Shown here: positions 1-64,000 of the stretch, piece by piece
Numbering within the stretch: the first letter of the stretch is position 1
Layout of the letters: the number at the start of each line of letters is the position of its first letter
Origin: a virus
Taxonomy: Duplodnaviria; Caudoviricetes
Length of the DNA: 64,000 nucleotides
IMG/VR virus record: IMGVR_UViG_3300028888_000116
Location: 1-64,000 of that record
Direction: 5' to 3' (one strand)
Made by a program: the position numbers and the translations under genes
The notes under the pieces: model-generated
What the model saw: only the letters and a program-made list of their open reading frames with translations
Told to the model about the DNA's origin: nothing
The model's database searches: none

Positions 1-43
1 GCGTACAGAAGATAAAAAGGATGTTACCGCTATTTGGGAAAAA

Positions 44-520
44 TTGAATAAATTAATTGAAACTTATTCAAAGAAAGGAATTAGCTTTCTACCAGGTAGT
101 GCAAATGAAAATGATTTATATGAAGCTTATAAGTTTTGGAAAGAAGCGAATGATATTGTAATGAATCTTGAAGATAATTATAATCTTAATGTCACTCGTC
201 CATTTTGGGATTTAATTGAAGCAAATAATCCTTTTAAAAAGGAAAAAGATGTTGGTGAAGTTCTAATAGATTTTGACTGGGAATCAGCTTTTGATAATAA
301 TGAAAATAAGATAATAAAATGTTTATTTGAAGCATATCAAGATTTTCAAAATTTTGAAAAGTGGAGACTTGAAAGTGCAAATGAAGATTCAAACTTTACT
401 TGTGAAATCTATGATGATGGTATAGATGGTTGTATTCAGGTAAGAGCTGAATATTATAATGATGGCAGAATATTATATATTGAGCAAATTTTAAGAGGAG
501 CTGAATATAATCCATATTAA
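44..520 (+). CDS. hypothetical protein
   Basis: 158-aa ORF with a TTG start and typical codon usage; no recognisable motif. Confidence 0.6.
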   Translation: MNKLIETYSKKGISFLPGSANENDLYEAYKFWKEANDIVMNLEDNYNLNVTRPFWDLIEANNPFKKEKDVGEVLIDFDWESAFDNNENKIIKCLFEAYQDFQNFEKWRLESANEDSNFTCEIYDDGIDGCIQVRAEYYNDGRILYIEQILRGAEYNPY

Positions 521-546
521 TAGCAAATTATTGGAGGTATAATAAT

Positions 547-1518
547 ATGAAAAATCGAGTTGTAAGATTTATCGTTATTGGTGTAATCGCAATCATTCTT
601 TTGGTTGTTGGTTTGAATTGTTGTTCTTCTGTTGGGCCAACAGAAAGGGGAATTATGACGACTTTTGGTAAGCCTTCCACTGAGATTCTTGAACCTGGTC
701 TCCATTTCAAGAGTCCTATTGGTCAGACTCTCGTGAAGAAAGATTTGTCGCCTATTGAATACTCAAAAACATTCCCTGTTGGAGAAGGCGGAGCTGTATC
801 AAAGGATATGCAGACAATTGGCGTAACCTTTACTTTGTATTGGAGATATTCTCCCGATAGAATTTATGAAATTGTAACCAACTATAAAGATGAACAGAAA
901 ATTTATCAACCAATATCTACTGCTGTAAAAGCTGCTCTAAAGGCGGAAATCGGAAAATACTCAGTTGAAGAGTTGATTCAGAATCAGACTAAAATTACTG
1001 AAGATGTCAGAAGTTCATTTGAAACTGATAAAGATATAGCGAGACTTCCTATTGAAATCCAGTCATTCAAAATTGATAACTGGGATTGGTCAGATGATTA
1101 TGATGCTATGATTAAAAAGACAATGGTTCGAAAGCAGGAAGTAGAACAGATGAAACAGGAAGTTGCTCTTTCTGAACAGGCCGCTCAGAAACAGGTTAAG
1201 GAAGCTGAAGCTGAAAAGCAGAGAATTGAATTGGAAGCAGACGCTGCTCTTATTAAAGCTCAGAAAGAAGCAGATGCAGCAGTTGCCCAGGCTGAAGGTG
1301 AAGCTCAGGCTAAGAAAGTTAAGGCAGAAGCTGAAAAATATGAAGCATTACAGATTCAGCAAGCGGCATCTATGAAGAAATCTCAGTGGGAACACGAAGA
1401 GAGAATGTTGGAATTGGAAGCAAAACTTCAGCACGAGAAAACTTGGAATGGAGCAATGGTTCCAAATTATATCCCAATTACTGCTGCTGGAACAATTGTT
1501 GATATTTCTGGTAATTAA
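547..1518 (+). CDS. SPFH/Band 7/prohibitin-family membrane protein
   Basis: N-terminal TM helix, then VGPTERGIMTTFGK...LEPGLHFKSP, VSKDMQTI, C-terminal Ala/Glu/Lys coiled coil; GGAGG SD. Confidence 0.9.
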   Translation: MKNRVVRFIVIGVIAIILLVVGLNCCSSVGPTERGIMTTFGKPSTEILEPGLHFKSPIGQTLVKKDLSPIEYSKTFPVGEGGAVSKDMQTIGVTFTLYWRYSPDRIYEIVTNYKDEQKIYQPISTAVKAALKAEIGKYSVEELIQNQTKITEDVRSSFETDKDIARLPIEIQSFKIDNWDWSDDYDAMIKKTMVRKQEVEQMKQEVALSEQAAQKQVKEAEAEKQRIELEADAALIKAQKEADAAVAQAEGEAQAKKVKAEAEKYEALQIQQAASMKKSQWEHEERMLELEAKLQHEKTWNGAMVPNYIPITAAGTIVDISGN

Positions 1519-1540
1519 GTTTATCTGAAATAGATTTTGA

Positions 1541-1566
1541 AAAAGGGAAGTTTTTACTTCCCTTTT
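1541..1566 (+). terminator. rho-independent terminator
   Basis: AAAAGGGAAGT-tttt-ACTTCCCTTTT followed by a T run after the SPFH gene. Confidence 0.85.
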
Positions 1567-1586
1567 TTTATAGGATAAATAAAATT

Positions 1587-1820
1587 ATGAAGATATTTAA
1601 AATTGTAGCTAAAGAGTGTTCATTAGATTTAGAAGAAAAAACTCAAAATGTTATTCGTGACCTGTTTTCTGAATACCCAAATGGTGAAATTGAAAAGATA
1701 AATAATTGGGGCGGAGAAAATTGGATATATACTTCAATTCTTTTTGAAACAGAACCTAAAAAAGATGAAATTAATCCTTTATTTATTCATCAGATTATTT
1801 CAGAACTTAAAGGAGAGTAA
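1587..1820 (+). CDS. small hypothetical protein, paralogue 1
   Basis: shares ETQxVIxxLFxxYPNGxIE...SIxFETEP with the next ORF. Confidence 0.75.
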   Translation: MKIFKIVAKECSLDLEEKTQNVIRDLFSEYPNGEIEKINNWGGENWIYTSILFETEPKKDEINPLFIHQIISELKGE

Positions 1821-1823
1821 AAT

Positions 1824-2099
1824 ATGAAAATCTATAAAAATATTACCTCTTCAAGAGAAGATATAGAAAGAGAGACTCAGAAAGTAATAAATGAGCTTTT
1901 TTATCAATACCCAAATGGTAAAATAGAGAATTTTCAGTCAACAGCAGCATCTAAAGGTGGTCAAGTTACTTATATGTATATAAGTAATTCTATTATTTTT
2001 GAAACGGAACCAGAACAAACAAAATCTGAAGTTACTATTGATAATCCTTTAATTCTGAATCAACTTATAGAGTCACTTAAAGATTTAATAAATCATTAA
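1824..2099 (+). CDS. small hypothetical protein, paralogue 2
   Basis: AAGGAG SD; clear similarity to 1587..1820. Confidence 0.75.
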   Translation: MKIYKNITSSREDIERETQKVINELFYQYPNGKIENFQSTAASKGGQVTYMYISNSIIFETEPEQTKSEVTIDNPLILNQLIESLKDLINH

Positions 2100-2138
2100 C
2101 TTTTTATTCTCATTTTGTTATATTATAAATATAAGGAG
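2098..2138 (+). promoter_or_regulatory. class E promoter motif (AACTTTT-N~12-TTATA[T/A]TATAAATA) plus SD
   Basis: the motif recurs about 8 times before non-structural genes. Confidence 0.7.
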
Positions 2139-2146
2139 ATTTTCAG

Positions 2147-3085
2147 ATGGCTGATAAATTTAAGACACTTGAATTCAATTTTGATGAAACAAATTTCCCA
2201 CCTAAATATGAATCAAAAGGAAAATTTATTCTTGCTGGAGAGCAGATTCCAAATCAAGGCGATGATTCAGCAGAAGAAATGCTTTGGTCCTATGTAGCCT
2301 CAATGCATAGAGATGGAGTTGATGATAATTTCAATTCAAACTTTTTTATGGATTTAAAGCCTCGTCTCACCCCTAATCAGCAGAAACTTTCTTTTCCAAA
2401 AGATTTCAAAGATGTAATTGAACAGATGTCAGCTATGAATGAAAATATGAAAGAAGCTAAAAAAGCTCGTTCAAAAGAAGAAAAAGCTGCTGAAAAGAAA
2501 TATAAAGAATCTCTCAAAGAAAAATATGGATTCGCAATTGTTAATGGAAAAAAGCAGCCTCTTGGAGCTTATATGATAGAACCACCAGGAATCCTTTTCT
2601 CTCGTGGAGCACCAAAGATTCACGGACATTGGAAATACAGAGTTCAGCCAGAAGATATTATCATTAATTGGTGCTCTGATAAGCCAGCTCCTAAAGCTCC
2701 AACAGGACATCATTGGAAAGAAGTTGTTGCAAATCGAAAAGCATTTCAGATTGTAAAATATGAAGTTGATACTGGTCACGTAGTTACTGGACCAAAGAAA
2801 ATACTTTTTGCTGCGAAGGCTGATAATAAGAAAGCTGCAGATAAGAAAAAGTTTGAAAAAGCTCTTAAGCTGATTAAAAACTGGGATAAAATGGAAGCTC
2901 ATATCGAAAAGGGGCTTAAATCAAGAGATAAAAAAACTCAGGAAGCTGCCCTGGTTTCTTGGTTGATTAAAGAAACTTCTATCAGAATTGGCTCTTATGA
3001 TACTAAAGGTACTGATTTTGAAAATGGAGTTGTTGGAGCTTCAACTTTAAAAGTTGGAAATATCATTCTTACAAAGGAAGATTAA
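2147..3085 (+). CDS. DNA topoisomerase IB, eukaryote-like long type, N-terminal/core fragment lacking the catalytic Tyr domain
   Basis: KYGFAIVNG, IEPPGILFSRG, RVQPEDIIIN, KAPTGHHWKEV, SIRIG...VGASTLKVGNI align by eye with human Top1 core motifs; the ORF stops before the GKD/His/Tyr region. Confidence 0.85.
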   Translation: MADKFKTLEFNFDETNFPPKYESKGKFILAGEQIPNQGDDSAEEMLWSYVASMHRDGVDDNFNSNFFMDLKPRLTPNQQKLSFPKDFKDVIEQMSAMNENMKEAKKARSKEEKAAEKKYKESLKEKYGFAIVNGKKQPLGAYMIEPPGILFSRGAPKIHGHWKYRVQPEDIIINWCSDKPAPKAPTGHHWKEVVANRKAFQIVKYEVDTGHVVTGPKKILFAAKADNKKAADKKKFEKALKLIKNWDKMEAHIEKGLKSRDKKTQEAALVSWLIKETSIRIGSYDTKGTDFENGVVGASTLKVGNIILTKED

Positions 3086-3339
3086 TGCAGAGTCTTGAAA
3101 ATTGTGAATTCTGTATTCATTGTAAAGATTATGTAAAGCCCGGTTTTGGAGATAATTTTGATATTAAAAGAAATAAAATTATTGTTCTTAATGGTCGTGG
3201 CTGGCATCCTTCATTAGCGCTCTGTGTTTCAAAATATGGAAAGAAAATAATGAAAAATTGTAAATGGTGTCCAGCTTTTAAAGAGCAAAAATTCAATAAA
3301 AATGTTAATTGGGAAGGTATTTTTAATGAAGTTAAATAA
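3085..3339 (+). CDS. Cys-rich hypothetical protein
   Basis: CxxCxxC and CxxC motifs; start overlaps the previous stop (TAATG). Confidence 0.65.
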   Translation: MQSLENCEFCIHCKDYVKPGFGDNFDIKRNKIIVLNGRGWHPSLALCVSKYGKKIMKNCKWCPAFKEQKFNKNVNWEGIFNEVK

Positions 3340-3571
3340 AGTTAAAACAATTTTGGTTGCAAAAGTTATTACTGAAGCAAAAATAGGATTTCGAGTTCCT
3401 ATGGAAGAAACTGTAAAACTCTATTCTCTCAATACAAAAAAGAAAGACCTTGAAAGGGAGTGGGAAAACGAAGGAATGATGGCAATTCAGCAGACTCTTC
3501 CCGATAGAAAAATTTTAGAAGTAAAAAGTATTGAATGGCAAACACTTAATGGCCAGAAAATAAATTTTTAA
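3326..3571 (+). CDS. hypothetical protein (likely start ATG 3326)
   Basis: GGAAGG SD upstream; coupled to the previous ORF. Confidence 0.6.
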   Translation: MKLNKVKTILVAKVITEAKIGFRVPMEETVKLYSLNTKKKDLEREWENEGMMAIQQTLPDRKILEVKSIEWQTLNGQKINF

Positions 3572-3605
3572 TTTGTACATTCATATTCTGTAATACTAAA
3601 TTATT

Positions 3606-3848
3606 ATGGAAAATGAAGAATTAGAAACATTCGTTGAAGTTGAAACTGGAAGTGAATCTTATGATGATTATATCACTTTCGGTGATATAGCATTAATCAC
3701 CTTCTTAGCTATTCTCGGATGTGCCGTTTTTGCATTTATTATGAAAATAATCAGAAAAAATATAAAAAATGCAAAAATTAAACTCGGGGATAAAATTGAA
3801 GTTAGTGTAGAATCAAAAGATAACACTGATGAAAAGAAGTTGAAATAA
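3606..3848 (+). CDS. small single-pass membrane protein
   Basis: hydrophobic IALITFLAILGCAVFAFIM segment; ACTAAAT motif just upstream. Confidence 0.7.
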   Translation: MENEELETFVEVETGSESYDDYITFGDIALITFLAILGCAVFAFIMKIIRKNIKNAKIKLGDKIEVSVESKDNTDEKKLK

Positions 3849-4342
3849 TGGAAGAAACAGAATTATCAAGAATATATAACTTAACTCATAATGGAAGAAA
3901 TAATAGACTTTCCTGTGGATTTTTAATTGTCGATAGACAGACTGGAAAATTTCTCGCTTGTCATTCTACAGGAAAACCAAAAGATATGTTCGATATAACT
4001 AAAGGACATTTAGACCCACCAGAAAATCCATTAGAGTGTGCCATAAGAGAATGCCAAGAAGAAACTGGATTATCCGTTAATCCTAATGAAGTTTTCGATT
4101 GTGGCCAATTTACCTATCAAAAAGATAAAGATTTACATATATTCATTTATGTAACAGATATAAATATTCCCGAATTACATTGCGATTCTACTTTTGAAAT
4201 GTATGGAAAACAATTACCAGAGATGAATGGGTATTCACTGGTGAATGACTTTTCTTTATTCTATAAAAATCTTGGAACCGTTTTAGAAGAGGCCTATAAT
4301 AGGCCAGGCGCCAAGGAATTTATAGAAGCCCGCCTCATTTAG
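3848..4342 (+). CDS. NUDIX hydrolase
   Basis: Nudix box KGHLDPPENPLECAIRECQEETGL; SCGFLI...FLACH. Confidence 0.92.
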   Translation: MEETELSRIYNLTHNGRNNRLSCGFLIVDRQTGKFLACHSTGKPKDMFDITKGHLDPPENPLECAIRECQEETGLSVNPNEVFDCGQFTYQKDKDLHIFIYVTDINIPELHCDSTFEMYGKQLPEMNGYSLVNDFSLFYKNLGTVLEEAYNRPGAKEFIEARLI

Positions 4343-4358
4343 TAGTTAATTTATCTTT

Positions 4359-6428
4359 ATGTTAAAAATTAATTCTCTCGTCTTGCATAATTTTACTTGC
4401 GTATCTGATGCTGAATTTGATTTTTCAGATGATAAAACAATTCTTTTAATTGGAAAAAACGGACAAGGTAAATCTTCTATTCTATCTGCGATTGCTCTAT
4501 GTCTTACTGGAGAAACTAGAGGTACACAATTTAAAGATTTAATCAAACTTGGTAAAGATTCTAGCTTTGTAAAGTTAAATGCTCTTATAAATAATAAGCC
4601 TCTTGATATTGAGGTAACACTTCATATTAAAAATGGAAGAGTCAGAACAATAAAATATGAAGATAAAATCTATATCAATTCTGATGCCAATGATTTAATA
4701 AAGTCTCTTGAAATTGATTTTTACGCAAATATAATGCTATCAATTCAAGGTAAATCAGAAGATATAACGAATCAAGGCCCAGCGGAAAGAAAATATTATT
4801 TACAGAAATTACTCAATTTTGATTTTTATGAAAAACTTCAGCCTTATAAGGATAAGGTAACGAATCTGAATGATACAATTGATGAAATTGAGAAATCCAT
4901 TAAAGTTAATGAAGAACTCATTTCTCAAAAGAAAAAAGAAATAAAAGACGAAATTGATTTCTTTTTTACGGACGAAGACATCATTAATCTTCAAAAGAAG
5001 ATTGGTGGATTAACTCAGGAAATAGATGAGTTTGGTGAGAATATTTCAAAGAAGAATGAATTAGTCAGCGAGTTCTCTAAAATAAAAACTCAAGTATCTG
5101 ATTTGAATAATGAAAAGAGCCAGAATTCTATAAAGATTAAAAACTTAAAAGAAAAGAAATCAGATTATGACAATCTTGAAAATGAAATAAAAGAAGTTGA
5201 ATTAAAGATTGCAGAAGAAACTGAGAAATTGGGAAAGGCAAATCTTGAAAGTTCTGATGCCAAAAAAGTTTTAGATTCTCATAAAGAAAAAGTAAAAGAC
5301 GCTGAATCTGAAAAGAATAAAATATCTTATGAGCTCAACGATATAAAGAAGAAAAAAGATTTATTATCTAAAGGAAAATGTCCAACTTGTGGTAATGAGT
5401 TCACATCAGATGAAGTTGAAGAAATTGAAAGTTCTTACAAAGAAATAGAAAGAAAATATGAAGATTCTTGTAATTGGCTTAAAACATTTGAATTGGATGC
5501 TAATATAGCAGCTCAAGGATATAATGAATCTGTCACAAAAGTAAACAATATTAATTCTTCTATCAATTCAGAAAAAAGACAGAAAAGTTATCTTGAATCC
5601 AAATTAAAGGCTAAACCAGATTTTAGTGGTATTCAAACTTTGGAAAAAAGAAATATTGAAATTGATTCTGAAATCAACACAAAAAATAATTTAATAACTC
5701 AAAAAGAAAATGAGATAAAAGAAATTGATAAGTCTTTGCTCGAATATGATAGAATAAATAAAGAGTTAAAAGAAAATCAAGAGTTATTAAATAATTATAA
5801 CAGTACAATTCTGAAAAATAATTTGATACTTCAGAATAATAAAACAATTCGTGAATCCATTATCAGTATGGAAGAGCAAATAAAAACGAATATGTCTTCT
5901 CTTGAATCATATAGAAAGAGTTTACAATCTTATATTGATTGTATTGATATATTTGAAAAGACATTCCCGAATTATTTAATTGTTAAAACTTGTGCTAAGC
6001 TTGAAAAAGCAATTAATGATTTTGTTCAAACGATATTTCCCGAAATGGAAGTTAGATTGTTTCAGAATAAGCAAGGAGTAGAGTTCTTCTATACACCTGA
6101 AAAGAGTACTGTAAAGAAATGGATAAAAGAAAATCTATTGAATGCAAAAAATGCCTCAGGTTTTGAGAAGGCGGCATTATCAATGTCATTTAAGGTAGCT
6201 CTTTTGAAAGCTTACGATATTCCATTTGCTTTCCTAGATGAGGTTGATTCAGCCGCTGATGATGAAAATTCAGAAAATATGTTCAAAGCAATCATTTCTA
6301 ATAATATCTTTGAGCAAATCTTTATTATATCTCATAAATCTTCAGTGAGAGATTCTATAGTAACAATTGCACCAAAAGCAAAGGTATATTATGTTGCAGA
6401 AGGCAACTTTAGTACGGAAGAGCAATAA
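4359..6428 (+). CDS. SbcC/Rad50/T4 gp46-like recombination exonuclease ATPase subunit
   Basis: Walker A GKNGQGKSS, coiled coil with CPTCG zinc hook, signature ASGFEK, Walker B AFLDEVD, IISH. Confidence 0.93.
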   Translation: MLKINSLVLHNFTCVSDAEFDFSDDKTILLIGKNGQGKSSILSAIALCLTGETRGTQFKDLIKLGKDSSFVKLNALINNKPLDIEVTLHIKNGRVRTIKYEDKIYINSDANDLIKSLEIDFYANIMLSIQGKSEDITNQGPAERKYYLQKLLNFDFYEKLQPYKDKVTNLNDTIDEIEKSIKVNEELISQKKKEIKDEIDFFFTDEDIINLQKKIGGLTQEIDEFGENISKKNELVSEFSKIKTQVSDLNNEKSQNSIKIKNLKEKKSDYDNLENEIKEVELKIAEETEKLGKANLESSDAKKVLDSHKEKVKDAESEKNKISYELNDIKKKKDLLSKGKCPTCGNEFTSDEVEEIESSYKEIERKYEDSCNWLKTFELDANIAAQGYNESVTKVNNINSSINSEKRQKSYLESKLKAKPDFSGIQTLEKRNIEIDSEINTKNNLITQKENEIKEIDKSLLEYDRINKELKENQELLNNYNSTILKNNLILQNNKTIRESIISMEEQIKTNMSSLESYRKSLQSYIDCIDIFEKTFPNYLIVKTCAKLEKAINDFVQTIFPEMEVRLFQNKQGVEFFYTPEKSTVKKWIKENLLNAKNASGFEKAALSMSFKVALLKAYDIPFAFLDEVDSAADDENSENMFKAIISNNIFEQIFIISHKSSVRDSIVTIAPKAKVYYVAEGNFSTEEQ

Positions 6429-6465
6429 CTAGATAGAATCAGACTAAAAGAGACAAGGAAAAATA

Positions 6466-8718
6466 ATGACTGTAGAGAAACGAGATGGTCAAATTAAGGA
6501 ATTTGACCCAAATAAGATTATTACAGCAATTTCAAAAGCTGCGAAGTCTTGTAAAATAGAAATCCAACAAGATATGATTCAAAAACTTTTGAAATATGTT
6601 ACAGCAAAGGTTTCCAAACTTGATGAGCCAATCAATGTTGAAGATATACAAGATGCAATTGAAGAGGCTTTAATGAAATATAACCTTTTCGAAGTGGAAA
6701 TTTGTTTCCACGATTATCGAAAGAAAAGGGAAGCCGATAGATTTAAAAAATTAAAAATTACAAAAGAAATCACTGAAAAATTAAATGCAGAGAATATAGC
6801 AAATCAGAATGCCAACCTTGATGAAAGTTCTTTTGGTGGAAGAAAAGGGGAAGCAGAATCAGCACTATTAAAACAAATGGCATTAGATTATTATATTTCT
6901 CCAAAATTTGCTAAGAATCATATTAATAATAGAATTTATATTCACGACCTTGATTCTTATATAATTGGAATGCATAATTGTCTTTCAATTCCATTTGATG
7001 AATTATTAAGGAACGGATTTAAAACAAGACAAGTATTTATCAGACCAGCCGGCTCAATAAATACAGCTTATCAGTTAGTTGCAGTTTTATTCCAATTACA
7101 GTCACTTCAGCAATTTGGTGGAGTTGCAGCAACCCATTTTGATTGGACAATGGTTCCTTATGTTAGAAAATCTTTTTATAAACATTATAAAGATGGAAAG
7201 AAATGGCTCTCATTCAGAAAAAAATTTGAATTATCAAAAGAAAAAGTTGAGACAACTTCAATTAATAATAAAAAGGTTTATACAAATAGAAAAGCAAGAA
7301 AATATGCTCTTGAAATGGTAAAGAAAGAATTAAATCAAGCTGCTGAAGGCTTATTACATAATTTGAATTCACTTCAGTCTCGAAGTGGAAATCAATTACC
7401 TTTTAGCTCTATTAATTATGGAACTTGTACATTACCAGAAGGTAGATTAGTTATTCGTTCAATTCTTGAATCTTCTATTAAGGGAGTTGGAAATGGAGAA
7501 ACTTCTATTTTCCCTTGTCAGATTTTTCAGTTGATGGACGGAGTAAATACTTCAGAAAAAGACCCAAATTATGATTTATTCAAATTAGCAATTAAATGTA
7601 CCTCAAAAAGATTATATCCAAATTACGTAAATTGTGATTGGAGTAAAGACCAAGGATATAATAAAAATGACCCAAGAACATATCCTAGCACGATGGGGTG
7701 CCGCACTTATTCGAGTTGGGATATTAATTCACCAGATGAAGCTCATAAGCGTATTAAAGATGGACGAGGAAATATCGCTCCTGCTACAATTATTCTTCCA
7801 ACTTTAGCTATGGAAGCTAAAAAGAAGGCTGAGAAAGACCAAAAGCCAGAATATATTGTTGATTATTTTATGGATATTCTTGAAAAAGCAATTGGTGATT
7901 GTAAAGATGAATTAATTGAACGATTTAATTGGATATGCGCTCAGAATCCAGCTTCAGCTAAGTTTATGTATGAGAACAATACATTCTTCTCTTATGGAGA
8001 TGATTTTAAGAATGAAGGTATTAGAGGTGCTCTAAAACACGGAACATTAGCAATTGGACAATTAGGAATGGCCGAATGTTTACAGATTCTTATAGGATGT
8101 GACCAATGTGACCCTAAAGGAATGGAAGTTGCGAAAAGAATTGAATCTTTATTTAGTGCTAAATGTTCTGAATATAAATTAAATTATAAATTGAACTTTG
8201 GAGTTTATTATACTCCAGCTGAAAATCTTTGTTATACAGCTATGACAAAGTTTAAAAAGAAATATGGAGTTATTCCAAATGTTTCAGATAGGGATTATTT
8301 TACAAACTCAATTCACGTTCCTGTTTGGAAAGAAGTTGACCCAGTAGAAAAAATCAATATTGAAGCTCAATTGACTGGATATAGTTCAGCAGGATGTATT
8401 ACCTATATTGAAATTGGAGATAACGCTTCAAATAATCTTGAAGCTCTGAAAGATTTAGTATTATATGCAAAGACTAAGGATATTCCATATTTCGCTTTGA
8501 ATCTCCCATTAAGTCATTGTAAAAAATGTGGCTCAGATGAGAATATAGATTTTGATGCGTCTTGTCCTTGTTGTGGAGCTGAGCCAGAAGATATTGAACA
8601 TCTCGCTAGAGTCACTGGATATTTGAGTACTGATTTCAGACATTTCAATAAAGGAAAACAATCAGAAACAAGAGAAAGATTTGTCCACGTAAATAAATGG
8701 AACACTTGGAAAAAGTAG
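6466..8718 (+). CDS. nrdD: anaerobic ribonucleoside-triphosphate reductase (class III)
   Basis: ATP cone (VEKRDG...FDPNKI), IYIHDLD, HNCL, MGCRT, YYTPAE, C-terminal CxxC/CxxC and RVTGYL glycyl-radical loop. Confidence 0.97.
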   Translation: MTVEKRDGQIKEFDPNKIITAISKAAKSCKIEIQQDMIQKLLKYVTAKVSKLDEPINVEDIQDAIEEALMKYNLFEVEICFHDYRKKREADRFKKLKITKEITEKLNAENIANQNANLDESSFGGRKGEAESALLKQMALDYYISPKFAKNHINNRIYIHDLDSYIIGMHNCLSIPFDELLRNGFKTRQVFIRPAGSINTAYQLVAVLFQLQSLQQFGGVAATHFDWTMVPYVRKSFYKHYKDGKKWLSFRKKFELSKEKVETTSINNKKVYTNRKARKYALEMVKKELNQAAEGLLHNLNSLQSRSGNQLPFSSINYGTCTLPEGRLVIRSILESSIKGVGNGETSIFPCQIFQLMDGVNTSEKDPNYDLFKLAIKCTSKRLYPNYVNCDWSKDQGYNKNDPRTYPSTMGCRTYSSWDINSPDEAHKRIKDGRGNIAPATIILPTLAMEAKKKAEKDQKPEYIVDYFMDILEKAIGDCKDELIERFNWICAQNPASAKFMYENNTFFSYGDDFKNEGIRGALKHGTLAIGQLGMAECLQILIGCDQCDPKGMEVAKRIESLFSAKCSEYKLNYKLNFGVYYTPAENLCYTAMTKFKKKYGVIPNVSDRDYFTNSIHVPVWKEVDPVEKINIEAQLTGYSSAGCITYIEIGDNASNNLEALKDLVLYAKTKDIPYFALNLPLSHCKKCGSDENIDFDASCPCCGAEPEDIEHLARVTGYLSTDFRHFNKGKQSETRERFVHVNKWNTWKK

Positions 8719-8978
8719 ACGACCTTTTTAAGCATAGGCTTTCATTAAAAAACAGAGCTGATAAAAGAGCCTATGCTATGTCTTTAAGAAACGATTTCTC
8801 ATTTATAAAAACTGACGAATATTTAATAGAGCAAGATTTAGATTTTGGTATTATTGAAAATGAAGTATGGGGAATGATTAATATTTCAAATTTTAAAAAA
8901 TTAAGTCTAACTCAAGATTTCTATGTTGTTGATTGTGAAACTAAAAAAGAATACCCGATACAGTGGAGACTTAGGTAA
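8697..8978 (+). CDS. hypothetical protein
   Basis: 93-aa ORF overlapping the nrdD end. Confidence 0.6.
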   Translation: MEHLEKVDDLFKHRLSLKNRADKRAYAMSLRNDFSFIKTDEYLIEQDLDFGIIENEVWGMINISNFKKLSLTQDFYVVDCETKKEYPIQWRLR

Positions 8979-9016
8979 TTTTTCCTACTATCTTATAAAG
9001 GAGATTTTTATAAAAA

Positions 9017-9523
9017 ATGGCAATTCGAGTTGCTAATATTATTGATTTTGATATTGCGGATTCTTTAGACGGAATCTGTGTTTCTTTATGGACTGCTGGA
9101 TGTCCACATAGATGTCCTGGTTGCCATAATTCTGAATTATGGGACGGAAATAATTATCCCGAAAAATCAAAAGAAGAAATATTAGAACGTATAAAATCAG
9201 CAATGATTAAATCAGATATTAAAAAGAGTTTTTCTATATTAGGTGGAGAGCCACTCATTCCCGAAAATGTAGAAGATTTGAGCTGGATAATTTCTGAGTT
9301 TCATAAACAATTCCCAAGTTCTACGATATACCTTTGGACTGGGTATACATTAGATGAATTATTAGAAAGAAAAGATAAAAATTTAAAGAAGATTTTTAAA
9401 AATATAAATTATCTTATAGACGGAAGATTTGATATAAATAAAAAAATGACGAGCCTTGAATTAAGGGGCTCGTCTAATCAAAATATTTATAAGAGAACTT
9501 TCTTTGGTTTAAGAAAAATTTAA
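9017..9523 (+). CDS. nrdG: anaerobic RNR activating protein (radical SAM)
   Basis: GCPHRCPGCHN CxxxCxxC motif, SILGGEPL, IDGRF, RGSSNQ. Confidence 0.96.
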   Translation: MAIRVANIIDFDIADSLDGICVSLWTAGCPHRCPGCHNSELWDGNNYPEKSKEEILERIKSAMIKSDIKKSFSILGGEPLIPENVEDLSWIISEFHKQFPSSTIYLWTGYTLDELLERKDKNLKKIFKNINYLIDGRFDINKKMTSLELRGSSNQNIYKRTFFGLRKI

Positions 9524-9810
9524 TCTTTTTTTAAAAAATATTTTTGAAGCGTTTTAATATTATTTTTCTGAATTGTCTTTTTAGCGATATCAGTAATTTG
9601 GTCACACTCTAAGGCGTGAGCTAGAGCTTCTTCTCCATTTAAGAAATCACCTTCATCAGTAATCCAACCAGGATGTGCTTTATTAGCGATTTCATCAATT
9701 ACTAAATCGTCCATAACATCAAATGCATCTTCAATATTATTTCTAATTACTCTATCAATAAGAGCAATTTCACCTTGATAAGTAATTTTATAAACTTTAT
9801 TTACAATCAT
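9520..9810 (-). CDS. hypothetical protein
   Basis: GGAG SD; 96 aa; motif GWITDEGDFLNGEEALAHA. Confidence 0.65.
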   Translation of the reverse strand: MIVNKVYKITYQGEIALIDRVIRNNIEDAFDVMDDLVIDEIANKAHPGWITDEGDFLNGEEALAHALECDQITDIAKKTIQKNNIKTLQKYFLKKD

Positions 9811-9823
9811 CTATAAACTCCTT

Positions 9824-11923
9824 TTAATATCCTCGTACTAAAGCTAAAACATATCCATCATTTACATATTGACGTTTGTAAGCATTTAATAAATTTCTTC
9901 TTACAAGAATTTGTGCTCCATCTCGCCAGAAGAAATCGGCCAATACTTGCCCATATGTACCATTAATAGTAACAACGTTAGTTTCAGATGGAAGAATAAT
10001 AGTTGTTAAATTAGGGCATTGTATTAAAGGTCTATCATCATTAAAATCTAATGTAGTTAATGCTGCAGGCATAGTAATAGATTTTAAATTATCTAAGTCC
10101 CTTACAGAATAATATCCCATACTTTCAATATACTGATTTAATTTGAGATATTCAAGACCATCATAGTTTACAAGAAACAAATTATTAGTATCTGACCCCC
10201 ACCAATTCTGCCCACAATAATTTGAATTTCTATCTTGTGGCATATATAATCCTTTTAAGCCAGGGAAAGGGTTTGATACTCCGCCAAAAAATTGGCCAAT
10301 TTGTGATACCGTACAACTATTTAAATTAGTGAATTGGTCTAAAATTAAATATGTTGGCTTTGTTTCATCTCCCAATATATGTTTTAACGCATTTAAATTT
10401 TGAGTTCTCCATTCACTTTGTGCGTTATTTCCCATTATATATGTTAAATCTAATGAACGGGTATTACCATTTCCACTTAAACCAGGTCTTATATAAGCGA
10501 CTGGATATGTGTCCCAATCCCAATTATCCCAATATTCAGTTATACTTTCTCTTGAATCACTACTATATCTAAATCTAGGTATATCATAAGCTACTGTACT
10601 GCCCTTGGGCAGATTATTTATATCAAGCTCCCCAAGGGCTATAGGCGAGAAATCTGATAAATCACTTTGAGTATAATTAAATGGTTCAAAATCAGAAGAA
10701 ACCCAACCAGTATAATAAACATCATAATTTTCATTACTAGATGTTATTCTAAGTGCGATATATGTATCATTTCCATATTTACAGCTATAACATTCAACTG
10801 GAGCTCCATTTCCTTGTGTCCAATAATTATTTAAAACTCCATTTGCTTGATTCAAAAGAACATCAAAGCTATAAACATTTGAAGGGCCTCTAATTAAAAA
10901 GTGCCCATAAGAATATGTTTGCTCTTGTGAATTATAATTATTAAAAATCATATATTGGCCTTTTGTTTGAGTATTTCCCAAATAAAGATTTGCTACCCAA
11001 ACGGTATCATTTTCTGATACAACTCTGGCCTCTTCAAAAACTGCTTTTTTAGAAACACCTCCACCTAAAACATCAAGTGATAATTCATCTTTTTTGAATA
11101 TGAAAGTGTCTTTTGGAATATCCTCTCCGTTAAGAGTAAAATCCTGAGTTATTTTCCAACAAGTTCCTATTTTATAATTTGAAAAATCAGATGGCGGAGC
11201 TGTAAGAGGTCCAGCATATTGAATAACTTTATTATTTTCAAAATCTATGTTATCTTCTAATAATTGATTTATTGCATCAATATCATCTTGAAGAGCTGAA
11301 TCCACATCAGCTCTTTCTGAAGCCTCAGCATCAATCGCATCAGATAAATCAGAGTCAGCTCCTTGTCTTGCTGATTCTTCTGCAATTATTGCATCAGATA
11401 AATCTGAATCGGCAGATTCTCTAGCAGAAGTCTCAGCTGATATAGCATCAGATAAATCAGAATCTGCATTTTCCCTATTTGTCGCTTCAGCTTCAATATT
11501 ATCTTGAAGTGTTATATCAGCATTCTCTCTGGCAGTTTCTTCATCATTAATGAATTTGTCAACTTCCATAGTTGAATATGTATTTAATCTAACTTCTTGA
11601 TAAGTATTTCCACCAGGCAATTTAATAAAAAGAGAATTGACTTTCCTATTCTGATATGTTGTAGAGTCATTCTTGATTAAAAATACTGAATAATCAGCGG
11701 CATTCTGATTCAAACTTGAAACTTTATCAACTTCACCTTCATAATGGAGAGCTTTTACTCCTTTATTGTAAGCATCTTCACTTCCTACTGGGATTAATTC
11801 TCCATTATATTTTTCATAGATAGTTTTATTTGTCTTATTGAAAACGAAAACTCTATCTGGTATATAATCGACTAAGAATTCAATACTATTAGAATCAGTA
11901 GTAATATTTTTTACAAATTCCAT
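9824..11923 (-). CDS. tail fibre/receptor-binding protein with coiled-coil repeats and a C-terminal BspA-type LRR
   Basis: likely start MEFVKN (11923); 18-aa repeats ARExADSDLSDAIxAE; C-terminal LKSITMPAALTTL and CPNLTTIILPS resemble LRR_5. Confidence 0.7.
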   Translation of the reverse strand: MEFVKNITTDSNSIEFLVDYIPDRVFVFNKTNKTIYEKYNGELIPVGSEDAYNKGVKALHYEGEVDKVSSLNQNAADYSVFLIKNDSTTYQNRKVNSLFIKLPGGNTYQEVRLNTYSTMEVDKFINDEETARENADITLQDNIEAEATNRENADSDLSDAISAETSARESADSDLSDAIIAEESARQGADSDLSDAIDAEASERADVDSALQDDIDAINQLLEDNIDFENNKVIQYAGPLTAPPSDFSNYKIGTCWKITQDFTLNGEDIPKDTFIFKKDELSLDVLGGGVSKKAVFEEARVVSENDTVWVANLYLGNTQTKGQYMIFNNYNSQEQTYSYGHFLIRGPSNVYSFDVLLNQANGVLNNYWTQGNGAPVECYSCKYGNDTYIALRITSSNENYDVYYTGWVSSDFEPFNYTQSDLSDFSPIALGELDINNLPKGSTVAYDIPRFRYSSDSRESITEYWDNWDWDTYPVAYIRPGLSGNGNTRSLDLTYIMGNNAQSEWRTQNLNALKHILGDETKPTYLILDQFTNLNSCTVSQIGQFFGGVSNPFPGLKGLYMPQDRNSNYCGQNWWGSDTNNLFLVNYDGLEYLKLNQYIESMGYYSVRDLDNLKSITMPAALTTLDFNDDRPLIQCPNLTTIILPSETNVVTINGTYGQVLADFFWRDGAQILVRRNLLNAYKRQYVNDGYVLALVRGY

Positions 11924-11983
11924 AATATTAAATAGTACTTTTCTTAAGGTTTTCATTATATTATAAATATAGGAGATTGCTCT

Positions 11984-12499
11984 ATGAGATTTGATATAAG
12001 TATCTTAAATGAAGAAGAAAGAGATGAAGCATTAAATATTGCTACTGAAATTTCTATGGCAGCGATGGAAATGGATTTTGAAAAAGTAAGGATTCAACTC
12101 GATTCTATTCAAGAGATATTTGACGACCATTATTCTAAAATTGAGAATAAGCTTCGTGCAGAAGAGCATAATAACTTCCTACAACTCATAGAAAAAAATG
12201 AAAATGGTGGACAGGACACTTTAACAATCCCAAAACATAGGGGAAAATTTTATTGGCCGATTTTCAGAAAAGATATTATGAAAGAAACTGAAAAGGCATT
12301 CGGTATTCTTGATTTGGAAGCTACAGAAGAAATGCGACAAGAATCATTGAAGAAATGGAAATCAGAGCCAATTCATTGGTTACCAAAATCAAAAATAATC
12401 GTTTACCAAGGTCTTTATTTCATTCCATCTGATTATTGCCAGATTTCTTATATGGATAAATTTAAAAGTAGCTATATTATAAAAACATTTAATATTTAA
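11984..12499 (+). CDS. hypothetical protein
   Basis: class E promoter and GGAG SD upstream. Confidence 0.7.
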   Translation: MRFDISILNEEERDEALNIATEISMAAMEMDFEKVRIQLDSIQEIFDDHYSKIENKLRAEEHNNFLQLIEKNENGGQDTLTIPKHRGKFYWPIFRKDIMKETEKAFGILDLEATEEMRQESLKKWKSEPIHWLPKSKIIVYQGLYFIPSDYCQISYMDKFKSSYIIKTFNI

Positions 12500-12504
12500 A
12501 AAAT

Positions 12505-12531
12505 AAGGTCGGGTAAATCCCGACCTTTTTT
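12505..12531. terminator. bidirectional terminator (AGGTCGGG/CCCGACCT family)
   Basis: AAGGTCGGG-taaat-CCCGACCTTTTTT between convergent genes. Confidence 0.85.
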
Positions 12532-12532
12532 A

Positions 12533-13342
12533 TTACCAAAATTTAAATATAAAATGTCCACCTTGATAAATCAATTCTAAAGAAATTAAAGAAATCCCAG
12601 CAGAATATAACATTGTAGTTCCAGTTCTAATATCACCTTGAGAAAAAGGAATAATAGAACAAACAGCAACACCAATTGGCGCCAATGGAACTAGGAAATT
12701 TCCTAAAGTATAAAGATTTGAGAATCTTCTGTCTCTCTCATAATCTAATTTCTGATGTTCATTCCATTCAAACTCTAAAAGCTCTTTTTCTTTTTTAATT
12801 ATTTCAACTTCTTCTAGAGCTGCTGAAAATAATTCAATTGCATTCTCAGTATCACCTTTATTACTTAGAAGTGCCTTGTTCGCTAGATTCAGACAATCCG
12901 ATAACTGATTTGATAAATTCTTCATCGAGCTCAGCTCTTCTAATACTGAGGTCGAATAAGTCATTGATAGTTGAGTTTGCCAATTGTAAAGATTCTTGAT
13001 AAGTTTTAGTAATTGAGGCAAGCTCATCGAGTTTGGATTTGTATTGTTTATTAAGTTCTTCAGCTGCTCCGATACTTCTTCTGGCATCTTCGTTATGTCC
13101 GATTGCATTGTTGAGATTATTAATTCCAGTTTCAATTTCAGTTCCTGCTCGGCCTGCTGACTGTCCAATAGTGTCGATTCGTTGCTCAATTCTTCCGCTA
13201 TTTGATTCAGCTCGTTTAAATCTGGTTGCATATCCTGCCCAAAAACCGAGTGAGAAAATGATAAGAATAGTACCAGCGATAATAGAATACTTAATGATTT
13301 TTTTCTTGTCAATTTCCATTGAAAAATTTTTGATTTTAACAT
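12533..13342 (-). CDS. exported coiled-coil protein with C-terminal membrane hairpin (spanin-partner-like), overlapping the next ORF in another frame
   Basis: signal-peptide-like RKKSLSILLSLVLFLSFSHSVFG-Q, Leu/Gln heptads, hydrophobic C-terminus ending FIFKFW. Confidence 0.6.
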   Translation of the reverse strand: MLKSKIFQWKLTRKKSLSILLSLVLFLSFSHSVFGQDMQPDLNELNQIAEELSNESTLLDSQQAEQELKLKLELIISTMQSDITKMPEEVSEQLKNLINNTNPNSMSLPQLLKLIKNLYNWQTQLSMTYSTSVLEELSSMKNLSNQLSDCLNLANKALLSNKGDTENAIELFSAALEEVEIIKKEKELLEFEWNEHQKLDYERDRRFSNLYTLGNFLVPLAPIGVAVCSIIPFSQGDIRTGTTMLYSAGISLISLELIYQGGHFIFKFW

Positions 13343-13346
13343 TCAT
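12861..13346 (-). CDS. i-spanin (Rz)-like membrane-anchored coiled-coil protein
   Basis: KKK then TM IIKYSIIAGTILIIFSLGFWAGY followed by a helical periplasmic domain; AGGGG SD. Confidence 0.6.
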   Translation of the reverse strand: MNVKIKNFSMEIDKKKIIKYSIIAGTILIIFSLGFWAGYATRFKRAESNSGRIEQRIDTIGQSAGRAGTEIETGINNLNNAIGHNEDARRSIGAAEELNKQYKSKLDELASITKTYQESLQLANSTINDLFDLSIRRAELDEEFIKSVIGLSESSEQGTSK

Positions 13347-13387
13347 TTTCGCCCCTTTTTGATATTCATTTAGTCTACTAATTAAAT

Positions 13388-13924
13388 ATGATAAGAGACT
13401 TCCAAAAGAGACTCGCTATAAAACACGGAATTATAGCAAGGAAAATATTAGATAATAATATCGAACTCGAAGGTACTCCACAAGACTGTATAAGAATTAG
13501 ATATAAAAAGACTAGAGATGGAGATACAGAAACTTGGGAAGTATTGATGGCCGATATTCAAAATATCTATTTTCCACCTCTTGACGATGTACCTTTCAGA
13601 AAATTAGAAGATAAGGGAGAAGGTAAATATAAAATAACTTCTCTCGTTAATTCATTCGCTGATGAAAATGTGGATATTTATAAATTAATATTCACTCATA
13701 AATCTGATTTAAATGTCGGTGACCTAATTATAAGAGTTTTTCACGACCCCGATGTAAAGGAACCAATTATTCTTGTTTTTGAATTAACTGAATTATTGGG
13801 AACATTTGGGGAAATGCTTGAAAGTCAGAGTGCAAATTCAGTTTTGGCAACTAGAGATATACCAGATGAGATAGCTGAAGTTGTTTCCGAAATGGCAAAG
13901 AGACGATTAAAATTAGGATTTTAA
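13388..13924 (+). CDS. virion structural protein (neck/head-tail connector candidate)
   Basis: first gene of the tail module, ACTAAT motif upstream; function inferred from position only. Confidence 0.45.
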   Translation: MIRDFQKRLAIKHGIIARKILDNNIELEGTPQDCIRIRYKKTRDGDTETWEVLMADIQNIYFPPLDDVPFRKLEDKGEGKYKITSLVNSFADENVDIYKLIFTHKSDLNVGDLIIRVFHDPDVKEPIILVFELTELLGTFGEMLESQSANSVLATRDIPDEIAEVVSEMAKRRLKLGF

Positions 13925-13963
13925 ATCAACTAAATATATAAATTTTAATGGAGAATTAGAAAT

Positions 13964-14692
13964 ATGGCATACAATAATAAAATGATTGATTCTATGATGG
14001 CATATAGCGCTGATGCCTTCAAGAATATGTATGATATTTATATCGACTGGCCTGGTTCATTATCGGCTGCTGAAAATAATCAGAATCTTATTTCTGTAAG
14101 GGCTAAAGGAATAAAAATACCAGACCTCGGTGCTGCAACTTATGATAGACACTACCACGGAAATAAAATTGCTCTTCCAAAACCAGAACAAGAATTTGAA
14201 AGAAACGTTGAAATCACATTTACAATGGATGCCGGATTCCAATATTATCAGAACTTCTGTAAATGGCTTTCAGTTGTAGTTGATGCGGTAAATGGTGGAA
14301 CGTCAAACTGGCCAGCATTAAGAGGCACCCTTTATGCTGTACCTTTAAAAGGAATTTTCTTACCAGCTGGGTATGAATCAAAAACTGGAGCTGACGGTAC
14401 AATAACTAATAATATTACAGCTGCTACTAATTCAAAAGTAATTAATCCTAGTTATATTAATGGAACACCAGATGGAAGTGATAAAGCTGGTGCACTTAAT
14501 CTTGGTAAAGTAAAAGATTTTGGTTGGAAATTCAGCGAATGTTGGGTTTCAAAAGTAACAGCACCTGATTTTGCTGTTGATTCATCAGAGCCATTGGAGT
14601 TTACTGTTACATTCCAGTTCTTGGATTATGATGCTCCTGCATTTGGTGGATTCAGAAACTCACAGAACCTTGAATTAGGCGGAACAAATTAA
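13964..14692 (+). CDS. tail tube protein (T4 gp19-like)
   Basis: KIPDLG...HYHG...EITFTMD...NFCKW...WKFSECWVSKV...DF...SSEPLEFTVTFQF pattern. Confidence 0.8.
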   Translation: MAYNNKMIDSMMAYSADAFKNMYDIYIDWPGSLSAAENNQNLISVRAKGIKIPDLGAATYDRHYHGNKIALPKPEQEFERNVEITFTMDAGFQYYQNFCKWLSVVVDAVNGGTSNWPALRGTLYAVPLKGIFLPAGYESKTGADGTITNNITAATNSKVINPSYINGTPDGSDKAGALNLGKVKDFGWKFSECWVSKVTAPDFAVDSSEPLEFTVTFQFLDYDAPAFGGFRNSQNLELGGTN

Positions 14693-14716
14693 TAAATTAA
14701 TTTAAATTAAAAATAT

Positions 14717-14745
14717 AAGGGTACGAGAAATCGTACCCTTTTTTT
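14717..14745 (+). terminator. rho-independent terminator
   Basis: AAGGGTACGA-gaaa-TCGTACCCTT plus T run. Confidence 0.9.
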
Positions 14746-14765
14746 ATTCCACTAAATATATTATA

Positions 14766-16253
14766 ATGGCAGATGTTAAAATCGACGAAAAAGAATTAGA
14801 AAAGAAAGAGTTTTGGGATTGGGGAAAGGACGAGAATGGTAACGTCCTTGGTGGCTCTTCAGCTCTAATTGATAATTTAAAAAAAGATTATGATGATGGA
14901 CTCAAAGACCAAAGAGAAAAAATCAATGAAAAATATATAGACGACACCGTAAGAACTAAAGATAAAGATAGCTGGAATTGGTATAATGCTCAATGGAGAA
15001 ATGATTGGCTAGATGGTATTGATAATGCTATAAATAATTTTAATACAAGTGGATATACCAATGCATTAAATAGTTTTATAAATGATACAAATAAAGAAGA
15101 TGACTCTATACAAAGCGGCATCAATAATGCTGTTAAAAGCCTAAATGATAAAATTACTAATGGTTGGGTTAAAGATTATAATGATTGGTTTGATTCACTT
15201 GATAATTGGACAAAATTTTTAGATAATGATTATTACCAAAACATATTGACAAATACTGGAAATTTTGCAAATAACTGGTTAACAAATGCGGTAATATCTG
15301 ATTGGCTTGGTATGGGTCCTATAAATGAAGGTGAAAGTGGTTTATTAAAAATATTAAATAATTCTGTAAAATCACGTAGTAAATTTGTTGTTACAAATAT
15401 TAAAAATGAAGATAAAAACAAATTTGAAGAAAATTATAGTATTATAAATCCATATATAAAAAAGATGTTTGAAGCTGGACCAGATTTATTTTCAAATAGT
15501 TTTGATATATTTTTTATAGTTGAATCATTAGATGGAAAAAAAGATTTTATTGGGCCAAGCGATATTAAATTTGGAGAAACAGATAAAAATTTAAATGCTC
15601 TTATATCTAATTATAATGATTTAACCGTTAGAACTGCTTCAATTTCAATACCTCAAAGAATGCAATCATCATATACTCAAAAGATTTTAAATTTATCTAC
15701 TGAAATGGTTTCTCATTCAGTAGAATTTGAGAATAAAGCTGAATTAAAAATTGATTTAGATAGTAGCCTTTCAGTAATAGATTTAATAAATTCATTATCG
15801 GGATTACCTGATTATACTAAAAAATCATCTATAGCTGATTCTGCGGAAGAGAATACAACAGAAAAAGAAAAATATACTTTTAGTAAAAATAATAATGATG
15901 ATGAACCTACTTTTGGAGCATCATATCATAATTCAAGTATAAAAAGATTGGATATTTATGTAAACTCAAGAAGCTTTAAAAATATTCATCATTTATATTG
16001 GAATCCGAATGCTGAAGGTTCAATAAATAATATTATTTATGTTTTTTATAATTGTAAATTTTTAGGAACAGACTCAATTTCTTTTTCAAGGGATTCTGTT
16101 GATGTTCAAAATAAATCATTTCCTTTTATTTTTGAGCATTTATATGAAGTATATAAAATGTATTCTGATATTGCTCCACAAGAAGGTCAACAATTAATAA
16201 TGGATAATTTTAAAGATACCAAAAATGATGTTGAATTTATAACTCATTTATAA
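14766..16253 (+). CDS. tube-fold baseplate/tail initiator protein (gp48/gp54-like) with N-terminal extension
   Basis: C-terminal VRTASISIP...YVFYNCKFLG...SFSRDS...FPFIFEHL parallels the tube pattern. Confidence 0.55.
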   Translation: MADVKIDEKELEKKEFWDWGKDENGNVLGGSSALIDNLKKDYDDGLKDQREKINEKYIDDTVRTKDKDSWNWYNAQWRNDWLDGIDNAINNFNTSGYTNALNSFINDTNKEDDSIQSGINNAVKSLNDKITNGWVKDYNDWFDSLDNWTKFLDNDYYQNILTNTGNFANNWLTNAVISDWLGMGPINEGESGLLKILNNSVKSRSKFVVTNIKNEDKNKFEENYSIINPYIKKMFEAGPDLFSNSFDIFFIVESLDGKKDFIGPSDIKFGETDKNLNALISNYNDLTVRTASISIPQRMQSSYTQKILNLSTEMVSHSVEFENKAELKIDLDSSLSVIDLINSLSGLPDYTKKSSIADSAEENTTEKEKYTFSKNNNDDEPTFGASYHNSSIKRLDIYVNSRSFKNIHHLYWNPNAEGSINNIIYVFYNCKFLGTDSISFSRDSVDVQNKSFPFIFEHLYEVYKMYSDIAPQEGQQLIMDNFKDTKNDVEFITHL

Positions 16254-16263
16254 GGGATAAAAG

Positions 16264-17871
16264 ATGGCGGACAAAACTACAGAGATTGATAAAAATACAG
16301 TTAAAGATTCTCTCAAAAAAGATAAAGAATATGGAAAGACAAATTATCCTTTTGATGCGTATACATCTTATGATACTTATATGGCTCTTAAAGAAGAAGA
16401 TAGGAAAAAGGAAGATGCAAATAGAGCTGTTGAATTTAGTGCATATTTTGAAGATTTTATTAAAAAACTTGATGATGATGCTGCTGATAAATTTAAAAAG
16501 AAATTAACAGAATTAGGTGCCGATTTTAAAGAAGGAACAAAATTTTCAGATAGTGTAAGTAATATTATGAATGCTGATGATTTATTAGCACTTATTCAAT
16601 ATTGCTCTGATGAAGCTAATAAAATGGTAGCTAAAGGAACTCCAACTGATGAAAAATCAATGGAAGAAGCTCAAAATATATTAAAAGAAGTATTATTAAA
16701 TGATTTACAATATATAGCTCAATATTATACAGATAAAGAAAGATTTTTTAATAGAGAAGATTTTAATAAATTTATGATGGATTTAATTGCTGAGTTGAAA
16801 AATGTAAAATTTGCACCAAATATTAAATTTAAAGATGGACTTGAAGCTGGATTAAATGCTGAGTTGAAAAATGTAAAATTTGCACCAAATATTAAATTTA
16901 AAGATGGACTTGAAGCTGGATTAAATGCTGAGTTTATTAATATATCTCAATTAGAAAATCTCTCAACTACTATTCATAATAATATTATAAGTAATCTTAT
17001 AAAATTTGTTGAGACGGAATTAGTTAAAACGCCAGAAGATAAAATAGGAATTAAATTAGATAAAGATGGGCATACAAATCTCAATCAGAGAAATTATGAG
17101 AGTATGGGAAAAGTTGAAGAAAATGTACTCTTAAATAGATTAATTTCAATGATGCCAGATTTCTCTCAAAATCTATTTACTATTGGATTTATTGGTATTA
17201 ATGATGATTACAAAAATTTATCTGATTTTGCTTTGGACTATTTTAGAGATTTTGATGAAAATAGTGATGAGTTAACTGGAGAAAAATTTAATCATTTAAA
17301 TAATAATATAGATGGATTTTATACCAGAGTTTCAAGTTTTGAAATCCCAATGCCAAAAGCTCATACTATTCAATATAAATTCTTTACTAGAACTATAACA
17401 AAATTATCAGCTGGAATTGAACAGCCACATACTATAAATATTACTTTTAATGCTGACCAAAATGGGTATATCATAAATCATTTCCAAAGAATGGCTGGAC
17501 AATTCAATGCATATCCGAAAAAAGATGAAACTAGAGAAATTTCTTTAGGAGCATTACAATCAATGTTTACTCCTGGCGGATTCATTGGTAGAGATAAAAC
17601 TTTAAATATCTTTATTAAATTTAATGATGTAATTGGTAAAGACCAATTTACTGGAAGAATCTATAATAATGATGATAATTACCAAAGATATGATTTTTCA
17701 AATGGCTCTTTAAAAGATTTCCAAAATAAAAACGGATATAATGGATTTTTTTTAGAAGATGTACAATTTCTTGGTTTTGATAACTCTATTGATTTTAATA
17801 GAGATTCAGCTAATCCAATAGAAATGACTGGAAAATTCAGATTCAACCATCTTTATCGTATAGTTGCTTAA
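16264..17871 (+). CDS. tube-fold baseplate/tail initiator protein (gp48/gp54-like)
   Basis: RVSSFEIP...INITFNAD...FFLEDVQFLG...DFNRDSANPIEMTGKFRFNHL. Confidence 0.55.
   Translation: MADKTTEIDKNTVKDSLKKDKEYGKTNYPFDAYTSYDTYMALKEEDRKKEDANRAVEFSAYFEDFIKKLDDDAADKFKKKLTELGADFKEGTKFSDSVSNIMNADDLLALIQYCSDEANKMVAKGTPTDEKSMEEAQNILKEVLLNDLQYIAQYYTDKERFFNREDFNKFMMDLIAELKNVKFAPNIKFKDGLEAGLNAELKNVKFAPNIKFKDGLEAGLNAEFINISQLENLSTTIHNNIISNLIKFVETELVKTPEDKIGIKLDKDGHTNLNQRNYESMGKVEENVLLNRLISMMPDFSQNLFTIGFIGINDDYKNLSDFALDYFRDFDENSDELTGEKFNHLNNNIDGFYTRVSSFEIPMPKAHTIQYKFFTRTITKLSAGIEQPHTINITFNADQNGYIINHFQRMAGQFNAYPKKDETREISLGALQSMFTPGGFIGRDKTLNIFIKFNDVIGKDQFTGRIYNNDDNYQRYDFSNGSLKDFQNKNGYNGFFLEDVQFLGFDNSIDFNRDSANPIEMTGKFRFNHLYRIVA
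16788..16934 (+). repeat. exact in-frame 69-bp tandem duplication
   Basis: tgctgagttgaaaaatg...ggattaaa x2 plus 9-nt tgctgagtt; encodes AELKNVKFAPNIKFKDGLEAGLN twice. Confidence 0.95.
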
Positions 17872-17882
17872 ACTAAATAAAT

Positions 17883-18545
17883 ATGGATAAGAAAGAACTG
17901 GCAGAGTTCGAGTTCAATGGAACTCAATATCTTTTTAATTTAGACCCAGCAACTGGAAATTTATTCTATCTCAAAAATGTAACATTTGAAGATATGCCAC
18001 CAAATGAGGCTGCTGGAAGTGATAAAGCTACTTCTGAAAAGAATCAGGCTACTCTCACACAAATATTAAGATATAGAGTTAAATCTGTAAAACTCGATAA
18101 TACAATTGGAATTGAATTTGATAATAATAGAATGCTTTTGCCAGGAAATCCTATCTGTGTTACTGGAATAAAAGAGTCTCATAATTTTACTATAGAATGG
18201 GTTGAAGATTCTTTTTTCAGAGTTCAAAAATTCCATAAAGAGTGGATAAGTCATTGGTTTCAGAATAAAACATTACAAGATGGCGTAAAAGGAAAATTTG
18301 TTTCGTTTATATTTGAAGTATTCTATTTAAATAATGAAGGTGGAATTTCTCCAAAATTATCACCTAAGCCAGCTTATACGATTAAACTTGACCATTGTGC
18401 GCCAATAGATTTATCAGATTTTAGTTTCTCTTATGATGAACAAGATAATGGAAAATCATTTGTTGGTAAATATGTTGCTAAAAATATAGAAATTATTGAT
18501 AGCGATGAAGGTCCGAATGAAGATAAAGTTTTAAAATATATTTAA
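17883..18545 (+). CDS. tube-fold baseplate protein
   Basis: RVKSVKL...FTIEWVED...FHKEW...IKLDHCAPIDLSDFSFSYD pattern. Confidence 0.55.
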   Translation: MDKKELAEFEFNGTQYLFNLDPATGNLFYLKNVTFEDMPPNEAAGSDKATSEKNQATLTQILRYRVKSVKLDNTIGIEFDNNRMLLPGNPICVTGIKESHNFTIEWVEDSFFRVQKFHKEWISHWFQNKTLQDGVKGKFVSFIFEVFYLNNEGGISPKLSPKPAYTIKLDHCAPIDLSDFSFSYDEQDNGKSFVGKYVAKNIEIIDSDEGPNEDKVLKYI

Positions 18546-18562
18546 AATATGAGGTGTAATAA

Positions 18563-19006
18563 ATGAATTCAATTTTAATAAATGATATTGAACAATTGAA
18601 GTCAGGCGTAGAAGATATTATCTCATATCAAGATATAAATTATCTTGGAGTAGATAAGAATGATACTATTACTGTTAAAAATGAAAATTGTTTATTACAG
18701 AAAATGAAAATCTGGCTACAATCTGATATAAATGACTACCATAGAAATCCTAAACTTGGTGGAGTTATAGTTGATAACGCTAGAAAAATGAGATTAACTA
18801 AGGAAAATGCTGGTAAACTAAGAGAATTGATTAAGACAGAATCGGAACTCTTATTTAAAGATATTTCCATTTATGATATTTCAGTAATCCCAAATGTAAA
18901 AGAAAGACGATGGGAAATTAAGATTTCTGTCATTGACCCAGTAACTAAAATTGCTGATTCTTCAATGTATGATAATCAAAATTCTATTGCTATTTATACG
19001 GAGTAA
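18563..19006 (+). CDS. baseplate wedge subunit (T4 gp25/gpW-like)
   Basis: 147 aa, DYHRNPKLGG, IYDISVIPNVKERRWEIKI; precedes the gp6/J-like gene. Confidence 0.7.
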   Translation: MNSILINDIEQLKSGVEDIISYQDINYLGVDKNDTITVKNENCLLQKMKIWLQSDINDYHRNPKLGGVIVDNARKMRLTKENAGKLRELIKTESELLFKDISIYDISVIPNVKERRWEIKISVIDPVTKIADSSMYDNQNSIAIYTE

Positions 19007-19008
19007 AA

Positions 19009-21591
19009 ATGAAAACATTTGTTTATGATGCAATAAAAGAAAGACTTATTAAAAGATTAAAATTGAATGCTGATGCAGCAACAGTTCTTGATGATTCAGC
19101 TTTTACTAATATTCTTGATGTTGTTTCAGAAGGTTTCGCTGAAAATGCAAGATATACTGAATATCTTTATCTTGAAAAGAAGTGGGATACAGCTAAAAAT
19201 ATTTCTTCTCTTTTATCAATGGGAGCATTAATCGGAAGAAAAAGATATAGACCAGAATCAGCTACTGGAATTATAATTGTTTCCCATACTGACGATGATA
19301 ATAATAATAGATTGGCAAATTATGGAAGATACTTTTTTGATTTAAACGAAGAATCAGATTATGATGAAATAGATAAAAATGAAGATGCTGATTATATTAA
19401 AAAGAGAGCATTGGTACCTTGGCTGAACTCTTCACTATATACAATTCCCGAAGGCACTGAATTTGTATCTAACTCAGGTATTTCATTTTTCGCTACAAAA
19501 TCAGTAAAGATTAAAAAGCTTGAAAAGAAATATTCTGAAATATCTTCTGACGAAGGTACTCTTAAAGCATTCTTAGCTAGAGGAGGCTGGGACGGAATTA
19601 AATATTTGAAAGTTCCAGTTATTCAAGGTATTAAGAGAAAAGCTCAGGTTGGAGTTTCTACTGGAGAAAGAAATCAAGCATTCAAATTTGAAGCAAGAAA
19701 TATTGAAGCTGGAAATAACTCAATTTCAAAGAAATATTTTTATATTGAAGTAACCGAAAAAGATGGAACTACAACAAAGTGGTTTGAGCTTCCAATGATT
19801 CAATTAGCCGGACCTTATGATAGAGTATTTGAAACGGAACTTTCAGCTGATGGCTCATATATTATAATTAAGTTTGGTAATGGATATTCTGGTAGAATTC
19901 CTACCAAAGATTCAGTTATTGATTTGAATTATATTGAAACTGCTGGAAAGAGTGGAAACATAGAGCAGAACTTCCAAATAAATACAATTAAATTCCCAGC
20001 TGGATATTCATATATAGACCCAAGAACTAAGAATGAAAGAGAATTCCTATCTTGTACAAATATTGCTCCAATATCTGGCGGTAAAGATATTGAATCAAGA
20101 GATGAATTCAGAAAAGATGCTCCTAGTTCATATCTTAAATACTATGCAACTTCAGTAAAATCAAATTATGAGAAAAAGGTTTATGAAAATTCACCTTATT
20201 CTTTATTGAATGCTAAATGTTTTATTTCTTCTGATTTTACTGCTGAACAATTGGATAATTCTATTGATGATGAAATTGAAGAAGAAGTACTTAATCAGCT
20301 TTCTTTAATTTCCAATTCTTTAAATATTACAGCGATTAAATCAAATGGCCAATCAATGAATGAAGTTGAATCTGAATTCTTTATCAATTCACTTTCTGAA
20401 TCGCTCGCTGAAATTAAAGGACCAAATGATGCTTTGAAATATTGCGCCCCTTTAATGATTAAAATGGCTCCATCTATTTTAATCAAAACTTCTGATTTAA
20501 CAGTTACAGATGATGCTGTAATTAATGGAGTTTCTCAAATTATTCAAAGTGAATTCGCAGTATTCCAAAAAGATTTTAAAGATGATTTCGTTTCTTCAAG
20601 GATTATTCACTTGGCTTCATTATTTAATTTTACAGATTCAGTAGAGTTAACTATTGATGCAATCGCTGATGTTGATTATGATAATATTGAATTACTCTGT
20701 ACAGAAAAAGATTCAATTCCTTTAATCTCAGTTCCTTTTAAATTTTCTGATATTTTCTCAAACGATAAATTCAAAAAAGGATTTAAAAATTTCAAAGACG
20801 GAAAGAAGTTTAATTTAAGAGTTGACTTGAGAGTAAAAAATGGTGCTCCTAGTTCTCTTGAAAGAACATTATTATTAATTGATAATAGAGAAAAATTAGA
20901 AGCCATCAAAGATGCAAAACGAGGCGTTATTGATGAAAATGGATTAGCATCAAGTCTTTTCCAAAAGATTCGTTCTGAAAAGAGTGATACTGAGTTCTTC
21001 CTTTATGAAGAAAATAATAGTAGCTATAAGAATAGAAGAATGAGAGTTGCCCAATTCCCGATTCTGATAAATAATGTTTTAACAAACAAATTTATTGATA
21101 ATCTTTTTAGTTTTGAAAATTCTCCATCAGAAATTAGACCTTTTGAGCAAGATAATAATGGTGATAATAAGATTTTACTTTCATCTATTGTTGATGTAAA
21201 TCTTCAAGAGCCAATTAAAGGAAATGAAATTGGTACATATTGTTATAGAAGAAATACTGAATATATAAATTATTTTGATATTTCATATAATGAAGAGTTT
21301 AATGATATTGATAATTACGCCAATGGATTTGTTTTAATTCCTTGTGATTATATCAATTCTTTAGGAACAAATAATGCTACATTGATTACTACTGGATTAA
21401 CTCTTGGACAAATTCAGCAAAGGAACGAAGAATATATTAAAGAGATAAAACGATTGTTGAATGATTATCTTGATATTAAAGTTAGAGCAGAACCTAGAGC
21501 TGATGTAATAACTCCTTTAAAATGGAATGAAATTGTTTTTGTTGATGATGATGATATTACAGTAGAAAAAGAAACCGTCATAAAAGAATAA
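19009..21591 (+). CDS. baseplate wedge protein (T4 gp6/baseplate J-like)
   Basis: KWDTAKNISSL...IGRKRYRPESATG, TIPEGTEF, IKFGNGYSGRIP, NIAPISGGKDIES. Confidence 0.88.
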   Translation: MKTFVYDAIKERLIKRLKLNADAATVLDDSAFTNILDVVSEGFAENARYTEYLYLEKKWDTAKNISSLLSMGALIGRKRYRPESATGIIIVSHTDDDNNNRLANYGRYFFDLNEESDYDEIDKNEDADYIKKRALVPWLNSSLYTIPEGTEFVSNSGISFFATKSVKIKKLEKKYSEISSDEGTLKAFLARGGWDGIKYLKVPVIQGIKRKAQVGVSTGERNQAFKFEARNIEAGNNSISKKYFYIEVTEKDGTTTKWFELPMIQLAGPYDRVFETELSADGSYIIIKFGNGYSGRIPTKDSVIDLNYIETAGKSGNIEQNFQINTIKFPAGYSYIDPRTKNEREFLSCTNIAPISGGKDIESRDEFRKDAPSSYLKYYATSVKSNYEKKVYENSPYSLLNAKCFISSDFTAEQLDNSIDDEIEEEVLNQLSLISNSLNITAIKSNGQSMNEVESEFFINSLSESLAEIKGPNDALKYCAPLMIKMAPSILIKTSDLTVTDDAVINGVSQIIQSEFAVFQKDFKDDFVSSRIIHLASLFNFTDSVELTIDAIADVDYDNIELLCTEKDSIPLISVPFKFSDIFSNDKFKKGFKNFKDGKKFNLRVDLRVKNGAPSSLERTLLLIDNREKLEAIKDAKRGVIDENGLASSLFQKIRSEKSDTEFFLYEENNSSYKNRRMRVAQFPILINNVLTNKFIDNLFSFENSPSEIRPFEQDNNGDNKILLSSIVDVNLQEPIKGNEIGTYCYRRNTEYINYFDISYNEEFNDIDNYANGFVLIPCDYINSLGTNNATLITTGLTLGQIQQRNEEYIKEIKRLLNDYLDIKVRAEPRADVITPLKWNEIVFVDDDDITVEKETVIKE

Positions 21592-21710
21592 TCTTTAAAT
21601 TAGGATTATACTAATTTCCTAATTATTTTCTTTTGTGATGGCGATGTTTTCAGATTTTTTCAAATTCGCGGGATTGAAAATTTCTTATACATTTACCAAC
21701 ATAGAAAATA

Positions 21711-21749
21711 AGAAAGGGTGTAGAATATTTAAAACTACACCCTTTTCTT
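21711..21749. terminator. bidirectional terminator hairpin
   Basis: AGAAAGGGTGTAG...CTACACCCTTTTCT between convergent units. Confidence 0.8.
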
Positions 21750-22077
21750 ATTAAATTACTATTAAATTATTATTAAATTATTATTTATCTTTTTAAAAGG
21801 ACCGATTCTTTTTAAGGCTTACATACAATAATAAATGCTTGATGAATCCGAAAATTCAACAGAATCTGGTGGGAGGCGAGCTGACCAATTACTTCCTTTC
21901 CCATTAATTTTTCCTTTCGCAAGCTCTTTTCATCATACTAATATTATAAAACTAAAATTATAAAATCATTTTAATTCGGCGGGCCTCTTGTCATTTAAAC
22001 CTCCAATAATGAAGCAGCTCTAGAATTGCTTCAAAGATAAATTTTACCATAAATATTTTTTAAGATAGGGAGCTACC

Positions 22078-22326
22078 CTATACGAAAACTTCTTCCCATA
22101 AGCAAGGAATAAATCTTATATTTTCAATATAAGGCATCCTGCTATTCATCAAAGATTGTATTGGCACTCTTTCTTGTCCATATATTTTTCTGTAAATATC
22201 TTCTTCTGAAATTGGATTTGCTATTCCATCAATAAGGATAGTTTTTGAATCTTCGTGGTACTGATGAAGATTACTTATAGTAATCAAATAATATCCTTTT
22301 TTGATAAGCAAAGAATTGGGATTCAT
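22078..22326 (-). CDS. hypothetical protein
   Basis: 82-aa ORF coupled to the upstream ORF. Confidence 0.6.
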   Translation of the reverse strand: MNPNSLLIKKGYYLITISNLHQYHEDSKTILIDGIANPISEEDIYRKIYGQERVPIQSLMNSRMPYIENIRFIPCLWEEVFV

Positions 22327-22523
22327 TACTCGTCCTCGTAATATTCAACAGAGATGATTTTCCAGTCGTTGAACTCATCTTCATCTTCAAATTGAGCCTG
22401 GTCGAAAGCCTTCATCTTAGCTTCCTGTTCTGAATTTACCAAACTTCCATCTACAAAATAATCATCAGTTCCGTAAGACTGACCATCTAAAAATTTTTCG
22501 ATTGTTACCTTGTATGTTCCCAT
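22326..22523 (-). CDS. small acidic hypothetical protein
   Basis: GGAG SD, 65 aa. Confidence 0.65.
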   Translation of the reverse strand: MGTYKVTIEKFLDGQSYGTDDYFVDGSLVNSEQEAKMKAFDQAQFEDEDEFNDWKIISVEYYEDE

Positions 22524-22870
22524 ATTTTCAAATCTCCAATGCTAAATTTCTACAGTTGGCGCCATTCGTAGATTTTCTCTGACTTTCTTATTTATTTGAA
22601 AATTTATTTATCAACATTTTCTAAATTAAAAGTATTTGGAGTAATTCCAAGTTGCTGATTTAATAATTCTTCCTGTACACTTTGAAGAACAAATGCTCTT
22701 TCAATAAATTGAAGTTCACAATAATCTAAATCTTGCTTGTCTTTTATTTTTTGAAAAACTCTTTTTGCAAAATCATTCATTGTTAACTCCTCGTAATATT
22801 TATTTGAAAACTTTACCCCATAAACAAGGAATAAATCTTTTCGATTGTTACCTTGTATGTTCCCATATTT
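22495..22870. repeat. 33-bp exact direct repeat (22495-22527 = 22838-22870)
   Basis: ttttcgattgttaccttgtatgttcccatattt in both places. Confidence 0.9.
22604..22780 (-). CDS. small hypothetical protein (not in ORF track)
   Basis: GAGGAG SD; my translation is MNDFAKRVFQKIKDKQDLDYCELQFIERAF...ENVDK. Confidence 0.55.
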   Translation of the reverse strand: MNDFAKRVFQKIKDKQDLDYCELQFIERAFVLQSVQEELLNQQLGITPNTFNLENVDK

Positions 22871-22897
22871 ATTATATAATAAATATGGAATAAAAAG

Positions 22898-24556
22898 TTA
22901 AAATTCAAATCCCATTTTTTCCATAAATTCATCTTGTTTGACTTTCATTGTTTCATAACTTCTATCATTAAGAGCCATCGGTCGCCAAACTACGAATGGT
23001 ATGAATTCATTATCATATTTATTTAGAAGCTCTATTGTTCCCGTTACAGCATCTGCAGCATCTTTTGCATTGACACCTCTTTGGTCCGTTTCCCAATCTC
23101 CATTTCCATCGGTCACAATATCTCCACTGAAGTGGTCAATTTTTGTTGTTCCTTTTCCCTGTTTTCTTTTTTCAAAATGGAGAGAAAGCATATTATTTTT
23201 CATATAGATACATTTTCCAGCGAACCATCTTTTATGTTGAACATAGTCAATAAAATTAAGATAAGGCTCGTTTGTTTTATCTACAGAAATATAATCTACA
23301 TCAATTCCTTTTCTTTTCAAAAACTGAATAGAAGGTTGAGACTGGAATCCATCATAAGAAACGTGTTTTATTTTCAGATTTCCAAGTGAAACTAAATCCC
23401 AAATAAAACATTTAATTGCATCAAGGTTTATGATTCCACCTTTTGGTATAATTGTAATAATAAAATCAGTGACAAATACTTTTACAGGATTTCCTGTTAC
23501 AGCATCTTTTCTTTCTGAATCTCGTTCTACGTGAGACATCGCAATTGAAGTAACGTCTCCTGCATAAGATTGGTCGACGGAAACTACTCTAGGTATTCCT
23601 GGCTCATAATAGAAATAATATTTATCAATAATTTTATTAAAAAACTTATCTTTAATCTGATTCCAAATCAAATGCTCTGGTTCTTCTTCAGCAGGAGCTG
23701 TAATTTGTCCAAACATATTTCTTAAATTATTTTCAAAACAATCATTTACAGTTTGCTTATTATAGAAGATTCTATCAGGAGTACCAGATGGAATACCGCA
23801 TTGGTCTCTTAAAAACTCTATTGGAGATTCAAGAGCGGCATCCAACATAGATTTATTACCATTTGATGTTACCTGAGTTGTTGGAGCCCATACTATATCA
23901 GTTGATTGATAGGTTGATAATTCGCCTTCTGATTCAATTACTTTTGGAGGCTGTCCAGCATTTCCTTTAAAAATAGGGAATGTTTGTTTTTTATTAAATT
24001 CTTTTTTCAAGCATTCTTGGTCAAGTGCCTTTTTTATTGCTTCTTTTGTCTCTACTTCTCCAGTTGGTGAAGATTTCCAATTTGGTCTTGGAGTTTCCCA
24101 AGCATAAGGATATTCTTGTGGAAAGTATTTCCATCTTGAGCCAGTAACAATGTAATTTTCATTACTATTTGGGGCCTCGTGCCAAATCCAATCGTCAATT
24201 ACTGATTCAAGAGAGTTTGGCTGAGAGTCAATTATCATTCTTCCATAATAATTGCCTTTCATACGGTTATCAATTCTTTTTCTTAATTTTGTAAAGAAAG
24301 TAAAAATCTTTTCATTAGTCCAACCATTTTCAGTAAACATTGTCATTTCAGATATAACAGCTGAAATAATATTCTGTCCCAAAATAGAACCAGGGCCATT
24401 TATGATTTTATAATTTACCCCATTCTGAAATTGCAAAACTGAATTATGAGTTACTATATTATCTTCAGTTAAATAAAGACCATCTTCAGTGGATAAATGA
24501 ATACACTTTTGTTTTTCTTTTCCTATATATTTTATACTTTTAATTTTAATTGGCAT
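22898..24556 (-). CDS. terL: terminase large subunit C-terminal part, preceded by split intein C-half (aa 1-38)
   Basis: MPIKIKSIKYIGKEKQKCIHL...IVTHN|S, then ATPase remainder and RNase H-like nuclease motifs (VSVDQS, SYDGFQS, IDH...KDAADAV); AAGGTGG SD. Confidence 0.9.
   Translation of the reverse strand: MPIKIKSIKYIGKEKQKCIHLSTEDGLYLTEDNIVTHNSVLQFQNGVNYKIINGPGSILGQNIISAVISEMTMFTENGWTNEKIFTFFTKLRKRIDNRMKGNYYGRMIIDSQPNSLESVIDDWIWHEAPNSNENYIVTGSRWKYFPQEYPYAWETPRPNWKSSPTGEVETKEAIKKALDQECLKKEFNKKQTFPIFKGNAGQPPKVIESEGELSTYQSTDIVWAPTTQVTSNGNKSMLDAALESPIEFLRDQCGIPSGTPDRIFYNKQTVNDCFENNLRNMFGQITAPAEEEPEHLIWNQIKDKFFNKIIDKYYFYYEPGIPRVVSVDQSYAGDVTSIAMSHVERDSERKDAVTGNPVKVFVTDFIITIIPKGGIINLDAIKCFIWDLVSLGNLKIKHVSYDGFQSQPSIQFLKRKGIDVDYISVDKTNEPYLNFIDYVQHKRWFAGKCIYMKNNMLSLHFEKRKQGKGTTKIDHFSGDIVTDGNGDWETDQRGVNAKDAADAVTGTIELLNKYDNEFIPFVVWRPMALNDRSYETMKVKQDEFMEKMGFEF
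24443..24556 (-). mobile_element. split intein C-half (38 aa, blocks F and G)
   Basis: block F KCI (Cys F4), block G VTHN, +1 residue Ser. Confidence 0.9.
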
Positions 24557-25361
24557 ATTTCCACCTTAATTTTTCTCCATTTATTGACCCAGCAACTCCG
24601 CCATTTACTTTGCAAGCTTCGGATATATGCCTTGCCATTGGATACTTATTTCTTGCTTCTTGTATTGTTTCAAAATATTCTCCAGTATTTATTAAAATAC
24701 AGGCTCTTGCCCTTGGGTTATTTCTCCCTTTTCTTTTTTCAGAGCCTTTTCCAAAATGCTCTTTTCTTTCACTTTCAGACATTTTAGAAATGGTTTCACT
24801 TCTTGATTTTTTTATTTTATCAAGAGTATCTTGAGTATGAGTTTTTCCATAAAACGGATTATTTTTTCCTGTTTTATCATAACCATTAAATTTTTTTGAA
24901 CGCTCTTCTTTTGACATTTTAGAAATTGTTTCAGCCCTTGCTTTTCTTGCTTTTTCTATCTGCTCTTTTGTTGGGTGCCACTCACCACGATAATTAATTC
25001 CTCGTCTATTTTCAGAGTTTATTTTTCTTATTTTCTCATATTCTCTTGAAGTAATTTTATATTTTTCTTTATTTTTTCCCATTGACATATAATATATAGC
25101 ATAAGTCATTTCTCTTGAAGGGTAAATTTTTAATAAAAGCTGATGACAAAAGAAATGCTCTCTTGCTGTTAAAGCAACAATATTTTCTTCTTTTTTATTC
25201 CAATTAGGAAATAAACTTCTTGGCAAAATATGATGAAACTCAAAATATTGATTTTCAAATTTTTTTCTTCTCGAATGAGATAAATTATCTGGCCTATTTC
25301 CTAATTTCATTTCATTTTTTGCGTTTGAAATTATTTTCATATAAATTCTTCTATAATTCAT
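24546..25361 (-). mobile_element. free-standing HNH homing endonuclease with NUMOD3-type repeats
   Basis: FEFHHILPRS...NIVALTAREHFFCHQLL; GKNNPFYGKTHTQDTLDKI; lies between the intein halves. Confidence 0.9.
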
Positions 25362-25379
25362 ATTAAATTAGTAAATTTT

Positions 25380-26462
25380 TTACTTGGAGTTGGTAGGGAA
25401 GTCGTCCAATTCTATAATTTCCCAATCAAACTCCGGGTGTTCCATAATATATTTTAAATTTTGAACTTCCCATTCACTTTCTGGTGAACGCCTTACTTTC
25501 CATAAATGAAAATCAGAACATCTAACTTTTCTGCCATCTTCTAATTCAATTTCGTAACAATCTGCTTCACCTTCAAAAGGGATATTTGTAACTGTTGCTT
25601 CACCTTGACTTGGAGATTTTACTTTATCTCCAATTTTTATTTCGCCCATTGTTTTTATTGAATTATCAGCCATTATTATTTTTGAATCTAAAGGCTGCGC
25701 AGTCGGGCTTGATGTTGTCCAGTGAAGGCAATTCGTTAATTCATCTCCAGCGGCATCAACCAAATCTGTATGAGAACGAACTCTCTTAAAATATGGACTC
25801 TGCTCAAGAATCTGAATAAATGGCTCAACAAGTAATTCCGATGCTTTCTTCTGATTCCAAGCACCCATACATTGAGTAAATACTGATGATGGAGCAAGAT
25901 TAAAGAATTTCCACGGATGCCACATCATAGCATAATGAGTAGAAATATATAATTGAATAAGGGTTGATAATGTTGATTTACCAGCACCAATACATTGAGT
26001 TAAAACTAAAGTTCTATATGGTTTTAATGGATTCATAAAATCTATGAATACATCTCTAGCCCAATCGAATGTTGATTCAGCCTGATTTCCGATATATTTT
26101 TCAGTTAAGAACTCTTCGGGAGTTGGGGGCTTTGCTTTAAAATTTAATCTCCAACCTTCTGCCAATAAATTATCTTTAAATGAATCATTTAACTTATCAT
26201 TTCTAGCAAGCCATTCTATAGCTGCCATAATATTATCAATATTTAAATTTTCTACGAGTTTATTATCAAATTGAGAAGTATCTCCAGCTAAAATATCTTC
26301 AAGAATATATTTTAATTCGCCCAATTCATTAGGGAGAGGTAAATTTTCAGATGGAGTTACAATGCCCTTTTCAATTTCCCATTTTGTTTTATCAGTATCA
26401 AAATCTTTAACTTTAATTGAGAATGGGTTCTCGTCAGGGTTTGAAATTATATTTTCGTCCAT
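25380..26462 (-). CDS. terL: terminase large subunit N-terminal ATPase part, fused to split intein N-half
   Basis: PPTPEEFLTEKYIG, Walker A LTQCIGAGKST; intein begins after ...WTTSSPT. Confidence 0.9.
   Translation of the reverse strand: MDENIISNPDENPFSIKVKDFDTDKTKWEIEKGIVTPSENLPLPNELGELKYILEDILAGDTSQFDNKLVENLNIDNIMAAIEWLARNDKLNDSFKDNLLAEGWRLNFKAKPPTPEEFLTEKYIGNQAESTFDWARDVFIDFMNPLKPYRTLVLTQCIGAGKSTLSTLIQLYISTHYAMMWHPWKFFNLAPSSVFTQCMGAWNQKKASELLVEPFIQILEQSPYFKRVRSHTDLVDAAGDELTNCLHWTTSSPTAQPLDSKIIMADNSIKTMGEIKIGDKVKSPSQGEATVTNIPFEGEADCYEIELEDGRKVRCSDFHLWKVRRSPESEWEVQNLKYIMEHPEFDWEIIELDDFPTNSK
25383..25700 (-). mobile_element. split intein N-half (106 aa, Ala1)
   Basis: AQPLDSKI...MGEIKIGDKV (block A), CYEIELEDGRKVRCSDFHLW (block B His and Trp). 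Confidence 0.9.
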
Positions 26463-26527
26463 AATTATTTAGTCATATAAAATTAAATAGAGTTTACCCA
26501 AAATGTGGATATTATGTGGAAAACTTG

Positions 26528-28609
26528 TTAACTAAAATTCATTCCTTGTTGAGCATTAAAGATTCTTTTCCAATTATCTTGTGAAATATAATCTTTATTC
26601 ATAAGAGAATTTAAAAGATTTCCTTTTGTTCTTAAGTTCTCAGCTTGGATATAATCAATAGAATTCTTATAACAGAATGTATAAGTTCTACTCATAGCAT
26701 CTTTACCGGGTCTGTGGATTCTTCCCCTACTCTGTTCATAAACAGTATAATTATAAGTCTTTTCAAGATAGCATTGGAATTTACATTCAGTAAGAGTTAC
26801 AGAAGTATTCATAATATTTATAGAAGCGATAATAATTTTATGTTTATTATTATTCTTAAATTCTTTTATCGCATTTGAAATATCATCTTTACCCATTCCA
26901 GCTTGAATTACTATTGGGTCATATTTTTTTAATGAACTCTTTAAACAGTCAGCCGTTTTTGGGTGATAATACCAAACAATTCCTCGTTCTTCTGATTCAT
27001 CAACTCTATCTATTAAAACATCTTTAAGAGCATCAAATTTTGTTGCATCATTTTGGTATTTATAACTCTTTATACTTTTCTGTAATTCAGATGGAAATTT
27101 CTCAAATGTCGGAGTGTTCACAATACATTCGGGATTGTCTACTGCTAATTGGAATATTCCAAACATATTCATAATAGAATCTTTAACTGTAGCTTCTCCA
27201 GCTAATTTTCTAGCCTGGGCTGCTTTTAATTCTTCTTTTGTGAACTCTTCATATATTTTTCTTTGTAATGGACTCATATCAAGATAAATCGTTGGAACGT
27301 CATAATCCATCGGCAAATCAAGACATTCATTCATCATTCTTTTTGAGCCATATACTGATAATAATATTTTATTTAATTCATTTATTTTTTCAAGATTCCA
27401 AGTTTCTTCATTAATAGCATATTTTGAAAATCTATTACCTAATTGAACATAATCAGTAAGCCAATCTTCATAGGATTTTCCATTAACTAATGCTCTATCC
27501 AAAATTTTAAGAGGCTGATATAATTTTTCATATTTATCTGCTAATGTTCCAGTAAACTCATATCTATATTTGAAATATGTAATATTCATATTCAGTAATT
27601 GAGAACGTCTAGAACCAGGATTATTTATTGTATGAACTTCATCAAGAAATAATCCACCATTATGTCCCTGTAGCCATTCTACTATTGGGATAGACGATTC
27701 CCGATATTTTGTTTTTTCACTTGGATGTGATTTTGCTCTTAAGTTTTTTAATTCATCAGTAATCTTTTTATATTCTTTATCAGTCTTTAATAATTCTTCA
27801 GCTTCATCTGCTCTTATTCCTAATAATTTTTTAGCAGCTTTAAAATTCTTTCTATATTCTTGTTCTAATTTTACCTGAGTTTCAATTTGTTTTGGTAATT
27901 TAGATGGAATATGAGTTTTATCATAATAATAATTATTTACTGACTTAAAAGAATCATAAGTCATTATAATAATTTTATATGGATATTTTTCAATATTAAA
28001 AATATCGCGGTCTTCAAAAGATTTTTCAGAAATAGAATTCAAAACAAATATTTCTTCATCTTTAAGAGTTGTTCCAAACTTTAATAATTCATCTTTAAGA
28101 TTATAAACTCCAACTCCAGTTGAGAAGATTAAACATTTATCTATTTTCTTATAATAACGAAGATTCTCAATTAAAGCAGCAAGACAGTAGCTTTTGCCTA
28201 GTCCCATTTGCCAGTTGAATAAAAATCTATTCTGTCTTAATGCTCTACTTATATCTTCCTTTTGATAATTTTCAAATGGGTGAATACCCTTTAAAGGTGG
28301 GAATTTTAATAAATCTTCTTTAAATAATATACGTTCTTTTGATTGTTCAAGTTCTTTTAGATTATCTAAATATAATTGAATATTTCTTGCTTCTAATTCA
28401 GAAAACTCTACATTAAAGCCATTATATTTTAATTCTAACTCTAAATCATAAGCATCAAATATAGATTTTTCCCAAAGCTTTGTTTCAAAATTAAAGCTAC
28501 AACCATTTTCTTTTAGGGTTTCGTATGCTCTTTGGAATTCAGATTTTGAGTTTTCTCTTATTTTAATTTCGAGTTTTCCAGTACTATTATTACAAAAGAA
28601 CTCAATCAT
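26528..28609 (-). CDS. SNF2/SWI2-family helicase
   Basis: NWQMGLGKS, IMTYDSF, FLDEVH, FTGT, YEQSRGRIHRPG. Confidence 0.92.
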   Translation of the reverse strand: MIEFFCNNSTGKLEIKIRENSKSEFQRAYETLKENGCSFNFETKLWEKSIFDAYDLELELKYNGFNVEFSELEARNIQLYLDNLKELEQSKERILFKEDLLKFPPLKGIHPFENYQKEDISRALRQNRFLFNWQMGLGKSYCLAALIENLRYYKKIDKCLIFSTGVGVYNLKDELLKFGTTLKDEEIFVLNSISEKSFEDRDIFNIEKYPYKIIIMTYDSFKSVNNYYYDKTHIPSKLPKQIETQVKLEQEYRKNFKAAKKLLGIRADEAEELLKTDKEYKKITDELKNLRAKSHPSEKTKYRESSIPIVEWLQGHNGGLFLDEVHTINNPGSRRSQLLNMNITYFKYRYEFTGTLADKYEKLYQPLKILDRALVNGKSYEDWLTDYVQLGNRFSKYAINEETWNLEKINELNKILLSVYGSKRMMNECLDLPMDYDVPTIYLDMSPLQRKIYEEFTKEELKAAQARKLAGEATVKDSIMNMFGIFQLAVDNPECIVNTPTFEKFPSELQKSIKSYKYQNDATKFDALKDVLIDRVDESEERGIVWYYHPKTADCLKSSLKKYDPIVIQAGMGKDDISNAIKEFKNNNKHKIIIASINIMNTSVTLTECKFQCYLEKTYNYTVYEQSRGRIHRPGKDAMSRTYTFCYKNSIDYIQAENLRTKGNLLNSLMNKDYISQDNWKRIFNAQQGMNFS

Positions 28610-28618
28610 TTTCTTAAA

Positions 28619-28714
28619 TTAACTTTTATCATACACATTTAATAAATCTATAAAGAATATGAAATGAAGTGTGGAATAAATTGTAGATAATACTATAAAT
28701 ATAAATAATTCCAT
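28619..28714 (-). CDS. 31-aa hydrophobic peptide (not in ORF track)
   Basis: AAGGAG SD then MELFIFIVLSTIYSTLHFIFFIDLLNVYDKS. Confidence 0.5.
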   Translation of the reverse strand: MELFIFIVLSTIYSTLHFIFFIDLLNVYDKS

Positions 28715-28845
28715 CTAAAGGCTCCTTTATAACAAATATAACAAAAAATTATAAATTTTTTCCACTAAAACCTGAATTTTTTGCAAACTCATAGTGTAAA
28801 TTTATATGATAAACAAAAAGATGTATTTTTACATCTAATTTATTT

Positions 28846-29451
28846 TTAATTTATTTGTAATATTTGTTCTAACTTTGGTAGATATAGGTCTATATCTCGT
28901 ATAATTTGGGCTATATGTTTAGTTAATCTGATTTTTGGGTTTGATAATCCACCTGAAGAGTTATAAATATTTCGCCAAACTCCTTTTCCTTTTTCTCCTG
29001 TAAACTTAAATATTGACATATTTTCTGAATCTAAATCTTCCCACACTCCTTGATAAAAAAATGACGCATCATCAGAATAAAATTTTGCATCACAGTTATG
29101 TACAACTTTTGATAGAATATTTAAAACTTCAGAATGTTTAAGTTGAGGTAAGTTTGATAAATTCCATTGTCCTAATTGAGTTTCGGGATTATAAAATCTA
29201 ATAACGACTGTATAATATCCATTTGGTGTATTTACTCCTAAACCCTGAGCTGATATAAAATCTTCAGCTCCAAAAGAAGATTTAGCATAGAAAATTGCTT
29301 CATAATATTTCTGTTTTGAATTCCAAGTAGACTTTGCTACATCAATTCTTGAATCACCTTCATTTTCTCTTTTATCAAGATGTTTCTGAGTAAAATTAGA
29401 AATTGCTGTTTGAGTTAGAGAATCTAGAGTGGCTTCAAATAAAAGTTCCAT
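28846..29451 (-). CDS. hypothetical protein, possible head-internal protein
   Basis: ACTAAAT motif, N-terminal LLFE|A. Confidence 0.6.
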   Translation of the reverse strand: MELLFEATLDSLTQTAISNFTQKHLDKRENEGDSRIDVAKSTWNSKQKYYEAIFYAKSSFGAEDFISAQGLGVNTPNGYYTVVIRFYNPETQLGQWNLSNLPQLKHSEVLNILSKVVHNCDAKFYSDDASFFYQGVWEDLDSENMSIFKFTGEKGKGVWRNIYNSSGGLSNPKIRLTKHIAQIIRDIDLYLPKLEQILQIN

Positions 29452-29458
29452 AAATTAT

Positions 29459-30004
29459 TTAGTTGAAGTTTTCATTTAAAAGTTTTATGTCAACATTTCT
29501 TTTATCAAGAAGCTCACCCCATTTTCTTTGATATTCAAGCTTTTCTTTTTCTTCATCAGTTATACATAAATAATTTTTATAAGTATTTAGAATTAAATTC
29601 TTTAAAGTTTCATCAAAGCCAAATCTATCCATTTGTTGCTCAAGAATGGATATGGCATCTTCATCAGTCATTTCATCAAAAGATGCCCAATCACAAATCA
29701 TCTCAATAACGTCAATTAAATCCATCTCACAAAGATACCCTTTGTAATGCTCTGGGTGATGCCTATTATTCTTATAATGTTCTTCAAATAACCATTTATA
29801 TCGTTCTTGTTTATCGAAATATTCTTCTGTTCCATAGGGATAACGAGGTTCTTTATCCATCGCTTCCCACCCCGATAGCTCTGGTTCCTTTAATTTTGAA
29901 TTATCGTGTTCTTGGCCCCGTTTTATAAGTAAGGAGCATATCTTTAAGAGATTTTGCTCAACTTTATGTTGATGGGCCCTAATAGCTCTTATAGTTGGAG
30001 ACAT
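29459..30004 (-). CDS. HD-like/DUF5662-type protein
   Basis: HDNSKL...HYKNNRHHPEHY...MDLIDVIEMICDW. Confidence 0.75.
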   Translation of the reverse strand: MSPTIRAIRAHQHKVEQNLLKICSLLIKRGQEHDNSKLKEPELSGWEAMDKEPRYPYGTEEYFDKQERYKWLFEEHYKNNRHHPEHYKGYLCEMDLIDVIEMICDWASFDEMTDEDAISILEQQMDRFGFDETLKNLILNTYKNYLCITDEEKEKLEYQRKWGELLDKRNVDIKLLNENFN

Positions 30005-30045
30005 TTTATTATACCCTCGAATATAATTTAGTGAGCTGTATAAAA

Positions 30046-30069
30046 AAAGGTACCATTGAAGGTACCTTT
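30046..30069 (-). terminator. rho-independent terminator
   Basis: AAAGGTACC-attgaa-GGTACCTTT with a T run on the minus strand. Confidence 0.75.
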
Positions 30070-30087
30070 ATATATTAGGAATTTTAC

Positions 30088-30933
30088 TTATCTTCCCATA
30101 TCTTCACCAGCTGCATCACCAATGTTATATCTTCCAACATCATTTACATCGACAATAGAATCAGATGAAAGAGCAGCTAAAGATAAAGAGTTTGCTGAAG
30201 ATTCAGCCATCTTTCTCCAGTTAAATGATTCAAGTGGAGCAGATTCATCAAGTTGTAAATTATCATCATTTACAATTGCTTCATTATATGATTCAGCCTT
30301 TTCTGATATTCTTCTCATTGACTGAGTATCATATCTTGTATCCATTGCTTCAGAAATGCTATTACCTAAAACTTTATCAGCTCTTTCAGCAAAAACATCT
30401 CTTACATCATCAAAATTGAAAGCTCCGTGTTTTGATTGTTCAATATTTTTATTTTCTCTAAAATTATCTTTAAAGAAGTTTGAAAGAGAATAACTCTGAT
30501 GCTCTTTCATATATTCACTCGCAGCATTATCATCATCAAACTCAAGAGATTCTCTCTGTGTAGGAGCGATTCCACCAATTGAATTCTGTGGAGTATCTTC
30601 ATCTTCTTCAGTATCAGCGATTGATTTCAATGATTTTTTTCTCAATTGTCCGATAGGAATAGAATCTACTGTATTAAGTTGCTGTTCAACAACATCCTGA
30701 GCTGATTTTGAAATTGATTTAAGTTGATTATAGATTCCTGTTAAAGCATCAACCTGGCTCTTCAATGAAACTGGAACTGTCTGAGCGACAACTCCACCAA
30801 ATGAAGCAGCATCATCTATAATATCATTTAAATCATCAATTATGCTGATTAAATCATTATTCTTTGCAAGCTTTTCAAACTTTGGTTTAATTGAAGTTAA
30901 ACCATTGATTATTTTATTAATATCGCCAGCCAT
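30088..30933 (-). CDS. acidic hypothetical protein, possible head-internal protein
   Basis: 281 aa; several xxE|S/A sites; ACTAAT motif upstream. Confidence 0.6.
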   Translation of the reverse strand: MAGDINKIINGLTSIKPKFEKLAKNNDLISIIDDLNDIIDDAASFGGVVAQTVPVSLKSQVDALTGIYNQLKSISKSAQDVVEQQLNTVDSIPIGQLRKKSLKSIADTEEDEDTPQNSIGGIAPTQRESLEFDDDNAASEYMKEHQSYSLSNFFKDNFRENKNIEQSKHGAFNFDDVRDVFAERADKVLGNSISEAMDTRYDTQSMRRISEKAESYNEAIVNDDNLQLDESAPLESFNWRKMAESSANSLSLAALSSDSIVDVNDVGRYNIGDAAGEDMGR

Positions 30934-31035
30934 TTTTACCGTCCTTATAAGGTCTAAATATATATTTAATAAATTAGTATTTTCTATCTCAAATTATCCA
31001 AAAATACGATACTAGATTTAAGATAAGGAGTAAAT

Positions 31036-31650
31036 ATGAAAGAAAAGTTTTGGTGGAAAACATCATTTATGGTTTTTCTTTATGCTGCGGTTTTAATTAC
31101 TATGATGTTCTTACAGGACATTATCTATATTCTTGGTAATTATTCTGAAATATTGGAAAAAGTAAAAGTTGATGGATTTCTTTTTAATATTTTAAATGGC
31201 CAAGTAGGATTACCGATTTCTTCATTATCTTTTCTATGGGTAACGATTTGTGCTGCATATGTTGGAGTTGACAGGGCTGCTTATGCTATTAAATCATCAA
31301 AAATGATTTCTGGTGAAACTGATTTTGGTGACCCAGCTACAATCAGAAAAATAATTTTGGTATCGGGATTAGTTTTACTTTTTGGATGTGTTTCAAATTG
31401 TTTTGTTGATTATGATTTTGAATTAAACTCATTAGCATCGGCATTTGGTTCATCAATTCTTTTATATATTGCTGGTCAGAAAGCTATTAAATCTGTAAAA
31501 TATGTAGATGGAGATTTAAACGGAGACGGAATACCAGATGATGAAGAAGAAACTGAAGAAGAAACTTCAAAATTCACTGAAGGTATCAAAACAATGGTTG
31601 AAGGCGCCAAACAAATAAAAGAATCAATAGAAGAAGCAAAAGAAGAATAA
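31036..31650 (+). CDS. multi-pass membrane protein (holin candidate)
   Basis: four hydrophobic segments with an internal duplication (..AYVGVDRAAYAIKS / ..LYIAGQKAIKS) and an acidic tail. Confidence 0.55.
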   Translation: MKEKFWWKTSFMVFLYAAVLITMMFLQDIIYILGNYSEILEKVKVDGFLFNILNGQVGLPISSLSFLWVTICAAYVGVDRAAYAIKSSKMISGETDFGDPATIRKIILVSGLVLLFGCVSNCFVDYDFELNSLASAFGSSILLYIAGQKAIKSVKYVDGDLNGDGIPDDEEETEEETSKFTEGIKTMVEGAKQIKESIEEAKEE

Positions 31651-31654
31651 AATA

Positions 31655-31682
31655 AAGGCCGGGATTTTACCCGACCTTTTTT
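31655..31682. terminator. bidirectional terminator (AGG[T/C]CGGG/CCCGACCT family)
   Basis: AAGGCCGGG-atttta-CCCGACCTTTT between convergent genes. Confidence 0.85.
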
Positions 31683-32394
31683 AATTCATTTCTGAAATTA
31701 TCTTGTTTAAATCCAAAATCTTGTGGTTTTTATCCCAACAAACATTCAGGTATTTATCTAAATCAATTTTCCTTTCTGGCCATTTAATCTGAATTGGTTC
31801 AGGTTCTCTACCTTCCTGTTGAGCTATCCTTGTTTCCAAAGCATAATTCTCATAATCATAGCAGAAGTAGTCGTCCTTTATATCCAAATCGTGTGTATGC
31901 CCATAAAGATTCTTGAAATTATTTGCTGGAGAAATGTAAACTGGCTCGTGACTTAAGATGAAGTTATCTTCAATAATAATTGGAGTATCATAAACCTTAT
32001 CAAAACCAAGCTCATAGTAAAACTTAATTCTTGATTCATTTTCTCTATGAAGATTATCGTGATTTCCAAGAATTATAATCAACTTCCTTTTTCCAGTTGG
32101 GCCTTTCATTCTATTTACGATACTCTTCATTTCTTCAAAATGATTTTCAATTAATTTCTTTTTCTGTGATTCACCAGCGAAGAATAAATCACCATTATTC
32201 CAAATTGTGCATTCTTCTGGTAATTTATCAAATTCAGCAAGCATATCGTGATTCATTTTTGCAATTTCATCACATTCAAAATCTCTGTTATGAAGGCCTT
32301 TAATATTATAAGGTCTATTACAAAATTTAACAATTGAAAGATGAAAAAAATGATTGTCGCTTATTATGAAATTTTTATCTGAAAGTTTTAGCAT
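31681..32394 (-). CDS. calcineurin-like metallophosphoesterase
   Basis: SDNHFFH, NGD, GNHD, SHEP, YGHTH. Confidence 0.92.
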   Translation of the reverse strand: MLKLSDKNFIISDNHFFHLSIVKFCNRPYNIKGLHNRDFECDEIAKMNHDMLAEFDKLPEECTIWNNGDLFFAGESQKKKLIENHFEEMKSIVNRMKGPTGKRKLIIILGNHDNLHRENESRIKFYYELGFDKVYDTPIIIEDNFILSHEPVYISPANNFKNLYGHTHDLDIKDDYFCYDYENYALETRIAQQEGREPEPIQIKWPERKIDLDKYLNVCWDKNHKILDLNKIISEMN

Positions 32395-32579
32395 TTAATT
32401 TTCCTTATGATGTCTCGTTCTGGCTGAATTGTTTTTTCTCCCCAAGTTCCGGTAAGATTTCCAGCCTTATCGATGTGAGTAATTGTTCCACTATGGCCAT
32501 TGTATTTTGGCTCGCCTTCCATAATGATAATTCTTACAATTTCTCCTATTTTGTAAAGGCTTAATCTTTCCATCGCCAA
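32388..32579 (-). CDS. small SH3-like protein (DUF4314-like)
   Basis: GEIVRIIIMEGEPKYNGHSGTITHIDKAGNL..TWG. Confidence 0.55.
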   Translation of the reverse strand: MAMERLSLYKIGEIVRIIIMEGEPKYNGHSGTITHIDKAGNLTGTWGEKTIQPERDIIRKIKC

Positions 32580-32619
32580 ATCTCCTATATTTATAATATA
32601 ATGGAAAGAAAATTAAAAG

Positions 32620-32892
32620 TTAGGAATTTTCTTCATCTTCTTTAAAGAGTTCCGAAGTATCAAGATTAAATCTTCTATATGCTCGCATCCAATTCTTATA
32701 TTCTCGTTTTTCGTTAAGCTTTCCCATTTCAGAAAAATCTTTTGGCTCACAATCTTTAAATACTTCTTTTACTTCTTTTACTTCATCTTCATCAAGATAA
32801 TCTAATTCAATTCCAGCGAGAGAAGTATCTGATTTATAGATAACGAGTACTTCTCTATCTTTATCTTTATAATTAAATTTTTTAATTATCAT
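32620..32892 (-). CDS. hypothetical protein
   Basis: 90-aa ORF with GGAG SD. Confidence 0.65.
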   Translation of the reverse strand: MIIKKFNYKDKDREVLVIYKSDTSLAGIELDYLDEDEVKEVKEVFKDCEPKDFSEMGKLNEKREYKNWMRAYRRFNLDTSELFKEDEENS

Positions 32893-32904
32893 ATTTTACT
32901 CCTT

Positions 32905-34112
32905 TTAATCTAATGGAAGACAGGCCCCACCATCAAGAAGGTCTTTTGGTATTCCTGTTGCTTTATAAAAGCCTTCTTGGAATTTTTCAAATATTTCTAA
33001 TCTTTCTTTAGTCTCAGCCCAATATAAAATATCTTCAAAAGATTCAAATTTACGTTCAAGGAAATTATTTCCAACGTATGACGGCTGATATTCTCCAAAG
33101 AATATATTATTTTTGTTCGAACTCTTCGATGGCATTTAATGTCTCCCATATTGATTTTGTTTCTTCTTCATCTATATACTCAAAATTTTTATTTTTAGAA
33201 TACTCATCTGCTACTTCAACTAATGCCATTAAATCCGAATATAAAAGTAAATCATCAAAATTTTTAATCTTTGTATTCATTTGTTTTTAATTGATTTATA
33301 ATGTCTATAATTGCCAATCTTAAATCTTCTTGAAGAGCCAAATCTTCAAAATTTTTAGCTTTTAATTTTTTAGAGTTTTCTTCTTTAAGTACTTCAGAAA
33401 ATTCAGATTCTACTTTTATCAATGGAGTTATTTGTGGCTCTTCCATTATTCCCTCGTTGCAGTAACATCTATTTTGATATTCTTAATTTTAGGTGGAACT
33501 AAACAATTATGACTTTGGACATTATAGCTATCAATATTATGTTTATATAATATACGAGACCACTTATCAAGAAAATCAACATATTTTGCTATACTTTCAA
33601 AATCATCAAAAGCTATTATTTCCCGTTCTCCCATTCTGGCTGCCTCGAAAAATTATTAGAATTTAAATATCCAACTATTCTTTGTGGTTTATATGATTTT
33701 CTCATATCATATTCAGTAAGATATATCATTCCATCAGTTGCACTTTTAGATTGAAGTATATCATTCACTCTAGCAATATCTTCAAAACAGTCAAAAGTCA
33801 AATCTGTAAAATGGTCTAAAAGGTTTATGTCAAGGTCTACTTCAGCTTCTTGAGTCCACTTTACATTAAGAGGTCTTGCCTTTACATTAAAATCTTGAAG
33901 ATTAATCATTATGATAAATACCACATAATATGGTCTCTTAAATCCTCGTATTGCTTCTTTAATTCCAACTGATTTTCGTCAATTTCTTTTGAATTTACTT
34001 TATCAAGTTTACGATTAATCAGATTCAAAAGCATATCAATTTCAACAGCATCCAATGACATATTTATCATAAATACCTCCGTATTTTGAAATATATTAAC
34101 AAAAGAAATCAA
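32905..34112 (-). CDS. run of six small ORFs (33909-34112, 33616-33924, 33446-33634, 33264-33446, 33107-33280, 32905-33135)
   Basis: tightly overlapping start/stop codons; 33107-33280 (MNTKIKNFDDLLLYSDL...) is my translation and is missing from the track. Confidence 0.6.
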
Positions 34113-34165
34113 CTAAATAGTTAATATCTAAATTAAAAGTCGGTGTACTTTGAAGAAAGGAAATA

Positions 34166-35887
34166 ATGAAAAAATTTTTTAGTAATATCACAGAATTCTT
34201 AAAATCTGTAAAAAAGAGACCTCACGCTGAAATAAAAGATACAAATAAAATTGATGCATTTGATAATACAATCTTTATAGTTTGTAGTATAACTTCTGCA
34301 TTCATTAATCTTATATTTATAGCAAACCTTACGAAATCTCCATATACATTGGGAACTCTTTTATCAATGCCAGCTGCTGTATTCCTTGGCATTCTTTCTA
34401 TTTCTCTTGATTTATCTAAAATGAATCACGCAATGAAGATAAACTCATTGACAGAATTGGAAAGGGAATTAGGAAACGAGACCTGGGTAAAGAGTGTAAC
34501 AAAAATTAAGAATAAATGGAGAAGAGTTTATTTAGCTTATGTTTTTCTCTCCATCTTGACTTCTGTTTCACTCGCTTCTATTTCTATTGGAGCAGGGATT
34601 ACAAGAAACGCCAATACTCTTAAACAGATAGATGGATTTATCGTTCAAGGTGAACAATATATCGGTATTTCATCAACTTCTAAAAATATCCAAATGCAGA
34701 ATTTGGTAAATAAAGCAACTGATAATTCAGAAGAAGACGCTATTAAATTTGTAAATCAGCAAGTTGAAGAAGTTTGGCCGAAGATTCAAGAATGGCAAGA
34801 TGAGTATACGGATTTCTTAAATGAAGAATTAGACCCAAATGATAAAACGGTTCTTGAAGAAAAATATAATGGAAGTAAATCTTATTATGATTATTGGACA
34901 AAAAGAAATAGAGAAGTCAATAATCTTTTAAGTTCATCAAAATATAGTAGTTCAAGCTTAAAAGAATATCAGATTAAAGCTCTAACTCTTTCTGATTTTG
35001 AAGCAAAGATAAAATCAAATTATTTAAAAACATATAAGAAAACAGCTTCTGATGAAGCATCTGAAAAGTTGAATCAATTATCAGATACAGCAATGGAAGA
35101 AGCTCTTGGGTGGATAGAAACTCTTAATAATGTTTCTCTCGTAAATCCAAAATCAGGCGAGACTGTAGTATTTGATACAGATGTAAATAAATCTCCAAAG
35201 GTATTAATTCAATCAGCTCTTACAATCTTGAAAGCATTAAGAGTTGATGTTGAAAATGATTCAGGTGATATTGGTTCATCTTCAAAAATATTTATGCAAG
35301 TTGGCTCTTGGGCTGAATCACTTTCAAATAAAAAGAATAATAATGATATGAATGAAGTTTTGAATCAGAAATCTTCTGGCTCTCTTGGTGTAACTGAGAT
35401 TTCAATGATGCTAACTTTATTATTCCTATCTCTTCTTTGTGAATTAGCAATTAATCAGTTCTCACCTCAGCCAAAATTAACTAGAAAATTAGTTGGAAAA
35501 TTTAGAAGATATTTCCCAAAAGAGTTTGATATAAACCAATTCATATTTGAAGTAAATAAAGAAAAATATAAGGCAATGGAAATTGATACAGAAGAATATA
35601 ATAAAGAAACCGAAATCTGTGTTGATATTGCTATTAAATCTGAAATGACTCTTAAAAAGGCAATTGATGAAAAGAAAAAATCAATGAAGTCAAAAACTCC
35701 TACAAAGAAAGAGCAAGAAAAAATTTCAAGTGCAAATGTGGAAATTGTAGAGAAAAAGGAAGAGCCTCCAGTAAGAAAGGTTAGACAAATTAATAGAACA
35801 GAAGAAAAACCAGCTGAAGATAAATCAACTGAAGATGCATTAAAATCAGCTCTTGAAGGTTTAATCAAAAAGGTTGAACAGGAGTAA
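34166..35887 (+). CDS. membrane-anchored coiled-coil protein
   Basis: three N-terminal TM segments, long helical domain, a fourth TM near the C-terminus. Confidence 0.7.
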   Translation: MKKFFSNITEFLKSVKKRPHAEIKDTNKIDAFDNTIFIVCSITSAFINLIFIANLTKSPYTLGTLLSMPAAVFLGILSISLDLSKMNHAMKINSLTELERELGNETWVKSVTKIKNKWRRVYLAYVFLSILTSVSLASISIGAGITRNANTLKQIDGFIVQGEQYIGISSTSKNIQMQNLVNKATDNSEEDAIKFVNQQVEEVWPKIQEWQDEYTDFLNEELDPNDKTVLEEKYNGSKSYYDYWTKRNREVNNLLSSSKYSSSSLKEYQIKALTLSDFEAKIKSNYLKTYKKTASDEASEKLNQLSDTAMEEALGWIETLNNVSLVNPKSGETVVFDTDVNKSPKVLIQSALTILKALRVDVENDSGDIGSSSKIFMQVGSWAESLSNKKNNNDMNEVLNQKSSGSLGVTEISMMLTLLFLSLLCELAINQFSPQPKLTRKLVGKFRRYFPKEFDINQFIFEVNKEKYKAMEIDTEEYNKETEICVDIAIKSEMTLKKAIDEKKKSMKSKTPTKKEQEKISSANVEIVEKKEEPPVRKVRQINRTEEKPAEDKSTEDALKSALEGLIKKVEQE

Positions 35888-35889
35888 TT

Positions 35890-36570
35890 ATGGAAGAAAT
35901 TATTGAACTTATAAATCGTTTAGGTGATTTAATAATCCAAAAGAAAGAAGGTTATAAAGCTGAAATCAAAAGATTGGCTGAAGAGTTATCTAATGAGAAA
36001 TTATATGGCTCTGAAACGATTTCTCTTTATGAAGATTCTATCAATGAATATAAAGCTCTTGTAGAAGAAAAGAATCATTTAATAACTGAGCTTGAAGAAA
36101 GATTGAGCCAGAATAAAAGTCGTGATACTGATATTATTGAGCTTCAGAAAACTATAGATATTCTCGAAAAGAAAAATGAAGAATCAGAAAAAAAGATTTT
36201 AGAAGCGAAAAATAAGATTCAAGAACTTGAAGCAAAATTAAATGAAGAAGAGCCAAAAAAAGTATCAGAAGATGATACTCTTTATGCTTATAAATTTGGA
36301 AGAACTTCAAAAAGAATAATGACAAAATGTATTTTATTTTTGGAAAATCTTTTTGATGGCCAGGATTCTGGTGAAATAATTACTCTTAAAAATCCCGAAA
36401 TTGCAAAAAATAAGTCTGATATAAATGATAAACAATTTAATGTATTTATGGATAGGCTTACTTCAATGAAAATAAACGGAATCCCGATAATTTATAAAGA
36501 AGGTTCAGAATATAAAACAAAATTCAAATATGATTATCTTTGCGACTATTTAACTCAAATTATTGCATAA
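35890..36570 (+). CDS. coiled-coil protein with possible C-terminal winged helix
   Basis: Glu/Lys heptads over aa 1-125; the fold call is a guess. Confidence 0.55.
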   Translation: MEEIIELINRLGDLIIQKKEGYKAEIKRLAEELSNEKLYGSETISLYEDSINEYKALVEEKNHLITELEERLSQNKSRDTDIIELQKTIDILEKKNEESEKKILEAKNKIQELEAKLNEEEPKKVSEDDTLYAYKFGRTSKRIMTKCILFLENLFDGQDSGEIITLKNPEIAKNKSDINDKQFNVFMDRLTSMKINGIPIIYKEGSEYKTKFKYDYLCDYLTQIIA

Positions 36571-36589
36571 AATCTAACTAGATTTTCAG

Positions 36590-36847
36590 ATGTCAAATGA
36601 AATTACTCTGCAAGGGTTTCAAGTTCTGAAAACCAAAAAGAGGTCCGACGGACAGATGATTTTATTAGTCAATATGAGAAACAATTGTTGGTGTGTTTCT
36701 TATTTAAACGAAGAAGGTCATATTGTCAATTCAAGATGTTTCTTTTGGAGTGAAAAAGTCAAAAGAGTTGTTCAATTATTCGCCAATAGGGAATTTAAAA
36801 AATGGTCTGAAGCCTTAATGCTTCATAAAGAAGATTCGTTAATATAA
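36590..36847 (+). CDS. hypothetical protein
   Basis: 85-aa ORF. Confidence 0.6.
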   Translation: MSNEITLQGFQVLKTKKRSDGQMILLVNMRNNCWCVSYLNEEGHIVNSRCFFWSEKVKRVVQLFANREFKKWSEALMLHKEDSLI

Positions 36848-36870
36848 ATTTTGATTATTGGAGGTATAAT

Positions 36871-37149
36871 ATGAATTCAGAAGAAAGGGAAATGAAAGAC
36901 CCTGAGTTGATTGTAAAATCAGCGAATGAGGCTATCAAGGCTCTTGATGATATTCAGAAACAGATGCATAAAGAAGTTCCAATGTCGGAATATGTAAAGA
37001 TTTTGATATGGGAAAAAGGAAATTTGTTTGATATTCAGCACTATGAATTGATGAAAAATATCCAGCAGGATAAAAATGATGGTTGGGAAATTGAATCACA
37101 TACAATCTTTGCTGAAGATTTTGATTCTTATCGTAATGCTTTCAACTAA
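36871..37149 (+). CDS. hypothetical protein
   Basis: GGAGG SD, 92 aa. Confidence 0.7.
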   Translation: MNSEEREMKDPELIVKSANEAIKALDDIQKQMHKEVPMSEYVKILIWEKGNLFDIQHYELMKNIQQDKNDGWEIESHTIFAEDFDSYRNAFN

Positions 37150-37203
37150 TAGTTAATATACTAGATAATTATAAATCAGATTAAGAATTTACCAAAGGCT
37201 ACT

Positions 37204-37232
37204 TGGACTTTCTGAAATGATTTTGCTATAAT
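37204..37232 (+). promoter_or_regulatory. host sigma70-type extended -10 promoter of the Hsp20 gene
   Basis: TGGACT-N17-TATAAT with TGn before the -10. Confidence 0.55.
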
Positions 37233-37289
37233 AGAGACTTTAAGCAATATCTTTTAGAATTAGCTTAATTTACTCAAGGAGAAAAAATT

Positions 37290-37886
37290 ATGGCAGGAAA
37301 ATACTATCATTATTCTAATGTAAACGGTAACGTTACAGAAGATTCTGGCACATTTGAAAATGACATCTCATTCGCAGATGTTATGGATTCAATGTTTAAT
37401 TCAACTTTTGATTTTTTCAAATCACCACTTTTAATCGACTACACAAAGAAAGCTCCAGTTAGATTCATTAAATCTGAATCAAGCTCAGCATTCCCACCTC
37501 ATTCAAAATGGATTACATCAGATAAGGTTTTGCATTATCAAATTGGTCTTTGCGGAATTTCTGAAAAGGATGTAAAGGTTGACGTAGATGATAACAAAAT
37601 CATTATCAAAATCAAAAAGGATGTCGACGAAGAAGAAAGAGTATACTCTTATAAAGGACTCAAACTCCCAACAGATGAAACTCTTGAATTGAAATTCGAC
37701 CCAAAATTCTATGATGTAAATACTACAAAGATTTCATTGAATAATGGATTACTCTCTATTGATATGCAACCAAGAGACGAGCTCAAACCCGTAAAAATGA
37801 ATCTTTTTGGTAAACTTAAAATAGAAGATAATTCTTCAAAAGCCATTGAAGATAAAACTGAAAAGAGCGAAGAGAAATCTGAGTAA
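37290..37886 (+). CDS. small heat-shock protein (Hsp20/IbpA family)
   Basis: FPPH..., IGLCGISEKDVKVDVDDNKIII, YSYKGL, ISLNNGLLSIDM. Confidence 0.9.
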   Translation: MAGKYYHYSNVNGNVTEDSGTFENDISFADVMDSMFNSTFDFFKSPLLIDYTKKAPVRFIKSESSSAFPPHSKWITSDKVLHYQIGLCGISEKDVKVDVDDNKIIIKIKKDVDEEERVYSYKGLKLPTDETLELKFDPKFYDVNTTKISLNNGLLSIDMQPRDELKPVKMNLFGKLKIEDNSSKAIEDKTEKSEEKSE

Positions 37887-37934
37887 TTTAAAGTTGGAGG
37901 TTTTTTGATAAATCAGTAGCCGATTTATTATAAA

Positions 37935-37961
37935 AAAAGCCAGGATTTAATCCTGGCTTTT
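37935..37961. terminator. bidirectional terminator
   Basis: AAAAGCCAGGA-tttaa-TCCTGGCTTTT. Confidence 0.9.
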
Positions 37962-37977
37962 ATTTTTTAATTAAAGA

Positions 37978-38415
37978 TTAATCTCTTTCGTCATATCCTT
38001 TACTAAAGAAAAGTTTATTATTTTCAATTTTATCCAACTCTAAATAAAATTCGTCATATCCTGTTCCATTTTCTTCTTCTTCTTTTATACTTTTAAGAAT
38101 ATTTTTTAATTCAGAAAAAGAAACTTTTCTGTCGTCATAAAATAATTCAATGTCTACTGGATAGCCAGGTGCCTTGAAATTATCTAAATCAATATGGCCA
38201 TCATTTTCACATACTCCAAAGAATAAATCACGGCCATTAATAGAATCAAGATATATCTTTGGCATTGGATAATATCCGTCCCATTCGTTTTCTTTATAAG
38301 ACTCAATTTTATTAACTAATACCCCTAAATCAGCTAGATTAATTGGATACTTAGTTTCCCAAATAAATAGATTTACTGAATCTCTTGATGATTCATAAAT
38401 TCTTTTAAAATCCAT
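37978..38415 (-). CDS. hypothetical protein
   Basis: starts MDFKRIYE|S. Confidence 0.65.
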   Translation of the reverse strand: MDFKRIYESSRDSVNLFIWETKYPINLADLGVLVNKIESYKENEWDGYYPMPKIYLDSINGRDLFFGVCENDGHIDLDNFKAPGYPVDIELFYDDRKVSFSELKNILKSIKEEEENGTGYDEFYLELDKIENNKLFFSKGYDERD

Positions 38416-38426
38416 TTTAAACTCCT

Positions 38427-39242
38427 TTACCTTTCAAATACTATTTTACTATCAATGTAGTTTGTATATATTCCACCTTGCTTTATATTAAAAACTTTAA
38501 GGCAAGTTAAAATATTATCATCATCATTTTTATTTGTTTCATTTACAATATTTTTAATTACTTCTTCACTTGGGAATTCTTTAAACTTAACAGCATCATA
38601 TAAATAAGGCTCCCAACAAGGAAAAGAATCATAACCCATTCCACTTTCTCCATAATAAAGATTATATTTTTCTCCATTATGCTCAAAAGTTCCTCTTATT
38701 ACAAATTTATTCTGAGCAAATATCCACTCATTTAAAACTCTTTTAAATGATTCTTCTATTCTTTTTTGAGTTATCTTTTTAGATTCATAAAGACTTCTTT
38801 CCGCACATTCTAAATCAAATGTATCACTTTCATATTTAAATAGTTTTTCATTATCACAATTCATAAGATATTCTCTATCTTTTTCTTGCCAATTATTATA
38901 AGGACTTTCAATAAGCCAATCAACTACTTCTTTTATTTCATCTCCAAAATAAGTCCTGCTTTCATTTAATCTAGCTTTGAGGTAATCAATAACTTCTGGT
39001 ATTGTTTCAAAGAATCTAGTTGACCAAGTCCAATTATCGCCTTTGGTAATTCTTCTATTTACTATAAATTCACCCTTATGTTTGCCTTCTTCTCCATATT
39101 GAATAACAAATCTTTTTGGATTATTTATATCAACTAAAAAATCTCCAGCATCGTCAGAATATTTCTGCTCAGTTTCAAATGGCAACATATCTTTAAGTAT
39201 TTCAAGATAACTTTTTTGTTCTTTTGATTCTTTTAAAAGCAT
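38427..39242 (-). CDS. hypothetical protein, possible head-internal protein
   Basis: multiple LxE|S motifs (LKE|S, LNE|S, LYE|S). Confidence 0.65.
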   Translation of the reverse strand: MLLKESKEQKSYLEILKDMLPFETEQKYSDDAGDFLVDINNPKRFVIQYGEEGKHKGEFIVNRRITKGDNWTWSTRFFETIPEVIDYLKARLNESRTYFGDEIKEVVDWLIESPYNNWQEKDREYLMNCDNEKLFKYESDTFDLECAERSLYESKKITQKRIEESFKRVLNEWIFAQNKFVIRGTFEHNGEKYNLYYGESGMGYDSFPCWEPYLYDAVKFKEFPSEEVIKNIVNETNKNDDDNILTCLKVFNIKQGGIYTNYIDSKIVFER

Positions 39243-39267
39243 ATATACCTCATAATTTATATTTTAT

Positions 39268-39738
39268 CTAGTTATCATAATATTCAATCGCTTCTTCTAT
39301 ATTATTAAAACCAATTATATCTTTTTTCTTTATACAAGATAATTGTACTCCATAATCCTTAAAAATATTTTTATTTAAAAGTAAAAAATCTAATAATTCT
39401 TTTTTATCTATATATAAATATTCTATACAGATAATTCTTCGTTTAATAATATCTTCTGAGTTATTTTCCATTTCAAAAACTTCTTTTATTTTATAATTAC
39501 CTTTTTTAAAAGCGAGATATATAAGCTCTTCTTCTTTTTCATCATAATTACCTATTTCATTACAATCATAAAGTGACTTTATATTCCATTTTTTATGCCA
39601 ACTATCGAGCTCTTCTTCAGTAATTCCAAAATCTTTATAATTATTATATAAAACCATAATATGATTCGAGTCAACATATAATAATTTACTCATTTTTGGA
39701 ATATACCACCATCCATCACTTCTTGGTAAATGTGCCAT
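39268..39738 (-). CDS. hypothetical protein
   Basis: 156-aa ORF. Confidence 0.6.
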   Translation of the reverse strand: MAHLPRSDGWWYIPKMSKLLYVDSNHIMVLYNNYKDFGITEEELDSWHKKWNIKSLYDCNEIGNYDEKEEELIYLAFKKGNYKIKEVFEMENNSEDIIKRRIICIEYLYIDKKELLDFLLLNKNIFKDYGVQLSCIKKKDIIGFNNIEEAIEYYDN

Positions 39739-39743
39739 AATAA

Positions 39744-40478
39744 TTATTCCTTTTCAATATCATCAATAACTTTTTTGAATGATTTTTTAGCTCTGTCATT
39801 TATCATAATATCATACATTTTTTTAAATTCTGATAAATGCTCTTTAAATAAATAAAATTTTTTATAATTCCATTGATAAATGCATTGAGTATCAACTCTA
39901 TACTTATGGGCAAAATATGTAAAGCTTCTAAATAAAAAGTAATCTTCAAAAACAAAGAAATTTTCAGTATATGGAATCGCATCATAACATTTTTGAAGAG
40001 TTTTACGATTGAATAGTCTACTCCAATTTCCACCTGGAGCTAATTCTTGATTAATAAATCCTACATTAGAATCTTTTGATGGGTCAACTCTATAAGTTCT
40101 ATTTCTTAAAATATTTCTTCTGCCAACTTCTTTATTTTCAGGTATATTAAATAATTTGAAATTATAGATAATAATATCATCATCAGGCTCGTGATTAAAT
40201 TTAAAATCAAAAAGCTCATCATCTATGTCAACAAACCATACAAAATCATTATTTGTATGATTAAATCCATATCGACGAGCTTCAAATAAGCCAATATGCT
40301 TTTCAGGTATGAGATAATTATAACTTGCTAATTTTTCAGATAAATCTAAACTTTTATCAATTCTATCATCTACTAGAGTGAGCCTATAATCAAAAGTTAA
40401 TTTCTTAATCTTTTTTTCTAAAAACTCATCTAGTAAATTAAAATCTTTATCACAAAAGCAAACTATAATATCAATCAT
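39744..40478 (-). CDS. glycosyltransferase family 2
   Basis: IDIIVCF, LTLVDD, GLFEARRYG, VWFVDIDD (DxD), WSRLFNR, FEDYFL. Confidence 0.88.
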   Translation of the reverse strand: MIDIIVCFCDKDFNLLDEFLEKKIKKLTFDYRLTLVDDRIDKSLDLSEKLASYNYLIPEKHIGLFEARRYGFNHTNNDFVWFVDIDDELFDFKFNHEPDDDIIIYNFKLFNIPENKEVGRRNILRNRTYRVDPSKDSNVGFINQELAPGGNWSRLFNRKTLQKCYDAIPYTENFFVFEDYFLFRSFTYFAHKYRVDTQCIYQWNYKKFYLFKEHLSEFKKMYDIMINDRAKKSFKKVIDDIEKE

Positions 40479-40486
40479 AATATTAA

Positions 40487-41299
40487 TTAGTTAGCTTCAG
40501 GGTCGCCTAAATCTCTAATTAAGATAATAGTATCATCACCAAGGAAGTATTCTTTTGAATCATATTCTGTAAAATCAGATATATAAGTACCTTTTCCAGC
40601 GATTCTATATCCACATTCAGAATCTGCACTACCAAAGTCTTCTCCATAGATGAATATATTATCATAATTAATATTTGGTAAATGTTGATTTTTATATTCA
40701 GCGAGAGTTGTTCCAAGTGGTACAGTTACTGACTCTGTTATACCATTCAAACCATCTCCATATAATGAGTACCAAGGACTAAGACTATAATCATTCCAAT
40801 CAGTAGTCTCTTCACCGTTTTCTTCTTCTCCAGTCTGCTCATTAGTTATTTTTTCATAAGTTCTATCTGTTGCATTTTCTTTTGTCAAATAAGCAATCTT
40901 AAAAGTAACTTGGCCATCTTCTTGTCTATCCAAGCCATCAATAATATTTTCTGTTTCTTTATCAATTTCTTCAGCTGAATACTCATCATTTTCATTATCA
41001 TAAGAAATATTAAAATCACTTGAATGGCTTGAAACAATTGCTCTAACTTTAGCTCTACCAGCAGCTTGTGGGTCAACTGGAGGTTCTGGTTCTTTTTCTC
41101 CGCCTTCTCCATTATCAATAGTTCCAGCAATAACTGCGAAATCTGGTGCTGGGAATCCTGTAGCATTGGCAGCAGCAGCCTCATTCATCTTTGCTTCAAC
41201 TTCTTCTATTGTAAGACCAGTTTCTTCTGATATAATTTCCTTTACATCTTTTGATGGGAATTTAGACAATTCCTCGTCTATTTTTTCTGTAAGTGTCAT
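40487..41299 (-). CDS. acidic virion/decoration-like protein
   Basis: ACTAAAT motif, Pro-rich linker EKEPEPPVDP, beta-rich C-terminus. Confidence 0.5.
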   Translation of the reverse strand: MTLTEKIDEELSKFPSKDVKEIISEETGLTIEEVEAKMNEAAAANATGFPAPDFAVIAGTIDNGEGGEKEPEPPVDPQAAGRAKVRAIVSSHSSDFNISYDNENDEYSAEEIDKETENIIDGLDRQEDGQVTFKIAYLTKENATDRTYEKITNEQTGEEENGEETTDWNDYSLSPWYSLYGDGLNGITESVTVPLGTTLAEYKNQHLPNINYDNIFIYGEDFGSADSECGYRIAGKGTYISDFTEYDSKEYFLGDDTIILIRDLGDPEAN

Positions 41300-41398
41300 T
41301 TACAAACTCCTATAAAAATTTTTATAATCTATTTAGTTCATTATATGGTACTAGATATTTATAATTAACTAAATAGATATTCTGAAACGAGGATAATA

Positions 41399-42604
41399 AT
41401 GGAATACCAGAACGGACAATTCATATCAGCATATACAAAAAAAGATACCCTTTTTGAAGGCAAAGTTTACACAAGATTAGATGGCATTAAGGTAGTATTA
41501 AATGAAGAAAAAAGATGGCTACCTATTAATGAATTAACTAATATTAGAGTTATTCAAGAAGCCGACGAAGATGAGCAAGATATTCAATCTTTAGTCGACA
41601 CTGATATTGGAAAATGTGATATTGATAAATTATCTGCACTTGATGATATGACTCTTAATAAAGTTGGAGATAATAGAGAAAACGAATTAGTAAAATCTGG
41701 TGTCAAAATTAAAAAAGGTGATTATTCTACAAGGTTTTCAAATACAGTAAAAGCAAATTCATTAGCAAAAGATGCTAAAAATGGTAATATTTCAGTAAGT
41801 ACAGCTCTTGAAAAATATAAACAATCAAAGGATATTGACATCGATATGAGAATTAAGAATACATTAAAAGAAAGTTTTGAAGATGATGATTTACTTGATG
41901 ATTTTGGTGTAGCTGATTACGAAGATAGTTTTTCAGATGATGATGATTCAGTAACATTTGATGATTTCGACGATGATTTCAATGATTACGATGATTCCTA
42001 TGATGAAGATATTGATGATGTAATCGTTGATAAGCAAGAAGATGATGTTTTATTTGATACTTTCAGTGAATCAAAAATGAAAGAAGGTTGGACAGATTCT
42101 TGTGGTAGACATCACGATGAAAAATATAAAGACCAATTCGGTATTGAACATAATGGTACTGAAGTTGGAGATGTTTGGGACAAAGAAGAAAAAGAAGAAA
42201 AAGAAAAAATTGAAGAAGCTGTAGATAAAGAGTTTGAAGAAGCATTTAATGATTTTGAAGAAAACGTTGTAAGATATGATGTTTCTAAACTTTATGAAGT
42301 ACTCTGTGCAAGATTTGGATACGAGCCAGAAAAGAATATTACGGATTTTGAAGAAGCAATTTTTAATCTTGAAGAAGCAGAAGTAAATAATAGATTAAAG
42401 GAACTTCAGAAAACAGCTGATGGAAGATATACTGGAGATGATAGAGATTTACAGCAGCTTTATGATATTGAAATTAATGGAAGAACATTTGATACAAATC
42501 CACAATTAGTTGGATTACAAGCAAATACTGCTAAGCAGACTTTAAATAATCTTAAAAAGCAGCATCCAAATTATAATATTAGGATTATTCAACACATAGA
42601 TTAA
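41399..42604 (+). CDS. highly acidic protein, possible prohead core/internal protein
   Basis: Asp-rich low-complexity centre, several xxE|S/A/G sites, ACTAAAT upstream. Confidence 0.55.
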   Translation: MEYQNGQFISAYTKKDTLFEGKVYTRLDGIKVVLNEEKRWLPINELTNIRVIQEADEDEQDIQSLVDTDIGKCDIDKLSALDDMTLNKVGDNRENELVKSGVKIKKGDYSTRFSNTVKANSLAKDAKNGNISVSTALEKYKQSKDIDIDMRIKNTLKESFEDDDLLDDFGVADYEDSFSDDDDSVTFDDFDDDFNDYDDSYDEDIDDVIVDKQEDDVLFDTFSESKMKEGWTDSCGRHHDEKYKDQFGIEHNGTEVGDVWDKEEKEEKEKIEEAVDKEFEEAFNDFEENVVRYDVSKLYEVLCARFGYEPEKNITDFEEAIFNLEEAEVNNRLKELQKTADGRYTGDDRDLQQLYDIEINGRTFDTNPQLVGLQANTAKQTLNNLKKQHPNYNIRIIQHID

Positions 42605-43061
42605 GGTAAGAATCCAAATAATCATTGACCTTACCAAGATTCATAAACCCAAGGTGTTCATAAAAACCTTGGGCCTTTTTATTTTGAGGCTGACAATAAA
42701 GAGTTATATCATATTTTTTCTGATTAATTTGATTCATTAATTTCTTGCCATATCCTTTGTTTCGGAATGACTTCTTTACGTAGATGAAATTAACGTGGCA
42801 ATAACTTCTAAATTTTTCAATATTTTCAGAATTGTTTTCGGTATAATTGATGAATCCGATACATTTATTTCTTTTTACAATCATTACAGTTTTTTCATTT
42901 TCCGCAAGATTTAAAAGAGTTTCATAAGTTGTATCGCTTAAATCTATCAGATTGAATTTCTGACATTCATCAAAGTATTTTGAGAACTCTTTCTTGAAAG
43001 ATTCAAGAAGTTTTTCATTTTTAAGGATTTCGTCTGTCTTATAAATGAATTTAATTCCCAT
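42585..43061 (-). CDS. GNAT acetyltransferase
   Basis: FIYVKKSFRNKGYGKKLM (motif A), NKKAQGFYEHLGF. Confidence 0.92.
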   Translation of the reverse strand: MGIKFIYKTDEILKNEKLLESFKKEFSKYFDECQKFNLIDLSDTTYETLLNLAENEKTVMIVKRNKCIGFINYTENNSENIEKFRSYCHVNFIYVKKSFRNKGYGKKLMNQINQKKYDITLYCQPQNKKAQGFYEHLGFMNLGKVNDYLDSYLNLCVE

Positions 43062-43099
43062 ATTTATAATATAATGAATTTCTTAAAAAAGTTAGAAAT

Positions 43100-43819
43100 T
43101 TATAGAGAAATTCCGATATTTATATTTCCAGTTGTAGTATCAATTTTGATATTTCTAATATTAATGCCTGGTACAACTTTTACTGTATTATAAATATAAT
43201 TTTGGTCGTGAATAATTGAAGCTGGGTCAATATCATTTCCAATAAAAGAGTCAATATGATAAACTAAATCCAAGTCAATTTTTCCGTTTGTTTCAACTGC
43301 GTTACACTCAAGTCTTCTATATGTTCCCGAGTTTCCAGTACCTTCAATAAATGCTTTTTCAATTAAAGGAAGAATAGTATTATTCATAACTTTTGCTTTC
43401 GCTTCAACTGCTGGAGACATCTGTCCAACTGAGAATTCACCCTTTTCAAATTTAATTTTACATTCACCTTCTTTTGGAGTGATATTGTCAGGAGCAACAA
43501 GGTTTGAGTCCTTTTGTATACCTTCTGAATTTCCAGTTATAGGATTCTGAAGTGAAGAAGGTTTAAAATTATCTTCCGTTGATTGAGCATTTAAAGGAGC
43601 GGTTGAGAAATTTTCTTTTGAAGTATCAGATTTTTCTTCTGCTGGATTTTTCTCATCTGTATCATCATTTTCCGCTTCTATCTGTTCTTCAGCTTGCTCA
43701 ACCTTTTCTTGTTGCTTCTTTTCTTCATCTTCATCTTGATTTGGCTGCTGAGTATCGGCTTCATTTAATCTATAATAATTAAGGTTTTCACCAAGTCTTT
43801 TAATATCTTCAATTTTCAT
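43100..43819 (-). CDS. hypothetical protein with acidic N-terminal region (likely start MKIED)
   Basis: ACTAAATATTTTATG upstream; LNE|A site. Confidence 0.6.
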   Translation of the reverse strand: MKIEDIKRLGENLNYYRLNEADTQQPNQDEDEEKKQQEKVEQAEEQIEAENDDTDEKNPAEEKSDTSKENFSTAPLNAQSTEDNFKPSSLQNPITGNSEGIQKDSNLVAPDNITPKEGECKIKFEKGEFSVGQMSPAVEAKAKVMNNTILPLIEKAFIEGTGNSGTYRRLECNAVETNGKIDLDLVYHIDSFIGNDIDPASIIHDQNYIYNTVKVVPGINIRNIKIDTTTGNINIGISL

Positions 43820-43856
43820 AAAATATTTAGTATATAGCATAGTTAATCTTATTTAT

Positions 43857-44327
43857 ATGAACGAAAATGAAAGAGTAAATCACCCATCACATTATGAAAA
43901 AGGAAATGGACATACCGAATGTATATATCTTTTATCAATTTTAGCTGAAAGATTTTCTGGTATTTATGCTGGACTCGTTATGCAAGCGAAATATCTTTAT
44001 AGAGCTGGGTCAAAAAGTGAAGAAGGTATTGGAATAATTGAAAAATCAATAGAAGATATTAAAAAGTTTAAATTCTATTGGGGTAAAATGTGTGAAAATA
44101 AAATAGAATGTATGAAGTCAATGAAACCAAGATTTAATCCTTTAATGGAAAAAGTTTTGATAGAAAAATTGGTAAATGAATTTACTTTTGATAAGCCAGA
44201 ATGGGAAAAAGTTTATTATGAAAATATTATTACGAATATCATAACTCTTGAACTCCCAAACCAAATTGATAACGTAATGGATAATATTAAAATCTTAATT
44301 GATAAATTATCAGATACTTTAAAGTAG
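43857..44327 (+). CDS. DUF3310/SaV-like protein
   Basis: RVNHPSHYEKG...ECI...KYLYRAGSK...EDIKK. Confidence 0.8.
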   Translation: MNENERVNHPSHYEKGNGHTECIYLLSILAERFSGIYAGLVMQAKYLYRAGSKSEEGIGIIEKSIEDIKKFKFYWGKMCENKIECMKSMKPRFNPLMEKVLIEKLVNEFTFDKPEWEKVYYENIITNIITLELPNQIDNVMDNIKILIDKLSDTLK

Positions 44328-44342
44328 CAAAGGAGTATAAAA

Positions 44343-45116
44343 ATGTCAAAGAAAGAATCACTCGGCGATTTAATTAAAGGGTATGAAGCAAATTATAATT
44401 TTACTCTTCCAAAAAGAACACCGATTATTGTAAGGATTGACGGAAGAGCAATGCATACCTTTACAAAAGGATTTGAAAAGCCTTATGATGAAATTTTCAT
44501 ACAATCTATGCAAAAAACTATGTTATCTATTTGTGAAGCAATCCAAGGTTGTCAATTCGGATATGTAGAATCTGATGAAATCAGTATCTTAATTTGGGAA
44601 ACAAATAATGAAGCTGACCCTTGGTTTTCAAATAGACTTCAAAAAATTTGTTCTATGACTTCATCAATGGCAACTTTATATTTTAATAGATATTTTATTG
44701 AAGCTTTAAGTTCTTATTCAGAAACTGAAAAGCCGAATCATTATAAAGCTATTAAAGATGGGGCAACTTTTGATTCAAGAGTTTTCATTATTCCTGAGTC
44801 TGTAATTAATCCATATTTTGTTTGGAGACAAAACGATTGTACAAGAAACTCTATTTTAGGATTATCACAAAAATATTTTTCTCATAAACAGATTCACGGT
44901 ATGAAGTGTGATGAGCTTCAAAACAAACTTCTTACTGAAAAAAATATAAATTGGAATGATGAGCCGACTGTTAATAAAAGGGGAACTTGCGCTTATAAAA
45001 TAGTTGATGATATAGATAAGCAAAGTCATATATGGATTCTTGATTTAAATATGCCAATTTTGAATGAAGAAAAAGAATTTGTTTATAGTAAAATTATTTT
45101 CCCACCTGAAGATTAA
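44343..45116 (+). CDS. tRNA-His guanylyltransferase Thg1-like 3'-5' polymerase
   Basis: VRIDGRAMHTFT, YVESDEISIL, FDSRVF, YFVWRQNDCTRNS. Confidence 0.93.
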   Translation: MSKKESLGDLIKGYEANYNFTLPKRTPIIVRIDGRAMHTFTKGFEKPYDEIFIQSMQKTMLSICEAIQGCQFGYVESDEISILIWETNNEADPWFSNRLQKICSMTSSMATLYFNRYFIEALSSYSETEKPNHYKAIKDGATFDSRVFIIPESVINPYFVWRQNDCTRNSILGLSQKYFSHKQIHGMKCDELQNKLLTEKNINWNDEPTVNKRGTCAYKIVDDIDKQSHIWILDLNMPILNEEKEFVYSKIIFPPED

Positions 45117-45164
45117 CTTTTTATAAAATTTCCTTTATATTATAAATATAAAGGAGCCAATTTT

Positions 45165-45500
45165 ATGGCAATAGAACAAAATTTTGAAAGAACCATAACG
45201 CAAACTATCCCGACAATTAAATTTGAAAATATAAATGATACTGAAGCTATTACTCTTTTTATTATAAAATATGGTGGAAAAGTTGAACAAGTAGACTTTA
45301 GACCAAAAGATGAAAACTTCGTTGAATTTTATGGGTGGCATAAAGATGAAATTGCTTCTTGGAGAATTTTTGAACCAAATAGTAGCAGTTATGTATATCG
45401 GCTGATGTTGAAACCAGGTGATGTTGTTGCTTATAAAAATAATAAATTTGAAATTGCATATATTGAGAATCTTGAATCTCTTGGATTTAAGGAGGTATAG
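45165..45500 (+). CDS. hypothetical protein
   Basis: class E promoter and AAGGAG SD. Confidence 0.65.
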   Translation: MAIEQNFERTITQTIPTIKFENINDTEAITLFIIKYGGKVEQVDFRPKDENFVEFYGWHKDEIASWRIFEPNSSSYVYRLMLKPGDVVAYKNNKFEIAYIENLESLGFKEV

Positions 45501-45508
45501 TAGAGCAA

Positions 45509-45751
45509 ATGACAGATAAAATAAGAAACCTTCTTGAAGATGTTCAAACCGTTTATGAAGGTAAAGGAATGGTGGTACACCCTAATTCTTTTGATAAACT
45601 TAGAACGGAAATTATAAAGTTGGATAACATAAATAATCAGCAAAATGAGCAAATAAAGATGATGAAAAATTGTTATAATTGTGCAGGATATTATACAAAA
45701 CAATGCCTTGGCTGTGAAAATTATTCTAATTGGGAGTTAAAGGAAGAATGA
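45509..45751 (+). CDS. hypothetical protein with C-terminal Cys cluster
   Basis: KNCYNCAGYYTKQCLGCENYSNWE. Confidence 0.65.
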   Translation: MTDKIRNLLEDVQTVYEGKGMVVHPNSFDKLRTEIIKLDNINNQQNEQIKMMKNCYNCAGYYTKQCLGCENYSNWELKEE

Positions 45752-46311
45752 CAATATTAGAAAAAATTAAAAAATGTGTTTCTCTAGTTTGGGATTTTCA
45801 AGAGATTTATGGCGAAGAAGATATTGAAGATTTTTGTCATAATGAATTAAGCACCTATCCACAGCACGATGAAATAATGGAATATTTCAAACAAATTGAA
45901 AATCTTGAAATGACAGTTGGAACCTTGCGCACTTTCAGTAATGAGCAGGCAACTTGTATTGAACAACTTGAAAAAGAAAATGCAGAACTGAAAACAGATT
46001 ATGAAGTTCTCAGTTGCTCTGTTGGTGATTTTGGAGAATTGCAGGATAAACTTGAAGAAGAACAAAGAAAAAATAATGAACTTTTTGATAAACTCGCCGA
46101 AGCAAAGGAAATAATCAGTGAATATGTAAGGTTAGCCAATCTTGAAAAAGAAGATACTATTGCAATATGGCAATTATATCACAAGGCAGAACAATTCTTA
46201 AACGGTGAAAATATAATCTTGGAAGATGCTCAAGCTGGAAATAGTCCATTTGATGCAGATGAAATTTTCAATAAAGAAATGAAAGCATATTCAGAAGAAA
46301 AAGTAAAATAA
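45748..46311 (+). CDS. coiled-coil hypothetical protein (likely start MTILEK)
   Basis: ATGA overlap with the previous stop. Confidence 0.65.
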   Translation: MTILEKIKKCVSLVWDFQEIYGEEDIEDFCHNELSTYPQHDEIMEYFKQIENLEMTVGTLRTFSNEQATCIEQLEKENAELKTDYEVLSCSVGDFGELQDKLEEEQRKNNELFDKLAEAKEIISEYVRLANLEKEDTIAIWQLYHKAEQFLNGENIILEDAQAGNSPFDADEIFNKEMKAYSEEKVK

Positions 46312-46665
46312 GATAATCAGTTATTTTACTTTTAAGGTGGAAACTAAAATAAGGAGATGGGGAATGAAAACATTTGATGATTTACTAGAATATGAATTAG
46401 GAGAAGAAGTTCAACTGTTTAATGCACCAAGACAGAATCCTAGAAACTGTTTTGAAACAGGTACAAAAGGAAAGATTATTGAGTTCTTTGAAAATGGACT
46501 TATGATTGAAACAGAAAAAGGAGAACAGATTAGGATTTATCTTCCTGTCGTTGTTTGTAAATGTAAAGGTAAAAATATAATTAAAGAAGATATTGAAGCT
46601 GGGAACAGTCAATTTGACGCAGACAAAGTTTTCAATAAAGAAATGAAAGCATATTCAGAAGAAAA
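46266..46665 (+). repeat. direct repeat with a 37-bp exact core (46266-46302 = 46629-46665) inside a ~75-bp imperfect repeat
   Basis: ttttcaataaagaaatgaaagcatattcagaagaaaa twice. Confidence 0.9.
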
Positions 46666-46669
46666 GTAA
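46337..46669 (+). CDS. hypothetical protein sharing its C-terminal tail with the previous gene
   Basis: ends ED..AGNS.FDAD..FNKEMKAYSEEK. Confidence 0.6.
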   Translation: METKIRRWGMKTFDDLLEYELGEEVQLFNAPRQNPRNCFETGTKGKIIEFFENGLMIETEKGEQIRIYLPVVVCKCKGKNIIKEDIEAGNSQFDADKVFNKEMKAYSEEK

Positions 46670-46684
46670 AAAAGTAAGAATAAA

Positions 46685-46846
46685 ATGACTAAAGAAGAAA
46701 AAATTAGGATAAAAGCAAAACGAGTAGCAAATAATCAGATAAAGAAATTAGAATGTGAAATAGAATATTATAAATCCAAAATTGCGGAACTTGAAAAAGA
46801 AAACGAATATTTAAGAAAGGATTTGTATAGGCTGACAACATTTTAG
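46685..46846 (+). CDS. 53-aa coiled-coil protein (not in ORF track)
   Basis: MTKEEKIRIKAKRVANNQIKKLECEIEYYKSKIAELEKENE... Confidence 0.55.
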   Translation: MTKEEKIRIKAKRVANNQIKKLECEIEYYKSKIAELEKENEYLRKDLYRLTTF

Positions 46847-46864
46847 ATTATGGAGTAATGCAAA

Positions 46865-47200
46865 ATGAAAGACGAAGAAATGGCAATGGCAGAAGAATAT
46901 TATTATAAAACTTATCCTGTTACCTTGAATATTGGAGAAGAAGAAAGGAAAAAGAAAGTTATGGATATTTTCCTTGCTGGCCTTAAAGCTAATTGGCCGA
47001 AGTGGCACGATTTACGGGAAGACCCTAATGATTTACCAAAAGATGATATGTATGAAGCAAATATTATAACTCCAAGTGGTGACTGGGAAAAGGGAATTTT
47101 TCGTAGAATAGATGGCGAATGTTATTGGAGAATAATTGGGTTTAATGAGAACATAAAAGCCATTGCTTGGTGTGAAGCTCCCGTTTTTGATAAAAAATAA
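46865..47200 (+). CDS. hypothetical protein (DUF551-like C-terminus)
   Basis: KWHDLREDPNDLPK...IAWCEAP. Confidence 0.6.
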   Translation: MKDEEMAMAEEYYYKTYPVTLNIGEEERKKKVMDIFLAGLKANWPKWHDLREDPNDLPKDDMYEANIITPSGDWEKGIFRRIDGECYWRIIGFNENIKAIAWCEAPVFDKK

Positions 47201-47265
47201 GCTTATATGAATAAGTCTAGCTTCATAATATGATAAAATAGATTGTTGCTAGGGATAATGAAAAA

Positions 47266-47457
47266 ATGATTTTTTATTTAACTACTTGTATTATTTTTGG
47301 ATGTTGGATTTTCTTCGGTATGGATTTTTTCACATATCATAATATCGCAGGAATGATTTTATATTTCTTGGAGATAGTTGGAGCACTTTTCCGTATTTTT
47401 GGATTTGACTTAAATTGGAAAACCAAAGATGGAAGTGATGCCAAAATCCCGATATAA
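47266..47457 (+). CDS. small membrane protein
   Basis: two hydrophobic segments. Confidence 0.5.
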   Translation: MIFYLTTCIIFGCWIFFGMDFFTYHNIAGMILYFLEIVGALFRIFGFDLNWKTKDGSDAKIPI

Positions 47458-47500
47458 TAGTTCGTTAATTTAATATTATAAAATTTTAAGGAGTAGGAAA

Positions 47501-47806
47501 ATGCCAACAATTATTTTGAGAAATCCAATACGAGATAGAATGGAAGATGCTTATAAAAACGTTTTCAAAAAATATGGATTCAAATATAATAAAGACATCT
47601 GTATGATTACAAAGAACTTCAAAAATGGCTATATAAAAGTTTCTTTTGATTATGATGCAGGCGTTCTCATTGGGTGGACTCTATATGCTATAAATAATAA
47701 CTATGAAGTAATTTTTGAAAAAGTTTTTTCAAAATCAGAGTCATTTGATATTGATTCTTTTGAAGATTGTTATCTTGAAGCAAAGGAAGCTTTAAGAGGT
47801 ATATAA
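47501..47806 (+). CDS. hypothetical protein
   Basis: AAGGAG SD. Confidence 0.65.
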   Translation: MPTIILRNPIRDRMEDAYKNVFKKYGFKYNKDICMITKNFKNGYIKVSFDYDAGVLIGWTLYAINNNYEVIFEKVFSKSESFDIDSFEDCYLEAKEALRGI

Positions 47807-47971
47807 AATGAATATAAATATAAGGGTTAATTTTAAAGATATTGGTTATAAAGAATATAATAATATCATAAAAATAATTCAAACAGATGAAGAAATTCTC
47901 TTTTTTGGAAAATAAGCGATTTACAGAGAAAAGAAATCTCAAATAAAAGATTTTGTAGTAAAGGAATCAGA

Positions 47972-48946
47972 ATGAAAGTTTTAGTTATACCAGATACTCA
48001 CGGTTCTCACAATTGGGAAATTGTAAAAACAATCCCAAAAGAAAATTATGATAAAATAATTTTTATGGGTGATTACTTTGATTCTTGGGATAATCAATGG
48101 CCAGACCAGGGTGAGAACTTTAAAAATGAATGTGATTTCGTAAGAGAAGACCCAGTAAATAGAAAAATGGTTTTTGGCAATCATTGTTGGAGTTATATTT
48201 CTGGTTCAAGAGATGGCGGAGCCGTATCAGGCCATCAGATTTCAAAAATTGGAGAAATCAGAGCTCTCTTAAATGCAAATTATGATATTCTTGATATTGC
48301 TGAAGAATATGATGGTTGGATATTTTCTCACGCTGGATTTTCTAAAACTTGGGTAGATGGATATTTTAAGCCACTTCTCCATCAAGAACTCGATAAATGG
48401 CCAGAAGAAGATGAAAACGGAAAAGGAGTTGTTTGGGACGAATCAGAGTATTCTATTCAGTTCATAAATGATTTTTTCCATAAGCATTCTCATTGGCCAG
48501 GAGCACCAGATTTTTCTATTGGATTAGATGAGCTTCTTGATTGGCACGGTTATTTTTCTGGTTCGGGAAATGAAAAAACTCAGGGCCCATTTTGGATAAG
48601 ACCAGAATCGCTTTTAATTGATGCATATTATCCAAATCAAGTTGTTGGACATACTGAATATGGAGTTTACGGACCCCTTGGATTAGAGAATAAAGGAAAT
48701 AAAGTTTTAGTTGTAGATTCACCTTCTCATTCTAATATTTTTATTTTTGATACTGAAAACCCAGGTGATTTTATTACAGTAGATACATTTAATAAAACTT
48801 TTAAGGTAATATCAAAAGTATTAAATGATGGAAGAAGTCAACATAAAACAAGAGACCAAATAGAATTTGATTTAATTGAACAGACAATTTTAAATTCTGA
48901 AAAAGCGAAAATATTTCTTGATAATGTGTGGGAAGAAGAAAAATGA
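47972..48946 (+). CDS. calcineurin-like metallophosphoesterase
   Basis: IPDTHG, MGDYFD, FGNH, FSHAG, QVVGHT. Confidence 0.92.
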   Translation: MKVLVIPDTHGSHNWEIVKTIPKENYDKIIFMGDYFDSWDNQWPDQGENFKNECDFVREDPVNRKMVFGNHCWSYISGSRDGGAVSGHQISKIGEIRALLNANYDILDIAEEYDGWIFSHAGFSKTWVDGYFKPLLHQELDKWPEEDENGKGVVWDESEYSIQFINDFFHKHSHWPGAPDFSIGLDELLDWHGYFSGSGNEKTQGPFWIRPESLLIDAYYPNQVVGHTEYGVYGPLGLENKGNKVLVVDSPSHSNIFIFDTENPGDFITVDTFNKTFKVISKVLNDGRSQHKTRDQIEFDLIEQTILNSEKAKIFLDNVWEEEK

Positions 48947-49415
48947 AAGATTTAATTGAAGATAAAGAAAAATTATTAGAGCTTATTTTTTTCTATTATA
49001 ATGCTTTTGTACTCAGAACAAGAAAAAGAAATATGACTGATAAAGAAAAAGAATTATTACGAGGAATGAAAATTGAAGAGCTAATTAGAATTTGTGAAAA
49101 TCAAAAAATATCAATCGAAAAATCAGAATTAAAAGGAACAAATTCTAGTATTTGGGAAAATGTTTTTAAATGAAAATTAGAGAATTTAAATTACCTGAAT
49201 TAAATCTGCGCGCATTTGAAAGTGGAAGATTAAAGGAGTATTTAAAAGAGTACTCCTTTCTTTTATGCCCTTGTACAATGCATTATGCTGATTTCAGAAA
49301 TTTAGATGATTTTATTGCTAAATCAATTCATAATATAATTTATATCAATATTAGATATTCAGTAAGATGGTATTCTAATTTTAATAATATTCTTTGGTAT
49401 AATGCTTGGGGTTAA
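48943..49415 (+). CDS. two small hypothetical ORFs (about 48943-49173 and 49170-49415)
   Basis: coupled starts and stops. Confidence 0.5.
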
Positions 49416-49426
49416 TTTAAAAATCT

Positions 49427-51220
49427 ATGGAAATAATGTCAGACGATGCAATTGGAGCTCTTGCAACTGAATGGTCTCATAATCATTTAGGCGAGGATTT
49501 TCAATTTAGAGAATATCAACTTAATACAATCATTCAGATTATAAAATATAAACTTACTGGAGTAAAAACTCAGGTAATGGAAGCTCCTTGTGGAAGTGGA
49601 AAATCTACAATTGCTTTTATTGTTTGTGGAGTTTTATGGGAATATTTTGGATTAAAGAGTTATATTCTCGTTTCTGATTTATCATTATTTGAACAATATG
49701 AGCAAGACCTTAAAAGATTCCATCTTGATGATTGGGGAAGATTAAAGGGAAAAGATAACTATCTTTGTGGAAGAAATGGCCAAGTTTTCAATAATGGAGA
49801 GTGCCAAATAAAAGGAATTGGACTTCCAACTTTAGCTGACCCCGAAGCTTCAAAAGTTAAAGGATTCTCTTGCGGCCCATCTTGTAAGTATGTAAGAGAA
49901 AGAAAAAGAGCTGAGAATGCTCCTGTTACAATTATGACATATCAATTCTGGCTCATTGCTATGAATTACGTTAAAGATATTTGTTTTGAAAATTGTGAAG
50001 AAATGGCTCCATTTCAAACAAGAGACTTTATTATCTGTGATGAAGCTCATAAGATTCCCGATATAGTTCAGCGACACTTTTCACCTAGAATTGACTCTGA
50101 TGATTTAGGTTTTATATTTTCATTAAGAGAAATCGCTGAAAAAATAGATTATCACGAAGACCTTCCTAAAGTTGAAACTCTTAAACAAGTAATGAAAGCT
50201 TTTACATTGGTTGAAAAGCCAAAAGATATAATGATTTGTATAAAAAGATATGAGGCTCTTCTTCAAAAATATAATGTATTTCAATATTGGCTTAGAGATG
50301 TCGTTCAGAAAAAAGGAAATATTGAGCATTTTCTGAAATATCTTAATGCAGGAAATACTTGTAGAGAATGTCATTGTAAGTTTGAAGATTATATAAATCT
50401 TGTTGAAGAACTAGGACTTGATACAATTGTTTTATCTTCTTCTGTAGATAAGAGTGGAAATTATCATATAACTCTTAATTGTGCTTATGAGCATAAAATG
50501 GTAAAGAAATATCTTCACGATAAAGCACCTCAAGAATTATTAATGAGCGCAACAATTGGAGATTGTGTAATTTATAAAAATATGATTGGTGAAGAAGAGT
50601 TAGATGATATGGATTTTAAAGCATTTGAGGTTCCGAGCACTTTTGACTTCTCAAAATCTCCAATTTATTTTTATCCAAAATTTAGACTCTCTTATACCGA
50701 GAAAGCAAAAAATCTTCCGTTAGTAATAAATGAAATTATAAATATTCTTAATAAGCATACAAATGAAAAGGGAATTATTCAAACAGGAAGTTATGAATTT
50801 TCTAAAGCATTATATGATAGTTTGAATCCAACTCTTCGTTCTAGAGTTTTATTCTATAAAGATTCTAAAGAAAAGAATGAAGTTATAATGAAATATAAAA
50901 ATTCTATAAATAAAATTCTGATTGGCCCTTCACTTATTGAAGGTATTAATTTCCCCGACGATGAATGTAGATTTTTAATTATGATGAAAGTACCTTATGC
51001 TTCTCTTGGAGATAAATTGGTACAGAGAAAAATGAATATTATACCAGGCTATTATCATAATGATGTTTGCCAAAAGATAACTCAGGGAATTGGAAGAATC
51101 CAAAGAAGTAAAAACGATTGGGGTGTCACTTATATTATGGACGGATGCTTCAATGATATTTTGAGAAATAATAATAACGATTTATCAGAACAAATTTTAA
51201 ATCGTATCATAAAATTATAA
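49427..51220 (+). CDS. DinG/YoaA/Rad3-family helicase
   Basis: FREYQ, EAPCGSGKS, LKGKDNYLC (Fe-S Cys cluster), ICDEAH, MSAT, EGINFPDDECRF, QGIGRIQRSKND. Confidence 0.93.
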   Translation: MEIMSDDAIGALATEWSHNHLGEDFQFREYQLNTIIQIIKYKLTGVKTQVMEAPCGSGKSTIAFIVCGVLWEYFGLKSYILVSDLSLFEQYEQDLKRFHLDDWGRLKGKDNYLCGRNGQVFNNGECQIKGIGLPTLADPEASKVKGFSCGPSCKYVRERKRAENAPVTIMTYQFWLIAMNYVKDICFENCEEMAPFQTRDFIICDEAHKIPDIVQRHFSPRIDSDDLGFIFSLREIAEKIDYHEDLPKVETLKQVMKAFTLVEKPKDIMICIKRYEALLQKYNVFQYWLRDVVQKKGNIEHFLKYLNAGNTCRECHCKFEDYINLVEELGLDTIVLSSSVDKSGNYHITLNCAYEHKMVKKYLHDKAPQELLMSATIGDCVIYKNMIGEEELDDMDFKAFEVPSTFDFSKSPIYFYPKFRLSYTEKAKNLPLVINEIINILNKHTNEKGIIQTGSYEFSKALYDSLNPTLRSRVLFYKDSKEKNEVIMKYKNSINKILIGPSLIEGINFPDDECRFLIMMKVPYASLGDKLVQRKMNIIPGYYHNDVCQKITQGIGRIQRSKNDWGVTYIMDGCFNDILRNNNNDLSEQILNRIIKL

Positions 51221-51248
51221 AACGACTAATTATATAGAGGTAATTATA

Positions 51249-51923
51249 ATGAAGAAATCCATAATTTTAATGCCACATTTTGATGATGAAATCTTTAATG
51301 CGGCTTCTTTTCTAATTAAATATTCTGGCCCAATAAGTATTTATTTTTCTCACCAGGGTGATTGTATTTCATACGAGAATTATTTAAAAGATATTGAAGA
51401 TATGGAAAGAGTTATAAATAAACTCAATGATTATAGAAAAGAAAAGAATAAGACAGAAGTTAAAGTAGAAATGTATTCTGACTTCCACGATGTTTCAAGA
51501 TTAAATATGACTGAAGAATGGCACGCCCAATTATGTAGAGCCATTGAAAATGATATAAAAGAAAATGAAATTGAGTATTTTATTATTCCATCACCTTCTA
51601 ATCATCAAGCTCATAAAGCTTGCTATAATATTGGAAAATCTTTATTAAGAGCTCCATATATAAATAATATTCAGAATATTTTAATCGGAACTTATTATGT
51701 AGATAAAATCACTCCAAACGATTTGAATGAAAGTTTAAGTTTCCATATTCCAATGGAAAAAGAAGAAGTTGAATTGGCTAAGGATATTATCTCACTATAT
51801 ACAAAGAATCACGCAATTAATCCCGAAAACTTGGAAGTGATTTTTAGATATGAAGGTTATACTTGTGCTGAAGAATATGCTCAGAGTTTCTATCCATATT
51901 ACATTAAGCATAAGTTAATCTAA
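51249..51923 (+). CDS. PIG-L/LmbE-family deacetylase-like protein
   Basis: ILMPHFDDEIF, SNHQAH. Confidence 0.75.
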   Translation: MKKSIILMPHFDDEIFNAASFLIKYSGPISIYFSHQGDCISYENYLKDIEDMERVINKLNDYRKEKNKTEVKVEMYSDFHDVSRLNMTEEWHAQLCRAIENDIKENEIEYFIIPSPSNHQAHKACYNIGKSLLRAPYINNIQNILIGTYYVDKITPNDLNESLSFHIPMEKEEVELAKDIISLYTKNHAINPENLEVIFRYEGYTCAEEYAQSFYPYYIKHKLI

Positions 51924-52043
51924 ATAAAAAGGACTTTAAATAGGAAATCAAAAATAAATATGGAGTAAATCCAAAAAAGACGAAAAGTCAATGTGATTCC
52001 TAAAATAAAGTCCATTAAATTAGTTGATTTACGGAGGTAATTT

Positions 52044-52424
52044 TTGAAAATATATATTTCTGGCAGAATATCGGGAAATGAACATTACGAAGAAGATTTT
52101 AATTGGGTAGAGAGCCAATTGAAGTCTCTTATTGATATTGAGCCAGTCAACCCCATTGCATCCGATAAAATTGTAAAAGATATAAATGATTGGGCTGAAT
52201 TTATGAAAAAAGATATAGATTTTCTTAAAGAATGTGATGCAATACTTTTGATTAAAGGTTCATATCCACTTCATAAATCTTCAAATTGGAAAAATTCTTA
52301 TGGAGCAAAAATCGAAAGATTAATAGCCAAAAAATATAAAATGAAGATTTTTTATGGCTGGAGACATTTCCATAAATGGTATTTAAAAGAACATAAATAT
52401 GATATAAACTCGGAGGCAAAATAA
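52044..52424 (+). CDS. DUF4406 / nucleoside 2-deoxyribosyltransferase-like protein
   Basis: MKIYISGRISG...NP...WAEFMKKDIDFLKECDAILL...W..S.GAKIE. Confidence 0.8.
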   Translation: MKIYISGRISGNEHYEEDFNWVESQLKSLIDIEPVNPIASDKIVKDINDWAEFMKKDIDFLKECDAILLIKGSYPLHKSSNWKNSYGAKIERLIAKKYKMKIFYGWRHFHKWYLKEHKYDINSEAK

Positions 52425-52427
52425 TAA

Positions 52428-53765
52428 ATGATTTTAAACAAGGACACAATTGATAAGATAAATCCAAGTGGAGATAAGCCAATCAGATGGATTAGCTACC
52501 AAAGTCTTTGCGGAGGTATGACACTCGGAGCAGAAGCCGCTTTTGGATGTCCACCTCTTTGTACAATTGATTTTGATGGAATTGACCAGGCAAACTCTTC
52601 AGCATATATGAATTATATGAATAATGTTAGAAAACTTGGATTAAGAGAGTTGATTCTTGATGGTAATCTTTTATCAATGGCTCAGACATTTAAAACTGAA
52701 GAAGATAAAAAGTTTTTTGATTCAATAAATCACGATATTGATGTAGTTTCAGCTGTACCTATCTGTTCGGGATTATCAATGGCAAATGCAAATAATTCGG
52801 GAAAGGCAGGAACTGCAGCAAGAGGCTCTGATGCAATTCAGAATAATAATATGATTGGTATTTTGAAATTCACTCTTGAAATCATTAAACCAAAAGCATA
52901 TATTTTTGAAAATGCCCCAAATTTCTTTTCAAACTCAGGAAAGGGAATTAGAGATAAGCTTACTGAAATTGGAAAAGAAAATGGATATTCAGTAACTTAT
53001 GTAAAAACAAATTCAAAGAAACATTCAAACCCTCAAGCTCGTTCACGAACATTTGGTATTTTTTGGAAAGGTGATAAATGCCCAAAACTTCATTACGTTA
53101 ACGACCTTTCAACTTCAATTAATGATTATTTGGGAGAAATTGCTGAAGGCTCTCCATATATGACAGATGAGTATCAGCTCTTTAAAGATTTTGATAATGA
53201 TGGATTCATTAAATATATGAAGGCAACTTATAAAGATGATTGGTTGAAAACTCTTGAAGATGATAATTCAGTTTCAATTATGACTTTTCTTGAAAAGAAA
53301 GGTTTTCCCGACGATGTAAGACCATTCTTGAATAAATCGGAACTTCATTGTTATGACCACGCTAAGATGAAAAAAGAAAAGGGTATGAACTATATGGATG
53401 GCTCACCTCTTTATTATGGAAATAATAAAATCTGTACAATCTTTGGTAGAACAATTGGAAGATTAATTCACCCAAGCGGAACAAGGGGATATACTCTTCG
53501 GGAAGCTTTAAAATTTATGGGAATGCCAGATGATTATGAATTCCCTGGTGATAATGCTATGAATTATACTGACTGGGTTGGACAAAATGTTCCAGCGGTT
53601 ACAGCTTATGATTGGCATAAACAGATTAGAGAATTCATTGAAGGCAAACTTGAAATGACTGATGAAAGTTTGGTAATGTTCAATAATGAATCAGATATAA
53701 AAGTCAAAGAAACGAAAGAAAAAGAAAAATTTAAATCTGGTTTTGAGATTTTCAAAAATAAATAA
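52428..53765 (+). CDS. divergent C5 DNA cytosine methyltransferase
   Basis: motif I SLCGGMTLG, IV VPICSGLS, VI IFENAP, VIII PQARSRTF, IX RGYTLREALKFMGMPDDYEF, X VGQNVP. Confidence 0.85.
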   Translation: MILNKDTIDKINPSGDKPIRWISYQSLCGGMTLGAEAAFGCPPLCTIDFDGIDQANSSAYMNYMNNVRKLGLRELILDGNLLSMAQTFKTEEDKKFFDSINHDIDVVSAVPICSGLSMANANNSGKAGTAARGSDAIQNNNMIGILKFTLEIIKPKAYIFENAPNFFSNSGKGIRDKLTEIGKENGYSVTYVKTNSKKHSNPQARSRTFGIFWKGDKCPKLHYVNDLSTSINDYLGEIAEGSPYMTDEYQLFKDFDNDGFIKYMKATYKDDWLKTLEDDNSVSIMTFLEKKGFPDDVRPFLNKSELHCYDHAKMKKEKGMNYMDGSPLYYGNNKICTIFGRTIGRLIHPSGTRGYTLREALKFMGMPDDYEFPGDNAMNYTDWVGQNVPAVTAYDWHKQIREFIEGKLEMTDESLVMFNNESDIKVKETKEKEKFKSGFEIFKNK

Positions 53766-53772
53766 AACATAT

Positions 53773-53801
53773 AATGGTGGCTGAAAAGTCACCATTTTTT
53801 T
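53773..53801 (+). terminator. rho-independent terminator
   Basis: AATGGTGGCT-gaaa-AGTCACCATT plus T run. Confidence 0.85.
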
Positions 53802-53849
53802 ACTTTTTAAATTTAATTTATTATATAATAAATATAAGGAGATTATATT

Positions 53850-56453
53850 ATGGTTTTTGAAATTGGAAAATCTTACAAAATTTGTGATTCACACATAGAT
53901 TATTATGATGATGCTGAAATTATCAATATTGATGATAACTTTATCAAGTTTAATTATAAATCTGATGGTATCAAAAGAATAAAAATTTTGAATAAAAATG
54001 AAATTAAATCCGCCGAAATTTTAAGGAATGGGAATAGTCATACCATTTGGTATTGGGGATTATTTGAAGGCGAATTTTTCAATACACCACGATATGGAAT
54101 TAAAAAGGCTAACCTTTCAGATGATGAAATTATGATGAATATGTCAGACGGAGTTACTATTTTCTCCAAAAAAGAAGATGCCAAAAAATACCTTTTCAAT
54201 ATGATTCTTTTGAAAAAAGTTGAATCAGATTATTATGTTTTTGAAGATGATGATTGTGCATTATATGAATCCTGTGGAAAATGGGAAGGTGCCCTTTCAA
54301 AAGAATTTAATGAGTTTCTGAAAACAAGAACTAATTAAAATAAAGGTCACCAGCCTTTATAGGAGTTAAAATGGAAAAACCAATATCGCCAGAAATTTTT
54401 GAAAAAGTAAAAGATTTTTTAAAAGATAATCCACTCGTAGAAAACGTAAAAATAAGAGATAAAGAGCCTTCAATGATAGAAGTTTGGCTCGTAAAAAATG
54501 AAGATACAGTATCGGGCTATGGTGGAGATACTGGATATAAATTAAGAAAAGAGCTTGATGAGTTTCTTCATAAAGAATTTGATAAAGAAGTCGGAGCATT
54601 TGATTGTCTTTATAATTGGGATGCATATTTAAGTGCTGAAAAGAAATATAAAGAAGAGCATCCCGAACCAAAAGACCCAAGATATGAGTCAGGCTGGAAA
54701 AAACGTTCTTATTATGATAGAACAAAAGGAAAAGGCTCAAAAGAAGTAGAAGCTTATAAAAATGAAAAAATAAAGTGGTTAGCTGATTTTAATAAGGCAA
54801 TGCCACCAAGAGCATTTCCTGGCTTTGCATTTAGAGTAGAGCCAGCAGGAACCGCAGCTAAAATTTTCGCTTTCTATAAAGATACAAAATATTTTGGAGA
54901 TTAATATTGAGAGTATTAGTTAAGTTTAGAAACGGAGTTTCTGATGTTATTACTATTGAAAAAGTAAAAATCTTCTCAAAAAATCCCTGTATTAAATGCC
55001 GGTCTGATGGTGGCTGTTATGGTCATAATTGTTTTGATTCAGAAGAATGGGGTGAATTCATAGATTTAGGAAATGGAAACTCCATAAAAACTGACGATAT
55101 TTCTGATATAAAAATTCTAAGTTTCTAACTTTTTGCTTTCTTTTTATTATATAATAAATATAAGGAGATTTTAATATGGATATTAAGAAAGCAAAATCAG
55201 TTCAGATGGTTACACCAAAATATGGATTTGCAATTTATGATAAAGACTGGAAAGATAATCCTACAGAGCCAGTCGTTCACTTTTTAATCAAAAATATAAG
55301 AAAAGATGGAACTGTCTGGTACCAGCAGACACCTGGTTGGTATGTTTCTACTCTTCTTGAAAAAACACCTCATTGTAAAGACCTTCACGACGAAAATGAA
55401 ATTGGACTCTATATCGACTATGGACAGAATTGGTTTATTCCAGCTGGCCCATATTCAATAATGTGGGATTATCTTGAAGAATATTCAGATAATAATGGAG
55501 CAGAATCAATCTGTTATCACGATTCAAATGTTTTAAACGGAGAAATTTGGTAATGATTTTCTATATTGAGTCAGCAGAGAATACATATCAAGTTTTCAGC
55601 GGAGATTTTTCTTGTGGAACTGATGAAGTTGGCTATCAAAATGGTTTCTTCAATTTGAATGTATTTCGTGGTTCTTCAAAAAATGATACTTTCTATGTAA
55701 AAGGCCACGCATTTGATACTCTGAAGTTTGCGAGAAATGATATTATTTATTTAAAAGAAGCTGGGAAAATTGCAGACCGGCGCATTTATGAAATGATACC
55801 TTTTTGGTATACAAAGTATACGAAGTATGGTGATGAAGAAGAAAGAGAAAAGTTTATAAGGGAGAATTTTAATCTGCCTTTACAATATATTGATTCAATA
55901 GAAGAATCTGAAGCAATAATTAAATCCGTTGTTGAGGTGGTAGGACTTTGGGAAAAAAGGAGTTATTATGGAACTTAGTAAAGAAGAAATCAAACTTTTA
56001 AGTGAAGAAATCGCTAAGAAACTCAATGAGAATATTCAGTTTCAGCCAGCAGATTCTCAGCCTTTGAATACGAAAGAATCATTCCAAAGATTTTTTGATA
56101 AAAGAGAAAAATATCTTTTGAATTTGCCGATTGCTGAAATTGCCTATATGTTCTATCTACAGGGAATTTCTGATGGGCCAAAAATCAAGAACGATATTTC
56201 TATGGAAGAACTAATTTCAGAAATTGAAGCTGATACATTTATTGAATCAGTAAAAGGCTGGATTAGTATGAAAGACAATGGAACAAACCCACTTCCAAAT
56301 AACCCTATCGTAGAGGTTGTAAAAAAGATTATTCCTTGTACAAATTGTCAGAGTTTGTATGATGGATATTGTGATGGCGATGAATGTCTTGAACAGGAAA
56401 AAGTTGAAGAAATTAATCTTGAAAAGCAGATAAAGGAGAACGCTGAATGTTAA
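53850..56453 (+). CDS. six hypothetical ORFs (53850-54338, 54371-54904, 54907-55128, 55176-55553, 55547-55978, 55968-56453)
   Basis: class E promoters at about 53802 and 55128, SD sites, coupled overlaps; no recognisable domains. Confidence 0.6.
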
Positions 56454-56896
56454 CTATTTTAATCGTTACGGGGATTGGAGTTATTATAAATATTACTTGC
56501 TACTTAATTAGCAAAAAGACAAGCGATATAAATTTATTGGTCGCAGTTTGTTGTTTGATTTTATTCTTATGTGCAGCGTTTGGTTCAGTAACTTCTACTG
56601 AACATTTAAAAGCAACAATTGAAGTTGATTCAAAACCTAAATCAATAAAAATTGCTGATATTCGTATTGAGTGTTCTAATTGTGGGAATAAATTATGGGC
56701 TTCAGAAAATAAATATTGTAGTGAATGTGGAAATGAAATTTTAAATAATAATAATTTCACTGCTATCATATATTATTGTCCTTTCTGTAAAGAAATCACT
56801 ACTACCTCAAAAAATTATTGTGAAAATTGTGGACATAATATGATGGAAATTAATTCCCAATTAAAACGAAAAGATGTTAATATTAAAAAGAGGTAA
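56447..56896 (+). CDS. membrane protein with double zinc ribbon
   Basis: two TM helices then CSNCG...YCSECG and YCPFC...YCENCG. Confidence 0.8.
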   Translation: MLTILIVTGIGVIINITCYLISKKTSDINLLVAVCCLILFLCAAFGSVTSTEHLKATIEVDSKPKSIKIADIRIECSNCGNKLWASENKYCSECGNEILNNNNFTAIIYYCPFCKEITTTSKNYCENCGHNMMEINSQLKRKDVNIKKR

Positions 56897-56901
56897 TAAA
56901 A

Positions 56902-57604
56902 ATGAAAGTTATTTGTAAAGGAGATTTCCCAGTTTACCTTGTAAATCAGATTCAGCATATTTTTAAGACTGAATATATTTCAACTCCAGTTGGATTCAGA
57001 TTTACTTTTGATAATAAGCCATTGGAGTTTTTGTTTGATAAAGATTTTTCTGATAATTCTCTTGTTCCAACTCTTGAAGATGTTTATATTGGAGATGGTC
57101 AGAATCTTCTTGAAAATAAATATGCAAATTCCGCGAAATTTTCCATTTCAGCTAATGGCGCCAATAATTATTATGATATGAGTTGGTCAATACATAATGC
57201 AGGTGATTGGTTTAGAATTATTGTTTTAATTTATGCTCGTCTTTATGGTGATTCTGATTATGAATTCGTAAGAAAATTATATGACCTTTGTGAGCAAACC
57301 TTGAGAATGAACTCAAGATTCTTTGTAAAATTTGATGAAGAAAAATATAAGTCTTTTAATTCAGCTTATTTATTCTTCCAAAATTACTTAGATAGTTTTA
57401 TTGAATATTAAGGGGAAAATTGTGGGATTCTATTATATTATAAATAATGATTCAGATAATGAACAGAAAGTTTTTAAGAATTGGAATGAAATGGCTGAAT
57501 ATTTTGAAATAAAAGATTATGGGCCATTGGGAGATGCCTTAGAAAAAGGGACACCAATTCAAAAAAACGGAAAGAATTGGTATATTGATATTTTTATTCA
57601 CTAA
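56902..57604 (+). CDS. two hypothetical ORFs (56902-57411 and 57401-57604)
   Basis: AGAGG SD and overlap. Confidence 0.55.
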
Positions 57605-57610
57605 AAATAA

Positions 57611-57631
57611 AGGTCGGGATTTTCCCGACCT
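57611..57631. terminator. bidirectional terminator (AGGTCGGG/CCCGACCT family)
   Basis: AGGTCGGGA-ttt-TCCCGACCT between convergent genes. Confidence 0.8.
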
Positions 57632-57639
57632 CCTTTATT

Positions 57640-58662
57640 TTAAAGATATTTTAATAAAATATCTGGTCGCTTGGTATAAGCTTTTATAAAATCGGAAATT
57701 GAGAATCCATATTTTTCAAGTAATTTTGGCAGCTTCTTTCTCAATGTATTCGTAAATCTTAATCCATACTTATTGTGGAATTCCCAATCTTCAATACCTA
57801 AATCTTTTGGCTCTCCGTAAATCTTTTTGGCACATTCTTCTGCTTTCAAGTCGGGATATTCAATTAATCCTTTAACACATTTCTTTACATCTTCATCAAA
57901 CTTTTCATCTGATGTAATTCGCTTCCAAGCATCAATGAATTCTGATAATTCAGAATCACCAATTACTTCATTTTCAAGGTTATATTGTGAGCCATTTGAC
58001 TGAGCTTGAGAATCAAGAATATAATCTGAGTATTTTCCATTATCAGCATCACCCCTTGAGTGATTTCCATTTAATTCATTATCAAGAGAAGTTGATTTAA
58101 TTTTAATATTCTTCTCATTTTTTCCTTTAATATTTCCAGCTTCATCTGTGTCCCAAGTAGAAACTCCGTGAGAATCTTTTTCAGCCTTAATAGATGTAGC
58201 CATATTTTTAAGATATTGAAGATAATAATATTTAAACTTATTTACTTTATCGCCTTCTTCAAAAATATCAGATTTAAATGTAGATAATGGAGATTTAAGA
58301 GTAATTTCACCCATTCTATTTAAATATCCATTTTTAAGAAGTGCATAAGCTTCAGCAATAAAATCTTCATATTCACCACTTTTTACGGCTTGGTTGAAAT
58401 AATATGAATCTGGTCCAGTATATGTTTTGAATGCTTTAAAAATAGCTGGGCCTGATTTCAAGAAAAGATAGTTGATTGCAGAAGGTTCACCTTTCTTTGC
58501 AGCTTTGAAAAGAAGACTTTCTGGCTCATCTGCCCATTCTTCTTCAGCTTCAGCCTTTTCTGATGGAGAAAGATAATTAGCTACTTCAAAACCATTAAAT
58601 TTCATTTCGCCAAAATCTTCTCTCATTGGTATTTTACCGAATATTGCTTCTATTAATTTCAT
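57640..58662 (-). CDS. sigma70-family RNA polymerase sigma factor-like protein
   Basis: LLFKAAKKGEPSAINYLF (region 1.2/2.1-like), YEDFIAEAYALL (2.2), FKYYYLQYLKN (2.4), STSLDNEL (3), LKAEECAKKIYG (region 4 HTH-like). Confidence 0.62.
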   Translation of the reverse strand: MKLIEAIFGKIPMREDFGEMKFNGFEVANYLSPSEKAEAEEEWADEPESLLFKAAKKGEPSAINYLFLKSGPAIFKAFKTYTGPDSYYFNQAVKSGEYEDFIAEAYALLKNGYLNRMGEITLKSPLSTFKSDIFEEGDKVNKFKYYYLQYLKNMATSIKAEKDSHGVSTWDTDEAGNIKGKNEKNIKIKSTSLDNELNGNHSRGDADNGKYSDYILDSQAQSNGSQYNLENEVIGDSELSEFIDAWKRITSDEKFDEDVKKCVKGLIEYPDLKAEECAKKIYGEPKDLGIEDWEFHNKYGLRFTNTLRKKLPKLLEKYGFSISDFIKAYTKRPDILLKYL

Positions 58663-58761
58663 TTGTTTTTTCCTAAAATAATATAATAAATATTTAGTTT
58701 ATCTAGTCCTGTGAGATTCTTCTAATCAACTAATTTATAGATATAATAAAAAGGGAAAATA

Positions 58762-61700
58762 ATGAGTAGATTCACTTCAACATCAGAATTTGACATTAAT
58801 CGAAGAGTTCAAATTACAAATGAAACTCCTGTTTACAATCTTTTTGAAGCACTTAATAGTACAATGCAGAACGATTTCTATGAATGGTTTATTGGAAACC
58901 AGGAAATCAGATATGATGTGCCTTATTCAATTAAACAGGAAAATCCTAATGGAAAATATGAAGATAACTCTGTAGCTGGAACAGTCGGAAGATTTGATAT
59001 TATTCGCGACAATCAAGAATCTGATGGCCCAACAAAGTTTGATAGACTTGAAAAGAATCAAGTTTATTATAAATATGTAAATGGTGGAGTTTCTCCAATT
59101 TATGGTCCAAAGCCAAAATCAGAATTAGATGGCCCAAATACTCATTATCATTCTATGAAGCTGACTGGCGTTTTGATACCAGAGTTTGATTTACTTTTAC
59201 ATCATTCATATAGATACCTTGAGTGTTTATATCCCGACCACCCTGACTGGACATATCTTTTAACTCCAACAGAGTTCAATGACCAGATTAGAGCAGCAGG
59301 AAAAATTATAGATTATATTCCAAAAAACCTCTTTTTCGATAAAGTTGCTAAATCTTTAAGTAAGAGTTTTACAAATGATGAACTCATTGATGAAGCATCT
59401 ATGATTAAAATTCATAACTTAAAAGATGAAGCATATAGAAGAAAATTTTATGGAACTTATGCTGGATATAAAATGATTGGTAATGACATTTTCCAGCATA
59501 TTTCAGTATTCCCAGTTGCAACGTATCTTCCAATTAAGCCAGTTACTGAATCATATGATAATAAAACTCTTGAAGAATTGAGTAGAGATTTTGGAGAGAA
59601 CTTCAAAACAAGAGCTGAATGGGAATATTATGAAAAAACTCAATTAAGAAAAATTGATACATTCTCAAGTATTTATTCAAATAAATTTAAATTAATAGAT
59701 TATCAACCAAAGATGTATGGAAACTTCGCTGGATATAAAACATTCAGATATTTTACAACTCTCTGGTCTAATGATATTTACGAATTTATAGAAGATTATT
59801 CAGATATTACACTTCAATCTTCAAATATTTCTCAAACTGCTGTAATTAAGGATGCTGCAAATATCACTTATCAAATTACTAATAATGGAGTTCACGGAAT
59901 CTATTATTATGAAGATAAGGGGCCAAATGTAAGCCCAATTTCTATTACAAAAGAAAATGAAAGTATAGATTTATCTTATTATGTTTCAGTTGATGAAATA
60001 CTCCCTAAATCAGAAATTGAGTTTGAAGTATTTAATCTTTTTGATTCATACGTTACTGAAGAAAACGGAATTAAAAAGATAAACTTACCAGAGACAGATA
60101 CTACTTATTATCCTTTACTTATGCAGATGATTGCTCCTAATGAGATTGAGCAGCCAGTATGGAATAATATTTTTAAAACATTCCCAAAGGAAATTAAGAA
60201 AACATATAAAAATCCTTTAGTTAGAGATTCTTTATATCTTGACCCAGAGTCAACTCTTAAATGTTATAGAAATGATAAATTCTATAATAATGTAATTACA
60301 AAAGAAGCTCAAGATATTTATAAGATTTATAAGACAAAAAATAAGGATAGAGTTGATGCAGCTCTTCTTTATAGTTTCACACCGGGATTCTTCAAATGTA
60401 GATTTAATGAAGGTCTTGAAACAAGCGACCAGAGCCTTTTTGGAACTGGAGTTTTCTCAATTTCCATTATGAATAAAAATGATGAAGAATTCATTTTTAC
60501 AGCAAAGGGAAGTATTGATATTGAAATCTTAAATAGTTCTTCTCTTTATACATTTGGTGGTAACTTTAGAATCTTAACTGTGCCTCAATTAGTTGATGAA
60601 ACTTCAAAATTGGCTACAGCTTATTATACTCCAATCGTAGAGCCAATTCAGAACTATGAAAGATTTTTTGATAGTGAAACTGGAGAAATCTTAATTGATA
60701 AGAAATGTAAAATCGTTAAGATTTGTAGAATTGATGGAATTGGAGCAAATGATTGTGAAATAGATGCTCCACAAATTCAATTTAAGCCTATACCTTTCTT
60801 ATTTGATTCGTTCAGATTTGAAGATTTGAATTTTGGTTGGGGAAATTTCTTACCATTAATTGAAGATAGCTTCTTTAGATTTGATGAAGCACATATTAGA
60901 TTAGAAGATGTTTTATGTGGAGAAACTGATGTTTATCACGTATCTCCATTAACTTCAAATGTATTCTATAATATGGGATATTTCGTTGATAATTTATATG
61001 GAAATACTACCCTTTATGCTAAATCAGAATTAAATGAATCAATAAAAAATTATATTAAAAAGAATTTGGATTCATTCAACTTATATCCATCTGACTCACA
61101 AGAAGAAATAGAGATTGAAGGTAGAGTAGACCTTACAATCGAAGGCGGAGATAATTTAATCACATTTGAATCTGCTGCTTCAAAAGAAAGAATAAATACT
61201 CTTTCTATTGGAGATATTGTCACTGGAAACTGTGTTGATAGTGATGATGAAATTGTATTCATTACTGAAATTGGCTCTGATTATATTAGAGTAAGTAATA
61301 AATTACTTACATCGGGAACATTTGTTTTCAAATTTAATATTAAAGTAAACTCAGTAAAGGTTACCGAAGATAAGCCAATGGACTTCATTGATAGATTAAA
61401 AGGAGTAAATGAGTATGAATTTTATAACCCATTCTATCACGGAATTTATAGCCCATATAATAGTACTAAGAGAGCTTCAAAGGCTTATGTAAATGGAATT
61501 TCAAATATCAATAGCTGGAGACCTTATATTGAAGGCGGAAGATATAATGATGTATTCTATGCTACTCATAATTTTGAGGAAATAGAAGGTCAGCGACTTA
61601 TTCCATCTACAATTAAATTTGCAAATGATTTATTTGTAGAATATAACGCAGATAAGATTCTTTATTATCCAACTCGTTCTGGTAAAGAAGAATGTTTGAT

Positions 61701-64000
61701 GAGTGTTGAATGGCTCGATTATCTTGAAAATAAAGTAAATGAAGCATCAAGATTATCAGATAACATCAATGTTGGTGTTTGTGTTTCACTTCAAACTGAT
61801 TCTTCTGGTAATGTTACAACAGATACAAATATTAATTCTCAATTTAGAATTATGAAAGGCATTTGGGGAAAGACTGGTGGAAAGGCGGATTTCCCAATGT
61901 ACGCTAGAGTAGGAAATGGAAGTAAAACATTTAAATCATATTCAGTATCATCTATTTACTCTGGTACTGGAAAATCTGTTTATGGAAATTCCAAATACTC
62001 TCAAGAAACAACAGACTATAATTTTAAGGATAATATCGACCCTGACGGAGATGTAATTTCTCCAACAATGGATTACTATGGAGATAATGAAAATATCAGA
62101 AATACTATTGAAGCTAAACAAGTAATTTATAAAGATATTGATAACGCTTTATTTGAAGTAAGCTTCGGTGAGAATGATATTTTATCAAATTATAGTGTTG
62201 AAAATAAATTATATACTCTTATTCAAGTAAATATTTATAAACAAAATTTCAAAAATCTTTTGAAATACTCTACTTTTGAATGCAAGAGATGGGAAGAACA
62301 AGGTGGAGAATACGGAAAATATTTAGTTGATGAAGATAACGATAATAGATGGATTAAACTCTTAAATATTTCTGATAAAACAAGAAATATATTTGAAAGT
62401 GTTAGTAAACTCTTTGAGGTACCTGAAGAAGTAGAATTGCCTCAAGGTATCAGTAGAAATTCTGTATTCAAGAATGTTAATCAAGATTTACCAACATATA
62501 TGGGACATTGGAGTCCTGCTTCAGAAAAAGAAAATGAAAATGATGATAATTCTAAAATGGTTATCAAAAAGCCAGATACATCAAATTTCACATTTACTGA
62601 AAATAAAATTTATTATTGGATTGCTGATACTGCAGCTAAAATCCAACTTTGGAATGAAGATACCCAAAGAAATGAAGAATTCGAAGTTTCTGATTCAGCA
62701 ATCTTAACTGCTATTTTAACTGCATCTGGTAGAATTGATGATATTGAAAATGCTGAGCCTGGTAGAGACATTAATGAAGCGAAAGTTATTTGGGATATTA
62801 AGAATTTCAAATATTGTAATAACTTCGGCTCTGCAGATGATGATGAAGTTAATACAAGATATAATAGATTGAATATAGATGAGCCAGAAGAAGATTATAT
62901 TTATTCTGAAATTGGGCATACTTATGAAAGACTTTATGGTGAAGATATATTCTTGCAATTCATACTACAATCTTTAGGAATTTTCGGAAATGAAGAAACA
63001 CTAAAACAATGTACTTATTCTCTTGATGAAAGATACCAGACAATGGTAGAAAATAATGAATCAATTACATTTGAATCTTATAGTGATTTCTTAAAAGATA
63101 CAACTCCTTTTGAACTTTGCTTGATTAAACATATTGATACTCTTGAATATACTGATGGAGATTTCAGAAATCTTGTATTTAAAGAGTGCTTGAAATTAAT
63201 CAAAGATATGGGATATGTTACTTTAAAAGATGAAGATGAAACTCCTATTGATGATGCAAATAATGATAATATTGATTATCAGAATAAAGTAATGGCAGAA
63301 TTATTAGATGATGTTGAGAATATTGATTTTGCAGCCTCTAATAATGAAATTCCAAAGATATTAGTTTTAAATAATGCTTTAAAGAATTACATTATAATTG
63401 AAAATAAAGCGAACCCATTGAAGACAGTTAAGATTTGTGATTTGAAAGAAACACTTAGAGTAGCTGAATTCTCATTAAGAGCAATGGATTATGTAAAACC
63501 AGAAGATGATGAGAATGCACCAGATAATTATGCTGATACTGATGAAGCAATTAGAATATTTGGAATTATTGATGAAGATTACTTATTGAAATTCCCATCA
63601 TTGAACTCTAAAGTAAATATCTTAAACTTAAGAAAATTTATTGATGAAAATGTATTCTTGTTTACAACAAATGATATTATGATGATTCCAAAGGGAGCTG
63701 ATTTCCTTGCTGGAAAATTCATAAAAGAAGATATTATTTGTTTCTTCAAGACAAATGAGCAATTCTATATTTTCAAACTCAATAAGAATGATGTATTCGC
63801 TTCAACAATTGAGATTGAAAGATTTACAGAATCTGGTGTTTATAATGATGAATGGCTCCGATTAAAAGATGAAAAATATAACTCTATAAGCATTTCTAAA
63901 AAGATTAACTCAACATTCAAATTACCAAGAAAATATTTGAATGATAATTATGAGTTTGATTTAATCATAAATCCACAATTTATTGGAACTGGATTTGAGT
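58762..64000 (+). CDS. very large baseplate/tail structural protein, partial (>1746 aa, runs off the window)
   Basis: ATG at 58762 (MSRFTSTSEFDINRRVQ...) after an AGGG SD; the frame is open at every point I checked up to 64000; YRRKFYGTYAGYK recalls gp7/P2 gpI wedge motifs. Confidence 0.8.
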   Translation, partial: MSRFTSTSEFDINRRVQITNETPVYNLFEALNSTMQNDFYEWFIGNQEIRYDVPYSIKQENPNGKYEDNSVAGTVGRFDIIRDNQESDGPTKFDRLEKNQVYYKYVNGGVSPIYGPKPKSELDGPNTHYHSMKLTGVLIPEFDLLLHHSYRYLECLYPDHPDWTYLLTPTEFNDQIRAAGKIIDYIPKNLFFDKVAKSLSKSFTNDELIDEASMIKIHNLKDEAYRRKFYGTYAGYKMIGNDIFQHISVFPVATYLPIKPVTESYDNKTLEELSRDFGENFKTRAEWEYYEKTQLRKIDTFSSIYSNKFKLIDYQPKMYGNFAGYKTFRYFTTLWSNDIYEFIEDYSDITLQSSNISQTAVIKDAANITYQITNNGVHGIYYYEDKGPNVSPISITKENESIDLSYYVSVDEILPKSEIEFEVFNLFDSYVTEENGIKKINLPETDTTYYPLLMQMIAPNEIEQPVWNNIFKTFPKEIKKTYKNPLVRDSLYLDPESTLKCYRNDKFYNNVITKEAQDIYKIYKTKNKDRVDAALLYSFTPGFFKCRFNEGLETSDQSLFGTGVFSISIMNKNDEEFIFTAKGSIDIEILNSSSLYTFGGNFRILTVPQLVDETSKLATAYYTPIVEPIQNYERFFDSETGEILIDKKCKIVKICRIDGIGANDCEIDAPQIQFKPIPFLFDSFRFEDLNFGWGNFLPLIEDSFFRFDEAHIRLEDVLCGETDVYHVSPLTSNVFYNMGYFVDNLYGNTTLYAKSELNESIKNYIKKNLDSFNLYPSDSQEEIEIEGRVDLTIEGGDNLITFESAASKERINTLSIGDIVTGNCVDSDDEIVFITEIGSDYIRVSNKLLTSGTFVFKFNIKVNSVKVTEDKPMDFIDRLKGVNEYEFYNPFYHGIYSPYNSTKRASKAYVNGISNINSWRPYIEGGRYNDVFYATHNFEEIEGQRLIPSTIKFANDLFVEYNADKILYYPTRSGKEECLMSVEWLDYLENKVNEASRLSDNINVGVCVSLQTDSSGNVTTDTNINSQFRIMKGIWGKTGGKADFPMYARVGNGSKTFKSYSVSSIYSGTGKSVYGNSKYSQETTDYNFKDNIDPDGDVISPTMDYYGDNENIRNTIEAKQVIYKDIDNALFEVSFGENDILSNYSVENKLYTLIQVNIYKQNFKNLLKYSTFECKRWEEQGGEYGKYLVDEDNDNRWIKLLNISDKTRNIFESVSKLFEVPEEVELPQGISRNSVFKNVNQDLPTYMGHWSPASEKENENDDNSKMVIKKPDTSNFTFTENKIYYWIADTAAKIQLWNEDTQRNEEFEVSDSAILTAILTASGRIDDIENAEPGRDINEAKVIWDIKNFKYCNNFGSADDDEVNTRYNRLNIDEPEEDYIYSEIGHTYERLYGEDIFLQFILQSLGIFGNEETLKQCTYSLDERYQTMVENNESITFESYSDFLKDTTPFELCLIKHIDTLEYTDGDFRNLVFKECLKLIKDMGYVTLKDEDETPIDDANNDNIDYQNKVMAELLDDVENIDFAASNNEIPKILVLNNALKNYIIIENKANPLKTVKICDLKETLRVAEFSLRAMDYVKPEDDENAPDNYADTDEAIRIFGIIDEDYLLKFPSLNSKVNILNLRKFIDENVFLFTTNDIMMIPKGADFLAGKFIKEDIICFFKTNEQFYIFKLNKNDVFASTIEIERFTESGVYNDEWLRLKDEKYNSISISKKINSTFKLPRKYLNDNYEFDLIINPQFIGTGFE

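Follow-up and report, generated by a model that had tools for sequence, protein, structure and literature searches.

Human TOP1 (PDB 1A31, 1A36, 1K4T) and CsTOP1 of Caldiarchaeum subterraneum (6Z01; PMC8748870, PMC4824112) are long-form topoisomerases IB (Topo IB), in which a cap, a hinge, a catalytic module, a linker and a tyrosine domain are carried by a single chain together with the catalytic residues Arg-Lys-Arg-His-Tyr. Among prokaryotes, the long form has been seen only in Thaumarchaeota (PMC4824112). The short Topo IB of vaccinia and Deinococcus has the same catalytic chemistry and the same fold, but lacks the Topoisom_I_N cap and the coiled-coil linker. Finally, kinetoplastids (Leishmania donovani, 2B9S) possess a long form made of two subunits, whose active site is shared between the chains.

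The carrier of the long form described here is a tailed phage. The stretch of DNA that was analysed, hereafter the window, measures 64,000 nucleotides and is the first 64 kb of a 74,223-bp viral contig, 23% complete according to CheckV. This estimate leads to a genome of about 320 kb, and a contig from a related phage reaches 326.5 kb. The sequencing runs in which the stretch occurs come from 18 studies and represent gut metagenomes of sheep, bovine and goat origin. The gene of interest (2147-3085, + strand) encodes a protein of 312 residues comprising a cap, a hinge and the first 85 or so residues of a catalytic module. We consider it very probable that this is the N-terminal subunit (N-half) of an obligate two-chain long-form Topo IB of a large rumen phage, with an active site shared between the chains and a second subunit (C-half) encoded by a separate gene, that is, a "gene in pieces". 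Such an enzyme would have the same domains and the same five catalytic residues as human TOP1 and CsTOP1, cap and linker included, and would be a two-subunit long form like that of kinetoplastids. Human TOP1 and CsTOP1 are single chains, whereas in the phage the chain is interrupted after the first Arg and before the Lys, the two genes lying 3.5 kb apart with the C-half before the N-half.

The N-terminal half and its conserved end

The cap (DNA-binding) domain, Pfam Topoisom_I_N (PF02919), covers residues 6-206 of the window protein (2162-2764, + strand) and was matched over profile positions 4-201 of 213, with an E value of 8.8e-39 and 133.7 bits for a cut-off of 25. Residues 226-310 (2822-3076, + strand) correspond to the beginning of the catalytic core (Pfam Topoisom_I) and match profile positions 3-84 of 228 only (E 9e-12). 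The best match in the PDB was CsTOP1 (6Z01, E 2.4e-34), human TOP1 being matched with an E value of 7e-30. The motifs quoted in a preliminary description of this DNA (IEPPGILFSRG, RVQPEDIIIN, PTGHHWKEV, SIRIG and VGASTLKVGNI) were all found. The arginine of SIRIG, Arg280 (codon AGA, 2984-2986, + strand), is equivalent to Arg488 of human TOP1, as deduced from the PDB alignment ranges and a count along the human sequence, and is invariant in alignments A1 and A3. The gene ends at a TAA stop (3083-3085, + strand) that shares one base with an ATG at 3085-3087, as had been reported before. This position corresponds to loop 515-522 of human TOP1, between R488 and K532. Thus, the protein does not stop before its catalytic domain, as was initially thought, but ends about 85 residues inside it, past the first catalytic Arg.

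The N-half gene has its own putative expression signals, in agreement with the preliminary description. A sequence scan revealed a promoter-like site, TTAACT-17 nt-TATATT, with a TG before the second hexamer (2096-2124, + strand), which would act as a promoter, and a Shine-Dalgarno sequence, AAGGAG, located 8 nt before the ATG (2133-2138, + strand). In a sheep-gut metatranscriptome run, contigs 100% identical to parts of the gene were present; as DNA carry-over is possible, they were not counted as expression. The neighbouring genes are related to replication and nucleotide metabolism, and include a clamp-loader-like protein, a dCMP deaminase, a NUDIX protein, an SMC/AAA protein of 689 aa (Rad50/SbcC-like), NrdD and NrdG. 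No PHROGs family was obtained for the N-half or its neighbours.

Two further open reading frames overlap or adjoin the gene. One, of 143 aa, lies antisense inside it (2471-2902, - strand); the matches that it has in relatives follow how well the sense frame is conserved, and it is most likely a shadow ORF. The other encodes a Cys-rich protein of 84 aa (CxxCxxC ... CxxC; 3085-3339, + strand) directly 3' of the N-half, without Pfam or PHROGs family. The contig of a related strain joins 3086 to 3325 and is devoid of this ORF, which is a strain-variable insert and not a part of the topoisomerase.

The position of the break is conserved among homologues. A search of 5.8 billion proteins returned 18 clusters, 301-333 aa long and 41-88% identical, that end a few residues past VGASTLKVxNIxL and within a few residues of the window stop, together with forms of 490-544 aa, at 39-45% identity, that run on with GKDS, TAKVFRT, LNHKK and TNYINP. 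When 1.84 billion representatives were searched with a profile, the matches listed included about 15 clusters (at 50% identity, 293-337 aa) that ended at the last profile positions; these split-length clusters sit amid many continuous forms of 540-590 aa. Clusters sharing this break number about 18 at 90% identity, and their identity to the window protein goes down to 40%. The dN/dS ratio of the window N-half (Nei-Gojobori) was 0.068 relative to L008 (92% amino acid identity), 0.088 relative to L010 and 0.154 relative to L006.

These data bear on the possibility that the gene is simply broken, i.e. that a recent truncation or damage by a homing endonuclease has left two decaying relics. Homing endonucleases do disrupt this family, in L015 and L016 (see below). 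However, the break recurs in clusters defined at 90% identity (about 18) and at 50% (about 15), dN/dS stays at 0.07-0.15, the catalytic residues are invariant, and both reading frames are intact, each with a promoter-like motif, a Shine-Dalgarno sequence and an ATG. The recent truncation, or pseudogene, envisaged in the preliminary description is contradicted by the conserved breakpoint and the low dN/dS, and we consider the broken-gene reading very improbable.

The partner gene beyond the contig end and its counterparts in relatives

No second Topo IB piece had been seen elsewhere in the window, and this was confirmed across the whole 74,223-bp record, where PF01028, PF14370 and the clade-specific C-half protein and HMM were unmatched. 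Topo II (PF00521, PF00204) gave no match in this 74-kb record either, which represents about 23% of the genome. Since the window is collinear with three related loci (L006, L008 and L010), a C-half was predicted just beyond the 5' end of the contig. Exact-sequence look-ups were performed with the 312-aa protein of the window and with a small protein from the upstream extension of the JGI contig Ga0247609_10002272. Each query returned the same two longer contigs, of 135,459 bp (ENA) and 15,561 bp (Logan), both of which encode an identical 312-aa protein. The gene tables of these contigs correspond to that of the window gene for gene, with a constant offset of 7,854, along the run 264 aa, Band_7 323, 77, 91, Topo IB N-half 312, 84, 81, 80, NUDIX 164, 689 and NrdD 750. 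The Logan contig shows 0 differences from the window over positions 7-4400 and provides a further 8.5 kb of upstream sequence. The JGI contig, which overlaps window positions 8-133 and extends upstream, had been retrieved with a 30-mer from window positions 21-50. The window itself begins within the 264-aa gene, the 3' part of which (2-520, + strand) is cut by the contig start and ties the window to the longer assemblies.

In the gene tables of both longer contigs, a gene of 270 aa (P0066) carrying PF01028 and PF14370 is found on the same strand as the N-half. In window coordinates it runs from -2203 to -1391, i.e. outside the window: six genes and 3.5 kb separate it from the N-half, which is downstream, and 1.4 kb separate it from the 5' end of the contig. 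This position was deduced from the gene tables in combination with the exact-sequence look-ups and the layout of the reads. The C-half was invisible in the preliminary description because the contig begins 1.4 kb downstream of its gene. Among the possibilities listed there, the data support the one in which the protein is a subunit of a bipartite phage Topo IB, as P0066 contains the Lys, Arg, His and Tyr that the N-half lacks.

Could the whole arrangement result from a misjoin at about 3085, or from a chimeric contig? The first six bases of the window differ from the other assemblies, and the JGI assembly broke at this place. On the other hand, contigs from four studies cross 3085 with the same stop, one with an additional AATC after 3083 and one without 3087-3324, and the two longer, independent contigs display an identical gene order. 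The misassembly at about 3085 that had been feared is therefore not borne out by the contigs, and an artefact of this type seems barely credible. Regarding the assembly break, Ga0247609_10002272 ends near window position 133. The 264-aa gene at this place appears hypervariable, with only 28-37% identity between phages whose adjacent genes share 56-92%.

P0066 contains the motifs GKD, FRT, LNHQ and NYS. Its residues K13, R70, H117 and Y223 are invariant in 21-22 clusters. The match of PF14370 (Topo_C_assoc) on P0066 was precomputed; the C-half of L003 scored an E value of 1.4e-16. The AF2 model of the C-half has a pLDDT of 90. It opens directly on a strand formed by residues 3-11 and contains a long helical hairpin between residues 125 and 210 (helices 125-167 and 170-210), which is consistent with the linker of TOP1 as far as the model indicates.

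Related phages likewise possess a separate C-half gene of 262-272 aa, which covers Topoisom_I positions 86-224 and Topo_C_assoc. Both halves are present on one contig in six other genomes, in the order N then C in L003 and L015, and C then N in L006, L008, L010 and a contig of 326,521 bp. Relative to the N-half, the C-half is placed 0.9 kb downstream in L003, 2.8-5.4 kb upstream in L006, L008 and L010, and 6 kb upstream on the 326,521-bp contig. All nine rows of the window's clade are split, and the C-half precedes the N-half wherever both share a contig, except in L003. In the latter, a gene for an NT5C-type 5'-nucleotidase and a 74-aa ORF separate the halves (4200-5079), with no endonuclease; it seems that the gap opened by the split collects cargo genes. 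No C-half was found within 6-10 kb on either side of the N-half in L004/L005 and L007, and co-occurrence is thus not proven for every lineage. In wider collections, neither half had a match in 50,697 GenBank phage records (tblastn), and a single-protein scan of IMG/VR gave no match; an alignment-based scan of IMG/VR gave 12 loci.

Fit of the two halves and the proposed enzyme

According to PDB chain alignments, the N-half corresponds to residues 251-514 or so of human TOP1 and the C-half to residues 523-758. Only the 8-residue loop 515-522, between R488 and K532, is absent between the two. The pentad Arg-Lys-Arg-His-Tyr is complete only across the two chains, with R280 in the N-half and Lys13, Arg70, His117 and Tyr223 in P0066. 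The coiled-coil linker and the C-terminal Tyr domain reside in the partner and not in the window ORF. At the junction, the N-half has 4 residues (TKED) after its homologous part and the C-half 3 residues (MAT) before its own. Taken together, the two halves are collinear with the continuous genes of L012, L013, L018, L022 and P0019-P0026. Moreover, their pairwise identities track each other across six genomes (r = 0.99).

The halves also have upstream signals in common. In alignment A5, the arrangement TTAACTTTTT...TTATATTATAAATAT...AGGAG before the ATG is shared by all eight upstream regions, four from N-half and four from C-half genes, and AGGAG is invariant in the eight; the C-half regions in this alignment are those of relatives, not of the window's own phage. 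From this similarity, the N-half and C-half genes could be co-regulated. The same motif, TTAACTTTTT, a spacer, TTATATTATAAATAT and AGGAG, precedes many replication-module genes of this phage group, with sites at 2090-2151 and 11951-11989 of the window and at 6-38, 3598-3656 and 9602-9667 of L006. The promoter-like site TTAACT-17-TATATT with its TG, upstream of the N-half, is part of this motif, which probably defines an early or middle promoter class, the class E of the preliminary description.

The N-half was also modelled alone with AF2. The mean pLDDT was 87; the model is confident up to about residue 280, and the last 40 residues have values of 55-69. In structural terms, such a tail is what an incomplete sub-domain awaiting its partner would look like.

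These observations can be set against the reading in which the N-half is a DNA clamp or decoy without catalytic activity that works by itself, with a function unrelated to the upstream C-half. The confident model of isolated residues 1-280 would suit a clamp, and so would the 6-10 kb flanks of L004/L005 and L007, where no C-half is seen. However, a C-half gene occurs both in the phage of the window and in six other genomes, the catalytic residues of each half are invariant (Arg280 in the N-half, K, R, H and Y in the C-half), the halves diverge in step and share expression signals, and the N-half ends in an incomplete sub-domain modelled with low confidence. The dead clamp or decoy was one option of the preliminary description; the co-inherited partner makes this option unnecessary, and we regard it as improbable.

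In the two-chain Topo IB that we favour, the N-half would contribute the cap, the hinge and, with the first catalytic Arg, the initial 85 or so residues of the catalytic module, while P0066 would contribute the catalytic Lys, the second Arg, the His, the coiled-coil linker and the nucleophilic Tyr. The cut would be located in the short loop that connects two predicted beta-strands and corresponds to residues 515-522 of human TOP1. The chains may then join non-covalently by strand pairing, so that a single active site would be rebuilt from residues of both. The resulting enzyme would be expected to relax supercoils during replication and transcription of the phage, by way of a 3'-phosphotyrosyl intermediate if it behaves like other long forms.

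Origin of the split and comparison with known systems

Relatives provide indications on how the split may have arisen. In L015, a gene for a 234-aa GIY-YIG protein (Pfam E 9e-8) is located exactly between the N-half and the C-half, and in its sisters L013 and L018 (100/100 support) the gene is continuous and reads ...NIKVGNGTLELDFLGKDT... at this place. In L016/L017 (9881-12666), a 314-aa GIY-YIG gene lies between GKDS and the arginine of FRT, which is a different cut; this endonuclease is homologous to that of L015 (39% identity), and the gene of the sister L022 is continuous. No intron was detected in the gap of L016 by an Rfam scan, which gave one chance match below threshold. In the window's clade, neither half was found to have an endonuclease gene, or a remnant of one, nearby. 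The N-half tree contains at least four changes of the split state, and a tree forcing all split forms together was rejected (p-AU 1.7e-109), this group having been defined after the tree was seen. By analogy with the "genes in pieces" of T4-like phages, this pattern is consistent with homing events that recurred at a single site.

For the window's clade, homing is the most likely origin, as deduced from these relatives. A free-standing GIY-YIG homing endonuclease gene would have landed in the loop and split the gene. The endonuclease would later have been lost, and the halves rearranged to the C-before-N order.

A terminase-like (large-subunit) gene of the window likewise appears to be in two pieces on the - strand, at 22898-24556 and 25380-26462, both of which match a single 746-aa gene in L004 (11337-13577). 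Between them lies a 271-aa endonuclease-like ORF with a NUMOD3 motif (24546-25361). This looks like a second gene in pieces of the same phage.

A split intein, RNA trans-splicing or ribosomal bypass could also join separately encoded halves covalently once they are expressed, and that the same window seems to hold a terminase gene in pieces would go along with this idea. However, the 4 and 3 extra residues at the junction leave no room for intein halves. The C-half is upstream of the N-half with six genes between, which excludes bypass and cis-splicing, and the gap of L016, the one relative scanned, contains no group I intron. Covalent joining thus appears highly improbable. A "fractured gene" of the split-intein type was also considered and rejected, since there are no intein halves and only the 4 + 3 extra residues at the junction termini.

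With regard to the split itself, a more ambitious reading can be proposed tentatively, although we think it unlikely to be right in full. A whole clade of rumen jumbo phages would possess an obligate heterodimeric TOP1-like enzyme with an active site formed in trans, the cap chain bringing the Arg and the other chain Lys, Arg, His and Tyr, and the split would be kept because it is useful and not merely tolerated. Destruction of the homing site would confer immunity to re-invasion. The split might perhaps also allow activity to be controlled through subunit assembly, or let DNA enter through a second opening, at the place where the chains meet non-covalently.

A two-chain enzyme of the kind favoured here can be compared first with the other Topo IB proteins. 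No description of a long-form or split Topo IB in phages was found in our literature search. The long form, regarded as eukaryotic or thaumarchaeal (PMC4824112), is here a conserved gene of the replication module of large tailed phages from the ruminant gut. The nearest arrangement, that of kinetoplastids, differs in the position of the cut. Their enzyme is cut in the linker region, so that the large subunit holds R, K, R and H and the small subunit the Tyr only, whereas the cap chain of the phage keeps only the first Arg. Chain A of 2B9S matches residues 7-119 of the phage C-half and chain B residues 207-258. The kinetoplastid cut therefore falls inside the phage C-half, confirming that it lies at a later position, as had been stated. 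The phage gene thus represents a natural cut that separates the first catalytic Arg from the Lys. Activity of the pair would imply that the core of the TOP1 catalytic module can withstand a break, and would make the pair a naturally divided model in which assembly, DNA gating and inhibitor binding could be studied. For annotation, phage genes of 300 aa labelled "truncated TOP1" and of 270 aa labelled "TOP1 C-terminal" should be paired and not labelled pseudogenes.

The genetic layout is best compared with nrdA-a/mobE/nrdA-b of Aeh1 (PMC3045599) and genes 39/60 with mobA of T4 (PMC2988022). In both, a free-standing endonuclease gene cuts an essential gene of DNA metabolism, without intron or intein, into two genes that are translated separately, and assembly of the subunits restores function. 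The order N-half, GIY-YIG gene, C-half in L015 is the same as that of these T4-like genes in pieces. The window's clade differs from them in having no endonuclease and in that its halves are neither adjacent nor in order. The tails also differ: the new ones here are of 3-4 residues, whereas the NrdA of Aeh1 needs longer tails derived from the element. Should the phage pair prove active, it would join those of Aeh1 and T4 as a well-documented example in which homing endonucleases have fragmented an essential gene and splicing plays no part.

What the first reader, a model, noticed from the sequence alone, without database searches (positions are those of the whole stretch)
12533..13346. Dual-frame gene pair: about 480 nt encode two membrane-targeted coiled-coil proteins (atypical spanin system)
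Seen: two minus-strand ORFs start 4 nt apart (ATGAATG, 13346 and 13342) and overlap for 482 nt in different frames. The same DNA encodes a TM anchor in one frame and a signal-peptide-like segment in the other. Both continue as heptad-rich helices, and the longer one ends in a hydrophobic hairpin with a terminal FW. Established: lambda Rz/Rz1 spanins are embedded or overlapping genes, but o-spanins are lipoproteins with a lipobox Cys. There is no Cys after this signal sequence. Inference: a non-lipoprotein two-component spanin anchored by its C-terminus, or a frameshift that fuses the inner-membrane anchor to the C-terminal anchor to give a unimolecular spanin.
Basis: partly seen in the sequence, partly recalled or inferred. 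Interest (0 to 1): 0.7.

Follow-up and report, generated by a model that had tools for sequence, protein, structure and literature searches.

The report
Two-frame spanin-like membrane gene pair
About 480 bases of this uncultured giant gut phage are read in two frames, from start codons four bases apart, to make two different envelope-targeted helical proteins that probably work together like the spanins that break the outer membrane at lysis, but without the usual lipid anchor.

Summary
On the minus strand, S (12861..13346, 161 aa) and L (12533..13342, 269 aa) start 4 nt apart (ATGAATG) behind one Shine-Dalgarno site and share 482 nt, with L in the +1 frame of S.

The dual coding is real:
- Seven lineages keep both frames open, down to about 25% L identity.
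- About 11-18 stops would be expected in the alternative frame (P<=2e-4 per lineage).
- Substitutions show purifying selection on both frames (S p=4e-5, L p=3e-9).
- In two distant giant-phage relatives the two genes are adjacent but separate, so these are two proteins, not a frameshift fusion.

S has a basic N-terminus, one membrane helix and a helical exported domain, which is i-spanin-like topology. L belongs to an unannotated family of at least 68 sequence clusters. It has a signal-peptidase-I-type signal with no lipobox, a helical rod, and a conserved C-terminal helical hairpin that ends in W (94%).

In the 92%-complete relative the pair lies beside that genome's only SLT gene, and no canonical spanin pair was found. 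The spanin-like role is inferred, not shown. The host is unknown.

This scan has already noted similar lipobox-free dual-frame pairs on other DNA. I found no published description.

The parts
12861..13346 (-). Gene S (161 aa). Basic N-terminus, one membrane helix, then a roughly 120-aa helical domain predicted to be exported. This is type II, i-spanin-like topology.
   Evidence: ORF listing; hydropathy; 22 homologues of 141-166 aa; alignments A2 and A7; purifying selection on this frame p=4e-5; only weak, non-significant hits to Rz-like PHROGs.
12533..13342 (-). Gene L (269 aa), in the +1 frame of S. Signal peptide, helical rod, conserved C-terminal hairpin domain.
   Evidence: ORF listing; homologues of 260-273 aa; 68 family representatives; selection on this frame p=3e-9; AF2 models.
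12861..13342 (-). The 482-nt dual-coding stretch.
   Evidence: Both frames are open in 7 lineages. Null P(open) is below 5e-5 here. Differences by position class are S1/L3 > S3/L2 > S2/L1, the hybrid order expected for dual coding and unlike the non-overlap part (chi-square p=1.7e-5).
13340..13346 (-). Twin start ATGAATG: S ATG at 13346-13344, L ATG at 13342-13340.
   Evidence: Sequence. Relatives have ATGAATG, ATGTG (L=ATG, S=GTG) or TTGTG (L=TTG, S=GTG), always 2-4 nt apart.
13352..13357 (-). A single Shine-Dalgarno-like AAGGGG, 5 nt before the S start and 9 nt before the L start.
   Evidence: Sequence. Relatives have GGAG or GGAGG at 3-8 nt from the first start.
13368..13374 (-). Status uncertain.
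   Evidence: The motif is not enriched window-wide (49 found against 61 expected), so only its position is suggestive.
13227..13295 (-). Codons for the S membrane helix (about residues 18-40). The same DNA encodes the hydrophobic core of the L signal peptide.
   Evidence: alignments.
13238..13342 (-). L signal peptide (residues 1-35), predicted to be cut after VFG. The family shows small-x-small followed by Q/E/D, and no lipobox.
   Evidence: Alignments A1 and A4. Non-overlapped relatives have ordinary MKK-type signal peptides.
13169..13237 (-). Conserved acidic motif at the mature N-terminus of L (QD..PDLNELNQIAEEL). Candidate contact site for the S C-terminus; this is inference.
   Evidence: Invariant columns P40, L42, E44-N46, I48, E51, L52, E55, T57. 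DDLE(Y/F)(F/W)NQ.A.EL recurs in distant members.
12536..12895 (-). L C-terminal domain (residues 150-269): the AL.SNK.DT motif, a long helix, then a helical hairpin (about 208-268) ending GGH(F/W)IFK.W.
   Evidence: AF2 with a 68-sequence alignment, pLDDT 91. Column statistics: G262 100%, W269 94%, E256 80%, P219 70%. The K/R cluster before the first helix averages 3.5 in 14 residues; the loop is net negative.
12923..12925 (-). Internal Met140 of L, used as a start by gene callers. Probably not a required start.
   Evidence: The ATG is forced by the invariant S-frame ELDEEF (GAT GAA). It is absent in distant members P0037 and P0040. Selection on the L frame upstream of it gives p=3.5e-8.
12505..12527 (.). 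Bidirectional intrinsic terminator: 9-bp stem, 6 GC pairs, T-runs on both sides. It closes the S/L unit and the convergent gene 11984..12499.

Best explanation
S and L are two genuine, co-transcribed genes of a giant phage. The record is 74 kb, estimated 23% complete. They are translated in different frames from twin start codons served by one ribosome-binding site.

Shown by comparative sequence analysis: both frames are maintained and are under purifying selection. The two proteins also exist as separate adjacent genes in distant relatives.

Predicted from sequence: S is anchored in the cytoplasmic membrane by its N-terminal helix and projects a helical rod into the periplasm. L is exported by Sec and cut by signal peptidase I. 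It is a helical rod with a conserved acidic N-terminal tip and a conserved C-terminal helical hairpin.

Inferred: the pair is a lipoprotein-independent analogue of a two-component spanin. The hairpin's basic and aromatic flanks lie on the exported side. Its marginal hydrophobicity and conserved Pro/Gly make it a poor stop-transfer signal. I therefore propose that it inserts from the periplasmic side into the inner leaflet of the outer membrane. The N-terminal tip of L would then meet the C-terminal conserved block of S. Once the wall is degraded, the complex would disrupt the outer membrane.

The S:L ratio would be set by competition between the two starts (ATG/ATG, ATG/GTG or TTG/GTG in different lineages).
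For: Dual coding:
- Seven lineages keep both frames open.
- Codon-resampling nulls give P(open)<=2e-4 in every lineage.
- Changes that are non-synonymous in S and synonymous in L: 79 observed against 39 expected. Synonymous in S and non-synonymous in L: 58 against 37. Non-synonymous in both: 52 against 98.
- With kappa=2, matching the observed 61:59 transitions:transversions, p=4e-5 for S and 3e-9 for L. The result holds for L codons 1-139 alone.

Two separate proteins that belong together:
- L015 and L016 encode S-like (136 and 132 aa) and L-like (187 and 181 aa) proteins as adjacent, non-overlapping genes.
- The S of L018 is homologous to the S family (hhalign probability 96.5%).

Spanin-like features:
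- S topology, plus recurrent but non-significant hits to six Rz-like PHROGs.
- Overlapped and separated architectures occur within one family, as described for spanins (PMC6139136).
- In the 218-kb, 92%-complete relative G001, the pair is flanked by that genome's only SLT-domain gene, which has an N-terminal hydrophobic segment, and by a Peptidase_C39_2-like gene.
- G001 has only one strict lipobox ORF, with no type II membrane-protein neighbour, so no canonical spanin pair was seen.
- SLT endolysins with signal peptides, and lysis genes scattered outside cassettes, are documented for Campylobacter phages (PMC7692668).

Hairpin: AF2 pLDDT 91; charge and conservation statistics.
Against: - No significant similarity to any spanin, holin or other family in Pfam, PHROGs, NCBIfam, PADLOC, PDB or the ESM Atlas.
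- L has no lipobox, the defining feature of o-spanins.
- In the window the pair lies between tail genes and a fibre-like gene, not beside an endolysin or holin. No endolysin was found in the 74-kb fragment, which is only 23% complete.
- In G001 the neighbouring SLT and C39-like genes also lie next to a gp5-like baseplate gene, so they could be virion-associated lysins rather than the endolysin.
- The host is unknown. The only clue is one MAG label, Campylobacter sp., so a two-membrane host is assumed, not shown.
- No established route is known to me for a helical hairpin to reach the outer membrane. It may simply stay in the inner membrane.
- The S-like proteins of L015 and L016 are only marginally similar to S (hhalign probability about 50%).
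- Translation of either frame has not been observed.
Confidence: 0.5

Rival explanations
1. Lysis-timing pair rather than outer-membrane disruptor. S would be a class-III-like holin (N-in, one membrane helix, periplasmic domain, as in T4 T). L would be a secreted or membrane regulator (antiholin-like), or the roles would be reversed. Together they would control release or activation of a signal-bearing SLT endolysin.
For: S topology also fits class III holins. In G001 the adjacent SLT enzyme has an N-terminal hydrophobic segment and no other obvious holin lies beside it. Signal-peptide endolysins need a holin for activation (PMC7692668). Dual-start and overlapping arrangements are common in holin/antiholin genes (established knowledge).
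Against: No holin family hit. The weak hits of S are all to Rz-like spanins, none to holins. Both proteins are long helical rods, unlike the globular periplasmic domains of T4 T and RI. No known holin has an exported N-terminal domain of about 170 aa followed by a hairpin.
Confidence: 0.15
2. An envelope function unrelated to lysis. Examples are superinfection exclusion or receptor masking (T5 Llp-like logic, encoded near receptor-binding genes), or remodelling of the host envelope during infection.
For: The window copy lies next to a 710-aa fibre/adhesin-like gene and the tail tube and sheath genes, not next to lysis genes. In G001 it lies near the baseplate. One S homologue gave a weak hit to a Sie-like PHROG (E=0.08).
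Against: The pair is conserved down to about 25% identity across giant phages whose neighbouring genes differ. That fits a core function better than a strain-specific accessory one. No PADLOC or exclusion family hit of any weight was found. It is adjacent to wall-degrading enzymes in L015 and L016.
Confidence: 0.15
3. A programmed +1 (or -2) frameshift fuses the N-terminal membrane anchor of S to the C-terminal hairpin of L, giving one molecule anchored at both ends.
For: L is in the +1 frame of S over 482 nt, so a shift anywhere would give an in-frame fusion. A-runs occur early in the overlap.
Against: Every overlapped lineage keeps a second start codon for the second frame, in three different forms. 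The N-terminal signal peptide of L, with its small-x-small site, is conserved and under selection. In L015 and L016 the two proteins are separate genes. No conserved slippery site was identified. A fusion is not needed to explain anything observed.
Confidence: 0.03
4. Only one frame is really translated. The other is an open frame kept by composition or by chance.
For: Hydrophobicity in the two frames is mechanically linked (NUN codons become UNN). The antisense strand also carries long open frames here (13033..13362 +, 109 aa), showing that the region is generally poor in stops. No expression data exist.
Against: Nulls give P<=2e-4 per lineage in 7 lineages. Selection acts on both frames. Both proteins exist as stand-alone genes in L015 and L016. 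The conserved domain of L continues beyond the S stop.
Confidence: 0.03

Closest known systems
Two-component spanins (lambda Rz/Rz1 embedded; P2 LysB/LysC and T5 overlapped; T4 PseT.3/PseT.2 separated). Kongari et al. 2018, PMC6139136.
   Same: One partner is a type II inner-membrane protein with a helical periplasmic domain. The second partner is an exported protein encoded in another frame of the same DNA or immediately downstream. One family shows both overlapped and separated architectures. The second gene is in the +1 frame. In a near-complete relative the pair lies beside a murein-degrading enzyme.
   Different: The second partner has no lipobox. It has a signal-peptidase-I-type site and a conserved C-terminal helical hairpin instead, so any anchor would be at the opposite end of the protein. 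It is long and helical (180-270 aa) rather than short and proline-rich. The geometry of the overlap is reversed: the i-spanin-like gene lies inside the 5' half of its partner, and the two genes start together behind one ribosome-binding site. In known embedded cases the o-spanin starts at 0.4-0.5 of the i-spanin length. There is no significant sequence similarity to any spanin family.
Unimolecular spanin (T1 gp11)
   Same: An exported protein with an N-terminal signal and a C-terminal hydrophobic membrane element.
   Different: gp11 has a lipoprotein signal and a single C-terminal membrane helix, is largely beta, and acts alone. L lacks the lipobox, has a two-helix hairpin, is helical, and always comes with S.
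Predicted spanins of Campylobacter phages (Fletchervirus F352_090/091, Firehammervirus F379_066/067; PMC7692668)
   Same: A possible host clade (one homologue is labelled as a Campylobacter sp. MAG). Lysis genes are not organised in a cassette. The endolysin is an SLT enzyme with a signal peptide.
   Different: Those phages have canonical lipoprotein o-spanins of 92-97 aa. No tblastn match was found between S or L and any phage record in the collection searched.
Same-strand overprinted viral genes and dual-start lysis genes (lambda S105/S107)
   Same: Two products arise from closely spaced starts on one mRNA. Sequence space is shared between two proteins.
   Different: S105 and S107 are in the same frame and differ by two residues. 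Here the starts are in different frames, and about 160 codons encode two unrelated, both conserved, proteins.

Membership tests
Two-component spanin | i-spanin: type II inner-membrane protein (N-terminal membrane helix, N-in) with a helical or coiled-coil periplasmic domain | tested here: met
   S has a Lys-rich N-terminus and one hydrophobic segment at residues 17-39 (Kyte-Doolittle 2.0). The rest is hydrophilic. The layout is conserved in 30 homologues.
Two-component spanin | o-spanin: outer-membrane lipoprotein with a lipobox Cys cleaved by signal peptidase II | tested here: not met
   No lipobox appears after the signal in L or in the full-length family members aligned. The site is small-x-small followed by Q/E/D.
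Two-component spanin | Genes adjacent on one strand, in embedded, overlapped or separated architecture | tested here: met
   Co-start overlap of 411-482 nt in 7 lineages. Separated by 1-21 nt in L016 and L015.
Two-component spanin | Encoded with holin and endolysin genes, or otherwise linked to lysis | tested here: inconclusive
   Window: no lysis neighbour, and the fragment is only 23% complete. G001: the pair is next to the only SLT gene and a C39-like peptidase, but also near the baseplate. Neighbours in four other lineages have no family hits.
Two-component spanin | Sequence homology to a described spanin family | tested here: not met
   Best Rz-like PHROG E-values are 0.005-0.2. Nothing in Pfam or NCBIfam.
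Two-component spanin | Physical complex of the two subunits spanning the periplasm | not testable with these tools
Two-component spanin | Host with an outer membrane; loss gives spherical, unlysed cells | not testable with these tools
   Host unknown. The only clue is a Campylobacter sp. MAG label on P0007. The phage is uncultured.
Unimolecular spanin (T1 gp11 type) | N-terminal lipoprotein signal plus a C-terminal membrane helix in a single protein that acts alone | tested here: not met
   No lipobox. The C-terminus is a two-helix hairpin of marginal hydrophobicity. L is always paired with S.
Holin / antiholin | Small membrane protein of a holin family; membrane lesion formation | tested here: inconclusive
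   No holin Pfam or PHROG hit. S topology is compatible with class III. Function is not testable here.
Same-strand overlapping (overprinted) gene pair | Both frames open in diverged relatives beyond what codon usage predicts | tested here: met
Same-strand overlapping (overprinted) gene pair | Purifying selection detectable on each frame independently | tested here: met
   (four phylogenetically independent close pairs).
Same-strand overlapping (overprinted) gene pair | Both products detected experimentally | not testable with these tools
No proteomic data.

The most novel reading that the evidence does not exclude
L is the outer-membrane subunit of a spanin that needs no lipoprotein pathway. 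After Sec export and signal-peptidase-I cleavage, its conserved C-terminal helical hairpin (basic and aromatic flanks, ...GGH(W/F)IFK.W-COOH) inserts into the outer membrane from the periplasmic side. Its acidic N-terminal tip docks on the C-terminus of the inner-membrane protein S. The stoichiometry of the two subunits is hard-wired by competition between two start codons in different frames on one ribosome-binding site. This module would be the missing outer-membrane-disruption device of a widespread group of uncultured giant gut phages, and possibly of some spanin-less phages.
Probability: 0.33. Interest if true: 0.82.

Novelty: new variant of a known kind. Interest (0 to 1): 0.7.

Why it matters
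First, this is one of the longest and best-conserved same-strand dual-coding stretches seen in a tailed phage. About 160 codons encode two structured, conserved proteins, and the two frames initiate together from one ribosome-binding site. Gene callers report only one of the two, or truncate L to its last 88-134 residues, so the family is systematically mis-annotated.

Second, about 13% of phages of Gram-negative hosts had no identifiable spanin in the reference survey (91 of 677, PMC6139136). Spanin searches start from the lipobox. A lipobox-free partner with a C-terminal hairpin anchor would be invisible to those searches and could account for some of these cases.

Third, the L family (at least 68 clusters at 50% identity, no Pfam or PHROG model) defines a new conserved membrane-active domain that can be tested directly in E. 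coli lysis assays.

Tried and rejected
- Known relatives among sequenced phages: tblastn of S, L, the sheath, a distant L and the L016 SLT against 50,697 phage records. Nothing, apart from two unannotated faecal contigs for the SLT.
- IMG/VR scans with single proteins and close alignments found nothing. Only the broad alignments gave L015-L017 and L034-L035.
- Representative prokaryote genomes: no prophage copy found with two pattern sets. One alignment was too diverse to search.
- Family libraries (Pfam, PHROGs, NCBIfam, PADLOC), PDB sequences, Foldseek against PDB and BFVD, and the ESM Atlas gave only coiled-coil noise.
- My idea that the L C-terminus is a four-strand beta anchor of the trimeric-autotransporter type, or carries a BAM beta-signal, is rejected. 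AF2 with a deep alignment gives a confident helical hairpin. The residues at -3, -5 and -7 from the C-terminus do not fit the beta-signal pattern.
- The internal Met140 as the true L start is rejected (see parts).
- Endolysin search in the window's record (SLT, Phage_lysozyme, Peptidase_C39_2, and 10 candidate ORFs): none found. This is uninformative at 23% completeness.
- Neighbour annotation in four other lineages: no hits.
- Host inference: cluster names gave only one Campylobacter sp. MAG label. Relatives cannot be drawn for a virus record.
Full report
**What is there**

The minus strand of the window carries two ORFs. S is 12861..13346 (161 aa) and L is 12533..13342 (269 aa). Their ATG codons lie in ATGAATG (13346 and 13342), 5 and 9 nt downstream of one AAGGGG Shine-Dalgarno-like site. 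L is in the +1 frame of S, and the two share 482 nt. That motif is not enriched in the window as a whole (49 found against 61 expected), so I give it little weight.

The record is an IMG/VR virus contig of 74,223 bp with about 30% G+C. CheckV estimates it at 23% complete, which implies a phage of roughly 300 kb.

**Is the dual frame real?**

Both proteins have homologues in metagenomes. L has six at 49-76% identity and 260-273 aa. S has 22 at 47-67% identity and 141-166 aa. I fetched DNA for relatives and read both frames in each.

- All five close lineages have both frames open over the full length: the window, the L004/L008/L013/L014 group, L001/L010, L006, and L007/L011/L012.
- So do two far more distant lineages whose L proteins are only about 24-26% identical to the window's. 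These are L020 and L018, the latter from a 295-kb contig.

The twin start is kept in three different forms, always behind one GGAG-type site:

- ATGAATG, with both starts ATG.
- ATGTG, with L starting at ATG and S at GTG two bases later.
- TTGTG, with L starting at TTG and S at GTG.

I resampled synonymous codons under the phage's own codon usage.

- If only S were coding, the L frame should contain 7.5-12 stops.
- If only L were coding, the S frame should contain 12-18 stops.
- The probability of an open frame was <=2e-4 in every lineage and below 5e-5 in most.

**Selection on each frame**

I used four phylogenetically independent close pairs. In the overlap, differences rank S1/L3 (91) > S3/L2 (63) > S2/L1 (48). 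The non-overlapping 3' part of L shows the ordinary L3 (120) > L1 (61) > L2 (25). The two distributions differ (p=1.7e-5). The L third-position rate is halved in the overlap (0.153 against 0.267, p=8e-6). The order seen in the overlap is what dual coding predicts. S-only coding would make S3 the most variable class. L-only coding would make L2 the least variable.

Substitutions sort into three classes:

| Class | Observed | Expected if neutral |
|---|---|---|
| Non-synonymous in S, synonymous in L | 79 | 39 |
| Synonymous in S, non-synonymous in L | 58 | 37 |
| Non-synonymous in both | 52 | 98 |

That ATG is forced by the invariant S-frame motif ELDEEF (GAT GAA). It is absent in distant family members.

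**Two proteins, not a fusion**

A profile search of 1.84 billion representatives found 68 L-family proteins. Many are gene-caller truncations of 88-134 aa covering only the part downstream of S. This shows how annotation pipelines handle the overlap.

Two IMG/VR relatives come from contigs of 132 and 218 kb. They encode an S-like protein (136 and 132 aa, with an N-terminal membrane helix and a helical remainder) followed by a separate, non-overlapping L-like protein. The L-like proteins (187 and 181 aa) have an ordinary MKK-type signal peptide, a helical rod and the same C-terminal domain.

- The signal peptide of L and the membrane helix of S are therefore family traits, not by-products of each other's codons.
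- The module exists in both overlapped and separated architectures, as spanin gene pairs do (PMC6139136).
- The S of L018 is clearly homologous to the window's S family (hhalign probability 96.5%). The S-like proteins of L015 and L016 are only marginally similar (about 50%).
- The frameshift-fusion idea explains nothing that two independent starts do not.

**The proteins**

S has a basic N-terminus and one membrane helix (about residues 17-39). Its exported part of about 120 aa includes a highly conserved C-terminal block (YQESLQLANSTINDLFDLSIRRAELDEEFI).

L has these features:

- An n-region and h-region followed by a small-x-small site before Q/E/D. No lipobox appears in any aligned member.
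- A conserved acidic motif at the predicted mature N-terminus.
- A variable helical middle.
- A conserved AL.SNK.DT motif.
- A C-terminal domain that AF2, given a 68-sequence alignment, models at pLDDT 91. A long helix (L162-228) is followed by a tight turn and a second helix (L238-268).

Within that domain G262 is invariant and the last residue is W in 64 of 68 members and F in 4. E256, P219, G229 and G241 are conserved at 70-85%. The 14 residues before the first hydrophobic helix carry 3.5 K/R on average. The loop between the helices is net negative. The tail is basic and aromatic.

L is exported, so the basic flanks lie on the periplasmic side, against the positive-inside rule for an inner-membrane hairpin. 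The hydrophobicity is marginal (Kyte-Doolittle about 1.6-1.7, below threshold in L016). I read this as a hairpin that is translocated and then inserts into a membrane from the periplasm. That is inference. An inner-membrane location cannot be excluded.

My earlier idea of a beta-barrel anchor of the autotransporter type is rejected by the model.

**Function**

No library recognises either protein. S homologues repeatedly touch six different Rz-like spanin PHROGs at E=0.005-0.2. This reflects shared architecture, not demonstrated homology.

Context in the window is uninformative. The pair sits between a divergent 178-aa gene followed by tail tube and sheath genes on one side, and a convergent 171-aa gene followed by a 710-aa fibre-like gene on the other. 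No endolysin lies in the 23% of the genome that is held.

The best context comes from G001, the 92%-complete 218-kb record behind L016:

- Its only SLT-domain gene, which has an N-terminal hydrophobic segment, is the divergent neighbour of S-like/L-like.
- A Peptidase_C39_2-like gene follows the pair. The same is true in L015.
- The whole genome has a single strict lipobox ORF (207 aa, acidic low-complexity) with no type II membrane protein beside it, so no canonical spanin pair is visible.
- A gp5-like baseplate gene lies 1.7 kb downstream. The SLT and C39-like genes might therefore be tail lysins, which weakens this argument.

Campylobacter phages are the only hinted host clade (one MAG label). 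They are reported to have signal-peptide SLT endolysins and scattered lysis genes, but canonical lipoprotein spanins (PMC7692668).

**Verdict**

Dual coding is established as far as comparative genomics can establish it (about 95%). That S and L act together in the envelope is very likely. That they are a lipoprotein-independent spanin equivalent is the best single hypothesis (about 50%). Rivals are a lysis-timing pair (about 15%) and a non-lysis envelope function (about 15%).

I found no publication describing such a module.

The scan's own notebook lists similar lipobox-free dual-frame pairs on other DNA, with twin starts 2 or 4 nt apart. They are noted in giant gut phages, spirochaete phages and Negativicutes prophages. 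These are unverified leads. My sequence look-ups found no shared words with them, so I cannot say whether they belong to the same family.

Noticed in passing
whole record (window 1-64000 and beyond); G001: GATC and CATG are completely absent from the 74-kb record (0 found, about 199 expected each). ACGT, GTAC and TCGA are depleted. The 218-kb relative G001 has 0 GATC and 0 AGCT (about 586 expected each). This is strong restriction-site avoidance, with different site sets in the two phages.
   Followed up: partly
window 13033..13362 (+); L004 3979..4233 (-); L001 302..598 (-): Long antisense ORFs (109, 84 and 98 aa) lie opposite the dual-coding stretch in three lineages. They are probably a by-product of stop-poor composition under double constraint. 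I did not test them for selection.
   Followed up: no
L015 1709..2479 (-): A class 3 lipase gene (Pfam Lipase_3, E=1.6e-13) lies about 700 bp upstream of the S-like/L-like/C39-like block in the 132-kb relative. A lipolytic enzyme near a putative lysis module recalls mycobacteriophage LysB.
   Followed up: no
L015 4158..4844 (+); L016 4332..4994 (+): A Peptidase_C39_2-like protein (220-228 aa) immediately follows the L-like gene in both separated-architecture relatives. It may be the wall-degrading enzyme of the module or a tail lysin.
   Followed up: partly
protein P0034 (145 aa, metagenomic): A family member in which an unrelated N-terminal membrane helix (MRKQKKK..., hydrophobic stretch) is joined directly to the last ~98 residues of L (profile 164-262). 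It may be a natural short variant or an assembly chimera.
   Followed up: no
contig of P0007 (Logan SRR31077499, 12.8 kb; no DNA available): A flagellin gene (Flagellin_N and Flagellin_C) lies about 4 kb upstream of the L homologue on a phage-like contig. The same protein is labelled as a Campylobacter sp. MAG at NCBI.
   Followed up: no
window 547..1518 (+): An SPFH/Band 7 protein with an N-terminal membrane helix (Pfam E=2e-23; PHROG 200, named lipoprotein), encoded by the phage.
   Followed up: no
window 56447..56896 (+): A 149-aa protein with two N-terminal membrane helices followed by a double zinc ribbon. It is a holin-sized membrane protein of unknown role.
   Followed up: no
Any case for it must rest on its position relative to start codons.
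   Followed up: partly
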